A DNA stretch of 64,000 nt from NCBI GenBank assembly GCA_021795235.1, contig JAJYPP010000006.1, positions 3,333-67,332 on the forward strand, read 5' to 3'. A program made the position numbers and the translations under genes. This document shows, one piece after another, positions 1 to 64,000 of the stretch. Positions within the stretch are counted from its first letter, which is position 1; every line of letters begins with the position of its first letter. The notes below the pieces were generated by a model that saw nothing but the letters and a program-made list of their open reading frames with translations, was not told where the DNA came from and ran no database searches. Source of the DNA: a bacterium. Its GTDB lineage: Bacteria; Chloroflexota; Dormibacteria; Aeolococcales; Bog-877.

Positions 1-470
1 AGCTGCTGGAACTGGTGCGGGAGAGCACCGCCGCCACCCGGGTGGGGACACTTCTGGTCACTCACCGCCTGGAGGAGGCCCAGGCCTTCGCAGAGCAGAT
101 CGGCGCGATAGATCGCGGCCGGATCGTCCAGCTCGGGCCCTCCCAGGAGCTGCTGCACCATCCCCGCTCGCCCCAGGTGGCGCGGCTGATGGGGTACCGA
201 GGGTGGGCCAGATCCGGCGGCCGGTGCGTGATGGTGCATCCGGAGCTGAGCCGAATCGATGTCCCTGGCGAGCTCACGCTCTCCTGCCAGGTGGCCGCCT
301 GCCGGCCCTTCGGCGCCCGGTTCGACCTGGAGTTGGAGGCCAAGGAACAGTGGCGGGGAAGGTTCCACCTGCACTGGCGGCGAGCGATGGCGGTGGGCTC
401 GGAGGTTAGAGTGGGCATTCCCGATCCGGTCCTCTTTTCCGCTTCGGAGGCGATAGATGGCGAGAGCTGA
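1..470 (+). CDS. ABC transporter ATP-binding protein, C-terminal part (5' end outside window)
   Basis: Frame is open from the window edge to TGA 468-470. TLLVTHRLEEAQAFAEQIGAIDRGRIVQLGPSQELLHHPRSPQVARLMG matches the H-loop-to-C-terminal region of ABC ATPases, followed by an ~80-aa TOBE-like tail. Overlaps the next gene by 14 nt. Confidence 0.7.
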   Translation, partial: LLELVRESTAATRVGTLLVTHRLEEAQAFAEQIGAIDRGRIVQLGPSQELLHHPRSPQVARLMGYRGWARSGGRCVMVHPELSRIDVPGELTLSCQVAACRPFGARFDLELEAKEQWRGRFHLHWRRAMAVGSEVRVGIPDPVLFSASEAIDGES

Positions 471-1509
471 CTTTGGTCTCGGCCGCCGGCTACGGCTGGC
501 GCGGCTGGCCAGAGGCATGTCCCAGGGCGAGCTGGCCGTCGCTTGCGGCATCAGCCGCCAGGCGGTGGCGGGCATGGAGGCGGGCAGCTGGTCCCCATCA
601 CTTAGCGTGGCCCTCCGTTTGGCGGCGGTCCTGCAACGCAGCGCGGAACAGCTCTTCAGCGAGCGGGAGTCGGTGCAGAGGGTCCCCGTCGATCAGCTGG
701 CTGATCCCGCCGTGCCCTCGGGCAGGGCGCTGCTGGTGGAGGTGTTCGGCCGGATGGTCGCGGTCGCCCAGCAGGGGCCGCTGGCGGCGGTCGCGGGGTT
801 TGGGCCGGCCAGCTGTCGGCTGGAGGGCGCACGCCAGGCTCTGGGCGGCTCCACCCAGGAGCGCCGTCTGCTCGTGGCCGGCTGTGATCCGGCCATACCC
901 CTGCTGTCCGACGGGCTCAGGGCCTCGGGCTCGGAGCTGCAGCTGATCTGGTGGCCGTGTGGCAGCAGTAGGGCGGAGGCCTTGCTGAGAGCGGGGTTGG
1001 TGCATGCGGCTGCGGTCCATCGGGCCAGCGGGCATGCCGCGGATCACCCCGGGCTGACCGCCATCGGGTTCGCCAGATGGCGGGAGGGGATCGTCTCCCG
1101 GCCCGACCAGGCTGTGACCGGCCTTGGCGACGCGGTGGCCCGAGGGCTGCGGCTGGCCAACCGGGAACCGGGATCGGAGGCCCGCCAGCTGCTGGACCGA
1201 GAGCTGCCGGGTACCGCGACGGCGACGATCCCCGGCTATGAGAGCCACTACCGGGGCCACCTGCCCGTGGCGGCTGCGGTCGCCGACGCAGGCGCCGACT
1301 ATGGGGTGGCGACCGAAGCCGCGGCCGCAGTCATGGGACTGGACTTCGCCCCCCTGTCGGAGGAGGACTCGGTGTTCCTGCTGGCCCCCGAGCGGATCGG
1401 GACTCGCGAGTTGACGGCACTCCTGACCGCCCTGGCGCACCCGACCTTGGACGATCAGGTGTCTTCCATTCCGGGCTACGACACTGCCATTCTGGCGGCC
1501 GAACTCTGA
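457..1509 (+). CDS. XRE-type HTH regulator fused to a periplasmic-binding-protein-like domain
   Basis: N-terminus LRLARLARGMSQGELAVACGISRQAVAGMEAG is a classic XRE HTH. The ~250-aa C-terminal region resembles the PBP-like domain found in regulators next to oxyanion ABC transporters. Confidence 0.65.
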   Translation: MARADFGLGRRLRLARLARGMSQGELAVACGISRQAVAGMEAGSWSPSLSVALRLAAVLQRSAEQLFSERESVQRVPVDQLADPAVPSGRALLVEVFGRMVAVAQQGPLAAVAGFGPASCRLEGARQALGGSTQERRLLVAGCDPAIPLLSDGLRASGSELQLIWWPCGSSRAEALLRAGLVHAAAVHRASGHAADHPGLTAIGFARWREGIVSRPDQAVTGLGDAVARGLRLANREPGSEARQLLDRELPGTATATIPGYESHYRGHLPVAAAVADAGADYGVATEAAAAVMGLDFAPLSEEDSVFLLAPERIGTRELTALLTALAHPTLDDQVSSIPGYDTAILAAEL

Positions 1510-1597
1510 TCCCGTGACGACTTCCCGCCGCGTGGCCACCGTTCGCCGACAGCTCGATTTCCGGGCCGCTTCGCCGTCTCGAAGCGGCGCTGGAACG

Positions 1598-1706
1598 ACG
1601 GCCGCCAGACGGTCTGGATGTTGGTGGAATCCAGAGCATCCAATTCGAGGTCGCTAGGCCGGCCGCCGCTCAGGGCCCGCGAATCCGACCGGCACGCGAG
1701 GCCCAC
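1598..1706 (-). pseudogene. Aldehyde dehydrogenase 3'-end fragment
   Basis: Translates to ...LELDALDSTNIQTVWRP. About 30 nt (ggccgccagacggtctggatgttggtg) are nearly identical to the 3' end of the intact ALDH gene at 35555-35590 (...REFTNIQTVWRP*). No upstream ALDH body is present and the stop codon is lost. Confidence 0.35.
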
Positions 1707-1988
1707 GGCTGCGCGCAGCGCTGCGGACCGTTGGGGACTCGGGTTGGCATCACGGTGGGCATCAGACCGCTACTTCCAACTTCGGCCAACGCGGGAAGTA
1801 TCGGTGACGATGGGGGCCAGGACGGCTGATCTGGGCGTGGCCAACGGTGCTCTGGCTACGCGCATGTATCCACTTGCCCCTGTCGGGAGGGACCACCGTC
1901 GCGCCGACCTTAGGACAGGGTGCATGCTGAGATGCATGAAGTGTTGGTGAGGGTGCTGGGGCCGCCAGTTCAATGGGGGGGGCAATCC

Positions 1989-2789
1989 ATGAAGAGCACA
2001 AACAAGATCGCCAGTGCGAAGACGGCGGTGGTCTTCATCGAGCCCCAGAATGACTTCCACTGGCCGCGCGGGAAGGCGTACGTCTTCATCGAGGATGAGG
2101 TCGCCCGCAGGAACGTGGTCGATAACCTCGCGGGGCTGCTCGCAGGGGCCCGTGAGACGGGGGTAAGGGTCATCTACGTGCCCTTCCGCGGGTTTGGGAG
2201 AGGATTCCCGGAGGTCAAGCTGGGCGGGGCCACCAATGCGGGGATCCCGGGGCCGCCGCCGAGACCTCGCATCGAGCAGATCCGGGAACGTCACCGGATC
2301 GGCTACCGCGACGAGGGGGAGGTCTGCCTGGAGTGCGGCCATGCTTGGCCGTGCGATACCGCCGTGGCGATGGCGGAGATCGGGGAGCTGCGCGAGCGGA
2401 GTGCCCTATTGGGGATTGACGGCCCGGACGGCCCGGAGGTGGTTCCCCAGCTCAGACCGAGGACGGGCGACCTCATCGTCGAGGGCAACAGGACGCTGGA
2501 CGCCTTCTACTCGACGGAGCTCGACCATCTGCTGCGCGCCAACCAGATCGAGTACGTGGCCTTCGCCGGGTTCCACACCAACTGGTGTATCGAGTCGTCC
2601 GCGCGCTCCGCATACGACAAGGGCTACCGCGTGATCGTGGTGTCCGACTGCACGAGCACCGCCACCGACGAAGAGCAGCGGTACGCCGAGACCTTCATCT
2701 TCCCGCAGATCGGACAGGTCATGACCGCGGCCGAGTTCCTCGCGACGGTCGACTCAGCGAGGGTCATCCCTGCCGCGTTCCTGGGATGA
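1989..2789 (+). CDS. Isochorismatase-family cysteine hydrolase with internal insertion
   Basis: TAVVFIEPQNDF (catalytic Asp) and GFHTNWCIESSARSAYDKGYRVIVVSDC (catalytic Cys) are family hallmarks. ATG at 1989 chosen over the longer ORF start at 1920. Confidence 0.8.
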   Translation: MKSTNKIASAKTAVVFIEPQNDFHWPRGKAYVFIEDEVARRNVVDNLAGLLAGARETGVRVIYVPFRGFGRGFPEVKLGGATNAGIPGPPPRPRIEQIRERHRIGYRDEGEVCLECGHAWPCDTAVAMAEIGELRERSALLGIDGPDGPEVVPQLRPRTGDLIVEGNRTLDAFYSTELDHLLRANQIEYVAFAGFHTNWCIESSARSAYDKGYRVIVVSDCTSTATDEEQRYAETFIFPQIGQVMTAAEFLATVDSARVIPAAFLG

Positions 2790-3691
2790 CGGCGGCGGCT
2801 CGCCGCTGAGCAGGTGTGCACTTGAAACACGGGGTGGTCGAGAGAGGCCCGCACATGGTGGGGAGGCTTCGCCCCGAGTCACCGGCGTCGCAGGCCGAGC
2901 GGGCCAACCGCGCCGACGCGGCCGTGGCACTCCACTCCCTGGCCAGAGGTTCCTGGAAAGGAGGAGTTCGAAACCCCGTCGTATTCCCATCCGCACTCCT
3001 GCTTCGCCCGGCCAATGGGCCTTCTCGCCGCTTCCGGCTCGCCTCCGCTCCACCGCCCATGCCGGCAGCTCCCTCGGTCCCTGAGCTGACTGGTTTCGCA
3101 GAGCATCTTGACCATCACCGCTGGAATGCCTGGTGCAGGGGCGGGCGAGTGGGCGATGCGGATGGCTTGGTCGTGGGTGCGACTCTCCAGCCGTCGGACG
3201 GACGGTCGATGGTTGGTCCGCCCCTGATCATGTCTGGGGTTGCATCAGACCGGTGCCTCTTTGCCCGACGGAGAAGCGTCAGCGCTAGTTCATCGCAGCG
3301 CCGATGGAGTAGCGCGCCAACGCGCTCCGGCAAGGAACTGGGGTGCCAGCCAGCTCCAGATGGCGGCACCGCCCCCGGTCGTGGGCCTCCAGCTCTGCAG
3401 ATCCAGAACCAGGCCGTCTGCCGACCACCGGGGATGTGGGCGCAGTCCGAACGGGCCACGAACCCACCGATCGTGGCTGAGGCATTGTCGACAACCGACA
3501 CCTGGGAGGCGACCTTCAGGAGGGTAGGTCAAGGCCTTAGGAAGACACGTTACTGACAGAGGAAGTCATGCCAACGAACAAAGCGGGAATTTCTTGGGGG
3601 AACTGGTCATGGCGAGGCTCAAGCCATCGGCTATCCCGAGTTCGCAATCCAACTACCATGTGCGGGCAGCGCCCAAGCCAGGGGGTGAGCT

Positions 3692-4981
3692 ATGAATGAT
3701 GCAGAGCCAAACCCGGACAGGCTGACGGTAACCGACAGCCGAACCGGCAGGACCTACGAGCTTCCGATCACCGAGGGGACGGTCAAGGCTCTCGACCTCA
3801 GGCAGATAAAGGTCTCCGCGGACGATTTCGGGCTGATGACCTACGACCCCGCCTATCAGAACACCGCCAGCTGCCGGAGCACAATCACCTACATCGACGG
3901 TGACAAGGGCATTCTGCGCTACCGCGGCTATCCGATCGAGGAGCTGGCCGAGAGGAGCAGCTTTCTGGAGATCGCCTACCTACTCCTCAACGGCGAGATG
4001 CCCACGACAGAAGAGCTCAAGACGTGGACTGCGGAGATCACCAACCACACCTTCATCCACGAGAACATCAAGCGCTTCATCGACGGCTTCCACCACGATG
4101 CCCACCCGATGGGGATCCTGGTCAGCGCGGTGGGGGCACTGTCGACGTTCTATCCCGAGTCGAAGCAGATCCACGACCCGGCCACCCGTCACCGTGAGAT
4201 CGTGCGCCTGATCGCCAAGATGCCCACCCTCGCTGCCTTTGCCTACCGCCACGCGATGGGCCTCTACTACGCCTACCCCGACGACGACCTCTCCTACACT
4301 GGCAACTTCCTCAACATGATGTGGCGGGCGACCGAGCTCAAGTACAAGCCCAACCCGGTCTTGGAGCACGCTCTCGACGTCCTGCTGGTGCTCCACGCCG
4401 ACCACGAGCAGAACTGCTCGACCAGCACCATGCGGCTGGTGGGGAGCTCGCAGGCGGACCCCTACTCGGCGATGTCGGCCGCCTGCGCGGCGCTGTACGG
4501 CCCCCTCCACGGGGGTGCCAACGAGCAGGTCCTGCGCATGCTCAACACCATCGGCGGCGTGGCCAACGTCCCGGAATACATCCGGCGGGTGAAGGCCGGT
4601 GAGTTCCGGCTGATGGGCTTCGGCCACCGGGTCTACAAGAACTTCGATCCCAGAGCGCAGCTGATCAAGCGGGTGGCGGAGGAGGTCTTCGAGGTGACTG
4701 GCCCGAGCCCGCTCCTGGACATCGCCCTGGAGATCGAGCGGATCGCGCTGGAGGATGACTACTTCATCGCCCACAAGCTCTACCCCAACGTGGACTTTTA
4801 CTCCGGGATCATCTACCTGGCGATGGGCATCCCGGTTGAGATGTTCCCGGTACTCTTCGCCATCGGGCGCACCCCAGGCTGGCTGGCACAATGGGAAGAA
4901 GGGCTGCTGGATCCGGACCAAAAGATCGGGCGTCCGCGGCAGGTCTACGCCGGTTACCTGGAGCGACACCTGAAGAGCTGA
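3692..4981 (+). CDS. gltA: Citrate synthase
   Basis: 429 aa. ITYIDGDKGILRYRGYPIEELA, LHADHEQNCSTST, GPLHGGANE and GFGHRVYK are canonical citrate synthase motifs. Confidence 0.95.
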   Translation: MNDAEPNPDRLTVTDSRTGRTYELPITEGTVKALDLRQIKVSADDFGLMTYDPAYQNTASCRSTITYIDGDKGILRYRGYPIEELAERSSFLEIAYLLLNGEMPTTEELKTWTAEITNHTFIHENIKRFIDGFHHDAHPMGILVSAVGALSTFYPESKQIHDPATRHREIVRLIAKMPTLAAFAYRHAMGLYYAYPDDDLSYTGNFLNMMWRATELKYKPNPVLEHALDVLLVLHADHEQNCSTSTMRLVGSSQADPYSAMSAACAALYGPLHGGANEQVLRMLNTIGGVANVPEYIRRVKAGEFRLMGFGHRVYKNFDPRAQLIKRVAEEVFEVTGPSPLLDIALEIERIALEDDYFIAHKLYPNVDFYSGIIYLAMGIPVEMFPVLFAIGRTPGWLAQWEEGLLDPDQKIGRPRQVYAGYLERHLKS

Positions 4982-5244
4982 GCGTCGGGCCCAGCTCTGG
5001 CTGGCAGCGGGCCGGGGGCATTACCACTGGTCTGCTGCCAGACGGGCTCGCTCGGGTGGGCGGACCAGTCGGATCCCGCCTCTTCCCACGGGACCAAAGC
5101 ACTGGGTGAGAGTGAGCGGTGCGGGGTGGGCGACTCCGGACGGTCTTGAGCCGCCTGGGTCTGTTCGCGTCCGGTTGCGTGAGCGCCCACTCAAGCATGA
5201 CTTCCGAGGCGTCTATGGGCAGTCGGCGTCCCAGGCCGGGGCCC

Positions 5245-5481
5245 ACTCGATGGCTGGTGCTGCGGAGCCAACCGCTCCCGCTAATGGAGCCGCTCAAGAG
5301 CTTCGTCGGGATGACGAAGGCAAACTGGGAGGGCTTTGTCCGCTGGCACCAGACCAGAACCTCCACCGGCCTCCTGGAGGGCACCAACTCCCTGATCCAG
5401 ACCGCCAAGCGCAAGGCTCGCGGTTACCGGAACAAGAGGAAAATGATCCCTATCATCTACCTCATCGTCGGCCATCTCTCC
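5245..5481 (+). pseudogene. ISL3-like transposase C-terminal remnant
   Basis: ...TRWLVLRSQ...ANWEGFVRWHQTRTSTGLLEGTNSLIQTAKRKARGYRNKRKMIPIIYLIVGHL resembles the conserved tail of ISL3-family DDE transposases (sNG-EG-N--ik--kr-a-GfRn). No catalytic body and no inverted repeats are present. Confidence 0.5.
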
Positions 5482-6003
5482 CGGCCCTCCACCCACACGG
5501 TCTGGCGAAGAGCCCCATGTCGCCTGCGACGACGCCGAGACCAGCTCGGACGAGATCCGCGCCAACCTCGACAACCTGGGATACTCCACAAGTTGACCCG
5601 GTGAACCGAGCGCCCATGTTGCTGGGCGAAGGCACGACCGTGTCCTGCGGCCACCTGGCCCGACCCAGAGCGAAGCGGGTGGGGAGCTTCTGGAGGGACG
5701 CCGCGGCGGCCCGATCGCGTTCCGGCGGGCACCTCAGTGGTGGCCGGCGCGCCATGCAAGGCGGCAGCCAGGGGTCGTATCCCTCGAAGTCCGCCACTGG
5801 GTGCTCTCCGCCCGGCCCCGGCGTTTCGAAGACCGCAAGGACCGATCCCTCCAGAAGAGTCGCACCCAACGGAAGCCGTGTCGCCGGAGTCTTGTTGGGA
5901 TCGCGGAAGGCTCGAGGAATGTGCGAGCTCGAGTTCCGGACTGCCAGACCATTCAGCTTGTCGGATGGGTCCCGGCAACAGGAGCGGCACCGCAGCCGGG
6001 GCC

Positions 6004-6044
6004 GTGAAGTCCAGACCATCTGATCCAGACAATCTGGACTTCAC
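6004..6044 (+). promoter_or_regulatory. Perfect 12-bp-stem hairpin immediately upstream of mntH
   Basis: gtgaagtccaga (6004-6015) and tctggacttcac (6033-6044) are exact reverse complements with a 17-nt loop. The element ends 7 nt before the mntH ATG, and the 3' arm abuts the ggag Shine-Dalgarno. Confidence 0.5.
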
Positions 6045-6051
6045 GGAGCGG

Positions 6052-7350
6052 ATGGCCGGAGAGGTACCAGCCGACGGTTCGCTGCCGCCGGAGGTGACCA
6101 AGCCCACCGCCGCCTTTCCTCCCCGAGCCCGGCTCGTGATTGGACTGCTGGTCCTGTGGGGACCGGGCCTGGTGGTGATGCTCGCCGACAGCGATGTCGG
6201 CAGCCTGATCACAGCCGCCCAGTCCGGAGCGGAGTGGGGATACCGGATGGTGCTCCCTCAGCTGGTTCTGATCCCGATCCTCTACTTCGTGCAGGAAATG
6301 ACGGTGCGGCTCGGGATTCTGACCGGCCGGGGGCACGGCGCGCTGATCCGGGATCAGTTCGGGAGAGGCTGGGCGTTGCTCGCGGCGGGCACTCTGCTGG
6401 TGTCCGGCATCGGGGCCTTGGTCACAGAGTTCGCGGGCGTGGTCGGGGTCGGCGAGATGTTCGGAGTCTCGCGCTTGGTGAGCGTCCCGGTCGCAGCCGT
6501 CTTCCTGATCGCGATCGCCATGACCGGCAGCTACCGACGGGTCGAGCGCATTGGCATCGCCGTCGGCTTGGCCGAGCTGGTCTTCATCCCGACGATGCTG
6601 ATGGCCCACCCCAACCCTGCCGCTGTCCTCCACGGACTGGGCAGCCTGCCGCTGGGCAACCGTTCCTACCTGTTCCTGCTGGCCGCCAATGTGGGAGCCG
6701 TGATCATGCCCTGGATGATCTTCTATCAGCAGGGGGCGGTGATAGACAAGGGGCTCTCTCGCGGATCGATACCACGGGAGCAGTGGCGCACCGCGCTGGG
6801 GGCCGTGCTCACCCAGGTGATCATGGTCATGATGCTGCTCGCCGTGGCCGCCACCGTCGGGCTCAGGCATCCCGGGACGGCTCTTGACACGGTTGGGCAG
6901 ATATCGAACGCCATGCAACCGTTCTTCGGGTCCGTGGCGGCCCGGCTTCTGCTCGGTGCGGGCTTGCTGGGAGCAGCGCTGGTGGCCGCGCTGGTGGCCT
7001 CCGTGGCGGGCTCGTGGGGCCTGTCCGAGGTGTTCGGGTGGAAACACACCCTCAACCAGCGTCCCAGCCGCAAGACCGCCGCCTTCTACTCCACCTACGT
7101 GCTTGCCCATGTGGTCGGAGCGGTGGTGGTACTGACCAGCTTCGATCTCATCCGTCTGGCTGTCGATGTCGAGGTGCTGAATGCGCTGCTGCTGCCTGTC
7201 GTGCTGGGATTCCTGCTCGCTCTGGAGGCCAGGGCTCTGCCTCCAGCCCAGCGCATGCACGGGTGGTACCGGATGGCGGTGACCGGCTCGTGCCTGGTGG
7301 TGATTGGATTCGGGCTGTTCATGGTGCCAGCGACCATCGGTTGGCTCTGA
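6052..7350 (+). CDS. mntH: NRAMP-family divalent metal (Mn2+/Fe2+) transporter
   Basis: GPGLVVMLADSDVGSLITAAQSGAEWGY...FVQEMTVRLGILTGRGH is the NRAMP signature region. Multi-TM throughout. ATG 6052 chosen; the upstream part of the 537-aa ORF is not protein-like. Confidence 0.9.
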   Translation: MAGEVPADGSLPPEVTKPTAAFPPRARLVIGLLVLWGPGLVVMLADSDVGSLITAAQSGAEWGYRMVLPQLVLIPILYFVQEMTVRLGILTGRGHGALIRDQFGRGWALLAAGTLLVSGIGALVTEFAGVVGVGEMFGVSRLVSVPVAAVFLIAIAMTGSYRRVERIGIAVGLAELVFIPTMLMAHPNPAAVLHGLGSLPLGNRSYLFLLAANVGAVIMPWMIFYQQGAVIDKGLSRGSIPREQWRTALGAVLTQVIMVMMLLAVAATVGLRHPGTALDTVGQISNAMQPFFGSVAARLLLGAGLLGAALVAALVASVAGSWGLSEVFGWKHTLNQRPSRKTAAFYSTYVLAHVVGAVVVLTSFDLIRLAVDVEVLNALLLPVVLGFLLALEARALPPAQRMHGWYRMAVTGSCLVVIGFGLFMVPATIGWL

Positions 7351-7768
7351 CCATGGGGTCCGGCCCAGCACGGGTGCGGCACCCCCTGGCCGCTCTTCGG
7401 CGCCGGCCCGGGAGTGATGGGTGCAGGTGCGGACAACCTCACCGTCGCCTCCGCTGACCCGGAGGGCGGGCTGCTGCAGTGCCAGGGCTGGATCCTCGGG
7501 GCCCTTCTTGTCGATCCGACGGGGCAAGCCCGGAGCGGTGGCCGGCGCACAGGGCCGGTGTCACGCCCTGTGCGCTGCCCACGTCCGGTCTTGTCGTCGA
7601 TGACCATCTGGCATGGCTGGGGTGGGCCGGTGAAACCCGCCGCAGGCATCTTGCACGACCGCGGCTGAAGGCCGCGGAGCTGGCAGCCCGGGTCCGTTCC
7701 CAGCCAGCGCCGACCTGGAAGTGGTCGGCTGGTACACTGCAACAGGTGCCTTAGCGGGGAGGGGTGGC

Positions 7769-9502
7769 ATGGGCGATGAGGCAGGTCTGGGCGGACGCAG
7801 CGTCGGCGCGCAGTTTCGGGCCACCGGGGCGCTGCGAAAGTTGCGAGGGGCTGAACTGCTGAGCTCACCGGAACTCAACAAGGATTCTGCCTTCTCCGAA
7901 CAGGAGCGGGGTGAGTTTGGCCTCCGCGGACTGCTACCGTGGCGGGTGCTCACCATCGACCAGCAGGTGGTGCTGGAGATGGAGCACATTCGCCGCAAGG
8001 GCGAGGACCTGGAGAAGTACATCGGCCTGGCGGCGCTGCAGGACCGCAACGAATCCCTCTTCTATCGGGTCGTGCTGCAGAATCTGGAGGAGCTCGCGCC
8101 CATCCTCTACACCCCGACTGTCGGTCAGGCCTGTCTGCAATTCAGCCATGTGCTCCGCCGTCCCAGGGGCCTCTGGATCACCCCGGGCGACATCGACCGG
8201 ATCCCTGAGCTGCTCCACAACACGGGTCAATCCGACGTCCGCCTGATCGTGGCCACTGACAACGAGCGGATTCTGGGGCTGGGCGACCAGGGTGCCGGAG
8301 GAATGGGGATTCCCATCGGTAAGCTGGCCCTCTACACCGCCGGGGCGGGCATTCACCCGCGCCTCACGCTGCCCATCTCGCTGGACTGTGGAACCGACAA
8401 CGAGGAGCTGCTGAGCGATCCGCAATACTTTGGCTATCCCCATCCGCGGCTCCGGGGAGATGCCTACGAAGCCTTCATTGAAGCCTTCGTGGGTGCCGTC
8501 TTGGACGTTTTCCCGCACGCGGTGTTGCAGTGGGAGGATTTCAAGCAGCACAACGCGATCCACCTGCTTGGGCGCTACCGCCACCGTATCGCCAGCTTCA
8601 ATGATGACATCCAGGGGACCGCGGCGGTGGTGATGGGGGGAATCCTCGCCGTGCTTCGGCACCGCGGACAGAGGCTTTCGGATCAGCGCCTGGTCTTTCT
8701 GGGAGGAGGTGCGGCGGGGACGGGGATCGCCCGCATGGCCGAGGCGTTCATGGCCGAGGAGGGCGCCGACCCCGCCGAGGTGCGGCGGTCGGTGGTGATT
8801 CTCGACTCGAAGGGGCTCATATTCACTGGCCGCGAGGGGATCAAGGACGACACCAAACCCTTTGCCCTGCCTCCCGGCGAGCTCTCGCGGCTGGGTTTCG
8901 AGCCGGCTGACAGGTACGACTTGGAGGAGGTGGTGAGGCGGTTTGCGCCCACCATCCTGGTTGGGGTGAGCGGCGTGGGCGGCAGCTTCTCCGAGGTCGC
9001 AATTCGGGAGATGGCGCGGTTGACCCTCGCGCCAATCGTGCTTCCGCTATCCAATCCCACTGACAAGTCCGAGGCCACCCCGGCCGACGTGCTGGCTTGG
9101 AGCGGGGGCCGAGCCGTGGTGGCGACCGGCAGTCCCTTCGATCCGGTCGACGTCGACGGTCAACCCCGGCTGGTGGGGCAGGCCAACAACGTGTTCGTCT
9201 TTCCCGGGATCGGGCTGGGGGCGATCGTGGCGCGAGCTCGGGAGGTCACCGAGCGGATGCTGCTGGTAGCAGCGACCACGCTGGCCGGGATGGTCTCTGC
9301 CGAGCGTCTGAACGAGGGTGCGATGTACCCGCCGCTCTCTGACCTGCGTTCCATCTCCAGGGTGATCGCCCTGGCGGTGGCCAGAGAGGCGCGGGCGGGC
9401 GGAGTCGGCCAAATGGCGAGCGACGAGCAGCTTGAGCGAATGGTGGATCAGGCCATGTGGTGGCCCGACTATCCTGCCCTGCTGGGCCCAAGCTCCGATT
9501 GA
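7769..9502 (+). CDS. NAD(P)-dependent malic enzyme
   Basis: LNKDSAFSEQERGEFGLRGLLP, YTPTVGQAC, ATDNERILGLGDQGAGGMGIPIGKL, FNDDIQGTAAV and NNVFVFPGIGLG are malic enzyme motifs. Confidence 0.9.
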   Translation: MGDEAGLGGRSVGAQFRATGALRKLRGAELLSSPELNKDSAFSEQERGEFGLRGLLPWRVLTIDQQVVLEMEHIRRKGEDLEKYIGLAALQDRNESLFYRVVLQNLEELAPILYTPTVGQACLQFSHVLRRPRGLWITPGDIDRIPELLHNTGQSDVRLIVATDNERILGLGDQGAGGMGIPIGKLALYTAGAGIHPRLTLPISLDCGTDNEELLSDPQYFGYPHPRLRGDAYEAFIEAFVGAVLDVFPHAVLQWEDFKQHNAIHLLGRYRHRIASFNDDIQGTAAVVMGGILAVLRHRGQRLSDQRLVFLGGGAAGTGIARMAEAFMAEEGADPAEVRRSVVILDSKGLIFTGREGIKDDTKPFALPPGELSRLGFEPADRYDLEEVVRRFAPTILVGVSGVGGSFSEVAIREMARLTLAPIVLPLSNPTDKSEATPADVLAWSGGRAVVATGSPFDPVDVDGQPRLVGQANNVFVFPGIGLGAIVARAREVTERMLLVAATTLAGMVSAERLNEGAMYPPLSDLRSISRVIALAVAREARAGGVGQMASDEQLERMVDQAMWWPDYPALLGPSSD

Positions 9503-10086
9503 GCTGCGACCTCGAACACGCCGGCTTCCAGAAAACGCCCAGGGAGTTGGGGCCGGAATCGGCAGCAGCTCCGGCCGTCGAGCCAGGGAGCCGCCTCCGA
9601 CGATCGCGACGCGCGTGGCCCGGACCGCCATCCGCTGCCGCGCCGGGTGCTGCAACACTCCTCCCCGGAGTCGGCTCAGTGCCGACCACAGCCAAGGTAC
9701 CGGTCCGATTTGGGGAGCGGACAATGGCCGCTGCGCCGTGGGTGTGGACGCGGTCAGTCTCGGTGATCTCCACCGCGGCTAGGCCGACCGCGCTGAGAGC
9801 GTCTCTGTGCACAGCCGCCTGCAGGGCGCGGGTGGCGGGTGGATGGGCGTCGTCACATGATGGCATCCATGGTGCTCTTGAGGGAGTCGAAGCAGCGCAT
9901 GCTGGCCGCTCCGCAGCCTCTTCGAGAGCTCCTCAACCACCCCCACGCCACCGGGGTCGTGCTGAGCGTTGAGGCACTCCCGGACCCTGACCCTCAGTCC
10001 ATCTGATCGGCACGAGGCTGCGAAGGAGGCAACGGTACCGGGCTGGGCGCCAGCCCGGTCCGCTGCCACGACATAGCTAACTGCCC

Positions 10087-11892
10087 TCAGCTGGCGGCTG
10101 CAGCCAGTTCGCGAGCCGCGGGAAGGATCATGGCCTCAAGGGCGCTGGGCCCGACCGGTTCCGCGGACTGCCAGGCGACCACCGCGATCCTGCCGCCTCG
10201 CCGCACAGCCTCCTCGATCCAGCGCTCCTCGTGCCCGGCCAGCGCGGCCAGGAGGGGGTCGCTGGTGCCGGTCGCCAGCAGGCTCTGGTTCACCACCCAG
10301 GCCGACGGGCTGATGCCCGCCCGCAGCAGGTCCTCGTGGAGGGCGCTCGCCTCATGCACCGGGGTGGTTTCGGGGAGCGTGACCACCAGGATGGTCGTGA
10401 AGTTCGCGTCGGCCAGCCGGTCCAGCAGGGCGCTGACTTCGGGAGGGATGTTCGCAGACTGGCGGTTGACCTCCCGCTGGAAGCTGCGGGCGGTGTCCAG
10501 CAGCAGCAGGGTGTGTCCGCTGGGTGCGGTGTCGAGCACCACCACCCGGTCCGTCGCCTTGGCGACGGTGGCGGCGAAAGTGCGGAACACCGCGATCTCC
10601 TCGGTGCAGGGAGAGCGCAGATCCTCGATCAGAACATCCCGGGCGGAGTCCTCCAAACCGGCGCCGGCGGCGGCCAGCACTTCGCGGGTGTAGTCCTCGG
10701 TGGCGCTGGCGGGATCGATGCGCTCGACCACGAGGGTGGCGGGAAGGTCGCCGTCTCCGTTCAGGGCAAGGGAGAGATGAGCGGCGGGATCGGTGGTGGA
10801 GAGGGTGACGGGGACCCCTTTGCGGGCCACGGCCACCGCGATCGCTGCCGCCATGGTGGTCTTGCCGACTCCGCCCTTGCCCACAGTCATGATCAGGCCG
10901 CTTCTCTGGCGCGCGACACGGTCAACCAGGTCCGACAGCTCGAACCGCTGCGCGGGGGCCAGTGGCACTCGGGCCGGAGACTCCAGGGCCTTGGCAGTGG
11001 TCCGGGGATGCAGCAGCGCCCGCAACCCATGGACTCCCAGCGGCGGGGTGTCGGTCAGGCTGACGAAGTCAGTCGGCAGCTCCAACAGACGGGCAGGCAG
11101 ACTGGCAAGCACCTCGCGCTGGCACCGGGCGAGGGCAGCTGCGATGGCGTCTTCCGTGGAGACCCCGGGGAAGATCCCGTTGATGACGAGATGCTGGTTC
11201 CGAAGGCCCGTGGTTGCCAGCTCGGCACTGGCTCGGGCGGCCTCGGCCACAGCTCCAGCGTCTGGTCTGGTCACCAGCACCAAGGTGGTGCGCTCGCGGT
11301 CGGAGAGCACGGCGAGCGCATCCCGGTAGAGGGCGCGCTGCTGAGTCAAACCGGACAACGGCCCCACACAGGTTGCCCCGACGGTGTTGGTGTCGAGATA
11401 GCCGGTCCAGGCACCTGGCAGCGCCAACATGCGCAGGGTGTGCCCGGTGGGAGCCGTGTCGAAGACGATGTGGTCGTAGTCTCCAGGGTCGGCCAGCCAG
11501 CCGGTGAACTGGTCGAAGGCGGCGATCTCGACCGTGCAGGAGCCCGAGAGCTGCTCCTCGATGCTGGCCACCACCTCGTCCGGCAGGATCCCTCGATATG
11601 GGCCCACCACCCGCTGGCGGTAGGCTTCGGCGGCAGCCATGGGATCGATGTCCACGCCGGAGAGCCGCTCTACGCCGGCCACCGGGCGGGGGCTGGAACC
11701 CAGCTCGGTTCCCAGTACCTCGGAGAGATTGGAGGCGGGATCGGTGCTCACCAAGAGCACCTTGCCACCCCGGTCCGCCAAGCTGACTGCGACCGCACAG
11801 GAGAGGGAGGTCTTGCCGACCCCGCCCTTGCCAGTGAAGAAGAGGTTGCGGGTCGGCCGGTCCAGGATGGTCTGCAGCGCGTTCCGCGCCAT
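10087..11892 (-). CDS. arsA: Arsenite-stimulated ATPase ArsA (two-domain)
   Basis: 601 aa with duplicated P-loops (FFTGKGGVGKTS and MTVGKGGVGKTT) and DTAPTGHTLR / DTAPSGHTLLLL signal motifs in both halves. Confidence 0.9.
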   Translation of the reverse strand: MARNALQTILDRPTRNLFFTGKGGVGKTSLSCAVAVSLADRGGKVLLVSTDPASNLSEVLGTELGSSPRPVAGVERLSGVDIDPMAAAEAYRQRVVGPYRGILPDEVVASIEEQLSGSCTVEIAAFDQFTGWLADPGDYDHIVFDTAPTGHTLRMLALPGAWTGYLDTNTVGATCVGPLSGLTQQRALYRDALAVLSDRERTTLVLVTRPDAGAVAEAARASAELATTGLRNQHLVINGIFPGVSTEDAIAAALARCQREVLASLPARLLELPTDFVSLTDTPPLGVHGLRALLHPRTTAKALESPARVPLAPAQRFELSDLVDRVARQRSGLIMTVGKGGVGKTTMAAAIAVAVARKGVPVTLSTTDPAAHLSLALNGDGDLPATLVVERIDPASATEDYTREVLAAAGAGLEDSARDVLIEDLRSPCTEEIAVFRTFAATVAKATDRVVVLDTAPSGHTLLLLDTARSFQREVNRQSANIPPEVSALLDRLADANFTTILVVTLPETTPVHEASALHEDLLRAGISPSAWVVNQSLLATGTSDPLLAALAGHEERWIEEAVRRGGRIAVVAWQSAEPVGPSALEAMILPAARELAAAAS

Positions 11893-12281
11893 CAGCAGCT
11901 TCCCGTGGGGCAGCAGCCTCCGCCCGTGGGACTCGCCTCGGCGACCGGTGAGGGTGAGTACGAGAGCACGGAGACCGGGACACGGGCCAGCACGACCAGC
12001 TCATCTCGGGTGGGGTAGACGCCCTCACGCACGATCTGGCCATCGACGAGAGTCAATGGCAGGCAGCTCTGCCCCTTGGTGGCCAGCGCCTCACGCACCA
12101 CGGTCCGCTCAGCGAAGGCACCTGGCTCCTGCCCGAGGTTGAAACGCTCCACCTTGAGGCCGTGCCTTGAGAGCCATTCCACATCGCCCGCGAAGCGGGC
12201 CAGCGCCGGATCCACTGCGGGGCCGCACACCCCCGTGGAGCAGCACATGGCCGGGTCGAACACTTCCACAGACTTGATCAT
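11892..12281 (-). CDS. arsD: Arsenic metallochaperone / repressor ArsD
   Basis: MIKSVEVFDPAMCCSTGVCGP... is the ArsD N-terminal Cys motif. ATG at 12281. The stop overlaps the arsA start. The upstream portion of the 257-aa ORF is an out-of-frame shadow of arsR. Confidence 0.85.
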   Translation of the reverse strand: MIKSVEVFDPAMCCSTGVCGPAVDPALARFAGDVEWLSRHGLKVERFNLGQEPGAFAERTVVREALATKGQSCLPLTLVDGQIVREGVYPTRDELVVLARVPVSVLSYSPSPVAEASPTGGGCCPTGSC

Positions 12282-12312
12282 CTGGTCGCCTCCAACTGGT
12301 TTGAACACCTGG

Positions 12313-12735
12313 TCATCGTGGAACCGTCTCCAATTCGGCCGAGACACTGGTGCCAGCCAGCGCCTGGGCAAGCTCGATGAACTGGAGCAGTCGCTCCGGC
12401 CTGGCGCAGTAGCAGACCCGAGGCCCGTCGATATCGCCCTGGACCAGACCGGCCTCGCGCAGGATCCGCAGGTGCTCGGAGACCGTCGACTGGGCGAGCG
12501 GGAGTGCCGCCACCAGCTCCCCACAGAAGCAGGCGCGCTGTTCGAGCAGAGTCCGGAGGATCTGCACCCGGATCGGACTGCTGAGGGCTTTGGCGACGGT
12601 CGCCAGCTCACCGTCGTCGGGAGTAGCGGCAGACGGCCGGCTGAGCGCGGCTGGCGGGGCCACACATGAACACGGTGGTGGGGACTTATCGTCCATCGCC
12701 GTTAGACGATACGCGGGCTCCATTCCCGCTGTCAA
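12313..12735 (-). CDS. arsR: ArsR/SmtB-family metalloregulator
   Basis: PIRVQILRTLLEQRACFCGELVAALPLAQSTVSEHLRILREAGLV carries the CxC metal site plus a winged HTH. Start is ambiguous (TTG 12735, ATG 12723 or ATG 12696). Confidence 0.85.
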   Translation of the reverse strand: MTAGMEPAYRLTAMDDKSPPPCSCVAPPAALSRPSAATPDDGELATVAKALSSPIRVQILRTLLEQRACFCGELVAALPLAQSTVSEHLRILREAGLVQGDIDGPRVCYCARPERLLQFIELAQALAGTSVSAELETVPR

Positions 12736-13270
12736 CCGCGAATCCCGCCGGGCTCCTGGGAGCGGGAATCAGGGCTGGGCCCTACATCTGGTTCAGCCAG
12801 CTGGCCGCCGATCCTGGGCTACAAGTTGGTCTGTGATACGACCCGTCAGCGGTGGACTCGACCAGCAAGGAACGGGCCCCCAGACCCTGCTTCCTGGCCC
12901 GTCTCCGGAGGCTGGTCGAAGACCAAGACGACTGTACCCCTCCCTGCCCTCGGACCCTGTGAGCGCTGCGGTGCGGGACACTGGGTGGGTTGGGGCCGCA
13001 GCCGATCTCGCAAGCCGGCGCAGCCCCATGGCGGCCCCGATCACCGGAAGCGGGGGGGCCTGGTGCGCGGGACCACCTCTGGCAGGCACACAGACCTGGT
13101 CTTCTGGCACTCCCGGCGAGGGACGGGACCCTCCGTGACCCACCTCTCAGACTTGAACGGGCCCCCCGGAGGGGTTTGCGCCGGCGTCGGCGCGGATGAA
13201 CCCGCCGTGGAGGTCGGTCAGGTGGGCACCGGGATTCCCGCTGTCCGCTCGACCGGAGTCTTGGTACCAG

Positions 13271-14824
13271 TCAGCTGGGGCTTCTCTGTCCGCTCGCCGC
13301 TCCCATAACCTGTCCACCTCCACCGGTCACTTGCGGTTGGGCAAACTCGGCCCTGATGTCTTCCTCTGCGCGGGGCGAAGGTGGTGTGAAGAGTTCGATT
13401 ACCGCTCCGGCGAGCATCAGCGCCTGACCGAGAATGAACATGATCTCACCGACAGTGTTGGGTGCCCAGTTCGCCCGGTGTCCCGGGGTCGTGAATATCC
13501 ACAAGCCCATGCCGACCAGGGTCACGACCATGCCTGCGATGATCACCCGGGCCATCCACTGCCTAAGCGTCACACCCACCTTCGAAAGGTCACCGCCACA
13601 GAGCTCTGCTGCCAGCAGGAACACAGCGATGATCGGAAGTGAGCAGAAAACGAACAGCAGATGACTCCGTGTGAAGATCTGGTCATCGATGACATGCGAT
13701 GCAGACAAGGTAGCACCGAAGCCGAACTTCGTTTCGTTCATCTCGATGTAGTAGCCGTATAGGAACATTGCAGCCGTTGCCATCAAGTAGGTGAGGTAGA
13801 CGCCCAGACGGACGGGGTTAAGGCGCCGCCTTGCGGTTCCGGACAGTCTCAGGAAGCTGCCTCGCAGTTCGGGTAGCATGGCCGCCGCTAGGACCAAACT
13901 TCCGAGCCCTACGAGTCCGGTCATAGTGTCATCCATGGCGATGCCGTTGACGCCGCCGGGTCCGGAGGGGAACCAGGCCGGAATGACAAACGTACCGACT
14001 CCGGATACAGCGTAGATCCCGGAGTACAGGCCAATCCCGCCGAGCATGACGCCGACGCCGCTCCGGGCGACCAGCTTTCGCACACCAGCCAGCTTGGAGT
14101 AGCCGAATGCCTCGGCTGCCAGAAGCACGATTGCAGCCATGAACGAGGGCAGCATTCCGTGCGAGTGGGAGGTGATGATGTTGCCCACCAGGGCGGCAGT
14201 AGACTCGTGTTGCGCCCCCGCCCAGAAGCTCCAACTGATTCCCACCTGGGAGGCGGCAGCAGCCAGTCCGAACACCACCCAAGTGATGACGGAGACGCCC
14301 GCGAAGAAGAGCACCCAAGTGATTTCGGCCTTTTGGGGAGACATAGGCTGCCCCTGCGGAGGAATCAGTGCGGAATAGGCCAGGTCAATCACGAACAGGA
14401 TCGTTACTGCGGTCAGCTCCAGTGTCGCTGGCATGATGACCCAAAATCCGAAAGCTGTGAGCGACGACACATGGTGAAGCGTTCCGTAGCCAAGAATCAG
14501 GAAGCCAATGCCCTCGAACAGAGCTATGAGGGCACTGTGCGAAACTATGTACTTTACCCAAGAGTGGAAGACGAAGACCCTCGTGCATAGAATGAGGAAG
14601 AGCAGTGCCACTGGCAGCATCAAGGCGTGGTAGAACCAGATCAGCGGTGCCGTGAGGTCCCCGTTGGCGCCCGGCGCAAGCCACGGCACCGTTACGAAGC
14701 TCAGGACCGCGACTACCACGATCCATGCAACGAGGATTCTGACCATCATGGGTGAGAAGTCGAAGAGCTTGGCGCGCAAGGCACGATCTGCTCCGGCTTC
14801 ACTTGGTCGTGTGATAGTCGCCAT
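13271..14824 (-). CDS. Polytopic (~12 TM by eye) His-bearing membrane protein, family not recognised
   Basis: 517-aa ORF of alternating hydrophobic helices. His residues in predicted TM2 (FYHAL), TM3, TM6 (TSHSHGML) and TM10 (TRSHLLF). Lies 65 nt downstream of ctaB on the same strand. Low GC, like ctaB. Confidence 0.6.
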   Translation of the reverse strand: MATITRPSEAGADRALRAKLFDFSPMMVRILVAWIVVVAVLSFVTVPWLAPGANGDLTAPLIWFYHALMLPVALLFLILCTRVFVFHSWVKYIVSHSALIALFEGIGFLILGYGTLHHVSSLTAFGFWVIMPATLELTAVTILFVIDLAYSALIPPQGQPMSPQKAEITWVLFFAGVSVITWVVFGLAAAASQVGISWSFWAGAQHESTAALVGNIITSHSHGMLPSFMAAIVLLAAEAFGYSKLAGVRKLVARSGVGVMLGGIGLYSGIYAVSGVGTFVIPAWFPSGPGGVNGIAMDDTMTGLVGLGSLVLAAAMLPELRGSFLRLSGTARRRLNPVRLGVYLTYLMATAAMFLYGYYIEMNETKFGFGATLSASHVIDDQIFTRSHLLFVFCSLPIIAVFLLAAELCGGDLSKVGVTLRQWMARVIIAGMVVTLVGMGLWIFTTPGHRANWAPNTVGEIMFILGQALMLAGAVIELFTPPSPRAEEDIRAEFAQPQVTGGGGQVMGAASGQRSPS

Positions 14825-14889
14825 GTCTTACCCCTCCTGCGGCTTGGCTACCAGTAGTTGGCCCTGATAACCTGGGTCACGAACTCGCC

Positions 14890-15834
14890 TCACACCGCGC
14901 ATCCAACTGCTGCAAGGAGTACGAGGACGAGATAGACCGTGATGACACGAGTGAAGAGCGGTGTCAGCTGTTCGTGCCACGGCATGAGCGTGGCTCCAGC
15001 GGCAATGAGAAGAGACAGCGCCCCGATTGGCACTGCCAGCCATCCTGCCGCGGGACCACCCAGGACAAGGAGCGAGGCGACCGCCAGCACGCCCATGGCA
15101 CCGGTCGAGACCAACGAAGTGACCGCGAGTCGGGACCGAGACCACACCAACGGTGCCATCGGAATGTTCCCACTTGCATAGTCGGCGCGGTAGCGTAGGG
15201 CGATGGCCCAGATATGCACAGGAACCCACACCGCCACCATGGCACCGAGCAGCCAGGCCGGCTCCGAGATCGGTTCATGCACCGCTGCGTAGCCGGCCCA
15301 GAGGGCCAGTGGTCCAACGGCGGCGCCGAGGACGATGCTCCAAGGCGTGTGGCGCTTGGTAAGGAGGCTGTAGACCACCACATTGTTGAATAGAGCGAAT
15401 GCAAGGAAGAGGAACGGTATTGTGCCCAAGACGGCTGCCAGTAACAGCCCCGTACCGGTAAGAACAGCACCCAGTACTGCTGCGCTGCGCAGGGGGATCC
15501 GTCCACACGGGAGCGGGCGCCCCGCGGTGCGGGGCATGAGGGCATCTATGTCGCGGTCGAGGATATTCGTCCAGCACTCGGCCCCTGCGCTGAGGAGTGC
15601 GACCGCGGCTGCCACGGCAATTGCAGGCGTGACGGGGAATGGGCCGGAGTGAGTCCATCCGAGTGTGACTCCGGTCAGCGCCACAAGGACGAATGTCACG
15701 TCGATGTGCGGTTTCACGAACAGCAGGAATGTCCGCGCCGGAATACGCGACTTTCGTGGGGGGAGCACCTGGGTTCCAACCAGCGCCGCAGAGTGCTCCG
15801 TCCTGATTGCTGCGGGCCTTTGATCTAGGACCAT
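14890..15834 (-). CDS. ctaB: Protoheme IX farnesyltransferase (heme O synthase)
   Basis: NILDRDIDALMPRTAGRPLPCGRI and RADYASGNIPMAPLV match the two Asp-rich motifs of CtaB/CyoE-type UbiA prenyltransferases. ATG 15834 preferred over the ORF maximum at 16032. Confidence 0.85.
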   Translation of the reverse strand: MVLDQRPAAIRTEHSAALVGTQVLPPRKSRIPARTFLLFVKPHIDVTFVLVALTGVTLGWTHSGPFPVTPAIAVAAAVALLSAGAECWTNILDRDIDALMPRTAGRPLPCGRIPLRSAAVLGAVLTGTGLLLAAVLGTIPFLFLAFALFNNVVVYSLLTKRHTPWSIVLGAAVGPLALWAGYAAVHEPISEPAWLLGAMVAVWVPVHIWAIALRYRADYASGNIPMAPLVWSRSRLAVTSLVSTGAMGVLAVASLLVLGGPAAGWLAVPIGALSLLIAAGATLMPWHEQLTPLFTRVITVYLVLVLLAAVGCAV

Positions 15835-16121
15835 CGCATTGAACCCACTTGGTTTTGCTAGAGAGCTCTTCGTATAGGGTGGGATACCGAGCCGATCTCC
15901 ACTAGCTGGTTGCCGCGCATCTGTGATCATTCTGCAGGGGAGCCCTTGTTCCCTCCCACTGGCGTGCCCCAGACTCACCTGACCAAGACCCAGGTTACGT
16001 GCCCTTCGCCGTGTGATGTACAGTGTTTCCACTCATTACTCGCGACAGATCCACTAAGCCTGAATCCACGGACCGGGGAAGGAGCGGGGGCGCTGGACGG
16101 TGGTGAGCCTGCGAAAGCGTG

Positions 16122-16412
16122 GGAATGGCATGGGATATGAGGCGGATCTGGGCGGGCGCACCTCAAGCGCGTGGCTCCGTGCGCAGTTGTTGGGGAAGTT
16201 GCGGTGACCGACCTGCTGAGTTGACGGGAACTCAGTAGAGATGTCGCCTTCTCCGAACAGGAGGTGGATGAGTTCGGGTTCCGCGGACTGCTCCGTGGCG
16301 GGTGCTCACCATCGACCAGCTGCTGGTGCTTGAGATGGACGACATTCGCCGGAAGAGCGAGGGCCTAGCGAGTCGCTTCGACCTGGCCGCGCTGCAGGGC
16401 CGCAACGAATCC
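16122..16412 (+). pseudogene. Decayed duplicate of the malic enzyme 5' end (including upstream leader)
   Basis: Aligns by eye with 7762-8052 (for example ...ccttctccgaacaggag...ccgcggactgct(a)ccgtggcgggtgctcaccatcgaccagc...cgcaacgaatcc). Contains an in-frame TAG and a 1-nt deletion. Translation LTIDQLLVLEMDDIRRKSEG..LAALQGRNES compares with LTIDQQVVLEMEHIRRKGED..LAALQDRNES. Confidence 0.7.
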
Positions 16413-16587
16413 AGACCACCGAACATAGTGAGGGCGGAGCACAGGCGCACAGAGGAGCCAGTTCATCCCTCCGTCGCTTGCCCCACCGGCCCCACCCCGG
16501 CAGTGCAAAATGTAGGCGAGCGCCACGCGTCCCGTTGATGGGGTTGCCAAGTTCAGGAGCGTTCTCTGGCAGCCAGCCCGAGGTCGC

Positions 16588-17790
16588 TCACTGCCAGATG
16601 GCTTGGCTGCTATCGATGTCGTAGAAGTGAAGTCTGTTGGTGTCCACCGCCAGCGCGACATCGTCCCCCACAGCCACGGTGGTGCGCGGGCCCAGCCGGG
16701 CTATTCCAGCGGCCGTGCGGCCGTTCCGCCCTCCCAGAACCGGCTCCGGCAGGTCGCTCCCCCCGGGTGCATCGCTGACGCCCTCGGCCAGCACGCGCCG
16801 GCCCTCGGTGGAGAAATGGACGACCAGCTCGCTGCCCAGGGCCTCGACCAGCTCCACCTTCGCGTGCAGCGTCGCTCCCCGTGCCGGCTCTCCTTGAGGT
16901 CTGAGGTGGGACAGATCCTCGGGGCGGATTCCCACAACCAGGTTCCTGCCCTTGTAGGCCAGCAGGCCGGGCCGTGCGGTGAGCTGGGCCGGGTCGAGTG
17001 AGAGTAGTTGATCACCGATCTTCACGGAAACGTTCCCCTCGCTCTCCACCAGCTGGCACTCGTAGAGGTTCATCGCGGGAGAGCCGATGAAGCCGGCGAC
17101 GAAAAGGTTAACGGGCCGGTCGTAGAGCTCCTGGGGCGGAGCACACTGTTCAAGAACTCCTCCGTGCAGCACCCCTACCCGGTCACCCATGGTCATCGCC
17201 TCGGTCTGGTCGTGGGTGACGTAGAGAGTGGCGACTCCGATGTGCCTCTGGATTCTCGAAACCTCTGCGCGCATCTGGACTCTCAACTTGGCGTCCAGGT
17301 TGGAGAGAGGCTCGTCCATCAGGAAGGCGGCTGGCTCACGGACGATGGCCCGACCCATGGCCACCCTTTGCCGCTGGCCGCCGGAGAGCTGACCGGGCCG
17401 AAGCCCCAGCACCTCTGTCAAGCCAAGAATCTCGGCCGCCTCGTCCACCTTCCGCTTGATCTCGGCCTTGTCAAGTTTGCGCATCTTGAGTGCGAATCCG
17501 ATGTTGGCCGCCACGGTCATGTGCGGATAGAGGGCGTAGTTCTGGAAAACCATCGCGATGTCGTGATCTTTGGCGGAAACCTCGTTCATCCGGCGGGTGC
17601 CGATGTACACCGACCCGGAGGTGATGTCCTCCAGCCCGGCCACCATCCGCAAGGCGGTTGTCTTCCCGCATCCCGAGGGGCCGACGAAGACCATGAATTC
17701 GCCCTCCCCCACCTCGATGCTGAGATCCGAGACGGCTCTGACGCCCGTGGGGTACACCTTGGTCAGCTTGTCGAGGGTGATCGTCGCCAT
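16588..17790 (-). CDS. Carbohydrate ABC transporter ATP-binding protein (MalK/UgpC/MsiK type)
   Basis: GPSGCGKTT Walker A, LSGGQRQRVAMGRA signature, FLMDEPLSNLD Walker B, and a C-terminal TOBE-like regulatory domain. No adjacent permease. Confidence 0.9.
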   Translation of the reverse strand: MATITLDKLTKVYPTGVRAVSDLSIEVGEGEFMVFVGPSGCGKTTALRMVAGLEDITSGSVYIGTRRMNEVSAKDHDIAMVFQNYALYPHMTVAANIGFALKMRKLDKAEIKRKVDEAAEILGLTEVLGLRPGQLSGGQRQRVAMGRAIVREPAAFLMDEPLSNLDAKLRVQMRAEVSRIQRHIGVATLYVTHDQTEAMTMGDRVGVLHGGVLEQCAPPQELYDRPVNLFVAGFIGSPAMNLYECQLVESEGNVSVKIGDQLLSLDPAQLTARPGLLAYKGRNLVVGIRPEDLSHLRPQGEPARGATLHAKVELVEALGSELVVHFSTEGRRVLAEGVSDAPGGSDLPEPVLGGRNGRTAAGIARLGPRTTVAVGDDVALAVDTNRLHFYDIDSSQAIWQ

Positions 17791-18472
17791 GCCAACCCTC
17801 CAGTCGTATGGCTCATGTGGGCGTCGGCTGCCTTTGCCGGGAGAGGGCCTTGGCCGATCGGCTCAGGGCGAGGATATGATGTCACGACGCTGCCCTCAGG
17901 TAGAACCGTGCAGGGCTCGGTGTTCGGTTCGGCCCTCGCGACCCCTGCCTGCCGTCGCGCCGTCCAGGATCCCTGAGCCGACCTTTGCCGGGCGCCATCT
18001 TCTCCGGCAGGGGGCCACCCGGTGGCGGCCCAGCACTCCGAGGCAGCTGCTTGAACCTGCTTGGCCGGCGGTCGGCATCCGGAACCTGAACAGCCACGCG
18101 TTCACGGATCTGGCTGCGCCGGCAACATCATCCTCAAGGCGAAGTGGTCGCCCCCTGACATGAGCTGCCCGGAGCGCCGGCAGCACCGGGCTGTCGAGGG
18201 GCTGGCCAGGGTGCGGCTCTGGCCGCCCGCGAAGAAGGACAGCGGGGCCCGGGCCAGAATCCGGATGGCGCGGGTGTTCGGTGGGGGGGGCGAGCCGGTG
18301 AGCGGGATTGGAGTGGCGTTGACCGGGGCTGCAAGCGGCGGTCCCTGGCCGCCTGGACGGTCGCGCCAGGCTTGCCCGGCAAGCCGCTCGAGATCCTGCT
18401 GTTGGGTACCATCCCGGTCCGCCGACCCACCGAGGATCACCTGTGGTGGCGGTGCATGTCAGCGCGGCGGCT

Positions 18473-19105
18473 TCACGCTCCCCGGAGAACCGCGTACCAA
18501 AGGCGGTCGGCGACCGCGACCACGTGATCAGCGACCCTTGCGTAACGTCGGTAGAGATCCTGGGCCGCGATCACCGTACGGACTTCGGAAGCGTCCAGCA
18601 GCCCGGTCATGGCCTCGCGATAGCGATGCTCGACCTCGCGCACTGAGGCGGTGGATGCGTCGGCCTGGAGGCCGGCGCCATTCAGGTCATGGGCCAGCAT
18701 TCCGAAGGCGGTGACCAGGGCCGCCGTGCCCTCGGCGAGGTGCTGGCCCATGGCCTTGGCGTGTGAGTCGGGCACCCAACCCAGCACCTCTGCCTCACGG
18801 ACGGCGTCCTTCGCCTCGGTGATGACCCGGTCCAGCCGCTCAGACAAGATGTAGAGGTCCTCCTGGTCCAGAGGGGTGGAGAGGGCTGTCTGCAGCGCGG
18901 CCAGAAGATCTCGCCGGGCCTGGTAGGCCTGGACCCGACAGCGACGGACCTCGGCCGAGTCGGTGGGCGAACCTGAGGCGGACCACTGCGCAAAGTGGGC
19001 CAGCCCCTCCTGGGTCAGCTTCCCCTGGGCGACCAGGAGGGAAAGGACGTCGGCCCCGGGGCCCGGCAGCAGGGTGTGCCACCATCGCCGGCCGGGGATC
19101 CTCAC
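18473..19105 (-). CDS. DUF47-family (PhoU-like) protein associated with PiT
   Basis: Helical protein following the PiT gene. GTG at 19105 lies 14 nt after the PiT stop and is preferred over the overlapping ATG at 19180. Family call rests on context and the helical repeat pattern. Confidence 0.6.
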   Translation of the reverse strand: MRIPGRRWWHTLLPGPGADVLSLLVAQGKLTQEGLAHFAQWSASGSPTDSAEVRRCRVQAYQARRDLLAALQTALSTPLDQEDLYILSERLDRVITEAKDAVREAEVLGWVPDSHAKAMGQHLAEGTAALVTAFGMLAHDLNGAGLQADASTASVREVEHRYREAMTGLLDASEVRTVIAAQDLYRRYARVADHVVAVADRLWYAVLRGA

Positions 19106-19118
19106 ATCCGCTCCCGGT

Positions 19119-20156
19119 TCACGGGCGCCCCGATATGGCCACGCGGGTGATGGCGACCAGGCCGGCCCCAACCAGGGCACAGGCGGGCACCGTGACGATC
19201 CATGCAGTGACCACTCTGGAGACTGTGGGCCAGCGCACGTGATGGCGGCGGCGGGCCGCCCCCACGCCCACCATCCCGGAGGCCACGATCGTGGACGTGC
19301 TCACGGGGGCACCCACATGGCTGGCTCCCAGGATCACCAGCGCCGACCCCGCCTGGGCGGCCAGTTCGTCGAGGGGGCTCCCGCTGTAGAAGCGGGCGGA
19401 GACTGTCCGCACGATCTGGCGGCCACCCACGGCGGTGCCGGCAGCCAGCGTTACCGCGACCAACGCAGTCATCCAGAGTGGAACGGCAAAGTGGGGGAGG
19501 GCTCCGCCCGCAACCAGCAGCCCGGTGCCGAGGCCCATCGCCTTCTGGCCGTCATTGGAACCGTCGGCAAGTGCCACCAGCCCAGCGGTGACCCAGATCA
19601 GGCCCCGCAAGGGACGCAAGGAGCGCCGGGTTGCTCGCTGAGCGACCGGCTTGAGCCCTCTTCGCAGTGCCCCCGCGACGATGCCGCCCAGCATCGGTGA
19701 TATGACCACCGCGGCCAGCGTGCCCGCCACGCCATACGGGCGCCAGCCGTGGATGCCACCCCAGCCGACCGCGCCCCACCCGCCGACGACCGCGGCGGCT
19801 CCCGCCAGCCCGCCCACCAGCCCGATGCTCGCGCTCACCGGGATTCCTCGCCGTGTGGCCAGCACGGTGAAGCCGACGGTGGCCACTCCGCCTGCCAGGT
19901 AGGTGCCAGCCACCTCCGACGGTGGCACGTGAACCAGGGTGATCATGGTGAGCGCCACCGCCTGTCCGGACAGCATCCCCCCGACGGCGTGGAGGATGAA
20001 GGCAAAGCGCATCGCGCCTCGGTACGAGGTCGCGCGGGCGGCGATCAGGGAGGCGCTGGCATTGGGGGCGTCGGAGACTCCGAGCATGAAGGCGAAGCCC
20101 ACGACGACGGCGAACGCCGCGATCCCAAGCAGGCTCACGGGGCGCCGCTGGGGCAC
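19119..20156 (-). CDS. Inorganic phosphate transporter, PiT family
   Basis: FAFMLGVSDAPNASASLIAA near the N-terminus and GSNDGQKAMG in the second half resemble the duplicated PiT (PHO4) signature. Multi-TM. Confidence 0.8.
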   Translation of the reverse strand: MPQRRPVSLLGIAAFAVVVGFAFMLGVSDAPNASASLIAARATSYRGAMRFAFILHAVGGMLSGQAVALTMITLVHVPPSEVAGTYLAGGVATVGFTVLATRRGIPVSASIGLVGGLAGAAAVVGGWGAVGWGGIHGWRPYGVAGTLAAVVISPMLGGIVAGALRRGLKPVAQRATRRSLRPLRGLIWVTAGLVALADGSNDGQKAMGLGTGLLVAGGALPHFAVPLWMTALVAVTLAAGTAVGGRQIVRTVSARFYSGSPLDELAAQAGSALVILGASHVGAPVSTSTIVASGMVGVGAARRRHHVRWPTVSRVVTAWIVTVPACALVGAGLVAITRVAISGRP

Positions 20157-20688
20157 GACCGAGGAAGCCCGCCGCTCCTCTCAGCCATCCCGGCTTCCCC
20201 GGTGGTGGGGACCAGCGGGTGTCCCGGGTGCCAACAGTGGGACTCGAACCGCCACGAGGTTGCACTCCACCGCCATCCACTCCGGTGCGGATCGTCGGGA
20301 CGGACGGGGCCCAGCGGTCTCCGAGGAGCCCTGGGGCCCGGCCGCCGTCCTGCACGGCGCCGCCGCTACCACATCAGGTGCTCTCCTGGACTCGATCGCG
20401 CCGCCGCGTCTCTCCAGGAGAGCCGCACCCGACTCGGGGTCGTGGGCTTCAGCGCGGTCCATGGTCGTCCATTCTGAGAGCAGGGGGCTGCGCGGCCGCC
20501 CACGGGGATCGATCCCGGGACGCTGCGGTCCAGCGGCGGTGCGATGAAACGGCCCGGGTCGGGGCACCAGTGGTGATGCCCTGACGCCATGCCTCTCGCC
20601 CCGGAACTTTGCCGCCCGGTCATGCTTGGACGCCTTTCATCGGCCGCAGCGCACGCTCTTGTGCGCCCCGCCCGCCCCAGCGTGAATC

Positions 20689-21005
20689 TCCGTTGGCACT
20701 GAACTTTGGTAAGCCGACTGCTGTGACACCCCTCGCGGGGTTCCCGCATTGCTGGGTTCGGTTCTGGCCTCATCGAGAACCGCCCGCGCCGAAGCGCTGG
20801 TCTTATGTCCACTCCTCAGGTGACCGGTCATCCGAGCCGCCGCCGGTACCGTCCGAGGACGGCCCGGGAACGAGCGGGGCCGTGGCTCCAACTGAGCCAC
20901 AACTGGCATGGTCCGGCCGGTCGCGGAGGTTTGGGCCTGCGGCTACACCTCCTTGAAACTCATCAGCGCTGATCATGGCACAGCGTACGAGCAACTGTTC
21001 GCAAC
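20689..21005 (-). repeat. Copy A of a ~320-nt non-coding structured element
   Basis: The reverse complement aligns end to end with 28384-28720 (about 9 in 10 positions by eye) with non-triplet indels. Contains hairpins GGAGGT/ACCTCC, GTGGCTC-agttg-GAGCCAC and GCGC-ttcg-GCGC. Confidence 0.75.
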
Positions 21006-21576
21006 TCCATCATTACGGACGGGGGCCCAGGGCTCCGTCCGCTCCCCAGTCTGGGGCAGGACGTACTGGGAGAGGCCGATGCCACTCCGTCGCCTCGGAT
21101 CTCCGGGCACACGGTGGCGGCCGTCGTGCTCGGCCGCAGGGCAACCTGCTGGCGCGGTGAGCTACCAGTGGTCGAGCACCGGCAAGGCGGGTGCCGCTGC
21201 CGGGAACTCCGCCGGCGCCACGGGAGTGAGACGTCCGTCATGGCCCATCGCGGCCCGAGGCGCGTGCAAGACCCGAGGCGGCAAGGGCACCAAGGAAGGG
21301 CACCCGACCGGGGAAGACCGTCTGCCCCGGGTGGGCACTCAGGAGGAACGGTGGCCCCACATTGTCGGGAGCCGATCCGACCGCCACTTCTCCCCCCATC
21401 GCTGTCGATGACCTTGACCTGGCCCCTGAGTGGCTGCAGCCCCGCCTGCTCGAGCGCCAAGAGGAGTATTATGAAAGGTTACCCTTTTCGCAGGTGGGAA
21501 TCCACGTCGGCCCAGCGGTTTGGCGAACCCGAGGGAGGGAGCAGAGATTGCCGGTCGAGGGGTGGTCATGGGGGCG

Positions 21577-21906
21577 GTTGCCAAGCCTCTTCCCGGAGGA
21601 TGGGGTACGGTTGCTCGTGAGACGTGCTGTGACTGGCGCTGATGGGCTTCAGAGAGCGGCAGCCACCGCCCAACACTTCTCTGGCGCGTCGAACACCACT
21701 AGCCCAAGCGCTGCAGTCGATGCCGTGGCTGCGCCGCCAGCGAAAGCGGCGACGGCCAGGACCGGGGGTCATCCGGCGCGGTGGGAGGGAGCGCAAGCCC
21801 AGCGCCAACGGGTCGGGCGGCGCCCGATCAGGCGGAAACCCACAAGGGAATCCCCGGAGAGGGTGTCGAAGGAGCGCGTGCACCAAGGTTCACGCCGCAG
21901 CAACGG
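21577..21906 (+). repeat. Copy C (diverged) of the ~320-nt non-coding element
   Basis: Shares ggttgctcgt..gcgctgatg..agcc.c.gcccaa...gga.tcccc.g.gag.ggtgtc...caccaa.gttcac..gca..aacgg with copies A and B. Hairpins are retained with different sequences (CAGAGA/TCTCTG; CGCCGC-cagcgaaa-GCGGCG). Confidence 0.6.
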
Positions 21907-22237
21907 AGCTCCGCCCGCACTGCCGGGGCCGGGTGTCGCAATGGCCGCATCGACCTCCCTTCGGGGCTCCGCGGGCAGTGGCTCCGAGCCGTGAGCGCCG
22001 GTTCTGTGGGTCGGCGGTCCCAACCATGATGTTCGAGCCTGGGCCCCCTCCGCGGCGGGGAGTCGAGCCGTGGCGCCATGAAGGGGCTGTTCGCGTATTC
22101 CGGCGGGCGCCCCTGAACGCGGCTGGGGCGGCCCGCCCCAGCGCCGGGCGCTCACGCGGGGCGGCGGCAACCTCCCATGGAGAAGGAGAGGGCCGGGAAA
22201 CCCACCCTCCTCCCGGGAAGGCTGGCTGAGGTCCGGC

Positions 22238-23191
22238 ATGGCCACCCGCCTCGCCCCCGAGCTGCAATCCACATTGCCGCAACCGTTGGCGGGACGCCCG
22301 CGGCGGCGGTCCCGGGTCAAGGGGATCCGCTCGGGGAGGTTCGCCGCGCTCTACCTCTCCCCGGCGATGCTGATCTTCCTGGTCTTCACCCTGGGGCCGG
22401 CCATCTTCGTGTTCTACATCAGCTTCTTCAACTGGAACATGCTCAACCCGGCCCAGTCGCAATTCCGGGGCCTGGGCAACTACCAGGAGCTCATCACCTC
22501 GGCAGCCTTCTGGCACTCGGCTCTGATCTCGGCCTACTTCGTGGCCCTGAGCGTGACGATCAGCACCATCGCAGGCTTCGGCCTGGCCATGCTGCTGATC
22601 AGCCGCGGCGGCCTCCGAAACCTTGTCCGTCTCGCCGTGCTCTCTCCCTATTTCACGCCGATTGTCGCCACCTCGATCGTCTGGATCTGGATTTTCAATC
22701 CCCAGTTCGGACTTCTCGACGGAGTCCTGCACGTCCTCCATCTGCCCCAGGTGGGTTGGTTGGAGTCTGAGACCTGGGCTCTGCCGGCCGTGGTTCTCTA
22801 CACGATGTGGCACAACCTTGGCTTCACCGTGATCATATTCATCGCCGGCCTGGCCACCGTGTCGGGCGAGCTTCGGGAGGCCGCCCGGGTGGACGGGGCC
22901 GGGTTCTTGCGCGAGGTCTGGCACGTGGTCCTGCCCCAGATGACCCAGACCGTCCTGTTTGTGGTCGTGATCACCACCATCGGCTCGCTGCAGGCGTTCA
23001 CCCAGTTCTACACCATGACCGGTGGCGGTCCCGTGGATGCCACGACCACCACCGGGTACCTGCTGTATGAGCAGGCGTTCGTCTTCTACAACACCGGTTT
23101 CGCCGCAGCGGTCGCGATGGTCCTGTTCGTGGTGATCGCGCTGTTCACCCTGGCCCAACTCTGGCTCTGGCAGAAGCAGGCCCGGACGTGA
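22238..23191 (+). CDS. Carbohydrate ABC transporter permease (MalF/UgpA-like)
   Basis: Six-TM pattern with the EAA-type loop ELREAARVDGAGFLREVWHVVLPQM. Confidence 0.85.
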   Translation: MATRLAPELQSTLPQPLAGRPRRRSRVKGIRSGRFAALYLSPAMLIFLVFTLGPAIFVFYISFFNWNMLNPAQSQFRGLGNYQELITSAAFWHSALISAYFVALSVTISTIAGFGLAMLLISRGGLRNLVRLAVLSPYFTPIVATSIVWIWIFNPQFGLLDGVLHVLHLPQVGWLESETWALPAVVLYTMWHNLGFTVIIFIAGLATVSGELREAARVDGAGFLREVWHVVLPQMTQTVLFVVVITTIGSLQAFTQFYTMTGGGPVDATTTTGYLLYEQAFVFYNTGFAAAVAMVLFVVIALFTLAQLWLWQKQART

Positions 23192-23291
23192 TGCGGATTC
23201 CTGAGCTGGCGATCCGCCAGTCATCTTCTGACCCAACTCACAGCCAATGGCGAAGTGGAGTTGTCAGCCAACGCAGCAAGGGGGTACGCGC

Positions 23292-24599
23292 ATGAACAAG
23301 CTGAGTGTCAAGTTCGGTATCGGCTCGGTCGTGGCCACGGTGATTCTGATCGTCAGCGGCTGCGGGGCCAGCACCTCGCCCAAACCCAAGGCCACCCCGT
23401 CGGGACCGGTGACGATCTCCTTCATGGAGGCGATGTCATCGGGGACTCTCAAGCCGGCTCTGGAGCAACTGGTCGCGGAGTTTCAGGCCGCGTATCCCAA
23501 GATAACCGTCAATCTGATCGCGGAGCCGAGCTACTCGGTCCTGCAGCAGAAGGAAGAGGCCGCCATAGCTGCCGGCAACCCACCCACCATCGGGCAGGCC
23601 TACGAGAACTGGGCTTCGAGCTACGCCTCCTCCAAGGCGATAATTCCGCTGGCCAGCTTCGTGAACGGAGCCAATGGGATAACCGCCGCGCAGAAGAGCA
23701 AGTTCTGGACCGGGATCTGGAAGGACCTTTACCTGCCCGACGGCAAGATCTGGATGTGGCCCTTCAACAAGAGCGACTTCGTGATGTACTACAACAGCAA
23801 CAGGCTGAGCGCCGACGGGGTCAGCGTGCCTACCACCTGGAGTCAATTCGCGACCGCCGCCAGGACCGTCACCAAGGGGGGCGACTGGGGCCTGAGCATG
23901 GACCCGGGCTCAAGCACCGGACCTGCCAACGGGACCGAGTTCTACATGTCTTTGATCGAAGCCTATGGCGGGCATTGGATCGTCAACGGCAAGCCCGACT
24001 TCGACTCTCCGGCAGCGATCCAGGCGGCCACCTACCTGCAGTCGCTGGTCAAGGCAGGGGCGGTCAAGGTCGGCACCAATTACCCGGGCCAGACCGCCAT
24101 GGGCGCTGGCAGGAGCGCCTTTGACCTCTCGACGATCGCCAGCTACGGCTACAACATGGCTGCGATCGGGGGCAAGTTCCCGATGGGCGTGGCTGCCTTC
24201 CCGAGCGGACCCGGGGGTCAGGGGAACGCCCTTGAGGGCACCAACATCGTCATCTTCTCCGACGCCACCACGGCCCAGAGAGACGCCGGCTGGACCTTCA
24301 TGAAGTGGCTCACCGAGCCGGGCCAGACCGCCTACTGGGCGGAGCACACGGGGTACCTGCCGGTGACCGAGGCGGCCCTGCCCCTGATGACGAGCTACGA
24401 CAGCAGCCATCCCTACCAGGAGATCGCCGCCAAGTCGCTCGACTACGCCACCGGCACTCCGCCCTACGGCTGGTGGACCCAGGCTTCGGGAGAACTCGCC
24501 AGCGCTCTGGAATCGATCCTCATCAACAACGTGTCGCCGTCCTCGGCCCTCAAGACCGCCCAGCAGCAGGCGCTGGCGGCTGAGGCCTCAGCCGGGTGA
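23292..24599 (+). CDS. Extracellular solute-binding lipoprotein (family 1, sugar)
   Basis: MNKLSVKFGIGSVVATVILIVSGCG is a lipoprotein signal with lipobox. The body resembles sugar-binding SBPs. Alternative start at 23247. Confidence 0.8.
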   Translation: MNKLSVKFGIGSVVATVILIVSGCGASTSPKPKATPSGPVTISFMEAMSSGTLKPALEQLVAEFQAAYPKITVNLIAEPSYSVLQQKEEAAIAAGNPPTIGQAYENWASSYASSKAIIPLASFVNGANGITAAQKSKFWTGIWKDLYLPDGKIWMWPFNKSDFVMYYNSNRLSADGVSVPTTWSQFATAARTVTKGGDWGLSMDPGSSTGPANGTEFYMSLIEAYGGHWIVNGKPDFDSPAAIQAATYLQSLVKAGAVKVGTNYPGQTAMGAGRSAFDLSTIASYGYNMAAIGGKFPMGVAAFPSGPGGQGNALEGTNIVIFSDATTAQRDAGWTFMKWLTEPGQTAYWAEHTGYLPVTEAALPLMTSYDSSHPYQEIAAKSLDYATGTPPYGWWTQASGELASALESILINNVSPSSALKTAQQQALAAEASAG

Positions 24600-25498
24600 C
24601 ACCCGTGCAGGCGCCCGCCTCCCAGCCCCGGGCTGGGAGGCGGGGTGGCAGGTCGGCCTTGTTCCGGTTTCTGTGGGGCGCTCGCTCGCGCCGGGCCCGG
24701 GCCGGGGTGGTGGTGCTGGTGATCGGGATCCTCTTCGCGTTCCCCTACTACTGGGTGCTGGTGACCTCGGTCAACAGCCCGGGGCAGGTGTTCGACTTCC
24801 CCCCCCACTTTCTGCCCGGCAGCGATCTGAAGAACTACGTCCAGGCCTGGCAGGGCGCTCCCTGGATTCGCTACTTCCTCAACACCGTGCTGATCTCCTC
24901 GGTCACGGTGGCGATGGCGCTGGTGACCTCACTGCTGGCCGGTTTCGCGCTGGGGGTGATGCACTTCCGGAGCCGCCAGTTCTGGTTCGTCCTGGTGCTG
25001 AGCATGCTGATGATCCCCGCCATGGTGCTGCTGATTCCCGACTACATCATCCTCAAGGACCTGAGCTGGCTGAACACCTATCAGGCTCAGATCGTGCCCT
25101 TCGGCGCCTCCGTGTTCGGAATCTTCCTGTTGCGGCAGTTCTTTCTCGGACTGCCGCAGGAGCTGATCGAGGCGGCGGAACTCGACGGAGCCTCCCAGCT
25201 GGGCTTCCTCTGGCGGATCGGGGTGCCCCTGGCTCGGCCGGCTCTGTTCACGATCGGCCTCTACCTCTTCATCGGGGCCTGGGACAGCTTCCTGTGGCCG
25301 TTCATCATGACCAGCAGTCCCTCCGTACAACCGATCGAGGTCGGTCTGGCCACCTTCTATGGCACCAACGGCACCCTCTGGACCCAGCTCTCGGCGGCGG
25401 TTGTCTTCACCACCCTGCCGGTCATGGTGGTGTTCATGTTCGCCCAGCGGATGCTGGTGAACGGGGTGATCTCGGCCACCAGCGGGGTGAAGGGTTAG
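24596..25498 (+). CDS. Carbohydrate ABC transporter permease (MalG/UgpE-like)
   Basis: GTGA overlap with the SBP stop. EAA loop ELIEAAELDGASQLGFLWRIGVPLARP. Confidence 0.85.
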   Translation: MTPVQAPASQPRAGRRGGRSALFRFLWGARSRRARAGVVVLVIGILFAFPYYWVLVTSVNSPGQVFDFPPHFLPGSDLKNYVQAWQGAPWIRYFLNTVLISSVTVAMALVTSLLAGFALGVMHFRSRQFWFVLVLSMLMIPAMVLLIPDYIILKDLSWLNTYQAQIVPFGASVFGIFLLRQFFLGLPQELIEAAELDGASQLGFLWRIGVPLARPALFTIGLYLFIGAWDSFLWPFIMTSSPSVQPIEVGLATFYGTNGTLWTQLSAAVVFTTLPVMVVFMFAQRMLVNGVISATSGVKG

Positions 25499-26218
25499 AT
25501 GGCGACCGTAGCTGCGATAGTGGTGATGGACCTGGATGGCACTCTGTACCGAGGGGCGGCGCCGTACCGCTATTACGCCCGGCGAATAGCGGACTCTCTT
25601 CCCGAGGAGAGGCGGGGGGAGTATCTGCAGGCGGTGGAGCGGTTCCTGGCGGGGGAGTCCCGGGTGCAGGCTGCCGATGGCTGGGAGGCGGCGGTGGTAC
25701 TGGCGGGCGGGCCAGCCGGGAACTCCAGTGGCTTCTCCCAGGCATTTCTGGAGACCCGGAGGTTCATGCTGGAGAAGCGCTGCGAACTGGAGATCCCGTT
25801 CGGGATGACGGAGTTCTTGGCTCAGGCCCGGCGCCGGGCCCGGCTGGTCCTGGTGACCAACACACCGGCTGAGTACGTGTTCCCGCTGCTGCAACGCCTG
25901 GGACTGGGGAGCAACTTCGACGAGGTCTGCTGCGGGGCGGAGAAGCCCTCGCGATTGGGGCCCAGGCTGACCGCACTGGCCGAGGTCTTCGGCCTCGCTC
26001 CCCAGGCGGTCCTTAGCGTCGGCGACCACTTCTTGAACGACATCGCCCCGGCGCTGACCGCGGGGTGCACCACCGCCTATCTGGATCCATATGGGATCGG
26101 ACCCTCAGGGCAGACGACCTTCGAGTCGCCTGACTTCGAAGGGCTGGCAGAGCCACTCTCCAACTGGCTGGCATCGACTGCAGCGACGGCGGTGCCAGGT
26201 CTGGGATGGCGCCGGTAG
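25499..26218 (+). CDS. HAD-superfamily hydrolase
   Basis: VVMDLDGTLY (motif I DxDGT), LVTNTP (motif II) and SVGDHFLNDI (motif IV). The ATG directly follows the permease stop. Confidence 0.75.
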   Translation: MATVAAIVVMDLDGTLYRGAAPYRYYARRIADSLPEERRGEYLQAVERFLAGESRVQAADGWEAAVVLAGGPAGNSSGFSQAFLETRRFMLEKRCELEIPFGMTEFLAQARRRARLVLVTNTPAEYVFPLLQRLGLGSNFDEVCCGAEKPSRLGPRLTALAEVFGLAPQAVLSVGDHFLNDIAPALTAGCTTAYLDPYGIGPSGQTTFESPDFEGLAEPLSNWLASTAATAVPGLGWRR

Positions 26219-26350
26219 GGCCGGAAGCGAGCGCCACGGTGATACGATGAAAGGTTGGCCTTCTGGCGACGCTCGCGGATGCCGGGGCCCCGAGGGGAGA
26301 GGCGGTCGCGGCGTCTCGGCCCCGGCGCCAGAGGTGACTGGAGATGAGCG

Positions 26351-27649
26351 ATGACCAAACTGCGGTTCGAAGGCGGCGTGGGTTCGATCGGGTCGTCGAA
26401 GGTGATGGTGGAGGATGGGGGATTCCGGGTCCTGCTGGATCTGGGCGACGCCATCCCAGGGGAGCGGGGCCTTCTGATGGCGCCGGTGGTTTCGCGGCCG
26501 GGGTCCGAACTTCGCGATCGGCTGCGGGTCAGGGAGGCGCCGGCGATTGAGCATCTCTATCGGCGCGAAGCCGTCGGCGAGGTGGGCCCGGAGGGCGGCG
26601 GCGACGGTCGCACGGCGCTCTTCCTCAGCCACTGCCACATCGACCACGTGGGATTGATTGGATGGGTGGCGGACGACGTTCCCATCTACGGATCAGCGGA
26701 GACCGTGCGCATGCTGGACGCGCTCGAGGCGGCTGGTGAGCCCCTGGAGGGCGGTCCCCACCACGTCCAGGTTCTGGGCGAGGACCAGCCGATCCAGGTC
26801 GGTCCCATGACGGTGGTGCGCCATGCGGTGGATCATGACGTTGAGGGGGCCTCCGGTTATTCCGTGCACACCACCCAGGGAACAGTCGCCTACAGCGGTG
26901 ACCTGCGGCTGCATGGGCGCCATCCCGAGCTCACCGAGCGTTTCGCGCGGAGGGTGAGGGGGGCGGCGGCCCTGGTCATCGAAGGGACAACATTGAGCGG
27001 CGACCCGAGTGCGCCGATGCGAGATGAGCCGGCCGTGGATCGGCTCTTCGCTGAGGCCCTGGCCCAGACCCCAGGACTGGTGCTGATGTCGCTCTATCCC
27101 CGCGATATCGAGCGGGTTCGAGCCTTCCTGCAGTTGGCGCGCGGGGCGCACCGTCGCATCCTCTGGCCGGAGCCGATGGCGCGTTTCCTGGCCGCATACG
27201 GGGTGGTCGGGGTGGAGACGTACCTGCCCCAGCGGTCACCCGCCGAGGTGAGCCATGATCCGGCAGGTTTCGTGATCCAGATCGCGATGGAGTCACTGGC
27301 CGACATTCTCGATCTGCCGCTGGGTCCCGGTTCACTCTTCCTGCATGCCAACGGCGAGCCGCTGGGGCCCTTCCAGCCGTCGTGGCAGCTACTGCAGAAT
27401 TGGCTGCGATTCCTGGACGTGCCCTTTCGCTCGATCGGCACCAGTGGGCACGCAGCACCGGACGACCTCCACCATCTGGTCGCCGAGGCCGCTCCCGCGA
27501 CCGTCTATCCGCTCCACACCGCCGACCCATTCCGGCTGCTGCCGCCTCCCGGGACCGTCCGCATCCTGCCCCGCTACGGACGGGAGTATCCGCTGGCCCC
27601 CGCGCTGGGACGGGGGAGCGAACAGGATGCGGGGGCAGGACCGAAGTGA
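26351..27649 (+). CDS. MBL-fold metallo-hydrolase, RNase J / beta-CASP-like
   Basis: GGVGSIGSSKVMVEDGGFRVLLDLG then LFLSHCHIDHVGLIGW (HxHxDH). Later GTSGHAAPDDL resembles the C-terminal His motif of beta-CASP nucleases. Confidence 0.65.
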   Translation: MTKLRFEGGVGSIGSSKVMVEDGGFRVLLDLGDAIPGERGLLMAPVVSRPGSELRDRLRVREAPAIEHLYRREAVGEVGPEGGGDGRTALFLSHCHIDHVGLIGWVADDVPIYGSAETVRMLDALEAAGEPLEGGPHHVQVLGEDQPIQVGPMTVVRHAVDHDVEGASGYSVHTTQGTVAYSGDLRLHGRHPELTERFARRVRGAAALVIEGTTLSGDPSAPMRDEPAVDRLFAEALAQTPGLVLMSLYPRDIERVRAFLQLARGAHRRILWPEPMARFLAAYGVVGVETYLPQRSPAEVSHDPAGFVIQIAMESLADILDLPLGPGSLFLHANGEPLGPFQPSWQLLQNWLRFLDVPFRSIGTSGHAAPDDLHHLVAEAAPATVYPLHTADPFRLLPPPGTVRILPRYGREYPLAPALGRGSEQDAGAGPK

Positions 27650-28182
27650 CGGCGGTGGTGGCCGGACCGGGAATGGGTGCCGTCGGGACCAGTGGCCAGG
27701 AGCATCCTGCCGGCGCGGCCCTGGGGGACGAGCGGTCGGAGACCATCTGCGTCGACCTCGACTCGACGCTCTGCGACACCCGCCACCGCCATCCCATGGT
27801 CCTCTCCGGTGAGGACCGCGACCGCACTGACTGGGTGGCGTATTCACTGGCCTGCGAGGCCGACGCCCCGATCCAGGGCACCTGCCACTTGGTCCGCCTG
27901 CTGGTCCGCCACTACCGGATCGTGCTGGTCAGCTCCCGGGACGAGGCCGCCCGCAGCCTCACAGAGCGCTGGCTGGAGGAGTACGACGTTCCTTACGACG
28001 AGCTGATCCTGGGCGGAGTGGCAGGGGCCCCCGAGGGCCTGGAAGAGTTCAAGGTCCACCACGTCCGCAGCCTTCTGGAGCGAGGCGAGAAGGTGGTGCT
28101 GGTGATCGATGACCTGCCCACCCTCCCGGCGGCCATGGCCGCTGTGGGGGTTCCAACACTGAGCGTCCGACCGCCGTACTGA
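27646..28182 (+). CDS. HAD-like phosphatase (polynucleotide 3'-phosphatase / PNKP-type fold)
   Basis: ICVDLDSTLCDTRHR (DxDxT), IVLVSSRDE and VLVIDDLP. GTG 27646 forms a GTGA overlap with the MBL stop. Alternative ATG at 27673. Confidence 0.55.
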   Translation: MTAVVAGPGMGAVGTSGQEHPAGAALGDERSETICVDLDSTLCDTRHRHPMVLSGEDRDRTDWVAYSLACEADAPIQGTCHLVRLLVRHYRIVLVSSRDEAARSLTERWLEEYDVPYDELILGGVAGAPEGLEEFKVHHVRSLLERGEKVVLVIDDLPTLPAAMAAVGVPTLSVRPPY

Positions 28183-28383
28183 CGCCGGCCGCAGGGTGCG
28201 GGCGACTGGAAGACAACTCAGGGAGATCGTCGCCGGGTCGAAGTGGGCGCGGGCTCGACGGTTTGGACGACTCGGCCGTGGATGTCGACCGAGTCATGGC
28301 GCCGAGCGGTGGTGGGGACGCCCTGGATCAGCTCGGCAGTTGGTGCCGGTCAGGGCAGCTCCGGTGCCATCAGCGTGCCGGGG

Positions 28384-28720
28384 GTTGCGAACACTTGCTC
28401 GTACGCTGGGCTGTAATCAGCGCTGATGAGTCTCAAGGAGGTGTAGCCGCAGGCCCAAGACCTCCGCGACTGGCCGGACCATGCCAGTTGTGGCTCAGTT
28501 GGAGCCACGGCCCCGCTCGTTCCCGGGCCGTCCGCGGACGGTACAGGCGGCGGCTCGGATGCTCGGATGCTCGGATGACCGGTCACCTGAGGAGTGGACA
28601 TGCGACCAGCGCCTCGGCGCGGGCGGTTCGCGGTGAGGCCAGAACCGAACCCAGCAAAGGAGGAACCCGCGAGGGGTGTCACAGCAGTCGGCTCACCAAA
28701 GTTCACTGCAGTGGCAACGG
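28384..28720 (+). repeat. Copy B of the ~320-nt non-coding structured element
   Basis: See copy A. Differs from A by scattered substitutions, 1-nt indels and a 16-nt expansion (two extra gctcggat units). Confidence 0.75.
28553..28576 (+). repeat. Tandem octamer (gctcggat) x3 inside copy B
   Basis: Three perfect head-to-tail units. Copy A has a single unit at the homologous position. Confidence 0.9.
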
Positions 28721-29111
28721 TGGGTCAGCCGCCCGCCGCCGTTCCAGCCGGGGCGCGGTGCGGTCCGGCGACCGCTCCCGCCTGGCGGCGGAATCACAAC
28801 CAGTGCAAGGCGAGAGCGTCTCTGCCGCGCTCGGCAGCTCCAGCCGGGGCGCCGGCGGGCGTCCTGGGGGGGAAGTCACGGCGAGGGGCGACCGCAGTGG
28901 CATTGAGGTTGCGGTGGAAGCCGCGCCTGTCGGCGGCCAGGAGAATCTGAACGTTGGCGGCCAGCAAGACCGCGCGGGGCAAGGTGAGGTGGGTTTGGGA
29001 GGGGGCTTGTGGGGTTTGCTGACGGCGGGGCGGCACCCAGCGCCTCGGAGGTCCGTGCCGGAGCTGTCCACCGTCCTGCCCCAGGACAAGTCCTGTCGTC
29101 AGGCGCCCGGT

Positions 29112-29606
29112 TCAGAGGCCCGGAACACACTCCTCCAGGCGGAAACCGGACTCTGGCCCTCCGCACTCCGGGCAGCCGGATGGCGGGACCACCCCGCGGA
29201 CGGCTCCGCCACAAGTTTGGCAAACCCACTGATGGCGGCACAGGAAGCTGACCAGGCCGTGGCGCGAGAGCCTGCCAACCAACTTCCCGTGGTTGACCAC
29301 CGCTATTGCCGGCATGCGCCGCTGCAGGAGCAGGTCGGCCGCCTCGGTGACCGGCCTGTCCTCGTCGACGGTTCCCAAGGGCGGCGCCATCACTTCGCCG
29401 ACGGTCTGGTTCCGGAGCCGTCCCAGAGCGGCGCGCTCGATCAAGCCCACCACCTGCATGTGCTCGTTGATCACGGGCATGCCGGCGACGCGGTTGAGGC
29501 GCAAGGTCTGAGCGGCCTTGGTCGCTGACTCGCGATCTTCCACCGCCAGGACATCCCGGCTCATCACCTCCCACACCCGCAAGCTCAGCGTATCGGTCGA
29601 CATCAC
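29112..29606 (-). CDS. CBS-domain pair protein with C-terminal zinc ribbon
   Basis: VMSRDVLAV...GMPVINEHMQVVGLI and VMAPPLGTVDED...PAIAVVNHGKLVGRLS form two CBS motifs. The tail CQTCGG...GCPECGG is a CxxC-x14-CxxC ribbon. Confidence 0.75.
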   Translation of the reverse strand: MMSTDTLSLRVWEVMSRDVLAVEDRESATKAAQTLRLNRVAGMPVINEHMQVVGLIERAALGRLRNQTVGEVMAPPLGTVDEDRPVTEAADLLLQRRMPAIAVVNHGKLVGRLSRHGLVSFLCRHQWVCQTCGGAVRGVVPPSGCPECGGPESGFRLEECVPGL

Positions 29607-30264
29607 TCCGATCTCGTGGTCCTGGTCTCCATCGCCGATCCAGCTGGACCCTACACCCCGGCGCCGACGCTGACCAACGGGGAATCCCTCGGGTGGTCGA
29701 CGTGAGTGATCACGGATCCTGGCCTGTGCCCATAGAGCGAGCGCAAGCCCCCGGCTTCAGCCGTGGGGTCGAGCGAGCGCACGGAGTGGAACAAGGAAAG
29801 CTCGATACGGAGCGCGGCTCCAGCCCCAGGACTTCGGGGCAGGCCGGCATCGAGCGGCATGGAACCCACAAGTCAGCTGCTGTGCGGCGGTACCGGAAGC
29901 GGAGCTTCTGGACAGAGTGGGTCGGCTTGAACCCGGTACAACCCCGGTCCACGGCGGGGTCGGTGAAAGCCGCCCACGAGACAGCCGGGGCCAGACGGGA
30001 GTCCCCCGGATTCATCCGTGGGGAGGAGGTCAAACTCGACGCCGGTGGTGGCGCTGCTCCAGTCTCCACCGGTGCGCGACCACGTCCGCTGTCCTTTCAC
30101 CGGGGCCACCTGGCTGGTTCCCCCGCGCCGAAGTCGGAGCCGCCGATCCCGGGAGCGGGCCGGCGCGGCGATTCCCGCTGTAGCTGGGGGCGGCGAATCG
30201 TGGCGCACTGAACCGCTGGGCTCATCGCTCCGTGCCCGCCGGATCCTCTCGCTTGAAGGCGGGA

Positions 30265-30289
30265 GAGTGGGGGCGTGCCGCCCTCACTC
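30265..30289 (-). terminator. GC-rich stem-loop at the end of the oxidoreductase operon
   Basis: gagtgggggcg (30265-30275) pairs with cgccctcactc (30279-30289): 11 bp including one G-U, with a 3-nt loop. It starts at the porB-like stop codon. No clear U-tract, so terminator function is tentative. Confidence 0.4.
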
Positions 30290-31307
30290 AAAGGCTCTCC
30301 CACTCGGTCGCGCCGGGCCGGATCCCGACCCGGCGTGGATGGGCGGGCCATCTCTCCGGGAGCTCCTGCCCGTCGGAGCGGCAGCGCCGGACCAGCTCCT
30401 GCCACTGGGAGTCGACCTCCGCTTGGACCGCCGCGACCTCCCCTTGCGCCTCCGGGCCAAGGAGGTGGCGGAAGCGGGCCTGGCCCTCCAGCCATCGCTG
30501 GACCGGGAGCGGAGTCGAGGGGATGTAGTTGAGGTGGTATCGACCGCCATCCACCTCGTAGAGCGGCCAGAAGCGCGTCTCGACCGCAAGGTCCAGCAGC
30601 CTCGGGCCAATCCTGGCCTCGTGGCCCCAGCCCAATGGGCAGTCGGTAAGCACGTTGAGGAAGGATGGCCCGGTGGCCATGGCCGCCCGGGCGACCTTGA
30701 TGCTCAGGTCGTGCCAGTAGGAGGCGACGGCCTGGGCGACGTAGGGGATGTGGTGAGCGACCGCCACCGCGGTGATGTCCTTGCGCTGCTGGGCCTTTCC
30801 CAGGCTGGCTCGGCCACTGGGGCTGGTGGTGGTGCTGGCTCCCCGCGGAGTGGCCCCAGAGCGCTGGATGCCGGTGTTCATGTAGGCCTCGTTGTCGTAG
30901 CAGACGTAGATGAGGCGGTGGCCTCGCTCCAGAGCCCCGGACAGGGCCTGGAGGCCGATATCGTAGGTGCCCCCGTCGCCGGCCAGGACCAAGAAGGTGA
31001 TCTCGCCATCCTGAGGCAGGCGGCCGCGGCGGGCCAGGACCCGGTAGGCGGTCTCGATGCCGCTCATGGTGGCCGCCGCGTTCTCAAAGGCCACGTGGAG
31101 CCAGGGGACGTTCCAGGCGGTGGTGGGGTAGCGACTGGTGGCCACCTCCAGGCAGCCGGTGGCGGTGACGACCACCACGGGGGTAGGGATGCTGTCGATT
31201 ACGGTGCGGACCACGGTGGGGATCCCGCAGCCCTGGCAGAGGGCATGACCTCCACGCAGGGGGGGCGTCCCGTGCTCACGCCGCACCATCTGCTTGATTG
31301 TGGTCAC
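30288..31307 (-). CDS. 2-oxoacid:ferredoxin oxidoreductase beta (TPP-binding) subunit
   Basis: HALCQGCGIPTVV... and LAGDGGTYDIGLQALSGALERGHRLIYVCYDNEAYMNTG are typical of the PorB/KorB family. Confidence 0.85.
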   Translation of the reverse strand: MTTIKQMVRREHGTPPLRGGHALCQGCGIPTVVRTVIDSIPTPVVVVTATGCLEVATSRYPTTAWNVPWLHVAFENAAATMSGIETAYRVLARRGRLPQDGEITFLVLAGDGGTYDIGLQALSGALERGHRLIYVCYDNEAYMNTGIQRSGATPRGASTTTSPSGRASLGKAQQRKDITAVAVAHHIPYVAQAVASYWHDLSIKVARAAMATGPSFLNVLTDCPLGWGHEARIGPRLLDLAVETRFWPLYEVDGGRYHLNYIPSTPLPVQRWLEGQARFRHLLGPEAQGEVAAVQAEVDSQWQELVRRCRSDGQELPERWPAHPRRVGIRPGATEWESL

Positions 31308-32482
31308 CCGCCGGCCCTCAATCCCAGGTACCGGGTATCGCCACTCACCCCATCTGCTGTGAGGGACCGAAAGCCCTCCCTCAGGGTCTCGGGCTGGATG
31401 TCGCGCCCTCCCAGCCCTGCCACCAGGCTGACCAGCCGGGGCACTGCTCCTCCCAGGGCGGCGGCCACCTCTGCGTAGAGGGCGGGGTGACCGCCGGGGG
31501 ATACCGAGCGGTCCAGCACGCCCGCGGCGCGCCGGCCCGCGAGAGCCTCGCGCAGTGGTCCGGACGGGAAGGGACGAAAGGCGGTCAGCTTGACCAACCC
31601 CACCGCCTGCCCCTCCTCGCGGAGTTCGTCCACGACGTCCTTGGCGGTGCCGGCGGTGGAACCCATGCAGACCAGGGCCAGCTCCGAGTCCTCCAGCCGG
31701 TAGCTCTCCATCGCTGCCAGCCGCCGCCCGGTGAGACGCTCCAACTCTTGGGCCAGGACGGGCAGAATGTCCAACGCTGCGTCGATCGCAGCCACCTGGG
31801 AGCGCTTGATCTCAAAGAAGTAGTCGGGCATGGCGAAGGGCCCCTGGGTGGTGGGCTCGGCCACCTTGAGCAGGGGGTGCGGGATCCGGTATTCTCCGAC
31901 AAAATCCCGTACCACTTGGTCGGGGAGCAGGGCGACCGGCTCGGCGGAGTGGGTGATGGTGAACCCGTCCAGGCAGACCAGCACCGGGAGCAGGACCGCA
32001 GGGTGCTCTGCCAGGCGGGGAGCCAAGACGGTCAGGTCATAGGCCTCCTGGGCATTCTCCGCGAACAACTGGAGGGCCCCGGAGTCCCGCACCAGCATGC
32101 TGTCGGAATGGTCGCCGTGGATGTTGATAGGGGCCGAGAGGGCCCGGTTCCCCACCGCCATCACCACCGGGGCCCGGGCTCCCGCAGCAATGTAGACCAC
32201 CTCGGCCATCAGGGCCAGCCCCTGGGATGCGGTGGCGGTCATGGTCCGGGCCCCGGCCAGGGCGGCTCCGATGGCCGCGCTCATGGCCGAGTGCTCCGAC
32301 TCCACGTCGATCAACTCGCCGGTGGCCTGCCCGTCAGCCACGAACTGAGCGAAGGCCTGGATGATAGGGGTCTGCGGAGTGATCGGGTAGACCGGGACCA
32401 CCTCCGGGTCGATCTGGCGCATGGCGTGGGCCACCGCCTCACCGCCGGAGAGGAGTTGCTCGGTCGCCAGTTCAAGCGCCAT
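31304..32482 (-). CDS. 2-oxoacid:ferredoxin oxidoreductase alpha subunit
   Basis: [31 protein letters not shown] and [31 protein letters not shown] are PorA-type motifs. ATG 32482 chosen. Confidence 0.85.
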
Positions 32483-32759
32483 CTTCGGCCACCATGAGGA
32501 TCGCCCCGCTGGGGCAGACCTCGGCACAGATCTCGCAGCCCTTGCAGACTCCCAGGTCGAACCCCTGGAACGAGGTTCCGTCCAGCTCGATTGCGGAGTC
32601 GGGGCAGTAGATCCAACAGAGCAGGCAGTTCACGCACTTGCTGAGATCCGCCTCCGGCACCAGCCCGGTGCGCCAGCTGCCGGTCTCCACACGCGGCGCC
32701 GTCTGCGGGTCGATGGCGGCCCCCGGCGTGAGCTCCTGCCAGGACTTCAGCTCGCCCAT
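32472..32759 (-). CDS. 2-oxoacid:ferredoxin oxidoreductase delta subunit (2x[4Fe-4S] ferredoxin)
   Basis: [12 protein letters not shown] and [12 protein letters not shown] cluster motifs. Confidence 0.85.
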
Positions 32760-33322
32760 GGCGTCGCCTCCTGGCTGAGCAGGTGGTACCCGTCGGCGAT
32801 GGCCCGGCTGAGGCCGACGCGACCTGTGGGGCCGAGCTTGGGGCCCAGAACCTGAGCCGCAGCCTGCTGCAGCTGCTCCAGGTCCGGCTCGGCCAGCCCC
32901 GCGGCCAGCGCCCCCAGCATCACCATGTTGGAGGAGCTGGAGCCGGCCTCGGCCCCCAGTCTGGACGCGGGCAGCGACCGCACCCTCATGGTCAGGCCGA
33001 ACTCACGGCTCAGCTGCTCCGAACTCACTTCCGAGTTCACCAGGAGGGTACCCTCCCTCCCCAGTCCACTCCATGTCTTGGGGGAGTGGAGGAGGGATGC
33101 GTCCAGCACCACCACCACTTGGGGGTGCTCCACGGCGTTGTGCCTGCGGATAGGCCGGTCGTCCAGCCTGGTGAAGGCCCGCATCGGCGCGCCCCGCCGC
33201 TCGGGTCCGTACTCAGGGAAGGACTGGGCCCGGCGGCCGGACGCCAGCACCGCCATCGCCAGGAGTTGGGAAGCGGTCTTGGCCCCCTGGCCGGCTCTCG
33301 CCTCCCAGCGGATCTCGATCAC
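32747..33322 (-). CDS. 2-oxoacid:ferredoxin oxidoreductase gamma subunit
   Basis: [43 protein letters not shown] is the PorG/KorC signature. Confidence 0.85.
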
Positions 33323-34698
33323 CTCGGTTCACCCGAGAGCGCGTCGTGGATGGCGCCGGCCACCAACTTGCCCCAGCGCACCGCCTCCACCACCGTGGCC
33401 CCGCCGTTGACCACGTCTCCGGCAGCGTAGTACCTGGGGTTGGAGGTGCGCCCGGTGTCGGGGTTGACCCGAAGCCGGTCGCCGTCCAGCTCCAGGCCGC
33501 CGACCTCCCGGAAGAGCTGCAACCTCGGGGCCTGGCCGATCGCCTTGACGACGGTGTCCGCGGGCAGGGTGAACACCTCCCCCGGCACCGGTTCCGGGCG
33601 GGGCCGGCCACTGGCGTCGGGGGATCCCAGGCGCATCCTCTGGCATTCCACCCCGGTCACCCGGTCCGTGCCGAGCATCCGCACGGGGTTGACGAGGAAC
33701 TGGATCTCCACGCCCTCGGCCCTGGCCTCCGCAATCTCGTGGCGGTAGGCCGGCATCTCGGCCTCGGTGCGCCGGTAGGCGATCGTCGCCCGGCCGGCCC
33801 CCAACCGGATTGCCTCTCGAGCCACGTCCACCGCGGTGTTGCCCCCCCCGATGACGACGACCTGCCGCCCCACCCGAGGCGGGCGGCCCCGCTTCAGCTG
33901 CTCGATGAATTGGAGCGACTCCCAGACCCCTTCCAGCCCCTGGTTGGGGTACTCGACGGCCGTGTCGGGGCCCATCCCGACCGCTAGAACCACTGCGTCG
34001 CACTCCCGCTCCAGCTTCGCCAGCTCACTGGGGGTGGAAATCGGCCGGTTGAGGACGATGTGAACCCCGAGTTGCTGCAGTTGCTCGACCTCGGCCGGCA
34101 ACGGCTGGCGACGGATCCGGAAGGGAGCGATGGCGTAGCGGGCCAGGCCGCCCGGCTCTGGCCGCTCGTCCAGCACCGTCACCGCGTGGCCGCGCCGAGC
34201 CAGCTCGGCGGCCGCGGTCAAGCCGGCCGGGCCGGCGCCCAGCACCACCACCCGCCGCCCGGTGGACGGGGCGGGGACCGCGCCCAGGGCCCAGCGATCC
34301 AGCACCGAGTCAGTGGCGAACCGTTGGAGTTGACCGATGGCCACCGGCGGGCGCCCCTCATGAAGCAGCACGCAGGCTCCCTCGCAGAGCACTTCCACCG
34401 GACAGACCCGGGCGCAGCTCGCCCCCAACGGGTTGGTCGCGAAGACGATCCTGCCGGCGCGCTCCGGGTCGCCGGCGGCGATGGCGCTGACGAAGGCCGG
34501 GACGTCCACATCGGCTGGGCAGGCCACCTGGCATGGTGCTGGAGCATGCGGACCGCCGCACTCGAGGCAACGCTCGCTCAGGAGGACGGCCTCCAGCGGG
34601 CCCAGCGCTGGGCGTAGGTCCGCGAAGCCCTCTTGGACCACTTCCCCCGCCGGTGCCGCACCAACCGCAACCGCATCGATCTGGATCATCTGCCTCAC
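33319..34698 (-). CDS. GltD-family NAD(P)H-dependent flavin/iron-sulfur oxidoreductase
   Basis: N-terminal Cys clusters (CLECGG...CQVACP; CARVCPVEVLCEGAC), VVVLGAGPAGLTAAAELARRGHAVTVLDERPEPGGL, and a second dinucleotide fold VVVIGGGNTAVD. Confidence 0.8.
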   Translation of the reverse strand: MRQMIQIDAVAVGAAPAGEVVQEGFADLRPALGPLEAVLLSERCLECGGPHAPAPCQVACPADVDVPAFVSAIAAGDPERAGRIVFATNPLGASCARVCPVEVLCEGACVLLHEGRPPVAIGQLQRFATDSVLDRWALGAVPAPSTGRRVVVLGAGPAGLTAAAELARRGHAVTVLDERPEPGGLARYAIAPFRIRRQPLPAEVEQLQQLGVHIVLNRPISTPSELAKLERECDAVVLAVGMGPDTAVEYPNQGLEGVWESLQFIEQLKRGRPPRVGRQVVVIGGGNTAVDVAREAIRLGAGRATIAYRRTEAEMPAYRHEIAEARAEGVEIQFLVNPVRMLGTDRVTGVECQRMRLGSPDASGRPRPEPVPGEVFTLPADTVVKAIGQAPRLQLFREVGGLELDGDRLRVNPDTGRTSNPRYYAAGDVVNGGATVVEAVRWGKLVAGAIHDALSGEPR

Positions 34699-35068
34699 CG
34701 GCCGCGGCCATGCTGGGCCTCATCGCTGACTCTGCTGTCGAGTCTGGCCCCCAGTGGAGTTCGAGCCCACCGCGATATCACCTACCGGCCGCAGCGGTCC
34801 CGGCGGAAAGCGCCCAGATCGCGCCGTTCCTTCCGGAGCAGGCCTCCTCGCCCTACCGGGATCAACCGGCAGATCTGGCCCGGGGATGGCCGCGCTGCGC
34901 GCATGATCGGGGCCGCTCGCCGCCACGGCAAGCCCAGGCGCTCTGGGTTCCGCAGCACAGGTGAGTCACCGGGGCGGCACCCGCTCTGAGATCACGATGC
35001 TGAGCGATCATCCACGGTAGTCCATCGTGGGACGGTGCCGTCCAACGGCGATGTGGTCAGTCGTGCGG

Positions 35069-35233
35069 TCAAACGGCCTGTGTGGGTGCACCGCCAGCAG
35101 CCACCTCACGCCGGGTCAGCTCGAACTCCGCGAGACGGTGGCGCTCAGCGGGCTTCCATCGATTGTCATGGCCGGTCTTGTGGGGCTTGCAGAGAGCGCA
35201 GCTCCGCCGCTTCCGCTTGAGTTGCTTTCGCAT
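35069..35233 (-). CDS. Candidate 54-aa basic CxxC small protein
   Basis: MRKQLKRKRRSCALCKPHKTGHDNRWKPAERHRLAEFELTRREVAAGGAPTQAV. The ATG is preceded by GGAGGG with 6 nt between it and the ATG. Not assignable to a family from memory. Confidence 0.45.
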   Translation of the reverse strand: MRKQLKRKRRSCALCKPHKTGHDNRWKPAERHRLAEFELTRREVAAGGAPTQAV

Positions 35234-35367
35234 CCTCAGCCCTCCGTGCCTTGCCCCTTGACGACCGCCCGGCACTCGCCGCGCTCCCTGCCATGCCCAC
35301 CCTCTCGGTAGGGATGCCCCAGCTTCGCGTTCAGGCCCATGCCCGTCAGTATCAGCCATGGGGACGC

Positions 35368-35554
35368 TACGGCCGCCGGTACACCTGGTCGCGCCGCTCG
35401 ATCAGGCCGACCCGGATGGTCTGGGCCTGGTCATCGCTCTCGAAGATGAAGCGCCAAGTCGAGGCGGGGCCGGGCGGCGGGCAAAGGCGCCAGCGCGCTG
35501 GCCTTCCGGTGGGCTTCTCGACGTCGTCCGCTGGGAGCTGAAGGTAGGCCGTTT
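35368..35554 (-). pseudogene. Possible RelE/ParE-superfamily toxin C-terminal remnant
   Basis: The frame after the ALDH stop reads ...LQLPADDVEKPTGRPARWRLCPPPGPASTWRFIFESDDQAQTIRVGLIERRDQVYRRP*. The tail resembles the yRiiY-v-d---v-I--v-hR-dvY ending of RelE/ParE toxins. No start codon and no antitoxin partner. Confidence 0.3.
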
Positions 35555-36937
35555 CTATGGCCGCCAGACCGTCTGGATGTTGGTGAACTCGCGGATCCCG
35601 AAGCTGGCCAGCTCACGGCCGAAGCCGCTGCGACGCACTCCGCCGAAGGGGATGCGGGCGTCGGAGTGGGTCATCCCGTTGACGAAGACCCCGCCCGTGT
35701 CCAGCCTGCCTGCCAGCGCCACCCCATGCTCCGGATCCGCGGTCCAGATGTTGCCGCCCAGCCCGTAGCGCGGGTGGTTGGCGAGGAGGATCGCGTCCTC
35801 CTCATTCCTGAAGGCGGTGAACGCGGCCAGAGGACCGAACGTTTCCTCCTGGAAGGCCGCCATCTCAGGGGTGACCCCGGTGAGGATCGTGGCCGGATAG
35901 AAGAACCCGGGGCCGGGCTCCGGCGCCCCGCCCAGCAAGACCTCGGCGCCCCGGGCTCTGGAGCTTGCGAGCTGGTCGTGGATGTGATCTCGAAGGTCGG
36001 CCCGGGCCAGCGGCCCCATCCGCACCGCGGGATCGGTCGGGTCCCCGACCCGAAGGGCTCGAGCGGAGGCCATGAAGAGCTCCAAGTACTCGTCCAGGAC
36101 CGCCTCGTCCACCAGGAAGCGCTTGGCGGCGATGCAGCTCTGGCCGGCGTTTTGGAAGCGCGCCCGGACCCCCACCTCGGCGGCCTGGGCTAGGTCGGCG
36201 TCCCGCAGAACCATGAAGAAGTCTGACCCGCCCAACTCCAAGACTGACTTCTTGAGCTCCCGGCCAGCGAGCTGGGCCACCTGACTGCCGGCCCGGTCAC
36301 TGCCGGTCAGGGTCACCGCCCGAACTCGGGTGTCGGCTATCAGCCCTGCGACCGGCGCGGTGCCCATCACCAAAGCTGCCAGAGAGCCTTTGGGGAAACC
36401 CGCCTCTTCCACCAGCCGCTCCAGCTCCAGCGCGCAACCGAAGGTGGTGGGTGCGTGCTTGAGCAGCCCCGCGTTGCCGGCCATGAGCGCCGGCGCCGCG
36501 AAGCGGATCACCTGCCAGAGGGGGAAGTTCCACGGCATGATCGCCAAGACCACTCCCAGCGGGCGGTAGGCGACGAAACTGCGCGGAGAGTCCGAGGGCA
36601 TGGGCTCGTCGGCCAGGAAATGTTCGGCCTGGTGGGCGAAGTACTGGCAGCTGATGGCGCACTTCTCGACTTCGGCTCGAGACTCGGCCAGGGGCTTGCC
36701 CATCTCCGAGGTCACCAGCCCAGCCAGGTTATCGGCGTCGCGCCGGAGCAATTCCGCGAGCTCCAGCATCCGCTGTGCCCGCCAGGTGATCGGCTGCTGC
36801 GAGTTGTGCGAAAACGCCGCTTGAGCCGCCGCGAGGGCGGCCCCGATCTCGGCCACGGACATGCCCCGGCGCTCTGCCAAGACCGCCTCCGTGGTGGGAT
36901 TGATGCTCCTGAAGATCGCCTCGCCCTGGTCAGCCAT
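35555..36937 (-). CDS. NAD(P)+-dependent aldehyde (succinate-semialdehyde-type) dehydrogenase
   Basis: 460 aa from ATG 36937. MPWNFPLWQV, VLELGGSDFFMV and QNAGQSCIAAKRF (catalytic Cys), EETFGP. Confidence 0.85.
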   Translation of the reverse strand: MADQGEAIFRSINPTTEAVLAERRGMSVAEIGAALAAAQAAFSHNSQQPITWRAQRMLELAELLRRDADNLAGLVTSEMGKPLAESRAEVEKCAISCQYFAHQAEHFLADEPMPSDSPRSFVAYRPLGVVLAIMPWNFPLWQVIRFAAPALMAGNAGLLKHAPTTFGCALELERLVEEAGFPKGSLAALVMGTAPVAGLIADTRVRAVTLTGSDRAGSQVAQLAGRELKKSVLELGGSDFFMVLRDADLAQAAEVGVRARFQNAGQSCIAAKRFLVDEAVLDEYLELFMASARALRVGDPTDPAVRMGPLARADLRDHIHDQLASSRARGAEVLLGGAPEPGPGFFYPATILTGVTPEMAAFQEETFGPLAAFTAFRNEEDAILLANHPRYGLGGNIWTADPEHGVALAGRLDTGGVFVNGMTHSDARIPFGGVRRSGFGRELASFGIREFTNIQTVWRP

Positions 36938-38009
36938 GCCAGCCCTCCTCGCTTGTCCGCGCCGGATGTGGGTCACCGCTCGGGCTCCGGGGCAGGTATC
37001 TGGCCCTGCCGCCATCCACCTCGGTCCCCAGCCGTCCCTGGTCAGCCAGCACTCGCAGGTGGGCCTCAGACTCGAAGACCGCCAGCATCTGGTTGAAAGG
37101 ATCGAGGTCGGAGAACCGCGTGCGCCTTCTGGTCCAGGGCAGGGCTCCCGCCACGTCGCGAGCGCTGCTGCCGTGGGCGCCAACCGCCTGAAGGCAGCTC
37201 TTGAGCCGATCCCGGTGGTGGTCGAGGAGCTCGTCCACGCGGCCCGCGAGCCCGCTGAAAGCTGGCCCGTGGGCGGGCAGCACCAATTCCGCGGGTAGGT
37301 CCCGCACCCGCTCCAGGGAGTCCATGAAGCTCGCCAGGGGGCTGTCATGGAGCGGTAGCTCAACCCCTAGGGAGGGAGTGATGTGGGGGAGCACGTGGTC
37401 GCCGGAGAACAGGAGCGACCGCGCCTCGTCGAGCAGGCAGAGATGGCCTCTGGTGTGGCCCGGGGTGGCGACTACCCTGAGCTCAAAATCGCCCAAGGAG
37501 ACCAACTCGTTTCCCACCAGGTAGAAGTCGGGTCGGGGCGGCAGCCAGGGGCTGTCCTCAGTGGACCGGCGCAAGTTGACAAGCCGGGCGACCACATCCT
37601 CGGCGGAGCAGCGTCGCAGCCGCTCGAGGGAGGACTCCCGGGCGCTGGCGGGGTCTTGGGCGAAGGCGACCTCAGTGTCCCGATCCCCAATCCCCAGGGT
37701 CAACCAGGCTCCCGACTCGTCACGCACCCAGCCGGCCAGGCCCAGGTGGTCGGTGTGGACGTGAGTGGCGAAGATGCCCACGATTGACCCCGTGGTCGCT
37801 CCCAGCCGCTGGAGTGCCGCCAGCAGCCCTTCCCGGCTCTCCTGGCGGTCCCAGCCGCAGTCGATCAGGAGGAAGCCGCCCGCGGCCTCCACCAGGTAGG
37901 CGTTGACCGCCCGCAGCGCGTCGCCGGGAAGCGGCAGAGGGCAGCGGAACACCCCGGCCGTGACCTCCTCCAGGCCGGGCTCGGCCCAGCGGTAACGCTC
38001 GTCAGCCAA
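36930..38009 (-). CDS. MBL-fold metallo-hydrolase
   Basis: NAYLVEAAGGFLLIDCG and IFATHVHTDHLGLAGW (HxHxDH). 8-nt overlap with the ALDH start. Confidence 0.8.
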   Translation of the reverse strand: MADERYRWAEPGLEEVTAGVFRCPLPLPGDALRAVNAYLVEAAGGFLLIDCGWDRQESREGLLAALQRLGATTGSIVGIFATHVHTDHLGLAGWVRDESGAWLTLGIGDRDTEVAFAQDPASARESSLERLRRCSAEDVVARLVNLRRSTEDSPWLPPRPDFYLVGNELVSLGDFELRVVATPGHTRGHLCLLDEARSLLFSGDHVLPHITPSLGVELPLHDSPLASFMDSLERVRDLPAELVLPAHGPAFSGLAGRVDELLDHHRDRLKSCLQAVGAHGSSARDVAGALPWTRRRTRFSDLDPFNQMLAVFESEAHLRVLADQGRLGTEVDGGRARYLPRSPSGDPHPARTSEEGWHG

Positions 38010-38859
38010 CCGGGTCAGCCGGAGCGGGTTGGGGATCTTGGGTCATGATCAGCCGGCTCACCTGGGCCAGGTCGACGGGGAGGTGGCTGCGGATCTGCAG
38101 CTGGCAGATCATCTGGCCGCCCTCCTGGGCCTGCAGGCGCACCGGGTGCAGGTTCACAGACTCGCCCGGGCGCAGGTGGAGGTGGCGCTCCAACCTCAGA
38201 CTGAGCTGGGTGAGCGAGGTCTCGGGCGCGAGCTGCAGCTCGATATCGATCTGCAGCGGGACGTGGGTCACGGTCAGGGCCGCCATCAGGACGCCACTGT
38301 TGGGGATCCTGACCGGCCTTCCGCCCACGTCGAGGGTGGTGTAGACGACGCCCACGTGAGTCACTATCCCCGAGTACTCCATGCCGCTGAACAGATAGGT
38401 CCGGATGTGAACCCAGTTCCCGACCACGAACGGGCGAGCGGTCAGCAGCACCAGGCCGGCGAAAACGCTGCCGAGAGAGGTCTGAGCCGCGACCCCGACC
38501 ACCACGCCGATGATCGCGCCGGCGGCCAGCAGGCCGGTGAGGTTGATGTCCAGGGCTGAGAGGACGCCCAGGCCCAGGATCACGTACAGGCACCAGGTGG
38601 CGACCGGCCGCCAGGCGTAGAGTCCGGTCCCCTTGAGGTGGAAGAAGACCCGGGACAAGAAGGCGCGGATGGCGAGCCCCCCCAGCACCACCGCCACCAC
38701 GAAGATCGCGAACTGAACCACCAGCTGGTCCGCTCGAGGCACCAGCCCGAGGATCTCGGGCCGCACCGCGAACAGCGCCGCCAGGGCGGCGGCGGAGATC
38801 GCCGCGGTCAGCCAGGTGCCGTGGCCCTCGGTCTGGGGCGCCCGGGGATGGCTCAGCAT
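38002..38859 (-). CDS. Small-conductance mechanosensitive channel (MscS family)
   Basis: AAGAIIGVVVGVAAQTSLGSVFAGLVLLTARPFVVGNWV is the MscS pore-helix/beta-domain signature. Confidence 0.8.
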   Translation of the reverse strand: MLSHPRAPQTEGHGTWLTAAISAAALAALFAVRPEILGLVPRADQLVVQFAIFVVAVVLGGLAIRAFLSRVFFHLKGTGLYAWRPVATWCLYVILGLGVLSALDINLTGLLAAGAIIGVVVGVAAQTSLGSVFAGLVLLTARPFVVGNWVHIRTYLFSGMEYSGIVTHVGVVYTTLDVGGRPVRIPNSGVLMAALTVTHVPLQIDIELQLAPETSLTQLSLRLERHLHLRPGESVNLHPVRLQAQEGGQMICQLQIRSHLPVDLAQVSRLIMTQDPQPAPADPVG

Positions 38860-39174
38860 CGGCCAATACTCCCAGAGCGGTGGCTAAGAGCGCTGGCCAA
38901 AGTCGGCGAATCAGCGTCTCTGGTTGCTTGCGCATAGTTGGGCAGCGGGGTGATCTCAAGTCCGTCGCCGGACTCTCCAATGGAACCCACCACCGTGCCT
39001 TGCCGGGCCGCCGAAACCGTTCGTGCTCCCACTTCGCCGTTGGGCGTCAAGTGGGTTCCCTCCGGACGCTGGGACACCGGATCTCTGTCCGGTGTGGCGG
39101 GAGCCGGGCTCGTCAAGCGGACCCGGTGAACATCAGTATGCACAACCTGCCTTGGCAAAGGCGTTATCTGCGAC

Positions 39175-40701
39175 TTACCCTTCGGCCGTGAGGGTGGGGT
39201 CGCTGTTGAGTTGGGTCTGGCCCCGGAGCGCCGCCAGCACCGCCGCGGCCAAAGCGATCACGATCAGGAAGATGGCCGAGGCCACCAGTCCCGCTGTGGA
39301 CGCGGCGGCGGTCTGCTTGTGGGAGGCGCTGGTGCCGGCGGCCAGACCGTACATGACTCCCACCAGCGCCACTCCCAATGAGGTGCCCATCCCTCTGGTC
39401 ATGTTGAGGATGCCGCTGGCCATCCCGGAGTGTTGCTTGGGGGCTGAGCCCATGATGGCGGCGTTGTTGGGCGGGGTGAACATGCCCAGTCCGATCCCGC
39501 TGACGACCAGTTCGATCAGCAGCACCGGCCCGGTGGCCGGGTGAACCGCTATCGCCGCCATGCTGAGAGCCACCAGGATCATCCCCCCGACGGTGAGGGG
39601 CTGGGCCCCGATCCTATCGGCGAGGTTGCCGGCGAAGGGTGCGGTTATCCCCAGAGCCAGCGGCAGCAGCAGCAGCTCGGCCCCCGCCTGGCCCGGGTTC
39701 TGGTGCCCAGCGAAGTGAAGGTAGAAGGGGAGCACGAACAGGATCCCGAACAGGGCCAGGTAGGAGAGGAGCCCGGACGAGATGCCGGCCGAGAACTGCA
39801 CGATCTTGAAGATGGCCAGGCTCATCATCGGCGCCTTGATCGCCAGCTCGCGGTGGATGAACAGCGCCCCGAAGATGATGGTGGCAGCGAAATAGAGCAG
39901 GATCTGGGGCGACAGCCAGCCCGTCTCGTTGCCGAACGACACCGCCAGCAGCAGCCCGGAGATGGCGGCGGTGAAGTAGCCGATCCCGAGCCAGTCAACC
40001 GGCTCGCGGTCGGCGAGGTGGCTGCTCCTGGGGAGCAGGAACCACCCCAGGGCCATCCCCAGGATCCCGGCCGGCACATTGACGAAGAAGATGAGCCGCC
40101 AGCCGCCGAGCACTATCAGGAATCCGCCCAAAGCCGGTCCCAAGGAGAGCCCCAGGGCCTGGGCGGCGCCCTGGACTCCGATCCCCCGGCCCAATTTCTC
40201 CCTGGGCATGGCCTGGACGATCAGGGCCACGCTGTTGGCCTGGAGCATGGCCGCGCCGAAGCCCTGGAGGACCCGAAAGACGATCAGGAGCTCCAGATCG
40301 GGGGCCAGACCGCACAGGGCGGTGCCGATGATGAAGATGCCGAACCCGTAGACGTACAGCAGCTTGCGGCCCACCATGTCGGCGAAGCGCCCGACCGCGG
40401 TCACCATCGCCACCAGCACCAGCAGGTAGGCCAGAGAGACCCACTCCACGGCGCCCAGGGTGGTGTGAAAGCTCTGGTAGAGCTTGGGCAGGGCCAGCAC
40501 CACGATGCTGGCGTCCAGCTGGCCCATGAAGGCGCCTACACAGACCGTCCCCACCACGTACCAGTGGGCGTTGGGCTTGTTGGCGATCCAAGCTGGGCGC
40601 CGCGACTCGACCAGCAGCCTGCGCCAGCCGGCTGCGACCGCAGGTGCTTTGGATTCCGCAGTCCCCATCGACACTGAATATATCGGCTTTGTCCGGTCCA
40701 A
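39175..40701 (-). CDS. MFS transporter, DHA2 (EmrB/QacA-like, 14 TM)
   Basis: VGAFMGQLDASIVVLALP, GRFADMVGRKLLY and LQGFGAAMLQANSVALI are typical DHA2 motifs. Confidence 0.85.
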   Translation of the reverse strand: MDRTKPIYSVSMGTAESKAPAVAAGWRRLLVESRRPAWIANKPNAHWYVVGTVCVGAFMGQLDASIVVLALPKLYQSFHTTLGAVEWVSLAYLLVLVAMVTAVGRFADMVGRKLLYVYGFGIFIIGTALCGLAPDLELLIVFRVLQGFGAAMLQANSVALIVQAMPREKLGRGIGVQGAAQALGLSLGPALGGFLIVLGGWRLIFFVNVPAGILGMALGWFLLPRSSHLADREPVDWLGIGYFTAAISGLLLAVSFGNETGWLSPQILLYFAATIIFGALFIHRELAIKAPMMSLAIFKIVQFSAGISSGLLSYLALFGILFVLPFYLHFAGHQNPGQAGAELLLLPLALGITAPFAGNLADRIGAQPLTVGGMILVALSMAAIAVHPATGPVLLIELVVSGIGLGMFTPPNNAAIMGSAPKQHSGMASGILNMTRGMGTSLGVALVGVMYGLAAGTSASHKQTAAASTAGLVASAIFLIVIALAAAVLAALRGQTQLNSDPTLTAEG

Positions 40702-40818
40702 CCGCCAGCCGGAGGTCGCGACTGGGCCGTGGCCGGAACACGAAAGGGCCCGCCCGGCGAACCGGGCGGGCCCCCAGGGCCGCCTTCCAGGCAGCGGCCC
40801 TCAGGATCTGGGTAGGGT

Positions 40819-42753
40819 TCAGCCTCCGGGTGGAACCGGGCTCGGAGCCGGGCCGCCGGCGGCCTGCGGGGTGGGCCCCGCCTGGCCGATCGGACCCTGT
40901 GCGACCAGACCGGAACCGGAGAGCACGATCGCCGCGATCTCCTCCGTCTCGTAGCCGCTGTGGACAGCCCAGCCGTAGGCCAGCAGGCTGACCATGATCA
41001 CGACCAGGATGTCAGCCGGGAAGGGGATCCCGATCGTCTTGGGCGCCCCCACGGTGCCGGCCGCCCCATAGGCTCCGTAGTAGGAGATGGCGAACATCGC
41101 CAGCAGGAAGAAGATCAGCCACCAGGTGCTGCTGACCGCCTTGCGCCCCTCCTCATTGCAGAGGTACCAGAGGACCCCGGTGAATCCGCCGACCATGCAG
41201 ATCGTGACGAAGTAGAAGACCCCGAACTGGGGATGGGGAATTGTCGCCGGGCTGGCCGTCAGGGCGTAGCCGCCCCAGCGCTGGACGATGATCCAGAGCA
41301 CCAGGAAGACGAGCCCCAGCACACCCCCTGAGGCCGGGTGTATCCAGCCCCGCGTTGGAGCGTAGAACCAGACGAAGATCGGCAGTGCGACGAACACCCC
41401 GGCGAACACGATGGCCAGGGTGAAGAAGCCCGCCCAGTAGACGATGAGGGCGGCCCCGAGGAACCCGATGGGGGCCAGGATCTCAGCTCCCCAGAGTCGG
41501 AACGGCCGGGTCAGAGAGCCGGCCGTGCGCCGCAGGATGGGCAGGCCGATCCCACCCATGATGTACGTCAACACGGTCGCCGAGCTGATGATCCCCACCA
41601 GCTCGTACCAGCTGGGGAGGGGAAGGAAGAAGAGGCAGCCGACCACGGTCGATGCGACCAGGGCCAGCCAGGGGATCTTGTACCTGGAGGTGATTCCCTG
41701 GAACCAGTTGGGAAGGTACCCGACGACCGACATGCCGTAAACGGTCCGGCTGGAGCTGCCCAGGTAGATGTAGCCGGTGCCGGTCGGGGAGACGAAGGCG
41801 TCGATGAGCAGGATGGTCGCGAACCCGCCCAGAAGGGCAGTGCCCGAGCCCTTCATCAGGACGTAGAAGGGGGCGTCGGCGGCGGCGCTCCCGGAGGCCG
41901 CCAGCTTGGCCCAGTCGCCCACCTGGACGTGGAAGAATGCCCAGTTGATGCCGCCGGTGAAGGCCACCTGAAGCAAGACGTAGATGACCATGCCGGCCAG
42001 CACCGAGGCGATGGTGGCGATGGGCACGTCGCGCTGGGGGTTTCTGGCCTCTCCGCCGAAGTCCAGCGCCTGCCGGAAGCCGAGGTAGGAGAACACGATA
42101 CCGCCGCTGGCGACCGCGCCCAGGACGGGCTGGGTGCCGAGAGGGAAGAACCCTCCGTAGGAGCCGAAGTTCTTGGTGTGGAGGTCGAGCACGAGCAGGA
42201 AGATGATCGTCAGCCCGGGGATGACGAACTTCCAGCCGGTGACAAACGCGTTGAACTGGCTCAGGAAACGGATGCCGACGTAGTTGATGATGAAGAACAA
42301 GATCATCAACGCGATCCCGAAGAGGATGCCTCCGGGCCACGTCAGCTCCGAACTGGAGTTCACGATGCCGTGGATGTAGGCGCTGGCGTAGGTGACGACC
42401 GCCTCCGCTTCGATGGCGGGGACCGTCACCGCGGAGAGCAGGTAGGTCCAGCCCAGGATGAAGCCGGTGTAGCCGCCGTGGGTGAGGTGCGGGTAGCGGA
42501 CGATCGCACCGCTGCGGGGCATCATGCCGGAGACCTCGGCGTAGTTGAGGGCGACGAACAGCACCAGAACGCCGCCGACGATCCACGAGATGATGGCACC
42601 CGGTCCGGCGAGCGATGCGGACGCGATCGCCGCAAACAGCCAGCCGGAGCCGATGATGCCTCCCATCGAGAGGAAGAACAGTTGCCAGACCGACATGTGC
42701 CGGTCGAGCTTTCGGTCAGACGCCTCGTAATCGGGTTTGGCTGCGACAGCCAT
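40819..42753 (-). CDS. APC-superfamily amino acid/polyamine permease with extended C-terminus
   Basis: FFLSMGGIIGSGWLF is the APC N-terminal motif. 644 aa, with extra C-terminal TM helices. Confidence 0.8.
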   Translation of the reverse strand: MAVAAKPDYEASDRKLDRHMSVWQLFFLSMGGIIGSGWLFAAIASASLAGPGAIISWIVGGVLVLFVALNYAEVSGMMPRSGAIVRYPHLTHGGYTGFILGWTYLLSAVTVPAIEAEAVVTYASAYIHGIVNSSSELTWPGGILFGIALMILFFIINYVGIRFLSQFNAFVTGWKFVIPGLTIIFLLVLDLHTKNFGSYGGFFPLGTQPVLGAVASGGIVFSYLGFRQALDFGGEARNPQRDVPIATIASVLAGMVIYVLLQVAFTGGINWAFFHVQVGDWAKLAASGSAAADAPFYVLMKGSGTALLGGFATILLIDAFVSPTGTGYIYLGSSSRTVYGMSVVGYLPNWFQGITSRYKIPWLALVASTVVGCLFFLPLPSWYELVGIISSATVLTYIMGGIGLPILRRTAGSLTRPFRLWGAEILAPIGFLGAALIVYWAGFFTLAIVFAGVFVALPIFVWFYAPTRGWIHPASGGVLGLVFLVLWIIVQRWGGYALTASPATIPHPQFGVFYFVTICMVGGFTGVLWYLCNEEGRKAVSSTWWLIFFLLAMFAISYYGAYGAAGTVGAPKTIGIPFPADILVVIMVSLLAYGWAVHSGYETEEIAAIVLSGSGLVAQGPIGQAGPTPQAAGGPAPSPVPPGG

Positions 42754-42926
42754 CTAGTGACACCTCCCTGCTGTGGCCTAAGAGGAGCGGGTCGCCTGGA
42801 ACCCTTCGCCCGCCCTCGATCCCTGTTGCGGGCAAGGTTAGGGACTCGAGGCCGGTTTGGGAAGGGGCTTGACAAACCTGCGGTCGCAGGGCAGGCGGTC
42901 CGGAGCGGTATATTCGCCCCGAATCC

Positions 42927-43334
42927 ATGAATGAGCTGGGCCCCCTGGCCGATCCCGATCAGGACTTCGAACAGCTGGCGTCCTCACTGAGGGCGGACTC
43001 CAGCGATCTCAACACCTTCCTGGAGGTTCTGGCCTCCAAGTTCGAGGGGGCGCTCCCCGGAAGAGCGCGCATCGACTATCAGGGAGGCGGCATGCTGCGC
43101 CGCAAGGCCAAGGTTGTCCGGCGGATCGCGGTCCAGCTGGGTGACGATCACTTCGAGCTGCTCCGGGATGGTGGAGCAGTGGTGGCCAAGCGGACCAAGG
43201 TTGTGCGTGGGATCGCCCTCAAGAGCGAGGAGCTGAGCCTGGACGGCTGGGTGTCGGAGCTGACCCATGCCCTGGTGCGGCAGAGCTCGGCCAGCTCGGC
43301 CGACCGCCAGGCACTCGAGCGTCTGCTAGGCTGA
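42927..43334 (+). CDS. Hypothetical protein (135 aa), first gene of the YbjQ/HDAC operon
   Basis: Soluble-looking ORF, 6 nt upstream of the next gene. No motif recognised. Confidence 0.5.
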   Translation: MNELGPLADPDQDFEQLASSLRADSSDLNTFLEVLASKFEGALPGRARIDYQGGGMLRRKAKVVRRIAVQLGDDHFELLRDGGAVVAKRTKVVRGIALKSEELSLDGWVSELTHALVRQSSASSADRQALERLLG

Positions 43335-43340
43335 GTCGAA

Positions 43341-44288
43341 GTGCGCTTCTTTCGCGGCGGAGGCGGGGACCCCCAGAGTCCGGAGGACCAGGCTCGAGCG
43401 GAGCGCAGCCGGGCGATGGTCGAGGCGGGCGGCATCCCTCTCAACGCCCAGGAGCGGATCCAGCGCCAGGCCACCGAGGGCGGCGCCTACACCTCCGACC
43501 TCTCGGTTGACGAAATGGCCGCGCTGCGCGGGGTCGGCTACCGGCCCCTGGCCATGGTTCTGGGCAGCTCCCTCTACCAGATGGGATGGATCTACACCGG
43601 CTGGAACAGTGTGGGCGGCGGTCTGGGCGGGCTGAACTACGGCAGCGTCGAGCCCCAGGAGAACACCTCCTTGACCTCGGCCCTGCTCGATGCTAGGGCG
43701 CGGGCCATCAACCGCCTCACCCTGGAGGCGCAGGGCCTGGGCGCGGAGGGCGTTGTCGGAGTCCGGCTCAAGATCAATCGGTGGGAGTGGGCCGCGGGGA
43801 TGGCGGAGTTCACCGTCATCGGCACCGCGGTCGCCAGGGACGGACAGGGCCGCCATGGCGGCCAGCCCTTCACCTCCACGCTGAGTGGCCAGGACCTGGC
43901 CAAGCTGCTGCCGACCGGCCACCGGCCCCTGCGCTTGGTGATGGGGGCCAGTGCCTACCAGGCGGTGGCCTTCTTCGGCGGAGGCTTCGGCCGGATGGGC
44001 GGCATCGGGGTCTCCAGCTGGAGCAATCAGGAGGTCGCCAGCTACACCCTGGCGCTCGCCCGAGCCCAGGACATGGCGCGCCGTCGGCTCGCCCAGGAGG
44101 CCGCCCAGGCGGCGGCGGGCGGGGTGGTCGGCGTGGAGATCGAGTCGCATATTCTGGAATTCCCGACCGGCTCGGAGACGGTCGGCGGCCGGATCGTCGA
44201 GTGGGTGATCCTGGGGACCGCGGTCTCGCCGGCTGGCGACGTCCCCAGGCTGGCGACACCCAAGATGGTCATCCCCTTGAGACCTTGA
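43341..44288 (+). CDS. Tandem double YbjQ (UPF0145/DUF74) domain protein
   Basis: Two repeats of the pattern FTS-LS..E........GY-PL--V-G...Y.....A---L--EA---GA-GVVGV.......W....-EF-V-GTAV. Confidence 0.7.
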   Translation: MRFFRGGGGDPQSPEDQARAERSRAMVEAGGIPLNAQERIQRQATEGGAYTSDLSVDEMAALRGVGYRPLAMVLGSSLYQMGWIYTGWNSVGGGLGGLNYGSVEPQENTSLTSALLDARARAINRLTLEAQGLGAEGVVGVRLKINRWEWAAGMAEFTVIGTAVARDGQGRHGGQPFTSTLSGQDLAKLLPTGHRPLRLVMGASAYQAVAFFGGGFGRMGGIGVSSWSNQEVASYTLALARAQDMARRRLAQEAAQAAAGGVVGVEIESHILEFPTGSETVGGRIVEWVILGTAVSPAGDVPRLATPKMVIPLRP

Positions 44289-44301
44289 AGGAGGCACGCG
44301 C

Positions 44302-45132
44302 ATGACCGACCAGCCAGCGCCCAGCCAGGCGGGGCAGCCGGAGATCCCCCAGGACGCGATGAACCGGCTCCGCGAAATGCGGGGCACCGAGGGGCATCGC
44401 AAGTTGTTCACCAGCGACCTGTCCATCTCCGAGTTCCTGCTGGTCAAGGAGGCCGGCTTCGAACCGGTGGGGCTGGTGGTGGGCAGCTCGATTTACCACA
44501 TCGGGTTGCAGGTCGCCAACTACGGTCAGAACCAGGAGCTGCAGGTTCTGAGTCAGGCGATGTACCAGGCCCGGGAGCTGGCCATGAGCAGGATGGAGGA
44601 GGAGGCCAATGTCCTCGGCGCCGACGGCATAGTCGGCGTCCGCCTCGATATCAACCGCTACGAGTGGGGGCAGGGGCTGGCCGAGTTCATGGCGGTCGGG
44701 ACGGCGGTCCGGAGCCAGCAGGGCAGCATGAAGACTCCCAAGGGCAAGCCCTTCACCTCCGACCTCTCCGGCCAGGACTTCTGGACCTTGCTGCAGGCGG
44801 GGTACGCGCCGCTGGCGCTGGTGATGGGCTCATGCGTCTACCACGTCGCCCACCAGGGGCTGGGGGCGTGGATGCGCAAGATGGGCCAGAACCAGGAGAT
44901 GCCCAACTTCACCCAGGCGCTCTACGACGCGCGGGAGCTCGCCATGGAACGGATGCAGACCGAGGCCGAGGAGGTCTCCGCGGAGGGAATCGTGGGCGCC
45001 CAGATCAAGGAGAGCAACCACGGCTGGGGCAGCCACGTGATCGAGTTCTTCGCGGTGGGGACGGCGGTCCGGCCCACCAAGGAGGATCACCGCATCGCTC
45101 CTCCCCAGATGGTGCTGTCGCTGGACCAGTAG
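44302..45132 (+). CDS. Tandem double YbjQ (UPF0145/DUF74) domain protein, paralog
   Basis: Same two-repeat architecture (FTSDLSISEFLL...GADGIVGVRLDINRYEW...EFMAVGTAV; FTSDLSGQDFWT...AEGIVGAQIKES...EFFAVGTAV). Confidence 0.7.
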   Translation: MTDQPAPSQAGQPEIPQDAMNRLREMRGTEGHRKLFTSDLSISEFLLVKEAGFEPVGLVVGSSIYHIGLQVANYGQNQELQVLSQAMYQARELAMSRMEEEANVLGADGIVGVRLDINRYEWGQGLAEFMAVGTAVRSQQGSMKTPKGKPFTSDLSGQDFWTLLQAGYAPLALVMGSCVYHVAHQGLGAWMRKMGQNQEMPNFTQALYDARELAMERMQTEAEEVSAEGIVGAQIKESNHGWGSHVIEFFAVGTAVRPTKEDHRIAPPQMVLSLDQ

Positions 45133-45135
45133 GAG

Positions 45136-46140
45136 TTGGCCGGGGAGTCGGTCGACCCGTCTGCGAGGGCACCGCTGGCCCTGCTCTACGACGCGACGTT
45201 CCTGGACCACTACAGCTGGGGCCACCCGGAGTCGCCGGAGCGGCTGCGGGCGATCACCGCGGCGATGGGGCGGGAACCTCGGATCCGCTCCGAGTGGTGG
45301 CGCAGCTCCCCCCCGGCGGACGAGGCCGACCTGGCGCTGGTGCACAAGGAACAGCACATTCGCTCCGTCCAACAGTTCGCCGGCCAGGGTGGGGGCTGGC
45401 TCGACTCCGACACCTACTGCAACCCCGGCTCGTACGAGATCGCCCTGCAGGCTGCTGGAGCCGCGAAGGCCGCGGTGCAACTCGCCTGCTCTGCCTCGGC
45501 CACCCCGGCCTTCGCCCTGGTGCGCCCCCCTGGCCACCACGCCACCCCGGATCGGGCGATGGGGTTCTGCCTCTTCAACAACGCGGCGATCGCGGTGCGT
45601 CACGCCCAACGGCGGCTTGGGGTCGAGCGCGTGGCCATCTTGGATCTGGATGTTCACCACGGCAATGGCTCCCAGGACGCCTTCTGGCGAGACGGCGACG
45701 TCCTCTACTGCTCCCTGCATCAGTCCCGGCTGTATCCCGGAACCGGCTTGCGACAGGAGCGTGGGGAAGGAGCGGGCTTTGAGAAGACCTTGAACCTGCC
45801 GCTGGCACCGAGCACGGGCAATGGTCCCTGGTTGGAGGCGTTGGAACAGGTGGCCCTGCCCGCGGTGGTGGACCACAGTCCCCAGCTGATCGTGGTCAGC
45901 TGCGGGTTCGATGCCCTGGCCACAGATCCCCTGGCCAACCTGGATCTGGACTGGCGGGCCTACGCCACCGCCATGGAGCGGGTCGGACAGGTGGCGGCTG
46001 ACTGCTGTCCGGGCCGGGTGGCCGTGATCCTCGAGGGAGGCTATGACCTGGGGCAGATGCCGCTCGCGGCCACCGCCTGCGCTCTGGCAATGGCGGGATT
46101 GGACTCCCAGCCCGGGGTGGCTGTCACGGGGCCCGCCTGA
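45136..46140 (+). CDS. Histone deacetylase-family (AcuC/Aph-like) Zn-dependent deacetylase
   Basis: RPPGHHA, DLDVHHGNGSQ and EGGYD motifs. TTG start 3 nt after the previous stop. Confidence 0.85.
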   Translation: MAGESVDPSARAPLALLYDATFLDHYSWGHPESPERLRAITAAMGREPRIRSEWWRSSPPADEADLALVHKEQHIRSVQQFAGQGGGWLDSDTYCNPGSYEIALQAAGAAKAAVQLACSASATPAFALVRPPGHHATPDRAMGFCLFNNAAIAVRHAQRRLGVERVAILDLDVHHGNGSQDAFWRDGDVLYCSLHQSRLYPGTGLRQERGEGAGFEKTLNLPLAPSTGNGPWLEALEQVALPAVVDHSPQLIVVSCGFDALATDPLANLDLDWRAYATAMERVGQVAADCCPGRVAVILEGGYDLGQMPLAATACALAMAGLDSQPGVAVTGPA

Positions 46141-46516
46141 GCGGGCCGCGATCGAGACCGGCCGAGCTGGTTCCTCCAACGGCCCGCGGATCAGCCAGGG
46201 GGAGTGGCAGATGCCCGGCCCTCTCCGGGAAACCGGAGTCGGCTCCAGCTGCGTCCCGAGTCGCTCGTCGACCACAGTTGTGGCCGCGGGTCCTGGGGGC
46301 CGTCACGGTCCAACTGCGCCTGCCGTCACTGCCAGGATGGGCCAGACCGAGTTGTGGCCGCTCCGCGTCCGGGTGACCATCCATCCCAAGTCCTCGGCGC
46401 CGCACTCGGTCCCGGTCGCACCGGGGGCCTCATGGCTCGGCAACGCAGCCCTCGGGTCCGGGGTTATGGCTAAGCAGCTGGCCAGGAGCCCGCCGCGGCC
46501 GGGCCCGCCCCGCCAC

Positions 46517-47020
46517 TCAACCCGCCAGGTGGCCCGGGGTGCCGAAGGCGTGTGCGAGCCGGGACCCGTGCCCCTCCTCGGCCGCCACGTCGCCCCCGTT
46601 GTAGAGTCGGCAACGCCGCAGTGACAGGCAGCCGCAGCCGATGCACCCACTGAGGTCGTCGCGCAGCCGTTCCAGGGCGGCGATCCTCTGGTCGAGCCGG
46701 GCTCGCCAGGCCTCCGACAGCTCCTGCCAGTCGCGGCGGTTGGGCGTTCTGCCATCAGGCAGGCTGGCCAGTGCGCTGCGGATCTCCTCCAGGGTCAAGC
46801 CGACCTGCTGAGCCGCCGCGATGAACGCCAGCCGCCGCAGGGTTGCACGCGTGAATCTACGCTGCCCACTGGCCGAGCGCTCCGCCGACAGCAATCCCCG
46901 CGCCTCGTAGAAGCGAATCGCCGAAACGGCCAAACCACTGCGTGCGGAGAGCTCGCCGATGGACAAGAGGGTGGGCAGGACGGGCACGCCGCGAATGATA
47001 CCGACGGAGATGCTTGACAT
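46517..47020 (-). CDS. soxR: Redox-sensitive MerR-family activator SoxR
   Basis: LSIGELSARSGLAVSAIRFYEARGLL HTH and the C-terminal CIGCGCLSLRRCRLYN [2Fe-2S] motif. Start uncertain (ATG 47041, ATG 47020 or GTG 46987). Confidence 0.85.
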   Translation of the reverse strand: MSSISVGIIRGVPVLPTLLSIGELSARSGLAVSAIRFYEARGLLSAERSASGQRRFTRATLRRLAFIAAAQQVGLTLEEIRSALASLPDGRTPNRRDWQELSEAWRARLDQRIAALERLRDDLSGCIGCGCLSLRRCRLYNGGDVAAEEGHGSRLAHAFGTPGHLAG

Positions 47021-47044
47021 CAAGCTAACTTGAGGTATCACGAT
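47014..47044 (+). promoter_or_regulatory. SoxR-box promoter facing the transketolase-fragment/MFS genes
   Basis: TTGACA (47014-47019) overlaps the near-palindrome CATCAAGCTAACTTGAGG (47018-47035; compare the E. coli soxS operator CCTCAAGTTAACTTGAGG). Followed by TATCAC or CACGAT as candidate -10 elements. Confidence 0.65.
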
Positions 47045-47050
47045 GGGCTC

Positions 47051-47554
47051 ATGTCAAACGACCTGAGCCATGCCGCGAGCGTGCCGCCGTCAAGCTCCCA
47101 AGGAGCCCGTCCAGCTAGCCATGAGGACTTGGCAGCTCTGCTGGAGCTCATCTCCGGGGACGAGAAACACTCCTCAGCCTCGACCTCCACCCTGGACATC
47201 CTCTGGGTGCTCTACGACTGGGTTCTCAGGGTCAGGCCGGAGGCCGTGGATGATCCGGACCGGGACAGGTTCATCCTGTCCAAGGGACATGGGCCGGCCG
47301 CCTACTACGCGGTCCTGGCCGCCAAGGGCTTCATCGCGGCCGAGCTGCTTAGGGACTGGGCCAGCTTCGACTCTCCCCTGGGCCATCATCCCGATCGCCT
47401 GCTCATCCCCGGAGTGGAGATCTCCAGCGGCTCGCTGGGCCACGGGTTGCCGATCGCGGTCGGAGTGGCGCTGGGCCTCAGGATCCAGCGGCGACAGCTG
47501 CCCAGGGTCGTCTGCCTGGTCGGCGCCTTCCTCGCTCCGACCGCGTGTCGCTGA
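47051..47554 (+). pseudogene. Truncated transketolase N-terminal (TPP-binding) subunit
   Basis: DILWVLYDWVLR..DRDRFILSKGHGPAAYYAVLAAKGF...LGHHP...EISSGSLGHGLPIAVGVAL. The homology stops at VVCLVG, just before the expected GDG TPP motif, and the ORF ends 10 codons later, overlapping the MFS start. Confidence 0.6.
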
Positions 47555-48801
47555 GGCGAAAGCTGGGCCTGCCCGGGTGGAGGGGCCGGGGCCCGCTCCT
47601 GGCCGCCATGCTGGTGGACAGTCTGGGGAGCGGCCTGTTCCTGCCGTTCTCGATGATCTTCTTCCTGCGCACCACCGCGCTCACCCTGCCGGCGATCGGG
47701 GCGGCCCTGTCTCTGGCCGAGTTGATCAACATGCCCGGACTCTTGGTCTATGGGCAGCTGCTGGACCGAATGGGGCCGCGGGCGGTGGTCGGGATCGGCA
47801 ATCTGGTGTCGGCCGTCGGGTTCGTCGGCTTCCTGGCTGTCCACAGCGCACCCATGCTGGTCTTGTGCGCGACTCTGGTGGACTGTGGGTCGGGCCTGTT
47901 CTGGACGGCCAGCCCGGCTCTCATAAACCTGGCCGCCGACCCCGGCGAGCGCTCCCGGTGGTTTGGTCTGAGCCGCGTACTCCGCAACGCCGGCGTCGGG
48001 GTCGGAGCTCTGGCGGCGGCGGCGCTGGTCAGCGCGACCGGAGATCTGGGCCTGAGGATCCTGGTGGTCGCCAACTCGGCGAGCTTTCTGGGGGCATCGG
48101 CCCTGGTCGGTTGGTGGTGGCGCGGCCCGCTCTCGCCGCCGGTGCCGGTGCTGAAGCGCCGACCCAATCCTCAGAAATCCGGCTATCTGGAGGTCCTCCG
48201 CGACCGTCACTTCATGCGTCTCATGGCCGCCAACCTGGTGTTCGTTCTCTGCGGCGACTCCCTGATCCTGCTGCTGTCGGTCTACGTGAACCGCGACCTG
48301 CGCTCTCCCCTGGCGATCGCGGGGATGCTGTTCACGGTCAACACCGCCCTGGTGGTGCTGCTCCAGACCAGCCTCACCCGCCTGGCCGAGCGGACGGCGA
48401 AGCCCCGGGTGCTGCGCTGGTCGGCGGCCCTGTGGGGCGCGTCCTTCATCGTGCTGGGGGCGCTGGCCGTGGTGCCCAAAGAGCTGATAATCCCCGGCCT
48501 TCTGGTGGCGATCACGATCTTCACCGGGGCTGAGATGCTGGAGTCTCCGGCGATGTCCGATCTGGTCGTAACGCGCGCTGAGGGCCCCGCCCTGGGCCGC
48601 TATCTGGGGGTCAACCAGGTGTCCTGGGCGGTGGCCGGAGCGGCTTCTCCCATCCTATTCACCTGGCTCCTAAATCGCGGTCCCATGTGGCCCTGGCTGG
48701 TTCTCAGCGGCGCCTGCCTTGGCGCCATCCTGGTGCTGGAAGCGGGGGGGCCGGACCCTGGTCGGCTCCGGCGGCAGCGCACCGATGAGGGCGCCAGATG
48801 A
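47545..48801 (+). CDS. MFS transporter (12 TM)
   Basis: GTG start. Alternating TM pattern with the typical loop motif GQLLDRMGPR. Confidence 0.75.
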   Translation: MSLRRKLGLPGWRGRGPLLAAMLVDSLGSGLFLPFSMIFFLRTTALTLPAIGAALSLAELINMPGLLVYGQLLDRMGPRAVVGIGNLVSAVGFVGFLAVHSAPMLVLCATLVDCGSGLFWTASPALINLAADPGERSRWFGLSRVLRNAGVGVGALAAAALVSATGDLGLRILVVANSASFLGASALVGWWWRGPLSPPVPVLKRRPNPQKSGYLEVLRDRHFMRLMAANLVFVLCGDSLILLLSVYVNRDLRSPLAIAGMLFTVNTALVVLLQTSLTRLAERTAKPRVLRWSAALWGASFIVLGALAVVPKELIIPGLLVAITIFTGAEMLESPAMSDLVVTRAEGPALGRYLGVNQVSWAVAGAASPILFTWLLNRGPMWPWLVLSGACLGAILVLEAGGPDPGRLRRQRTDEGAR

Positions 48802-49077
48802 GACCCAGCCCGCGTGCGTCCGCACGGGCCTGGCTCACTGGCGGGAGCTTCCGCGTCGCTCCGGGTGGGACTCCCGGGCCCAGTCGCCCCTCCTGTCGCC
48901 GCGCGGCGAGAACCCGCTCAGGGGAGGGACGCGGCTGGCAAGCAATGTCGGCTTTGGCGAATCAGGTGAGGCATACCTGCTCCCGAAGCGGGCCGCGGGG
49001 CTGGACCAGCCGCCCCAGGGTGGGCGGGCGCTGCGCCCCACCACCTCGCCCAGGGGCCAGCGACACCGTCCCAGCCG

Positions 49078-49704
49078 TCACCTAATCGTGACCACGTCGC
49101 CGTCGGCCAGGGCGATCGTGACCGCCCCCAAACCGGGGCCCCCGCCGACCAGGACCAGGGCCGGGACGTCCTCGCCGAGCCAGTCACTGATGGCGGCCGG
49201 GTCGCCGCCGATTTCCACCTCCTGAAACCCGGTCGGCCGGAGGTCAGTCATCTCGCCCCCCTTGCCCGGATGGCGATCGGGATCGTCCCAGTTGATGAAG
49301 AATGGAAGTCTGCGAGCCGAGAACGCCTGCGCCATCGCGACGCTGCGCCAGCTCAGGGGCAGTCCGTCCTCGGTGATCCTGAGACCCGGCTCGACCGGGA
49401 GGTCGAGGCGAGAGGAGACAGAGGCCAGATCATCGACCTCCAAACACACGGCGAGGGGGCGCAGCTCGCCCTCTCTGGCCTCCGACAGCACCGCTCGCCC
49501 GAAGGGATTGCCAGCTGCGAGGTCCCTGTCCTCGACCGCTACCAGCTCCAGGTACTGATTCCCCATGGGCAGGATTAGGTTGGCGGTCCCGAACTTCGGG
49601 TGCCGGCCGCCGGCACAGGCCACCAGGCCGTGGGCGCGTCGGAGCTGGGCGGCTCCTCGGTCCAGGTCGGTCACGGCCACCAATACATGGTCGATGCGGG
49701 TCAT
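49078..49704 (-). CDS. VOC/glyoxalase-like domain protein
   Basis: IDHVLVAVTDLDRGAAQL...GTANLILPMGNQYLELVAV resembles the glyoxalase-like domain. 4-nt overlap with the upstream gene. Confidence 0.6.
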   Translation of the reverse strand: MTRIDHVLVAVTDLDRGAAQLRRAHGLVACAGGRHPKFGTANLILPMGNQYLELVAVEDRDLAAGNPFGRAVLSEAREGELRPLAVCLEVDDLASVSSRLDLPVEPGLRITEDGLPLSWRSVAMAQAFSARRLPFFINWDDPDRHPGKGGEMTDLRPTGFQEVEIGGDPAAISDWLGEDVPALVLVGGGPGLGAVTIALADGDVVTIR

Positions 49705-50579
49705 CGTGGGGGGATTCGCACCTCCACCTGGCCCGTGGCCGTGACGCGGGTCTCGAAGATGGGCAGGGCCATGCTGGCTGGCCCCTGGCAGACCGCGCCG
49801 GTGGAGAGCTCGAAGTTGGATCCGTGCCAGGGACAGGCGATCCGCCCGTCTTCAACCTTGCCCTCGTCCATCGGCCCCCCGGCGTGGGGGCAGACGGCCC
49901 CGACCGCGACCAACCGGGCGCCGACGCGGGTCAGGACGATCTCCGCGTCGCCGGCTCGCCGACGCAGGAGCGCTCCATCCTTGACCTCCTCATCCGCTGC
50001 CACCTCGGTCCAGTCCTCAGGGCCCTTGGCCCACGCGTTGCGGTTGACCTGGGTCCCCATCCTAAAGACCATGTCGCCGCCGAAGAAGGCCGCAAACGTG
50101 GCCAAACCATAGCCCAGGAGCGCGAAGGGCCTGGCACCTCGGCGCCGGCCGGCCACCCGCAGCAACAGGGAGCTCCCCAACAGGCCCAGGGCGGCGCCGT
50201 TCAGCAGTCCGTGGACGAATCCGGTCCGGCGCTCCGCGCCATAGGTGTCGTGCCAGTCCGCCACTCCGGAGGCTGCGGCCGCCAGGCCCGACGCGCAGCC
50301 GATACCCACCAGCAGGTCGGCCGCGTGACCCAGTCCCTCACCGCGACCGTGGTCGAGCAGGTCGAGCAGGGTGCTGCCGGTCCAGGCCCCGATGGGGACG
50401 TCCGTGAGGGCGGGATGGAGCGGATGGCCCAACCAGGTGCCGTTGAGCCCATCCTTGACCCTCTGGGCCACCGGTCCGCCTGCCGCTATCCGCTGGCTGA
50501 TCAGCTTTTGGAGCTGCCCCGCCGCGGGATCCAGGAAGTCCAGCCGATCCACGACTCGCTCCAAATCGAACAGCGCCAT
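49701..50579 (-). CDS. Membrane (DUF2231-like) domain fused to a Rieske [2Fe-2S] domain
   Basis: N-terminal LGHPLHPALTDVPIGAW plus TM helices. C-terminal CPHAGGPM...CPWHGSNF Rieske motifs. Confidence 0.75.
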   Translation of the reverse strand: MALFDLERVVDRLDFLDPAAGQLQKLISQRIAAGGPVAQRVKDGLNGTWLGHPLHPALTDVPIGAWTGSTLLDLLDHGRGEGLGHAADLLVGIGCASGLAAAASGVADWHDTYGAERRTGFVHGLLNGAALGLLGSSLLLRVAGRRRGARPFALLGYGLATFAAFFGGDMVFRMGTQVNRNAWAKGPEDWTEVAADEEVKDGALLRRRAGDAEIVLTRVGARLVAVGAVCPHAGGPMDEGKVEDGRIACPWHGSNFELSTGAVCQGPASMALPIFETRVTATGQVEVRIPPR

Positions 50580-50646
50580 CTCGCCACCTCCTCCAAGGAT
50601 TCGCCCGGGAAGCCGAAAGGCTCCGCCGGCTCGCCAAAATAGCCTA

Positions 50647-51351
50647 ATGCTGGTGGTGATCCTGGAGCCCGACCGTGATTACGCGGACCTCGCCTGCCAT
50701 CTCGTGAGCCAGCTGCCCGGCCTGGAAGCCGCGGTGGTGACCACCCCCGAGCTGCTCTGGCAGCGGATCCGCCAGGAGCAGCCGGCGGCGATCCTGGCCG
50801 ACCGGGAGCCGCTCCGGGGGCTGCGGGGCGTGCAGTCGGTGAGGAGCATGTCGACCGCACCCCTGGTGGTCACGACCTCGGAACTCGCGGAGACGGCGCC
50901 GCTGCTGGACGCCGGAGCCGACTACGTGCTGCCCCGGCCCTACCCACCCGCCGTTCTCAAGGCGACCCTCACAGCCATTCTCAGGCGCCGTCAGGCGGAA
51001 CGACGGGGGGCGGGCCGGGCCATCGAGGTGGGGCCGCTGCTGGTGGAGCCCTCCCGTCGCTCCGCCCGCATCGAGGGCAAGAGGCACTTCCTGAGTCCGC
51101 GCGAGGCGGACCTCCTGGAGTATCTGGCGGTCAACTCGGGTGCTGTGGTATCGCGCCGCCAGATCATCGAGGGCGCCTGGGGCGGCGACCCCAGGACCAC
51201 ACCTCAAGCGGTCACCATGTGCATGCACCGCTTGCGTCAGAAGCTCGAGGCCGACCCCAAGCTTCCGCAACTGCTGCGCACCCACCGCAGCGGCGGCTAC
51301 TTCCTGCAGCCCGCGCCGGCTGAGCCCCATTTGGCCCCTGTGAGCGAATGA
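50647..51351 (+). CDS. OmpR/PhoB-type winged-helix regulator with atypical receiver domain
   Basis: C-terminal LSPREADLLEYLAVNSGAVVSRRQIIEGAWG...VTMCMHRLRQKLE...RSGGYFL. The receiver has EPD instead of the DD acidic pair and R instead of the conserved K (LPRPY). Confidence 0.7.
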   Translation: MLVVILEPDRDYADLACHLVSQLPGLEAAVVTTPELLWQRIRQEQPAAILADREPLRGLRGVQSVRSMSTAPLVVTTSELAETAPLLDAGADYVLPRPYPPAVLKATLTAILRRRQAERRGAGRAIEVGPLLVEPSRRSARIEGKRHFLSPREADLLEYLAVNSGAVVSRRQIIEGAWGGDPRTTPQAVTMCMHRLRQKLEADPKLPQLLRTHRSGGYFLQPAPAEPHLAPVSE

Positions 51352-51364
51352 CGGAGCCGGTGAG

Positions 51365-52354
51365 GTGAGAGTGCTGGTCACCGGCGGCACCGGGTTCGTC
51401 GGGGCGGCGGTCGTGCGAGCCCTCTTGGAGCGTGGCCACCAGGTCCGCACTCTCGCCCGGGACCCCGGTCGGGCCGACCGCTCCCTCCCGGTGGAGTGCG
51501 TGCCGGCCGACGTCAACGACCGGGACGCGATGGCGAGCGCGGCCGCTGGATGCGGGGCCGTGATCCACTGTGCCGCGGACTACCGCCTGGCGGTGATGGC
51601 GAAGGATGTTGCCCCGATGATCTGCACCAACGTCGGCGGCACCCTCAACGTCCTGCTGGCGGCTCGGGCGGCGGGAGTGACGCGGGTGGTCCACTGCAGC
51701 ACCGTGGGCACGCTGGCCTTCGACCGCACCGGCAGAGTCTGCTCCGAGGAGGACCGGGCCCCCGGCGCGGATCGGCTGGCCGGTACCTACAAGCGGTCCA
51801 AGTGGGCGGCCGAGCAGCTCGCGCTCGGCTGGGACGAGCCCGAGGTGGTGGTGGTCCAGCCCAGCACGCCGGTGGGGACTGGCGACTGGCGACCCACCCC
51901 GACCGGAGCCACCATTCGAGACTTTCTCCGCGGGCGCATCCCCGCCGCGATCGCGACCGGCCTGAACCTGGTGGATGTGGAGGCGGTTGGCCGGGGCCAT
52001 GTCCTCGCCCTTGAGCGGGGCCAGGCCGGGCGGAGCTACATCCTGGGTGATCGCAACCTGACCCTGGTGGCGCTGCTGGAGGCAGTGGCGGCGGAGGCAG
52101 GGGTCTCGCCGCCACGCTGGAAGCTGCCCTTGGGAGCGGCCTTCGTGGCCGCCGCCGCCAGTGAGGCTGCGGCCAGACTGCGGAGGCGCGCTCCCGCCAT
52201 TCCGATGACGTCGGTCAGAATGGCGGCGCACCCCATGTGGGTCGACTCCAGCCGCGCCATCCGGGAGCTGGGCTGGTCCCCTGGCGACCTGGGCCGGGCG
52301 CTACGAGACTCGGTGCGCGACCTCGGCGGCCGGCCCGTCGGCGGACACTGCTGA
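51365..52354 (+). CDS. hpnA: NAD-dependent epimerase/dehydratase, hopanoid-associated (HpnA-like)
   Basis: VLVTGGTGFVGAAVVRALLERGHQVR Rossmann motif and YKRSK active-site motif. The assignment to hpnA rests on the hopanoid cluster context. Confidence 0.6.
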   Translation: MRVLVTGGTGFVGAAVVRALLERGHQVRTLARDPGRADRSLPVECVPADVNDRDAMASAAAGCGAVIHCAADYRLAVMAKDVAPMICTNVGGTLNVLLAARAAGVTRVVHCSTVGTLAFDRTGRVCSEEDRAPGADRLAGTYKRSKWAAEQLALGWDEPEVVVVQPSTPVGTGDWRPTPTGATIRDFLRGRIPAAIATGLNLVDVEAVGRGHVLALERGQAGRSYILGDRNLTLVALLEAVAAEAGVSPPRWKLPLGAAFVAAAASEAAARLRRRAPAIPMTSVRMAAHPMWVDSSRAIRELGWSPGDLGRALRDSVRDLGGRPVGGHC

Positions 52355-52355
52355 G

Positions 52356-53831
52356 TTGCCTGCGGTCCTGCTGCCGGTTCTGGGACGCTGGTACTCGTTT
52401 GCGCCCTGGGCCCTGGTGGCGGCGGTGGTCTGGCGCCGTCACGGTCTCAGGGCGGCTGGGGCCATGGTTCTGGGCGGCTGGGCGATCGCCTTCGCCGCCG
52501 AGTGGGCGTCCACGGCCGGTCCTGGAATCCCCTTCGGGGTCTACCACTACCGCCTCGCGGGGCTGCGGCACGACTGGCTCGTCCTGGGAGTGCCGGTCTT
52601 CGACAGCGTCAGTTTCACCTGGCTCGCCTACTGCGCCTACACGTTGGTGGGCTGGCTCGGGGCGCGACGCGGGCGGCGCCTCCTCCTGGGGGCCCTGGTG
52701 ATGGTCGCAATCGACCTGCTGGTCGACCCGGTCGCTCTGCGAGGAGCGCGCTGGTTCCTGGGATCCATCTACTCCTACCCCCCCGGCTCAGGGGCATGGT
52801 TCGGCGTCTCCTACCTCAATTACGGGGGCTGGTTGGTGGTCGGATTGGCCCTGCAATTCTGGCTCCGGCTGTGCCTCGGCGAGACCCGGCCCCAGGGCTC
52901 GGCCGGGCTGCTGGTGAGCGGCGTGCTGGTGATCGGGGTCTATCTGCAGAGCGCGGTGCTGGCGGTGGCGCTGGGAGTTGGCCCGACCGCTCTCGCCTGC
53001 CTCGGGGCGCTGCTGGCGGCGGGCGCCCTGGCTCGGTGGCCGCGGCCCCAGTCCCCCTCTCGAGCCGGCCCGCCCCTGCTGGTCGCCTGCGCTCTCAGCT
53101 CGGAAGCCAGGGCGGCCCGGGCCGCCCTGCCCGGGCGCTGGGAACGGAGCCGCTCTGGCGGCCTGGTCAGGTGGGCAAGCACCGGCCTGGCGGTCGAGGT
53201 CTGGGAGACCGGCATGGGGCAGACCGCCGCTCGAGCCGGCGCCCGCCGGGCTCCATCTGGCAGCCCGGTCCTGGTGGCGGGGGTGGCCGGGGGTTGCGCT
53301 CCCGGCTGGGAGCTGGGCATGGTCGGGGTGGCGAGCTCGGTCCTCACCCCGGCCGGGGCCTGGGTGAGAACGGACCAGGTCCACACCGACCGCCTGCTGC
53401 TGGCGGGAGCGGGACGGCCCTGCCGGCTGGCCAGCGTGGCGGGGATCGCCGACGAGCCGGATGCCAGGGACCGTCTGGTGGAGCGGGGCTCGGACCTGGT
53501 GGAGATGGAGACGGCCGCCTGGCTGGAGGAGAGAGGTCCGGGGGTGACGGCGCTGCGGGTTGTGCTCGACACTCGCGATCAGCCGCTGGGTCCCGCCGGC
53601 CAGTTGCTGCGCCTCGGAGGCCGCGGTCCGTCGCCGGGTCTCCTTCTGACCCTGCTGGCGAGGCACCCCATGGCTGTCCCCTCGCTGATCGCGGTGGGGA
53701 GGCGTCAGCGGGCCGCCCTTGCAGCCCTGACCAAGGGTGTGGCGATCGCCCTGGAGGTCATGCGAGAACTGCCGGCCGCCACGGTCCCGGGCGGCGCGCC
53801 GGAGCCGCCTCAGGGAGGCGGCAGCACCTGA
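52356..53831 (+). CDS. Fusion: carotenoid-biosynthesis-like membrane domain (DUF422-type) + HpnG-like nucleosidase/phosphorylase domain
   Basis: N-terminal ~230 aa are TM-rich with EWASTAGPGIPFGVYHY. C-terminal LLVACALSSEARAA...VLVAGVAGG...DLVEMETAAW resembles the MTA/SAH-nucleosidase (PNP_UDP_1) fold used by HpnG. Uninterrupted 491-aa ORF. Confidence 0.55.
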   Translation: MPAVLLPVLGRWYSFAPWALVAAVVWRRHGLRAAGAMVLGGWAIAFAAEWASTAGPGIPFGVYHYRLAGLRHDWLVLGVPVFDSVSFTWLAYCAYTLVGWLGARRGRRLLLGALVMVAIDLLVDPVALRGARWFLGSIYSYPPGSGAWFGVSYLNYGGWLVVGLALQFWLRLCLGETRPQGSAGLLVSGVLVIGVYLQSAVLAVALGVGPTALACLGALLAAGALARWPRPQSPSRAGPPLLVACALSSEARAARAALPGRWERSRSGGLVRWASTGLAVEVWETGMGQTAARAGARRAPSGSPVLVAGVAGGCAPGWELGMVGVASSVLTPAGAWVRTDQVHTDRLLLAGAGRPCRLASVAGIADEPDARDRLVERGSDLVEMETAAWLEERGPGVTALRVVLDTRDQPLGPAGQLLRLGGRGPSPGLLLTLLARHPMAVPSLIAVGRRQRAALAALTKGVAIALEVMRELPAATVPGGAPEPPQGGGST

Positions 53832-53832
53832 G

Positions 53833-55173
53833 TCAGGCGGCAGCGGCCGCCGCCGCCCCCGAGCGGACGGCACCCTCCATGGTAGCCGGCCAGCCGGTAG
53901 CAGTCCAGCTTCCGGCCACCACCAACCCCGGCACGCTGGTGAGAGGGCCGGGACGAAGCCGGCTCGAACCGGTGACCGGCGCGAAGGTCGCGTGGGCCTC
54001 GCGGGTGACCCGGGAGCCGAGCAGCCGGGCTCTGGAGGCGGCCGGGAATGTCGAGCGGCAGAGCTCCCACATGGTCTTGACGAGCCGGTCCTCCCCCACG
54101 CCTATCTCATCCTCGGCGGCGGAGATCGAGATCGCCGAGTGGTGGATCCCCTCCATGAGGCCCTCCCCGGGGCTCAGTGCGGAGCGATCGAACAGCCACT
54201 GCAGAGGGGAGCGCGGGACCACCACCACGGGGTGGGGGAGAAAGGGGCGATCGGTGAAGAGGTGCACGTTCACGATCGGGGAATCGGGGAGCTCGGCTGC
54301 CCGCTCCAGCGCGGGGTCGCTGAGCCCGCCTCGGCGCAGCAGCCCCAGGGCATGTGCCGCCCTGGTGGCCAGCACCACGCGGTCCGCGCTCAGGCTCGAT
54401 CCCTGGTCGTCCGTCACCTGCAGGCGACCGTCGGCACCTCGGCTCACGCCCTGGGCGCGAACGCGCAGCCGGACCTCCACCCCCGCTCTCGCAAGGGCCC
54501 GCTCCGACGGCGGCCCGAGCCATGAGGTCAGGTCTGTCCCTGGAACGCGCAGGGCTGCCCCCGAGGCCGAACCCAAGAGCCCCTCGCGGATCACCTGGGC
54601 GGCGGCGGCGGCGCTGCAGGAGTCGAGATCCAGGTTGCAGGCGGCGACCAGCAGGGGCTCCCACACTGCCCGGATGATGGCGGGGCTCTGCCCCAGGCTC
54701 TCCAGCCAACTCAGGGCGGGCACGTCGTCCAGCTGCTGCGGGCCGGTCGAGCGGAGGCTCGACAGCACTCGCCGGGCACCGGCCACTTGGCCTCTGGGCA
54801 GACCTGGCCAGCGAGCCAGCATCGGGAGCAGGTGGAGGGGAGGAGGGAGCGGTGCCGCCCGCAGCAATCTGGTCTCAGCGGTGGCGGGGTCGACCACCAT
54901 CAGCTCGAGGCGGCGCTGGCGCAAGGAGGGGCGCACTCCCAGGCGCGCCAGCAGGAGCTCGAGCTGGGTGCAGCAGCCCAGGTAGACATGCTGGCCGGTG
55001 TCCACCCTGCCCATGGTCGGGTCCGGAATGGATCGGCACAGACCTCCCAGCGCCGGGGCCCGCTCGAGGAGACGTACCCGCTGCCCCCGGTCGGCCAGGT
55101 GAAGTGCGGAGGAGATCCCGGCCAGGCCGCCACCGATGACGACCGTCTCCAGGCCCGGGCGCTGGTCGCTCAC
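53833..55173 (-). CDS. hpnE: Hydroxysqualene dehydroxylase (FAD amine-oxidase fold)
   Basis: VVIGGGLAGISSALHLADRGQRVRLLERAPALGGL. 4-nt overlap with the hpnD stop. Cluster context. Confidence 0.75.
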   Translation of the reverse strand: MSDQRPGLETVVIGGGLAGISSALHLADRGQRVRLLERAPALGGLCRSIPDPTMGRVDTGQHVYLGCCTQLELLLARLGVRPSLRQRRLELMVVDPATAETRLLRAAPLPPPLHLLPMLARWPGLPRGQVAGARRVLSSLRSTGPQQLDDVPALSWLESLGQSPAIIRAVWEPLLVAACNLDLDSCSAAAAAQVIREGLLGSASGAALRVPGTDLTSWLGPPSERALARAGVEVRLRVRAQGVSRGADGRLQVTDDQGSSLSADRVVLATRAAHALGLLRRGGLSDPALERAAELPDSPIVNVHLFTDRPFLPHPVVVVPRSPLQWLFDRSALSPGEGLMEGIHHSAISISAAEDEIGVGEDRLVKTMWELCRSTFPAASRARLLGSRVTREAHATFAPVTGSSRLRPGPLTSVPGLVVAGSWTATGWPATMEGAVRSGAAAAAAA

Positions 55174-56051
55174 GGGGCCAGCGTGGCGCGCAGCCAGGCG
55201 GAGAGCGCCAGGCTCACCTTGCGACCCGGGTGGAGCGACAGCCGGCCGGACTGGACGTCGAAGTCGCGGCGCCGCAGCTCCACCAGCAGGCGCATGTAGA
55301 GGGCCGCCAGGGCGGCGGGGCAGCCTCTGGCGTCGCGGTGCACCAGCGGCACCAGCTTGAGCCCCTCCGCGAAGTGCCGCTCCGCCCGGCCAAGCTCGAA
55401 GGACATCAGCCCCCGGTAGCCCGCGGCGTGGGGGCCCACGGTGCCCTGCAACAGGTCCGCCCTGGTCAGGGAGAACCGGTCGAGGTCCTCCGTCGGGAGG
55501 TAGCAGCGGTCGTTGCCGAGGTCCTCCGCCAGATCCCGCAGGATGTTGGTCAGCTGCATCGCCTCCCCCAGCTCCACCGCCAGGGCTTCCACGCGCGGAT
55601 CCGAGTAGCCGAAGATGCGCGCGCTGAGCAGGCCCACGGTCCCCGCCACGCCGAAGCTGTAGCGCTTGAGGTCAGCCTCGGTGCGGATGAGGAGCGGGGC
55701 GCAGTCGGCGCGGCAGCCATCGATCACCCCATGCAGGTGCTGGGGATCGAGATGAAAGCGGTCGGCGGAGTCGGCCAGGGTCAGCCACTCAGGACCGGTC
55801 GGACTGCCCTCCAGGGCGCGGACCAGCAGCAAGCGGTAGGCCTCCAGACGGTCCCGGCGCTCCGCGGCCGGACCCTGACCGTCGGCGATGTCATCCGCGC
55901 CCCGACAGAAGCGGTAGACCGCATGGAGGGCGCGCCGCTTGGCGGAAGGCAGGAGCTGGAAGGCGTAGTAGAAGTTGCCCGCGGACCGGCGCACCTCGCG
56001 GGCGCACTGGCGGTAGGCGGCGTCCAGCTCCGGGGCGAGCGCGCCGCTCAC
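55170..56051 (-). CDS. hpnD: Presqualene diphosphate synthase
   Basis: SAGNFYYAFQLLPSAKRRALHAVYRFCRGADDIADG and NILRDLAEDLGNDRCYLP (squalene/phytoene synthase Asp-rich motifs). GTG 56051 gives a GTGA overlap with hpnC. Confidence 0.8.
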   Translation of the reverse strand: MSGALAPELDAAYRQCAREVRRSAGNFYYAFQLLPSAKRRALHAVYRFCRGADDIADGQGPAAERRDRLEAYRLLLVRALEGSPTGPEWLTLADSADRFHLDPQHLHGVIDGCRADCAPLLIRTEADLKRYSFGVAGTVGLLSARIFGYSDPRVEALAVELGEAMQLTNILRDLAEDLGNDRCYLPTEDLDRFSLTRADLLQGTVGPHAAGYRGLMSFELGRAERHFAEGLKLVPLVHRDARGCPAALAALYMRLLVELRRRDFDVQSGRLSLHPGRKVSLALSAWLRATLAP

Positions 56052-56923
56052 CGGCCCGGGGACGGCTCGACGCCCCTCCATGCGAACAGCGACCGCACCA
56101 GGGTGGCTCGACGCTGGCGGCGGACCAGGGCCGCCTTCTGGACAAACACCAGATCACCCGCCGCCACCACGGCGTCGGTCGCCGCCAGACCGGCCAGGAT
56201 GAAGGTCGCCATCTCCACCCGCATCAACCCAGGCACCTCGCGCGCCAGCGGCCAGCCCTCTCGCAGCAGTCGGCGGGCCCGCCCCACCGCGTGCAGGAGC
56301 GCCGCTCGATTGCCTGGGGTGGGCCGGCCACTCTCCCACTCCTCCTCGCTGACCCCGTGCGCCGTCAGCACCTCGAGCGGCAGGTAGCGCCGTCCACGCA
56401 GTCGATCCGAGGTTATGTCCTGCCACATGTTGGCCAGCTGCAGTCCCGTGCAGACCGAGTCGGAGTGGCTGACCGGAGCCTCATCGGTGATCCCTTCCAG
56501 CGCCAGCACCAACTGGCCGACCGGGGTGGCGGACAGGGTGCAGTAGGTGTCCAACTGCTCCCAGGTGGCGTAGCGGACGAACTCCTGATCCTGCAGGTTG
56601 GCCTGGATCAGGCGCAGGAAGTAGCCGCGCTCCAGCCGGTGGCGCCGGATCACCGGCTGGAGCCTCAAGAAGACTGGGTGCTGCGGTTGCCCGTTGTAGC
56701 AGGCCTCAAGCTCTTCCCGGCACCGGTCCAGCTGGGCCGTGGCGTCGCCCAGCCCTTCGTCCCCGATGTCGTCGACCAGGCGGCAGAAGCCGTAGATGGC
56801 GGCCCTGGCCTCGCGCCTGCCGGGACGCAGCAGCCAGGCCGCGATGGGAAAGTTCTCCCGCCGCCGCGCGGACTCGAGCTCCCCCGCGGAGTAATCGGGG
56901 AGGGTGACCCTGGTGGCAGCCAC
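56048..56923 (-). CDS. hpnC: Hydroxysqualene synthase
   Basis: ENFPIAAWLLRPGRREARAAIYGFCRLVDDIGDEG and ANMWQDITSDRLRGRRYLP. The ENFP(V/I)A start motif is typical of HpnC. Confidence 0.8.
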   Translation of the reverse strand: MAATRVTLPDYSAGELESARRRENFPIAAWLLRPGRREARAAIYGFCRLVDDIGDEGLGDATAQLDRCREELEACYNGQPQHPVFLRLQPVIRRHRLERGYFLRLIQANLQDQEFVRYATWEQLDTYCTLSATPVGQLVLALEGITDEAPVSHSDSVCTGLQLANMWQDITSDRLRGRRYLPLEVLTAHGVSEEEWESGRPTPGNRAALLHAVGRARRLLREGWPLAREVPGLMRVEMATFILAGLAATDAVVAAGDLVFVQKAALVRRQRRATLVRSLFAWRGVEPSPGR

Positions 56924-56927
56924 GGGC

Positions 56928-58877
56928 TCAGCCCCCGACGGCGAGCGCCGGGCCGGGGTCGACCATCCGAGCCAGGGCCATCACCGGGAAGATGGTGGCG
57001 TACATCTGGTAGCGCAGGTAGAAGGCGCGGGGGAATCCCGTCCCGGTGAAGAGCTCGTCGGTCCAGCCCCCGTCGGCCTGTTGGTGTCCCACCAGCCAGT
57101 CGGCTGCGGCCGCAGCCGACTCGGTCAGCGAGCGGTCGGAGTCGAGATCCGGGCTTCCGTACAGCGCCGCCTCCAGGGCCATGAGCGCCCAGGCGGTCTG
57201 GGACGGGGTGGGCTGGCCCCGGCCGATGTGCTCGGGGGCGTGGTAGGAGAGCACGGACTCGCCGAACCCGCCGTCGGCCCGCTGGTGATCGCGCACCCAC
57301 CGCCCCAGGCGCAGGAGTCGCTCCCGGTCCGCGTGCTCCCCCAGGGTCGCCAGAGCTGTCCCCACGGCCGCTCCCCCATAGACGTAGTTGACACCCCAGC
57401 GGCCGTAATAGGCGCCCTCGCCCTCCTCGGATCGGCGCAGCCACGACACCGCCCGCCACTTGGCCAGGGCGAGGTCCCGGCCGCCGCAGCGAGCGAGGGC
57501 CTCCACGACATGCGCGGTCACGTCTGGGCTGGGGGGATCAAGCACCTCGCCGAAGTCGGATATGGGCAGCCGCTCCACCCAGCGGCGGTTGTTGTCGGCG
57601 TCGAAAGCGGCGTAACCGCCGTCGGAACCCTGCATCGCGACCAGCCAGCCCAGGGCCCTGGTCATGGCCTGGCCAGCCGGGGTTCCGTCCCCGCGCCGGT
57701 GCCCGGCGGCCGTCAGGGCGCAGAGGACCACGGCGGTGTCGTCGGTATCGGGGTACTGGTCGTTGTAGAACTCGAAGGGCCAGCCCCCCGGGGTCACCCC
57801 GGGTAGACGGACCGCCCAGTCGCCCGGCTTCTTGACCTCGCGCGCGACCAGCCAGTCGACCGCTTTGCGGACCGCCTGGTGATCCTGCGGCAGGCCGGCG
57901 TCGCAAAGCGCCCAGAGCGCCAGCGCGGTGTCCCAGACCGGGGAGACGCAGGCCTGCAGACGGAAGCCACGCTCGTCCTCGATCCCGAAGCTCTCCAGGG
58001 CCTCCAGCCCGCGCCTGACGGGGGGATCGGAGAGCCGGTGCCCGCGGGCGACCAGCGCCATGATCCCGTAGACCCAGGGGGGCTGGATGCCGGCCCAGGA
58101 GCCATCCTCCTCCTGATGCTCCAGGATCCAGCGCTCCGCCTCGGCCATCGCCAGCCCGCGCAGCCCCACCTTGGGGAGTTTGCCGTATATCCGGACCAGC
58201 CTGTCCACGGATTTCCAGGTGAGGGTGCCGGCGGCCGGGACCCTGGGGCCGGCCGGAAGTTCGCCCGGCGCCGGCCGTTCCAGCGGGAAGACGGTCTCCA
58301 GGGAGCGCAGGATCGCCAGCGGCACGGTGGTCGCCCGTGCCCAGGAGGCGAGGTCGTAGATGCTGCCCATCCTGGTCCCGGGGATCAGGATCCACTCCGG
58401 GGGCACCACCGGCAGTTCGTGCCAGGGCCAGAGACCAGCCAGCGCCAGCCAGATCCTCGTGAAGACGCGGGTGGCATTAACTCCGCCGTGGCCTGCCACG
58501 AAGTCTCTGGCGCTGGCCACCGCTGGGTCGTCGAGCTCAACCCCCATGGCCCGCATGGCTACGAAGACCTCGGCGGTCACACTGATGTCGCCATCCACCT
58601 CTGGGGCGATCCCGAAGCTCCCGTCCGGTCGCTGCTCCCCGCGCAGGTAGCCGAGCGCCGAAGCCTCGCGCTCGGGGTCGGCTACCCCCAGGAAGCGGCA
58701 CATCAGCAGGTACTCCGCCGTGATCGCGGCGTTGCTCTCCAGTTCACCCATCCAGGAGCCGTCGGGGAGCTGCCGGGAAAGCAGGTTGGCGACCGCGCGA
58801 TCCAGTGCAGCCTGGAGGTCCGGGCGCGCGGGAAGCCCCTCCGAGGAGGGGATCTCGGATATGAGATCCAGAGTCAA
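56928..58877 (-). CDS. shc: Squalene-hopene cyclase
   Basis: Multiple QW-type repeats (DGSW, DGGW, GGWPFEF), DTDDTAVV catalytic motif. The ORF extends to 59000, but TTG 58877 gives a 4-nt overlap with the upstream stop. Confidence 0.9.
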   Translation of the reverse strand: MTLDLISEIPSSEGLPARPDLQAALDRAVANLLSRQLPDGSWMGELESNAAITAEYLLMCRFLGVADPEREASALGYLRGEQRPDGSFGIAPEVDGDISVTAEVFVAMRAMGVELDDPAVASARDFVAGHGGVNATRVFTRIWLALAGLWPWHELPVVPPEWILIPGTRMGSIYDLASWARATTVPLAILRSLETVFPLERPAPGELPAGPRVPAAGTLTWKSVDRLVRIYGKLPKVGLRGLAMAEAERWILEHQEEDGSWAGIQPPWVYGIMALVARGHRLSDPPVRRGLEALESFGIEDERGFRLQACVSPVWDTALALWALCDAGLPQDHQAVRKAVDWLVAREVKKPGDWAVRLPGVTPGGWPFEFYNDQYPDTDDTAVVLCALTAAGHRRGDGTPAGQAMTRALGWLVAMQGSDGGYAAFDADNNRRWVERLPISDFGEVLDPPSPDVTAHVVEALARCGGRDLALAKWRAVSWLRRSEEGEGAYYGRWGVNYVYGGAAVGTALATLGEHADRERLLRLGRWVRDHQRADGGFGESVLSYHAPEHIGRGQPTPSQTAWALMALEAALYGSPDLDSDRSLTESAAAAADWLVGHQQADGGWTDELFTGTGFPRAFYLRYQMYATIFPVMALARMVDPGPALAVGG

Positions 58878-59932
58878 CTCCAGCGTTCCCCCAGCCAACG
58901 GCAGAGCCGGTCCACCTCGTCGGCGACGGTGGCATCCAGAGGCAGCTTGGCGGCCGCTCCCAGCGCGCGCTCCGTCCAGGTCGTGGTCAGTCCCTGGCAC
59001 CGCTGGGCGACCCCGGATTCGCGGAGCAATTCCACCGCCTCTCCCAAGGTAGCCTCGGACAACCCTTCCGGGCTCAGCCAGGAGCGAGCCGTTCTGCGCA
59101 TGTCGCCTTTGGAGTTGAGGGCCAGGAGGAAGGGCAATCCCTGCTTACGGCGCAGCAGGTCGTTGCCGACCGGCTTGCCGGTCTGCTCGGCATCGCCGAA
59201 GACTCCCAAGGTGTCGTCGCGGAGCTGGAAGGCGATTCCGAGCGTCCGCCCGAAGCGCTCGCAGGCGTCGACAACCTCCAGCGTGGAGTCCGCCGCCACC
59301 GCGCCCAGGGCGGCTGCGGCGCCCATCAAGGCGCCGGTCTTGAGCTCCACCATGCGCAGGTAGGCGTTCAGGTCCACCGGCGGCCGTCCGGTGGCGGCGA
59401 GGTCGGCCTGCTGGCCTCCGACCATCTCCAGAGTGGCGGCTCCCAGGGTTTCGGCGGCCAGCTGAGCCATCGCCGCCGGGGCTCCCGACCGGCTGATCGT
59501 CAGGAAGGCGACTGTCAGCAGGGCGTCGCCGGTGTTGAGGGCGGTCGCCATGCCGTCTCTGAACCATAGTGCCGGCTGGCCCCGTCGCGAGCGGTCCTCG
59601 TCGACGATGTCGTCGTGAACCAGGGAGAAGTCATGGATGAGCTGGACGGCGATCCCCAGGCGCTTGGCCCACTCCGGCACTCCGCCCAACCCGGTGGCGA
59701 CCAGCATGGTGAGGGTGGGCCTCAGGGCCTTGCCAGGACGGGCACCGGGCTCCAGCCCGAGGTGGTAACGGGCTGGGCCGGTCATCTCCGGGGGCAGTGC
59801 CTCGACGGCTGCCAGGAGGGCGTCCATGATGCTCTCCTGGTAGCGGCCCATCACCCTTCTGGCGGTGGCGTCGATGCTCTCGCCGGGTATCGCACCGTCC
59901 GCCACCGGCACATCTTCGCGCTCAGAGATCAC
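58874..59932 (-). CDS. Polyprenyl (farnesyl/geranylgeranyl) diphosphate synthase
   Basis: LIHDFSLVHDDIVDED (FARM) and GIAFQLRDDTLG (SARM). Start is either GTG 59932 or ATG 59851. Confidence 0.85.
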   Translation of the reverse strand: MISEREDVPVADGAIPGESIDATARRVMGRYQESIMDALLAAVEALPPEMTGPARYHLGLEPGARPGKALRPTLTMLVATGLGGVPEWAKRLGIAVQLIHDFSLVHDDIVDEDRSRRGQPALWFRDGMATALNTGDALLTVAFLTISRSGAPAAMAQLAAETLGAATLEMVGGQQADLAATGRPPVDLNAYLRMVELKTGALMGAAAALGAVAADSTLEVVDACERFGRTLGIAFQLRDDTLGVFGDAEQTGKPVGNDLLRRKQGLPFLLALNSKGDMRRTARSWLSPEGLSEATLGEAVELLRESGVAQRCQGLTTTWTERALGAAAKLPLDATVADEVDRLCRWLGERWS

Positions 59933-60764
59933 GGCACGCCGCCTCGACCTCGTCGACCACCCAGCCCGGCGTCGAGGTCCCCGAGGTGACCCCCACCCGC
60001 TGCCCCTTCTCGAACCATTCCGGGCGCAGTTCGGCGGCACTCTCCACATGGTGGGTGGGGAGGCGGGCGGCGCAGGTCTGGGCCAGCGCCAACGTGTTGG
60101 CCGAGTTGCGGCCGCCGACCACCACCACCACGTCCACCTGATCGAGCAGGCCGGCCAGGGCCTCGCGCTGGCGCTGGTTCACTACCGGACAGGTGGTGTC
60201 TCGAACCTCCAACTCTCCGGAGCGCCCGGCCACCCGCTCGGCGATCTCTCGGAAGAGCGGTTGAGGAAATGTGCTCTGGCAGACTATGCCCCTCCGCTCC
60301 CGGTAGGGAAGGGCGTCGGCCTCCTCCAAAGAGGAGATGACGGTCACCTCCCGACCCTGGGCCGAGCCCGCCCACCCGGCGACTCCGGCCACCTCCTGGT
60401 GGTGGGCGTGCCCGACGATGACCACCGGCATGTCCTGCTCTGCCATCTCCTGGGCGTGGCGCTGCACCCGCCGCACCAGCGGACAGGTCGTGTCCACGAT
60501 CTGGAGTCCGTGCCGCCGGGCATCCTCGAACAGCTCAGGGGTGGCACCGTGGGCGGTGACCACCACCGGGATCGATCCTTCGCGCGGGAGCTCCTGGATC
60601 TGTCGCAGCCCCCTGGCCTCGAGTGCCTCCAGCGCCCTCGAGTTGTGAACCACCTGACCCAGGGCTGCGGCGTCACCGCTCTGGTCAAGGGCGGTTGAGG
60701 TCAGCGCCAGCGCGTCTCGCACTCCGAAGCAGAAACCCGTGTGCCGGGGTCGGAAGGTCTCCAT
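59922..60764 (-). CDS. ispH: 4-hydroxy-3-methylbut-2-enyl diphosphate reductase
   Basis: GFCFGVRDA, HNSRALE, VVTAHG, DTTCPLV, GHAHHQEV, CQSTF and VVVGGRNSANT are IspH/LytB motifs. ATG 60764. Confidence 0.9.
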   Translation of the reverse strand: METFRPRHTGFCFGVRDALALTSTALDQSGDAAALGQVVHNSRALEALEARGLRQIQELPREGSIPVVVTAHGATPELFEDARRHGLQIVDTTCPLVRRVQRHAQEMAEQDMPVVIVGHAHHQEVAGVAGWAGSAQGREVTVISSLEEADALPYRERRGIVCQSTFPQPLFREIAERVAGRSGELEVRDTTCPVVNQRQREALAGLLDQVDVVVVVGGRNSANTLALAQTCAARLPTHHVESAAELRPEWFEKGQRVGVTSGTSTPGWVVDEVEAACRDL

Positions 60765-60953
60765 CTTGTCCTCACCCTGCCGGTGTTCCGTTATGCCGCC
60801 TAAACTATCTTCCATCCTGACCCTACGCTCGGTCAATCTCGGCTCACGTTATTCAACACATGCGCAACATAACCAAATGGTGATGCTGGCCAGAAGCCGC
60901 CGCGGCCGTCGAGAGCGGGCCTCGCGCGGCTTGCCTGGGGGGCTCCTCCACTG

Positions 60954-62192
60954 ATGCTGGCTCTGGTCTTCGACCCCAGCCCGGGGCGCATACCGGTGGC
61001 CGGCGCGCTCTCCAGGCTCCGACCCTGGCTGGCCTTGCGGGGACCGGCGCCCCTCTACCTGGCCGCCATCGAGGAGGCGCCCAGGCCAGGCCCAGATTGG
61101 GTCCGGCTCCGGGTGGTGGCGGCGGGGATCTGCGGCTCGGACGTGAAGCAGGCCACCCTGCAGGCAAGCTCCGACAACCCGCTCACCGCCGTGGTCAGCT
61201 TCCCGCACGTCCCCGGCCACGAGATAGTGGCCGAGGTGGCCGAACCGCGTCCCGACCTGGGGATGGAGGAGGGCAGCCTGGTGGCCGTCGACCCGTGGCT
61301 GGGGTGTCGGGCCAGGCAGGTCGCCAACCCCTGCCCAGCCTGCCGCGCTGGGTTCCCTCCCCACTGCTCACAGGTGACCGCCGGCGGCCCGTGGGGCACC
61401 GCTCCCGGGATGCACCTGGGGACGGTCGCCGGACTGCCGGGGGGCTTCGCCCAGGCGATCCACGCCCACCGGACCCAGCTGCACCGACTGCCGGTCGGCC
61501 TTCGCCCCGCGACCGCGGTCCTGGCCGATCCCCTCGCGGTCGCCCTGCACGCGGTGTCGCTGGTCGAGCAGGAGCCTGGGGGTCCGATCCTGGTTCTGGG
61601 AGCCGGCACGATCGGGCTGGGCCTGGCGCTGGCGGCTCGGGAGCGCTGGCCCGACGCCGAGGTCCTGGTGACGTGTGCCTGGCCGAGTCAGGTCGAGGCG
61701 GTGGCGCGGCTGGGCGCCCGAGCACTGCCGCCCAGCCCCCATGCGGTGGTCCAGGCGGTGACCCGGCTGACGGCGTCCAGGCTGGCCCGGCCATGGCGCG
61801 GCGGGCCCTGGACAGTCGACTCCGGAGCGGCCCTGGTTCTCAACTCCATCGGTTCGCCGGCCACCACCGAGCTGGCTCTGCGGGTGATATCGCCGCGAGG
61901 CACGCTGGTGACCGTCGGGGTCGGACGCCCCGCCCGGGCGGAGACGACCCTGGCCTACTACAAGGAGGTGCGCCAGCTGGGCTCCAACGGCTACGGTCGT
62001 CTGGGCGCCGATCCGGGCAGCCCGCACCTGCTAGATTTGGCGCTGGAGCTGTTGCACCGGCGTCAGGATGCGGTCTCGGACTGGCTCACTCACGCCTTTG
62101 CCATCCGACGGTGGCGGGAGGCCTTCGAGGCGGCGGCTCGGCCCGACCGCAGCGGGGCTCTCAAGGTCGTGCTGCATCCCTGGGAGGGCTGA
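60954..62192 (+). CDS. Zinc-type (MDR) alcohol dehydrogenase-like oxidoreductase
   Basis: VRLRVVAAGICGSDV...PGHEIVAEV zinc motif and LVLGAGTIGLGLA Rossmann motif. Confidence 0.75.
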   Translation: MLALVFDPSPGRIPVAGALSRLRPWLALRGPAPLYLAAIEEAPRPGPDWVRLRVVAAGICGSDVKQATLQASSDNPLTAVVSFPHVPGHEIVAEVAEPRPDLGMEEGSLVAVDPWLGCRARQVANPCPACRAGFPPHCSQVTAGGPWGTAPGMHLGTVAGLPGGFAQAIHAHRTQLHRLPVGLRPATAVLADPLAVALHAVSLVEQEPGGPILVLGAGTIGLGLALAARERWPDAEVLVTCAWPSQVEAVARLGARALPPSPHAVVQAVTRLTASRLARPWRGGPWTVDSGAALVLNSIGSPATTELALRVISPRGTLVTVGVGRPARAETTLAYYKEVRQLGSNGYGRLGADPGSPHLLDLALELLHRRQDAVSDWLTHAFAIRRWREAFEAAARPDRSGALKVVLHPWEG

Positions 62193-62196
62193 GGGG

Positions 62197-62643
62197 ATGA
62201 TGATCGCGGAGGCGAGCGTGATGGTGCGGGCGCCGCTGGACCGGATCCGGGAGGCGGTGATGGATCCCGCTGCCTATATCGACGGCCAGACCAAGGTGCA
62301 GGAGATGTTCGTGGAGTCCCGGCAGGGGGACCAGGTGGTGGCTCGCATCAACGGCCATCTGGGCCCTTTCCGGTCCCACATCCGAGCTCGCTACACGGTC
62401 GGTGACAACCGCATCGAGCTGGAGATGCTCTGGGGACGGCTGAGAGGCTTCCACGCGGTATTCCTGATGGACGAGCATCCTGACGGGGTGTTGCTGACTC
62501 ATCGAGAGGAGTACGACTTCGGCTACGGCCCGCTCTCCCCGTTGCTGGACAGGGGACTGAAGCACTGGGCGGTGGGCAGCGTCAGGGCCGAGGTCGCAGC
62601 GCTCAAACGGTCGGCGGAGGGCCGTGGCCCCTCCGAGGGCTGA
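62197..62643 (+). CDS. SRPBCC (START/polyketide-cyclase-like) family protein
   Basis: ~148 aa. N-terminal EASVMVRAPLDRIREAVMDPAAY is typical of SRPBCC ligand-binding proteins. Starts 4 nt after the ADH stop. Confidence 0.55.
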   Translation: MMIAEASVMVRAPLDRIREAVMDPAAYIDGQTKVQEMFVESRQGDQVVARINGHLGPFRSHIRARYTVGDNRIELEMLWGRLRGFHAVFLMDEHPDGVLLTHREEYDFGYGPLSPLLDRGLKHWAVGSVRAEVAALKRSAEGRGPSEG

Positions 62644-62733
62644 GCCGCTGTTTGCCGGGGCGGGCGCGCGGGCAGACTCCCTGGTGGGAGAGCCAACCTC
62701 GCCCGAGCGCACCGACCAACCGGAGTTCAGCCG

Positions 62734-64000
62734 TTGAGTGAAGACACAGATCCCAAGGAAGCAGTGACCGAGGCCCGTCCGCAGCGGCGCCCAGCCGGCG
62801 GACCCGAGATCGAGACCCTGCCTCTGGTGCCGCTGCGGGACAATGTTGTCCTGCCCCACCAGCTGGCACCGCTGGGCGCCGGCAGAGAGCGCTCCGTCAG
62901 CAGCCTGGAGGCGGCGGTGGCGGCGGAGGGCAAGGTGGTGCTCGCGGTGCAGCGCCAGAGCGACCTGGATGACGTGGAGATGGCGGACATCTATCCCATC
63001 GCCACCCTCGCTCAGATCGGGGCCTTCCGCCGCGGCGCCGCCGGTGCGCAGGTGCTGGTCGAGGGCCAGCGCCGGGTCCGAGTCCTGGAGCTTGAGCAGG
63101 GTGATCAGTGGACCGCCAAGGTGGTCGCGCTCCCGGAGTTGGAGCCCCACGGCACCGAGATCGAGGCCCTGGTGGGGTCGGTCCGCCAGCTCTTTGGCGA
63201 GTACGTGGCGGCCGGCGCATCGGTGGCGCCGGAGCTGGCGGTCGCAGTGGCGCGCGCCAAGGAGCCCGGGAAGGTGGCTGACCTGGCCGGGTCCGCTCCC
63301 GACCTGGATTCCCAGGACCGGATCGCCCTGCTGCAGGAGGACGACGTGGAGCGTCGCCTACGCGGCCTGGTTCCGCTCCTGGCCCGGTTGCTGGAGGTGG
63401 CCCAGCTGCGCAGCAAGATCCAGCAGGACGTGGCTCAGACCATCAACCAGGGCCAGCGCGAGGCCATCTTGCGCGAGCAGCTCAAGGTCATCCGCAAGGA
63501 GCTCGCGGACCTGGGTGGCGAGTCCGGCTCTGAGGAGGACCTCAGGGAGCGGATCGCTGCCGCCGGGATGCCGGAGCCGGTCCTCAAGCGTGCGCTCAAA
63601 GAGCTCGACCGCATGGAGTCAACCCCCAGCGCATCGCCCGAGGTGGGCATGATCCGCAACTACCTGGACTGGCTGCTCGATGTGCCCTGGGGGGACGCCG
63701 GCCCGGAACGGGTCGACATCCAGGAGGCGGCCCGGATCCTCGACGAAGACCACTACGGCCTGCCCAAGGTCAAGGAGCGCATCCTGGAATGGATGGCGGT
63801 CCGCAAACGGGTGTTGGAGCGCCGCGCCCAATCGGCGGTCGAGGGTGCCCCGGAGCCGGCTCCCCTGCAGACTCCGATTCTCTGCTTCGTGGGGCCGCCC
63901 GGGGTTGGCAAGACCTCCCTCGGCCGCAGCATCGCCCGGGCTCTGGACCGAAAGCTGGTCAGGGTCTCTTTGGGAGGCATCCGGGACGAGGCCGAGATCC
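62734..64000 (+). CDS. lon: ATP-dependent Lon protease, N-terminal ~420 aa (3' end outside window)
   Basis: LPLVPLRDNVVLPHQ (LON N-domain), REQLKVIRKELADLG, DEDHYGLPKVKERILEWMAV and CFVGPPGVGKTSLGRSIA Walker A. Absent from the supplied ORF track because no stop lies in the window. Start is TTG 62734 or GTG 62764. Confidence 0.9.
   Translation, partial: MSEDTDPKEAVTEARPQRRPAGGPEIETLPLVPLRDNVVLPHQLAPLGAGRERSVSSLEAAVAAEGKVVLAVQRQSDLDDVEMADIYPIATLAQIGAFRRGAAGAQVLVEGQRRVRVLELEQGDQWTAKVVALPELEPHGTEIEALVGSVRQLFGEYVAAGASVAPELAVAVARAKEPGKVADLAGSAPDLDSQDRIALLQEDDVERRLRGLVPLLARLLEVAQLRSKIQQDVAQTINQGQREAILREQLKVIRKELADLGGESGSEEDLRERIAAAGMPEPVLKRALKELDRMESTPSASPEVGMIRNYLDWLLDVPWGDAGPERVDIQEAARILDEDHYGLPKVKERILEWMAVRKRVLERRAQSAVEGAPEPAPLQTPILCFVGPPGVGKTSLGRSIARALDRKLVRVSLGGIRDEAEI

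Follow-up and report, generated by a model that had tools for sequence, protein, structure and literature searches.

Palindrome-associated transposable elements (PATEs) are protein-less derivatives of IS200/IS605 that often encode omega RNAs used by TnpB in trans (Meers et al. 2023, PMC10055086). In IS607, the RNA RAGATH-18, a structured RNA that comparative genomics had revealed at the tnpB 3' end, is the TnpB guide scaffold, and 36% of its hits do not adjoin TnpB (Ren et al. 2024, PMC11061315). The full-length IS607 elements used here for comparison are that of the Mycobacterium avium plasmid pS2b (NZ_CP076860; tnpA WP_084046934, tnpB WP_084050182) and a relative of 2,239 bp on the metagenome contig L032, which encodes a serine-recombinase TnpA matching Resolvase (PF00239) and a TnpB matching OrfB_IS605 and Cas12f1-like_TNB. 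A further case is that of the guide RNAs of TldR proteins, nuclease-dead TnpB repressors, which reportedly accompany a tldR gene and are no longer inside a transposon.

The window, meaning the whole 64-kb stretch of DNA that was analysed, contains three copies (A, B and C) of a non-coding element of 307-336 nt, which were found by local alignment essentially where an earlier note had placed them. Third-position GC puts them within the non-coding segments 20200-22100 and 28150-28780. The repeats carry the omega/reRNA scaffold belonging to TnpB, an RNA-guided nuclease. This is a known class of RNA, and the copies add one more example to an established kind of element; they do not make a new RNA class. 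Regarding their homology, A, B and C are very probably protein-less MITE/PATE-like derivatives of IS607 with an omega RNA, on which TnpA and TnpB would act in trans. Their features are listed below, R1 being a covariance model built from tnpB-linked copies only, with the window sequences left out.

20690..21004, minus strand: copy A, complete mini-element of 315 nt, from TTGCGAACAG... to ...GCCAACGG (sharp ends in the A-B alignment, which on both sides match those of full-length IS607).
20949..21004, minus strand: left-end module of copy A, with the IS607 left end, a -10-like CATGAT and a vestigial tnpA start, ATG AGT TTC AAG GAG (L032 alignment; left-end profile).
20690..20932, minus strand: omega-RNA scaffold of copy A, formed by the tnpB 3'-end remnant and the right end (model R1; 85% identity to the L032 3' end).
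20670..20689, minus strand: flank of copy A just past its right end, in the position of a putative guide (similarity is lost right after CAACGG).
21600..21906, plus strand: copy C, older and diverged mini-element of the same layout (collinear with A and B through the junction; 66-68% identical to them in alignment).
21600..21656, plus strand: left-end-like module of copy C, ...GGTTGCTCGTG...GCGCTGATGGGCTTCAGAGAG (homologous to the left ends of A and B; weak profile match).
21673..21906, plus strand: degenerate omega-RNA remnant and right end of copy C, ...GCAGCAACGG (weak R1 match).
28385..28720, plus strand: copy B, complete mini-element of 336 nt (sequence; sharp ends in the A-B alignment).
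28385..28440, plus strand: left-end module of copy B, with a -10-like TGTAAT and a vestigial tnpA start, ATG AGT CTC AAG GAG (L032 alignment; left-end profile).
28458..28720, plus strand: omega-RNA scaffold of copy B (model R1; tblastn to the TnpB C-terminus, 75% identity, E 4e-25).
28553..28576, plus strand: three tandem GCTCGGAT units in copy B, one in A (sequence; the model alignment puts the insertion in the apical loop of a helix).
28721..28740, plus strand: flank of copy B in the position of a putative guide (similarity is lost right after CAACGG).

Copies A and B are 94% identical over 312 nt (A 21008..20696 to B 28381..28709, local alignment). The 1-nt indels between them described in the earlier note are present in sequence and alignment, and the 16-nt expansion in B is real and consists of two additional GCTCGGAT units. 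Their high identity, together with their arrangement as an inverted pair around a 7.4-kb operon, would suit an inverted segmental duplication, or two copies kept alike by gene conversion, instead of two transpositions. However, the similarity breaks off abruptly at both ends, precisely at the left end of IS607, TTGCGAAC, and at its right end, CAACGG, with unrelated flanks beyond, and a segmental duplication would normally bring along some flanking DNA. An origin by duplication or conversion is hence very unlikely.

Concerning the body of the element, the copies match the 3' end of genes annotated as 'IS607 family element RNA-guided endonuclease TnpB' in Mycobacterium plasmids (blastn), and the TnpB C-terminus of M. 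avium matches the window with E 2e-9 (tblastn). The L032 TnpB matches A and B with E ~4e-25 to 5e-25 each and 69-79% identity, in one segment in B and in two in A (tblastn). The earlier note had held that no reading frame is shared between A and B. A frameshift is indeed present, but both copies still translate to the TnpB C-terminal tail (tblastn), of which the frameshifted last ~75 codons are all that remains of tnpB. At the opposite end, A and B align over their first 54-56 nt with the left end of L032 and the start of its tnpA, and only the start ATG and 4 to 5 codons of this gene are left. A profile built from five tnpA-linked left ends was searched against the whole 64-kb window and gave A (21021-20949, E=2.5e-7) and B (28381-28440, E=6.3e-7) as its first and second matches, both alignments stopping exactly at the junction. 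The third-best match in the whole window falls exactly at the left module of C, but with E=0.31, and the true left tip of this copy may instead be TTGCC at 21578.

The junction left by the deletion falls on the codon for the third RuvC aspartate. At the right end, ...GCAACGG, 20 of the 20 aligned copies finish in (G/A)CAACGG, one of them as GCGACGG, and then diverge, and the terminal inverted repeat is very short (TTGC...GCAA). As read from these alignments, A, B and C are each an IS607 left end joined by internal deletion to the last ~260 nt of the element. In the coordinates of the 2,239-bp L032 element, the copies cover nt 1-57 and about 1957-2239, and a deletion of ~1.9 kb took out nearly all of tnpA and tnpB. 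Neither a serine-recombinase TnpA nor a TnpB (OrfB_IS605/RuvC) is encoded in the copies, the tnpA and tnpB genes are absent from the 64-kb window, and tblastn with two TnpAs finds nothing there.

Like actinomycetotal full-length IS607 elements, the window copies have the common left end TTGCGAAC.GTTGC... and right end ...GCAACGG, both homologous to the ends of elements with tnpA and tnpB. Their last ~260 nt (tnpB tail and scaffold) are homologous as well, with 74-85% identity and 198 bits to the model for A and B. Unlike those elements, they are without tnpA and tnpB, and their own movement or production of TnpB is impossible. The proposal of an unclassified RNA family does not survive these comparisons. 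The earlier note had itself named the ends of a known IS or a decayed protein gene as grounds for abandoning it, and blastn, tblastn and the left-end profile reveal two IS607 ends and a decayed tnpB 3' end, with a known class of RNA.

The conserved RNA structure and its covariation, on the other hand, were borne out in the wider family. The omega-RNA structure comprises 65 pairs in a scaffold of ~258 nt with 12 helices. Paired cells amount to 95.4%, against 83.7% in shuffles, and double (compensatory) changes occur in 33 of the 65 pairs, against 20.1 +/- 2.5 in shuffles and at most 16 in slid controls; none of 500 shuffles reaches the observed values. R1 gives 198.1 bits to A (E 1.7e-60, model positions 1-258) and 197.8 bits to B (E 2.2e-60, full model length), its training members scoring 178-260 bits. 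C obtains 16.3 bits (E about 8e-4), with many pairs broken and a 37-position stretch swapped for 15 nt. In the sequence alignment, the consensus pairs are intact in 46/50 cases in A, 49/50 in B and 34/50 in C. By the model, the scaffolds of A and B are as intact as those of tnpB-linked copies, and C is an old, largely degenerate copy.

Three helices had been proposed from the window copies alone. Helix 3 is the equivalent of helix 9 of the omega-RNA structure, a hairpin with strong covariation. Helix 2 (GTGGCTC/GAGCCAC in A and B) belongs to the omega-RNA structure as a true helix, with covariation in the wider family, but the counterpart assigned to it in C was wrong: the C hairpin CGCCGC/GCGGCG aligns with the other A/B hairpin, CCGTCC/GGACGG, and the example of covariation fails because two different helices were compared. 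Helix 1 (GGAGGT/ACCTCC; CAGAGAG/CTTCTCTG in C) is a predicted helix of all mini-element copies, but with modest support (z-scores of -0.7 to -2.4). The idea that different sequences keep the same hairpin rested mainly on C, which is largely degenerate (16 bits vs 198 for A and B).

The Rfam 15 scan of the whole window gave 0 matches at gathering thresholds to any family, RAGATH-18, HEARO and the riboswitches included, in agreement with the claim that no known RNA family can be recognised, and at E<=10 on 20200-22200 (the region of A and C) chance-level matches only were obtained, without RAGATH-18. This absence of an Rfam match and the real covariation are what could be expected of an unclassified structured RNA, cis-regulatory or trans-acting, unrelated to mobile DNA. 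It could even be linked to phosphate, given the position of the copies beside a Pit phosphate transporter and an ugp-like operon, where A precedes PHO4 and C precedes an ABC transporter/HAD phosphatase operon. Nevertheless, the element matches IS607 at its two ends and the tnpB 3' end in its body. The orthologous operon of a relative (L022, which is distant, with 70% protein identity) is without the element, and the copies on other contigs lie beside unrelated genes (IS66 transposase and MeaB/methylmalonyl-CoA mutase, or a GH15 hydrolase), with no conserved position upstream of one gene family, as a riboswitch or cis-leader would have. Moreover, B faces a convergent gene and has no gene downstream to regulate, and A ends 530 nt short of the PHO4 start. 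An RNA unrelated to mobile DNA is thus extremely improbable.

Mini-elements of the same layout, collinear through the junction, were found on other metagenome contigs (L036, L027 and L037), and a scan of the genome collection with a mini-element-specific pattern found no copies. As in MITE/PATE-like elements, the copies are small, have no transposase gene, keep both ends of the parent IS and share one internal structure, with sharp ends and flanks that are mutually unrelated right up to the element ends, although they are only about 6, window copies included. It might be argued that the three copies of the window come from separate full-length IS607 insertions, each wrecked by decay on the spot, since C is degenerate, A has a few broken pairs and truncated pieces of IS607 are present elsewhere (L002, L030 with its internal deletion and a left-end/tnpA stub in L027). 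But A, B, C, L036, L027 and L037 have in common the layout from left end to tnpB tail, collinear through the join, the flanks of A and B are unrelated right to the element ends, and separate deletions would not strike one point in copies of two divergence levels and of different contigs, so decay in place has very little probability. Since the window shows this left-end-to-scaffold layout in copies of two divergence levels, and two or three other contigs have it too, these sequences indicate that the deletion derivative itself spread as a mini-element, as a unit.

Like PATEs, these IS607 mini-elements keep both transposon ends and the guide-RNA module, encode no proteins and would need TnpA and TnpB in trans. 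PATEs, however, belong to the Y1-transposase family IS200/IS605, with single-strand 'peel and paste' transposition and palindromic ends, whereas the window elements derive from the serine-recombinase family IS607 and have as their 5' part the region of the tnpA promoter and start. As with the RAGATH-18 reRNAs, a structured RNA at the IS607 tnpB 3' end turns out to be the TnpB guide scaffold. The differences lie in the associated TnpBs, of about 540-550 aa in this clade against about 390 aa, in the scaffold (~258 nt, 12 helices) and in the lack of an Rfam RAGATH-18 match; the window scaffold clade differs from the RAGATH-18 clade.

The likeness to the TldR guide RNAs is that of omega-RNA-like scaffolds in intergenic DNA. 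The copies could be imagined as domesticated guide-RNA genes for a nuclease-dead TnpB relative, a TldR-like repressor controlling the nearby phosphate/transport genes, given that the scaffolds of A and B are intact, that the copies lie in promoter-containing intergenic DNA and that TnpB-derived RNA-guided transcription factors are known (PMC10705468). Unlike the TldR guide RNAs, the window copies keep both transposon ends, and the window holds no TnpB-like gene and no target match: the flanks of A and B in guide position have no second window match at 0-1 mismatches (16 nt). The elements are also absent at this locus in relatives, and domestication of this kind is highly improbable.

Regarding the most likely mode of action of the mini-elements as IS607 derivatives, a serine-recombinase TnpA encoded elsewhere in the genome would recognise the kept ends and move the element in trans. 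IS607 recombinases use a GG crossover, with which the GG/GGGG of the left flank and the right-terminal GG would fit. The left-end alignment shows a -10-like hexamer at a fixed distance from the tnpA start, and a consensus promoter scan found nothing; the -10 boxes are poor in A (CATGAT) and C (TGTGAC). With the kept left end would come a promoter, its -10-like box 8 nt ahead of the old tnpA start. Transcription would then begin about 31 nt before the scaffold, pass through it and continue into the neighbouring DNA, giving an omega RNA with its guide taken from the sequence just beyond the right end. All of the 20 aligned copies lose similarity directly past CAACGG, which is consistent with a variable guide and is no proof of its use. 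TnpB supplied in trans might then load this omega RNA and cut empty sites, helping the mini-element to persist. Several findings count against this picture: the window has no tnpA or tnpB, the promoter signals are poor, the mini-elements are few and their terminal inverted repeat is very short, and the 3-4 broken pairs of A and the loss of most of the scaffold in C are in keeping with neutral decay still under way.

A bolder proposal, possible but rather doubtful, is that A and B are live protein-less guide-RNA genes that borrow TnpB and TnpA from full-length IS607 copies and direct their guide against their own empty site. The deletion would then have brought the leaderless tnpA promoter to within ~31 nt of an intact omega-RNA scaffold downstream and made the junction hairpin GGAGGU/ACCUCC, present in mini-elements only. 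If this were true, they would be to IS607, a serine-recombinase family, what the omega-RNA-bearing PATEs are to IS200/IS605, and would live as guide-only parasites on an RNA-guided nuclease.

For annotation, an apparent new RNA family becomes a recognisable class, that of IS607-derived mini-elements keeping the TnpB guide-RNA module, and no new biological question is opened by them. Their scaffold is missing from Rfam, and the covariation-supported model of this analysis could serve its annotation. For the TnpB field, an actinobacterial IS607 clade with large TnpBs is added. Furthermore, in transposon biology they offer a candidate guide RNA split from its nuclease in a serine-recombinase family, which bears on the modularity of TnpB.

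The three repeat copies reported in the earlier note were recovered by local alignment. They and their main neighbours are arranged as follows:

19119-20156 (minus): PHO4 (Pit transporter)
20690-21004 (minus): copy A, 315 nt
21600-21906 (plus): copy C, diverged
22238-28182 (plus): ugp-like ABC/HAD operon
28385-28720 (plus): copy B, 336 nt

Copies A (21008..20696) and B (28381..28709) are 94% identical over 312 nt, their similarity breaking off sharply at either end, and C is 66-68% identical to both. Several 1-nt indels between A and B were confirmed, together with the 16-nt expansion of B, which consists of two additional GCTCGGAT units at 28553-28576. Third-position GC agreed with the claim that the copies are non-coding (20200-22100 and 28150-28780), and the genes around these stretches are strongly biased, as is expected at 68.6% GC. 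Ten ORFs within or beside the non-coding DNA close to the copies had no Pfam match. The pit/ugp-like neighbourhood has unusually long intergenic DNA, with further stretches lacking coding signal at 29600-30280, 20157-20689 and 21005-21599, whose ORFs are likewise without Pfam match. A 232-aa ORF at 28876-29574 (minus), convergent with copy B, has a strong third-position GC bias and no Pfam match.

A sensitive blastn search of B against plasmids found as its sole match the 3'-terminal ~100 nt of genes with the annotation 'IS607 family element RNA-guided endonuclease TnpB' in Mycobacterium plasmids, which lie directly downstream of an 'IS607 family transposase' gene. The C-terminus of the M. avium TnpB (aa 480-533) matched B by tblastn (E 2e-9), and A as well. 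No match was obtained by blastn of C against plasmids or by tblastn of the 66-aa conceptual translation of A. A scan of metagenome contigs with a conserved 28-nt block located 18 loci, most of them with a TnpB 55-63% identical to that of M. avium and often with a preceding tnpA. The nearest full-length element (2,239 bp, contig L032) encodes a TnpA matching Resolvase (PF00239) and a TnpB matching OrfB_IS605, Cas12f1-like_TNB and HTH_OrfB_IS605. Over the final ~250 nt it shares 85% identity with A and 83% with B, and by tblastn the C-terminus of its TnpB has a match in B (75% identity, E 4e-25) and one in A that a frameshift breaks into two pieces. In a 20-copy alignment, similarity extends to a common ...(G/A)CAACGG (GCGACGG in one copy) and is gone directly beyond, which places the right end of the transposon there. 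For TnpB systems this is also the boundary between scaffold and guide. Neither tnpA nor tnpB was found within the 64-kb window, and a weak tblastn match near 58 kb was rejected as TnpB because it lies inside a squalene-hopene cyclase gene. The omega-RNA pattern had 0 matches in viral contigs, and the mini-element-specific pattern GCGCTGATGRGYYTCARRGAG gave only 18 chance matches, in unrelated phyla, in the genome-contig collection.

Regarding the other end, the L032 tnpB leaves the initial ~70 nt of A and B unmatched, but TnpB-less copies on contigs L036, L027 and L037 do match them. The 5' segment of A, GCGAACAGTTGCTCGTACGCTG...GCGCTGATGAGTTTCAAGGAG, aligns with the L032 left end, GCGAACAGTTGCTCGTACTATG...GCGGAGATGAGCTTGAAGGAG, where tnpA starts with ATG AGC TTG AAG GAG; a reading of these 70 nt as a decayed TnpB zinc-finger region was rejected, the segment being the left end. 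Moreover, as an independent test, a profile made only from five tnpA-linked left ends was searched against the whole window, and A (21021-20949, E 2.5e-7) and B (28381-28440, E 6.3e-7) were its two best matches, both alignments ending exactly at ...AAGGAG. The match to the 5' part of C (E 0.31) is not significant alone. Since both ends match IS607, each copy corresponds to a 2.2-kb IS607-family element whose nt 1-57 have been joined directly to nt ~1957-2239, and the junction coincides with the codon for the third RuvC aspartate in TnpB. GG or GGGG precedes the left end in 10 of 10 copies and GG closes the right end; the serine recombinases of IS607 elements cross over at a GG dinucleotide. 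CUGAUGAG was also considered as a hammerhead core and discarded, as it is the tnpA start region (GCGCUG AUG AG).

The conserved RNA structure proposed for the repeats was borne out. RNAalifold, applied to 15 copies from full-length or truncated tnpB elements and to no window sequence, predicted 65 pairs and showed compensatory changes in 34. In a model-based alignment of 21 copies, 95.4% of cells were paired (83.7% in 500 shuffles, 30-48% in slid controls) and 33 pairs had changed on both sides (20.1 +/- 2.5 in the shuffles, at most 16 in the slid controls); 0 of 500 shuffles reached the observed values. R1, a covariance model of the omega-RNA scaffold built from tnpB-linked copies without window sequences, matched A and B over its full length (positions 1-258) with 198.1 and 197.8 bits, within the range of its training members (178-260 bits), and the independent mini-elements of L036 and L027 scored 214 and 211 bits. 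Its alignment places the 16-nt expansion of B in a hairpin loop. Copy C reached 16.3 bits (E about 8e-4), with many pairs broken and 15 nt in place of a 37-position stretch. Of 50 consensus pairs, 46 are kept in A, 49 in B and 34 in C. The conserved structure of A and B is thus homologous to, and structurally intact as, the omega RNA of TnpB. Rfam 15 gave no match for the whole window at gathering thresholds, nor for 20200-22200 (the region of A and C) at E<=10. The structural intuition of the earlier note was sound; its reading as an unclassified RNA family was not upheld, the ends being those of IS607 and the body a tnpB tail with its omega RNA.

Three helices had been singled out by eye. 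The third matches a strongly covarying hairpin, helix 9 of the model. The second, GUGGCUC/GAGCCAC in A and B, is helix 3 of the model and does covary (UA to CG in 5 sequences); its supposed counterpart in C, CGCCGC/GCGGCG, aligns with another hairpin of A and B, CCGUCC/GGACGG, so that this example of covariation was mis-assigned. The first is predicted in 5 of 5 mini-elements folded, with modest support (z-scores of -0.7 to -2.4, effectively one independent comparison), and C retains it, shifted outward by 3 bp and with one double change and one wobble. Because it pairs tnpA codons 4-5 (AAGGAGG, 5' strand) with the tnpB codons AAC CUC C (3' strand), this helix exists only in the deletion derivative.

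A, B, C and the copies of L036, L027 and L037 are collinear across the join between left end and tnpB tail, at two levels of divergence and on at least 3 contigs. From these comparisons, the copies form a mini-element family and not three accidents. The flanks of A and B are unrelated as far as the very ends of the elements, a signature of insertion and not of segmental duplication. The distribution is lineage-specific and insertion-like: the L036 copy lies between an IS66 transposase and MeaB/methylmalonyl-CoA mutase, the L027 copy has a GH15 hydrolase and the stub of a second IS607 as neighbours, and the orthologous transporter/phosphatase operon of a relative (contig L022, binding protein 70% identical) carries no such element. 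Given the unrelated neighbours elsewhere and the absence from the L022 operon, the position beside the Pit transporter and the ugp-like operon is incidental and not a conserved regulatory arrangement. GTTCAC motifs were rejected as PhoP boxes, being part of the conserved right end and present also in copies away from phosphate genes. At L027 9281-9779, the stub, an IS607 left end with ~35 tnpA codons and a stop, is directly upstream of the mini-element, which is nested in, or adjacent to, another IS607 copy. In L022, the permease/binding-protein/permease/HAD/metallo-beta-lactamase/HAD operon is flanked by nucleoside-metabolism genes, with PHO4/PhoU_div ~5 kb downstream; in the window (19119-28182), PHO4 is divergently upstream of the operon, which is bordered by mini-elements on either side (A/C and B). 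The rearrangement borders between the two may coincide with mini-element insertions.

Concerning how such elements might work, an IS607 TnpA encoded elsewhere would move them in trans. A -10-like hexamer (L036, TATAAT; L028, TATAGT; B, TGTAAT; A, CATGAT) is found 8 nt ahead of the former tnpA start, and this retained left-end box could start transcription near 20963 (minus) and 28426 (plus), ~31 nt before the scaffold. The transcript would run on into the flank, where 20670-20689 (A) and 28721-28740 (B) would act as guide, and a TnpB in trans could cut the empty site, favouring retention of the element; a G-rich TAM is suggested by the left flanks. The guide-position flanks recur nowhere else in the window at 0-1 mismatches over 16-20 nt, and a scan for consensus promoters and terminators found nothing. 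The lack of a partner gene and of flank matches in the window and the empty promoter scan weigh against current activity, as do the few broken pairs in A and the clear decay of C.

The closest relatives of the window copies are full-length IS607 elements from actinobacteria (M. avium pS2b and that of L032), and the closest concept is the omega-RNA-bearing PATE. The history of the window copies parallels that of RAGATH-18, a structured RNA of unknown function later recognized as the guide scaffold of IS607 TnpB, 36% of whose copies are not adjacent to TnpB (PMC11061315). The IS607 clade of the window copies differs in its TnpBs of about 540-550 aa, its scaffold of ~258 nt and the lack of an Rfam model. 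A brief, non-exhaustive literature search turned up no description of omega-RNA-carrying mini-elements derived from IS607.

Some other features were observed. A TnpB-less omega-RNA scaffold on contig L029 (400-727, 249 bits) lies in a tRNA array (Trp, Tyr, Pro, Lys, Asp ... His, Gln), where it begins 5 nt past the gene for tRNA-Asp, and a tnpB-only element that has an omega RNA of its own comes after it; the arrangement recurs at L023 1931-2258 and L024 419-746. Its 5' junction is unlike that of the left-end-fused window copies, and it is conceivable that the scaffold is co-transcribed with the tRNA and processed by tRNA enzymes. In the window, a 203-nt direct repeat (7853-8056 and 16210-16412, 80-85% identity, 8,356 nt apart) looks by eye like the N-terminal part of a malic-enzyme-type protein; its second copy, interrupted by in-frame stops, may be a pseudogene fragment. 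Finally, ARAGORN predicted at 3155-3247 a tRNA-Trp (CCA) that, at 93 nt, is unusually long for this tRNA in bacteria.
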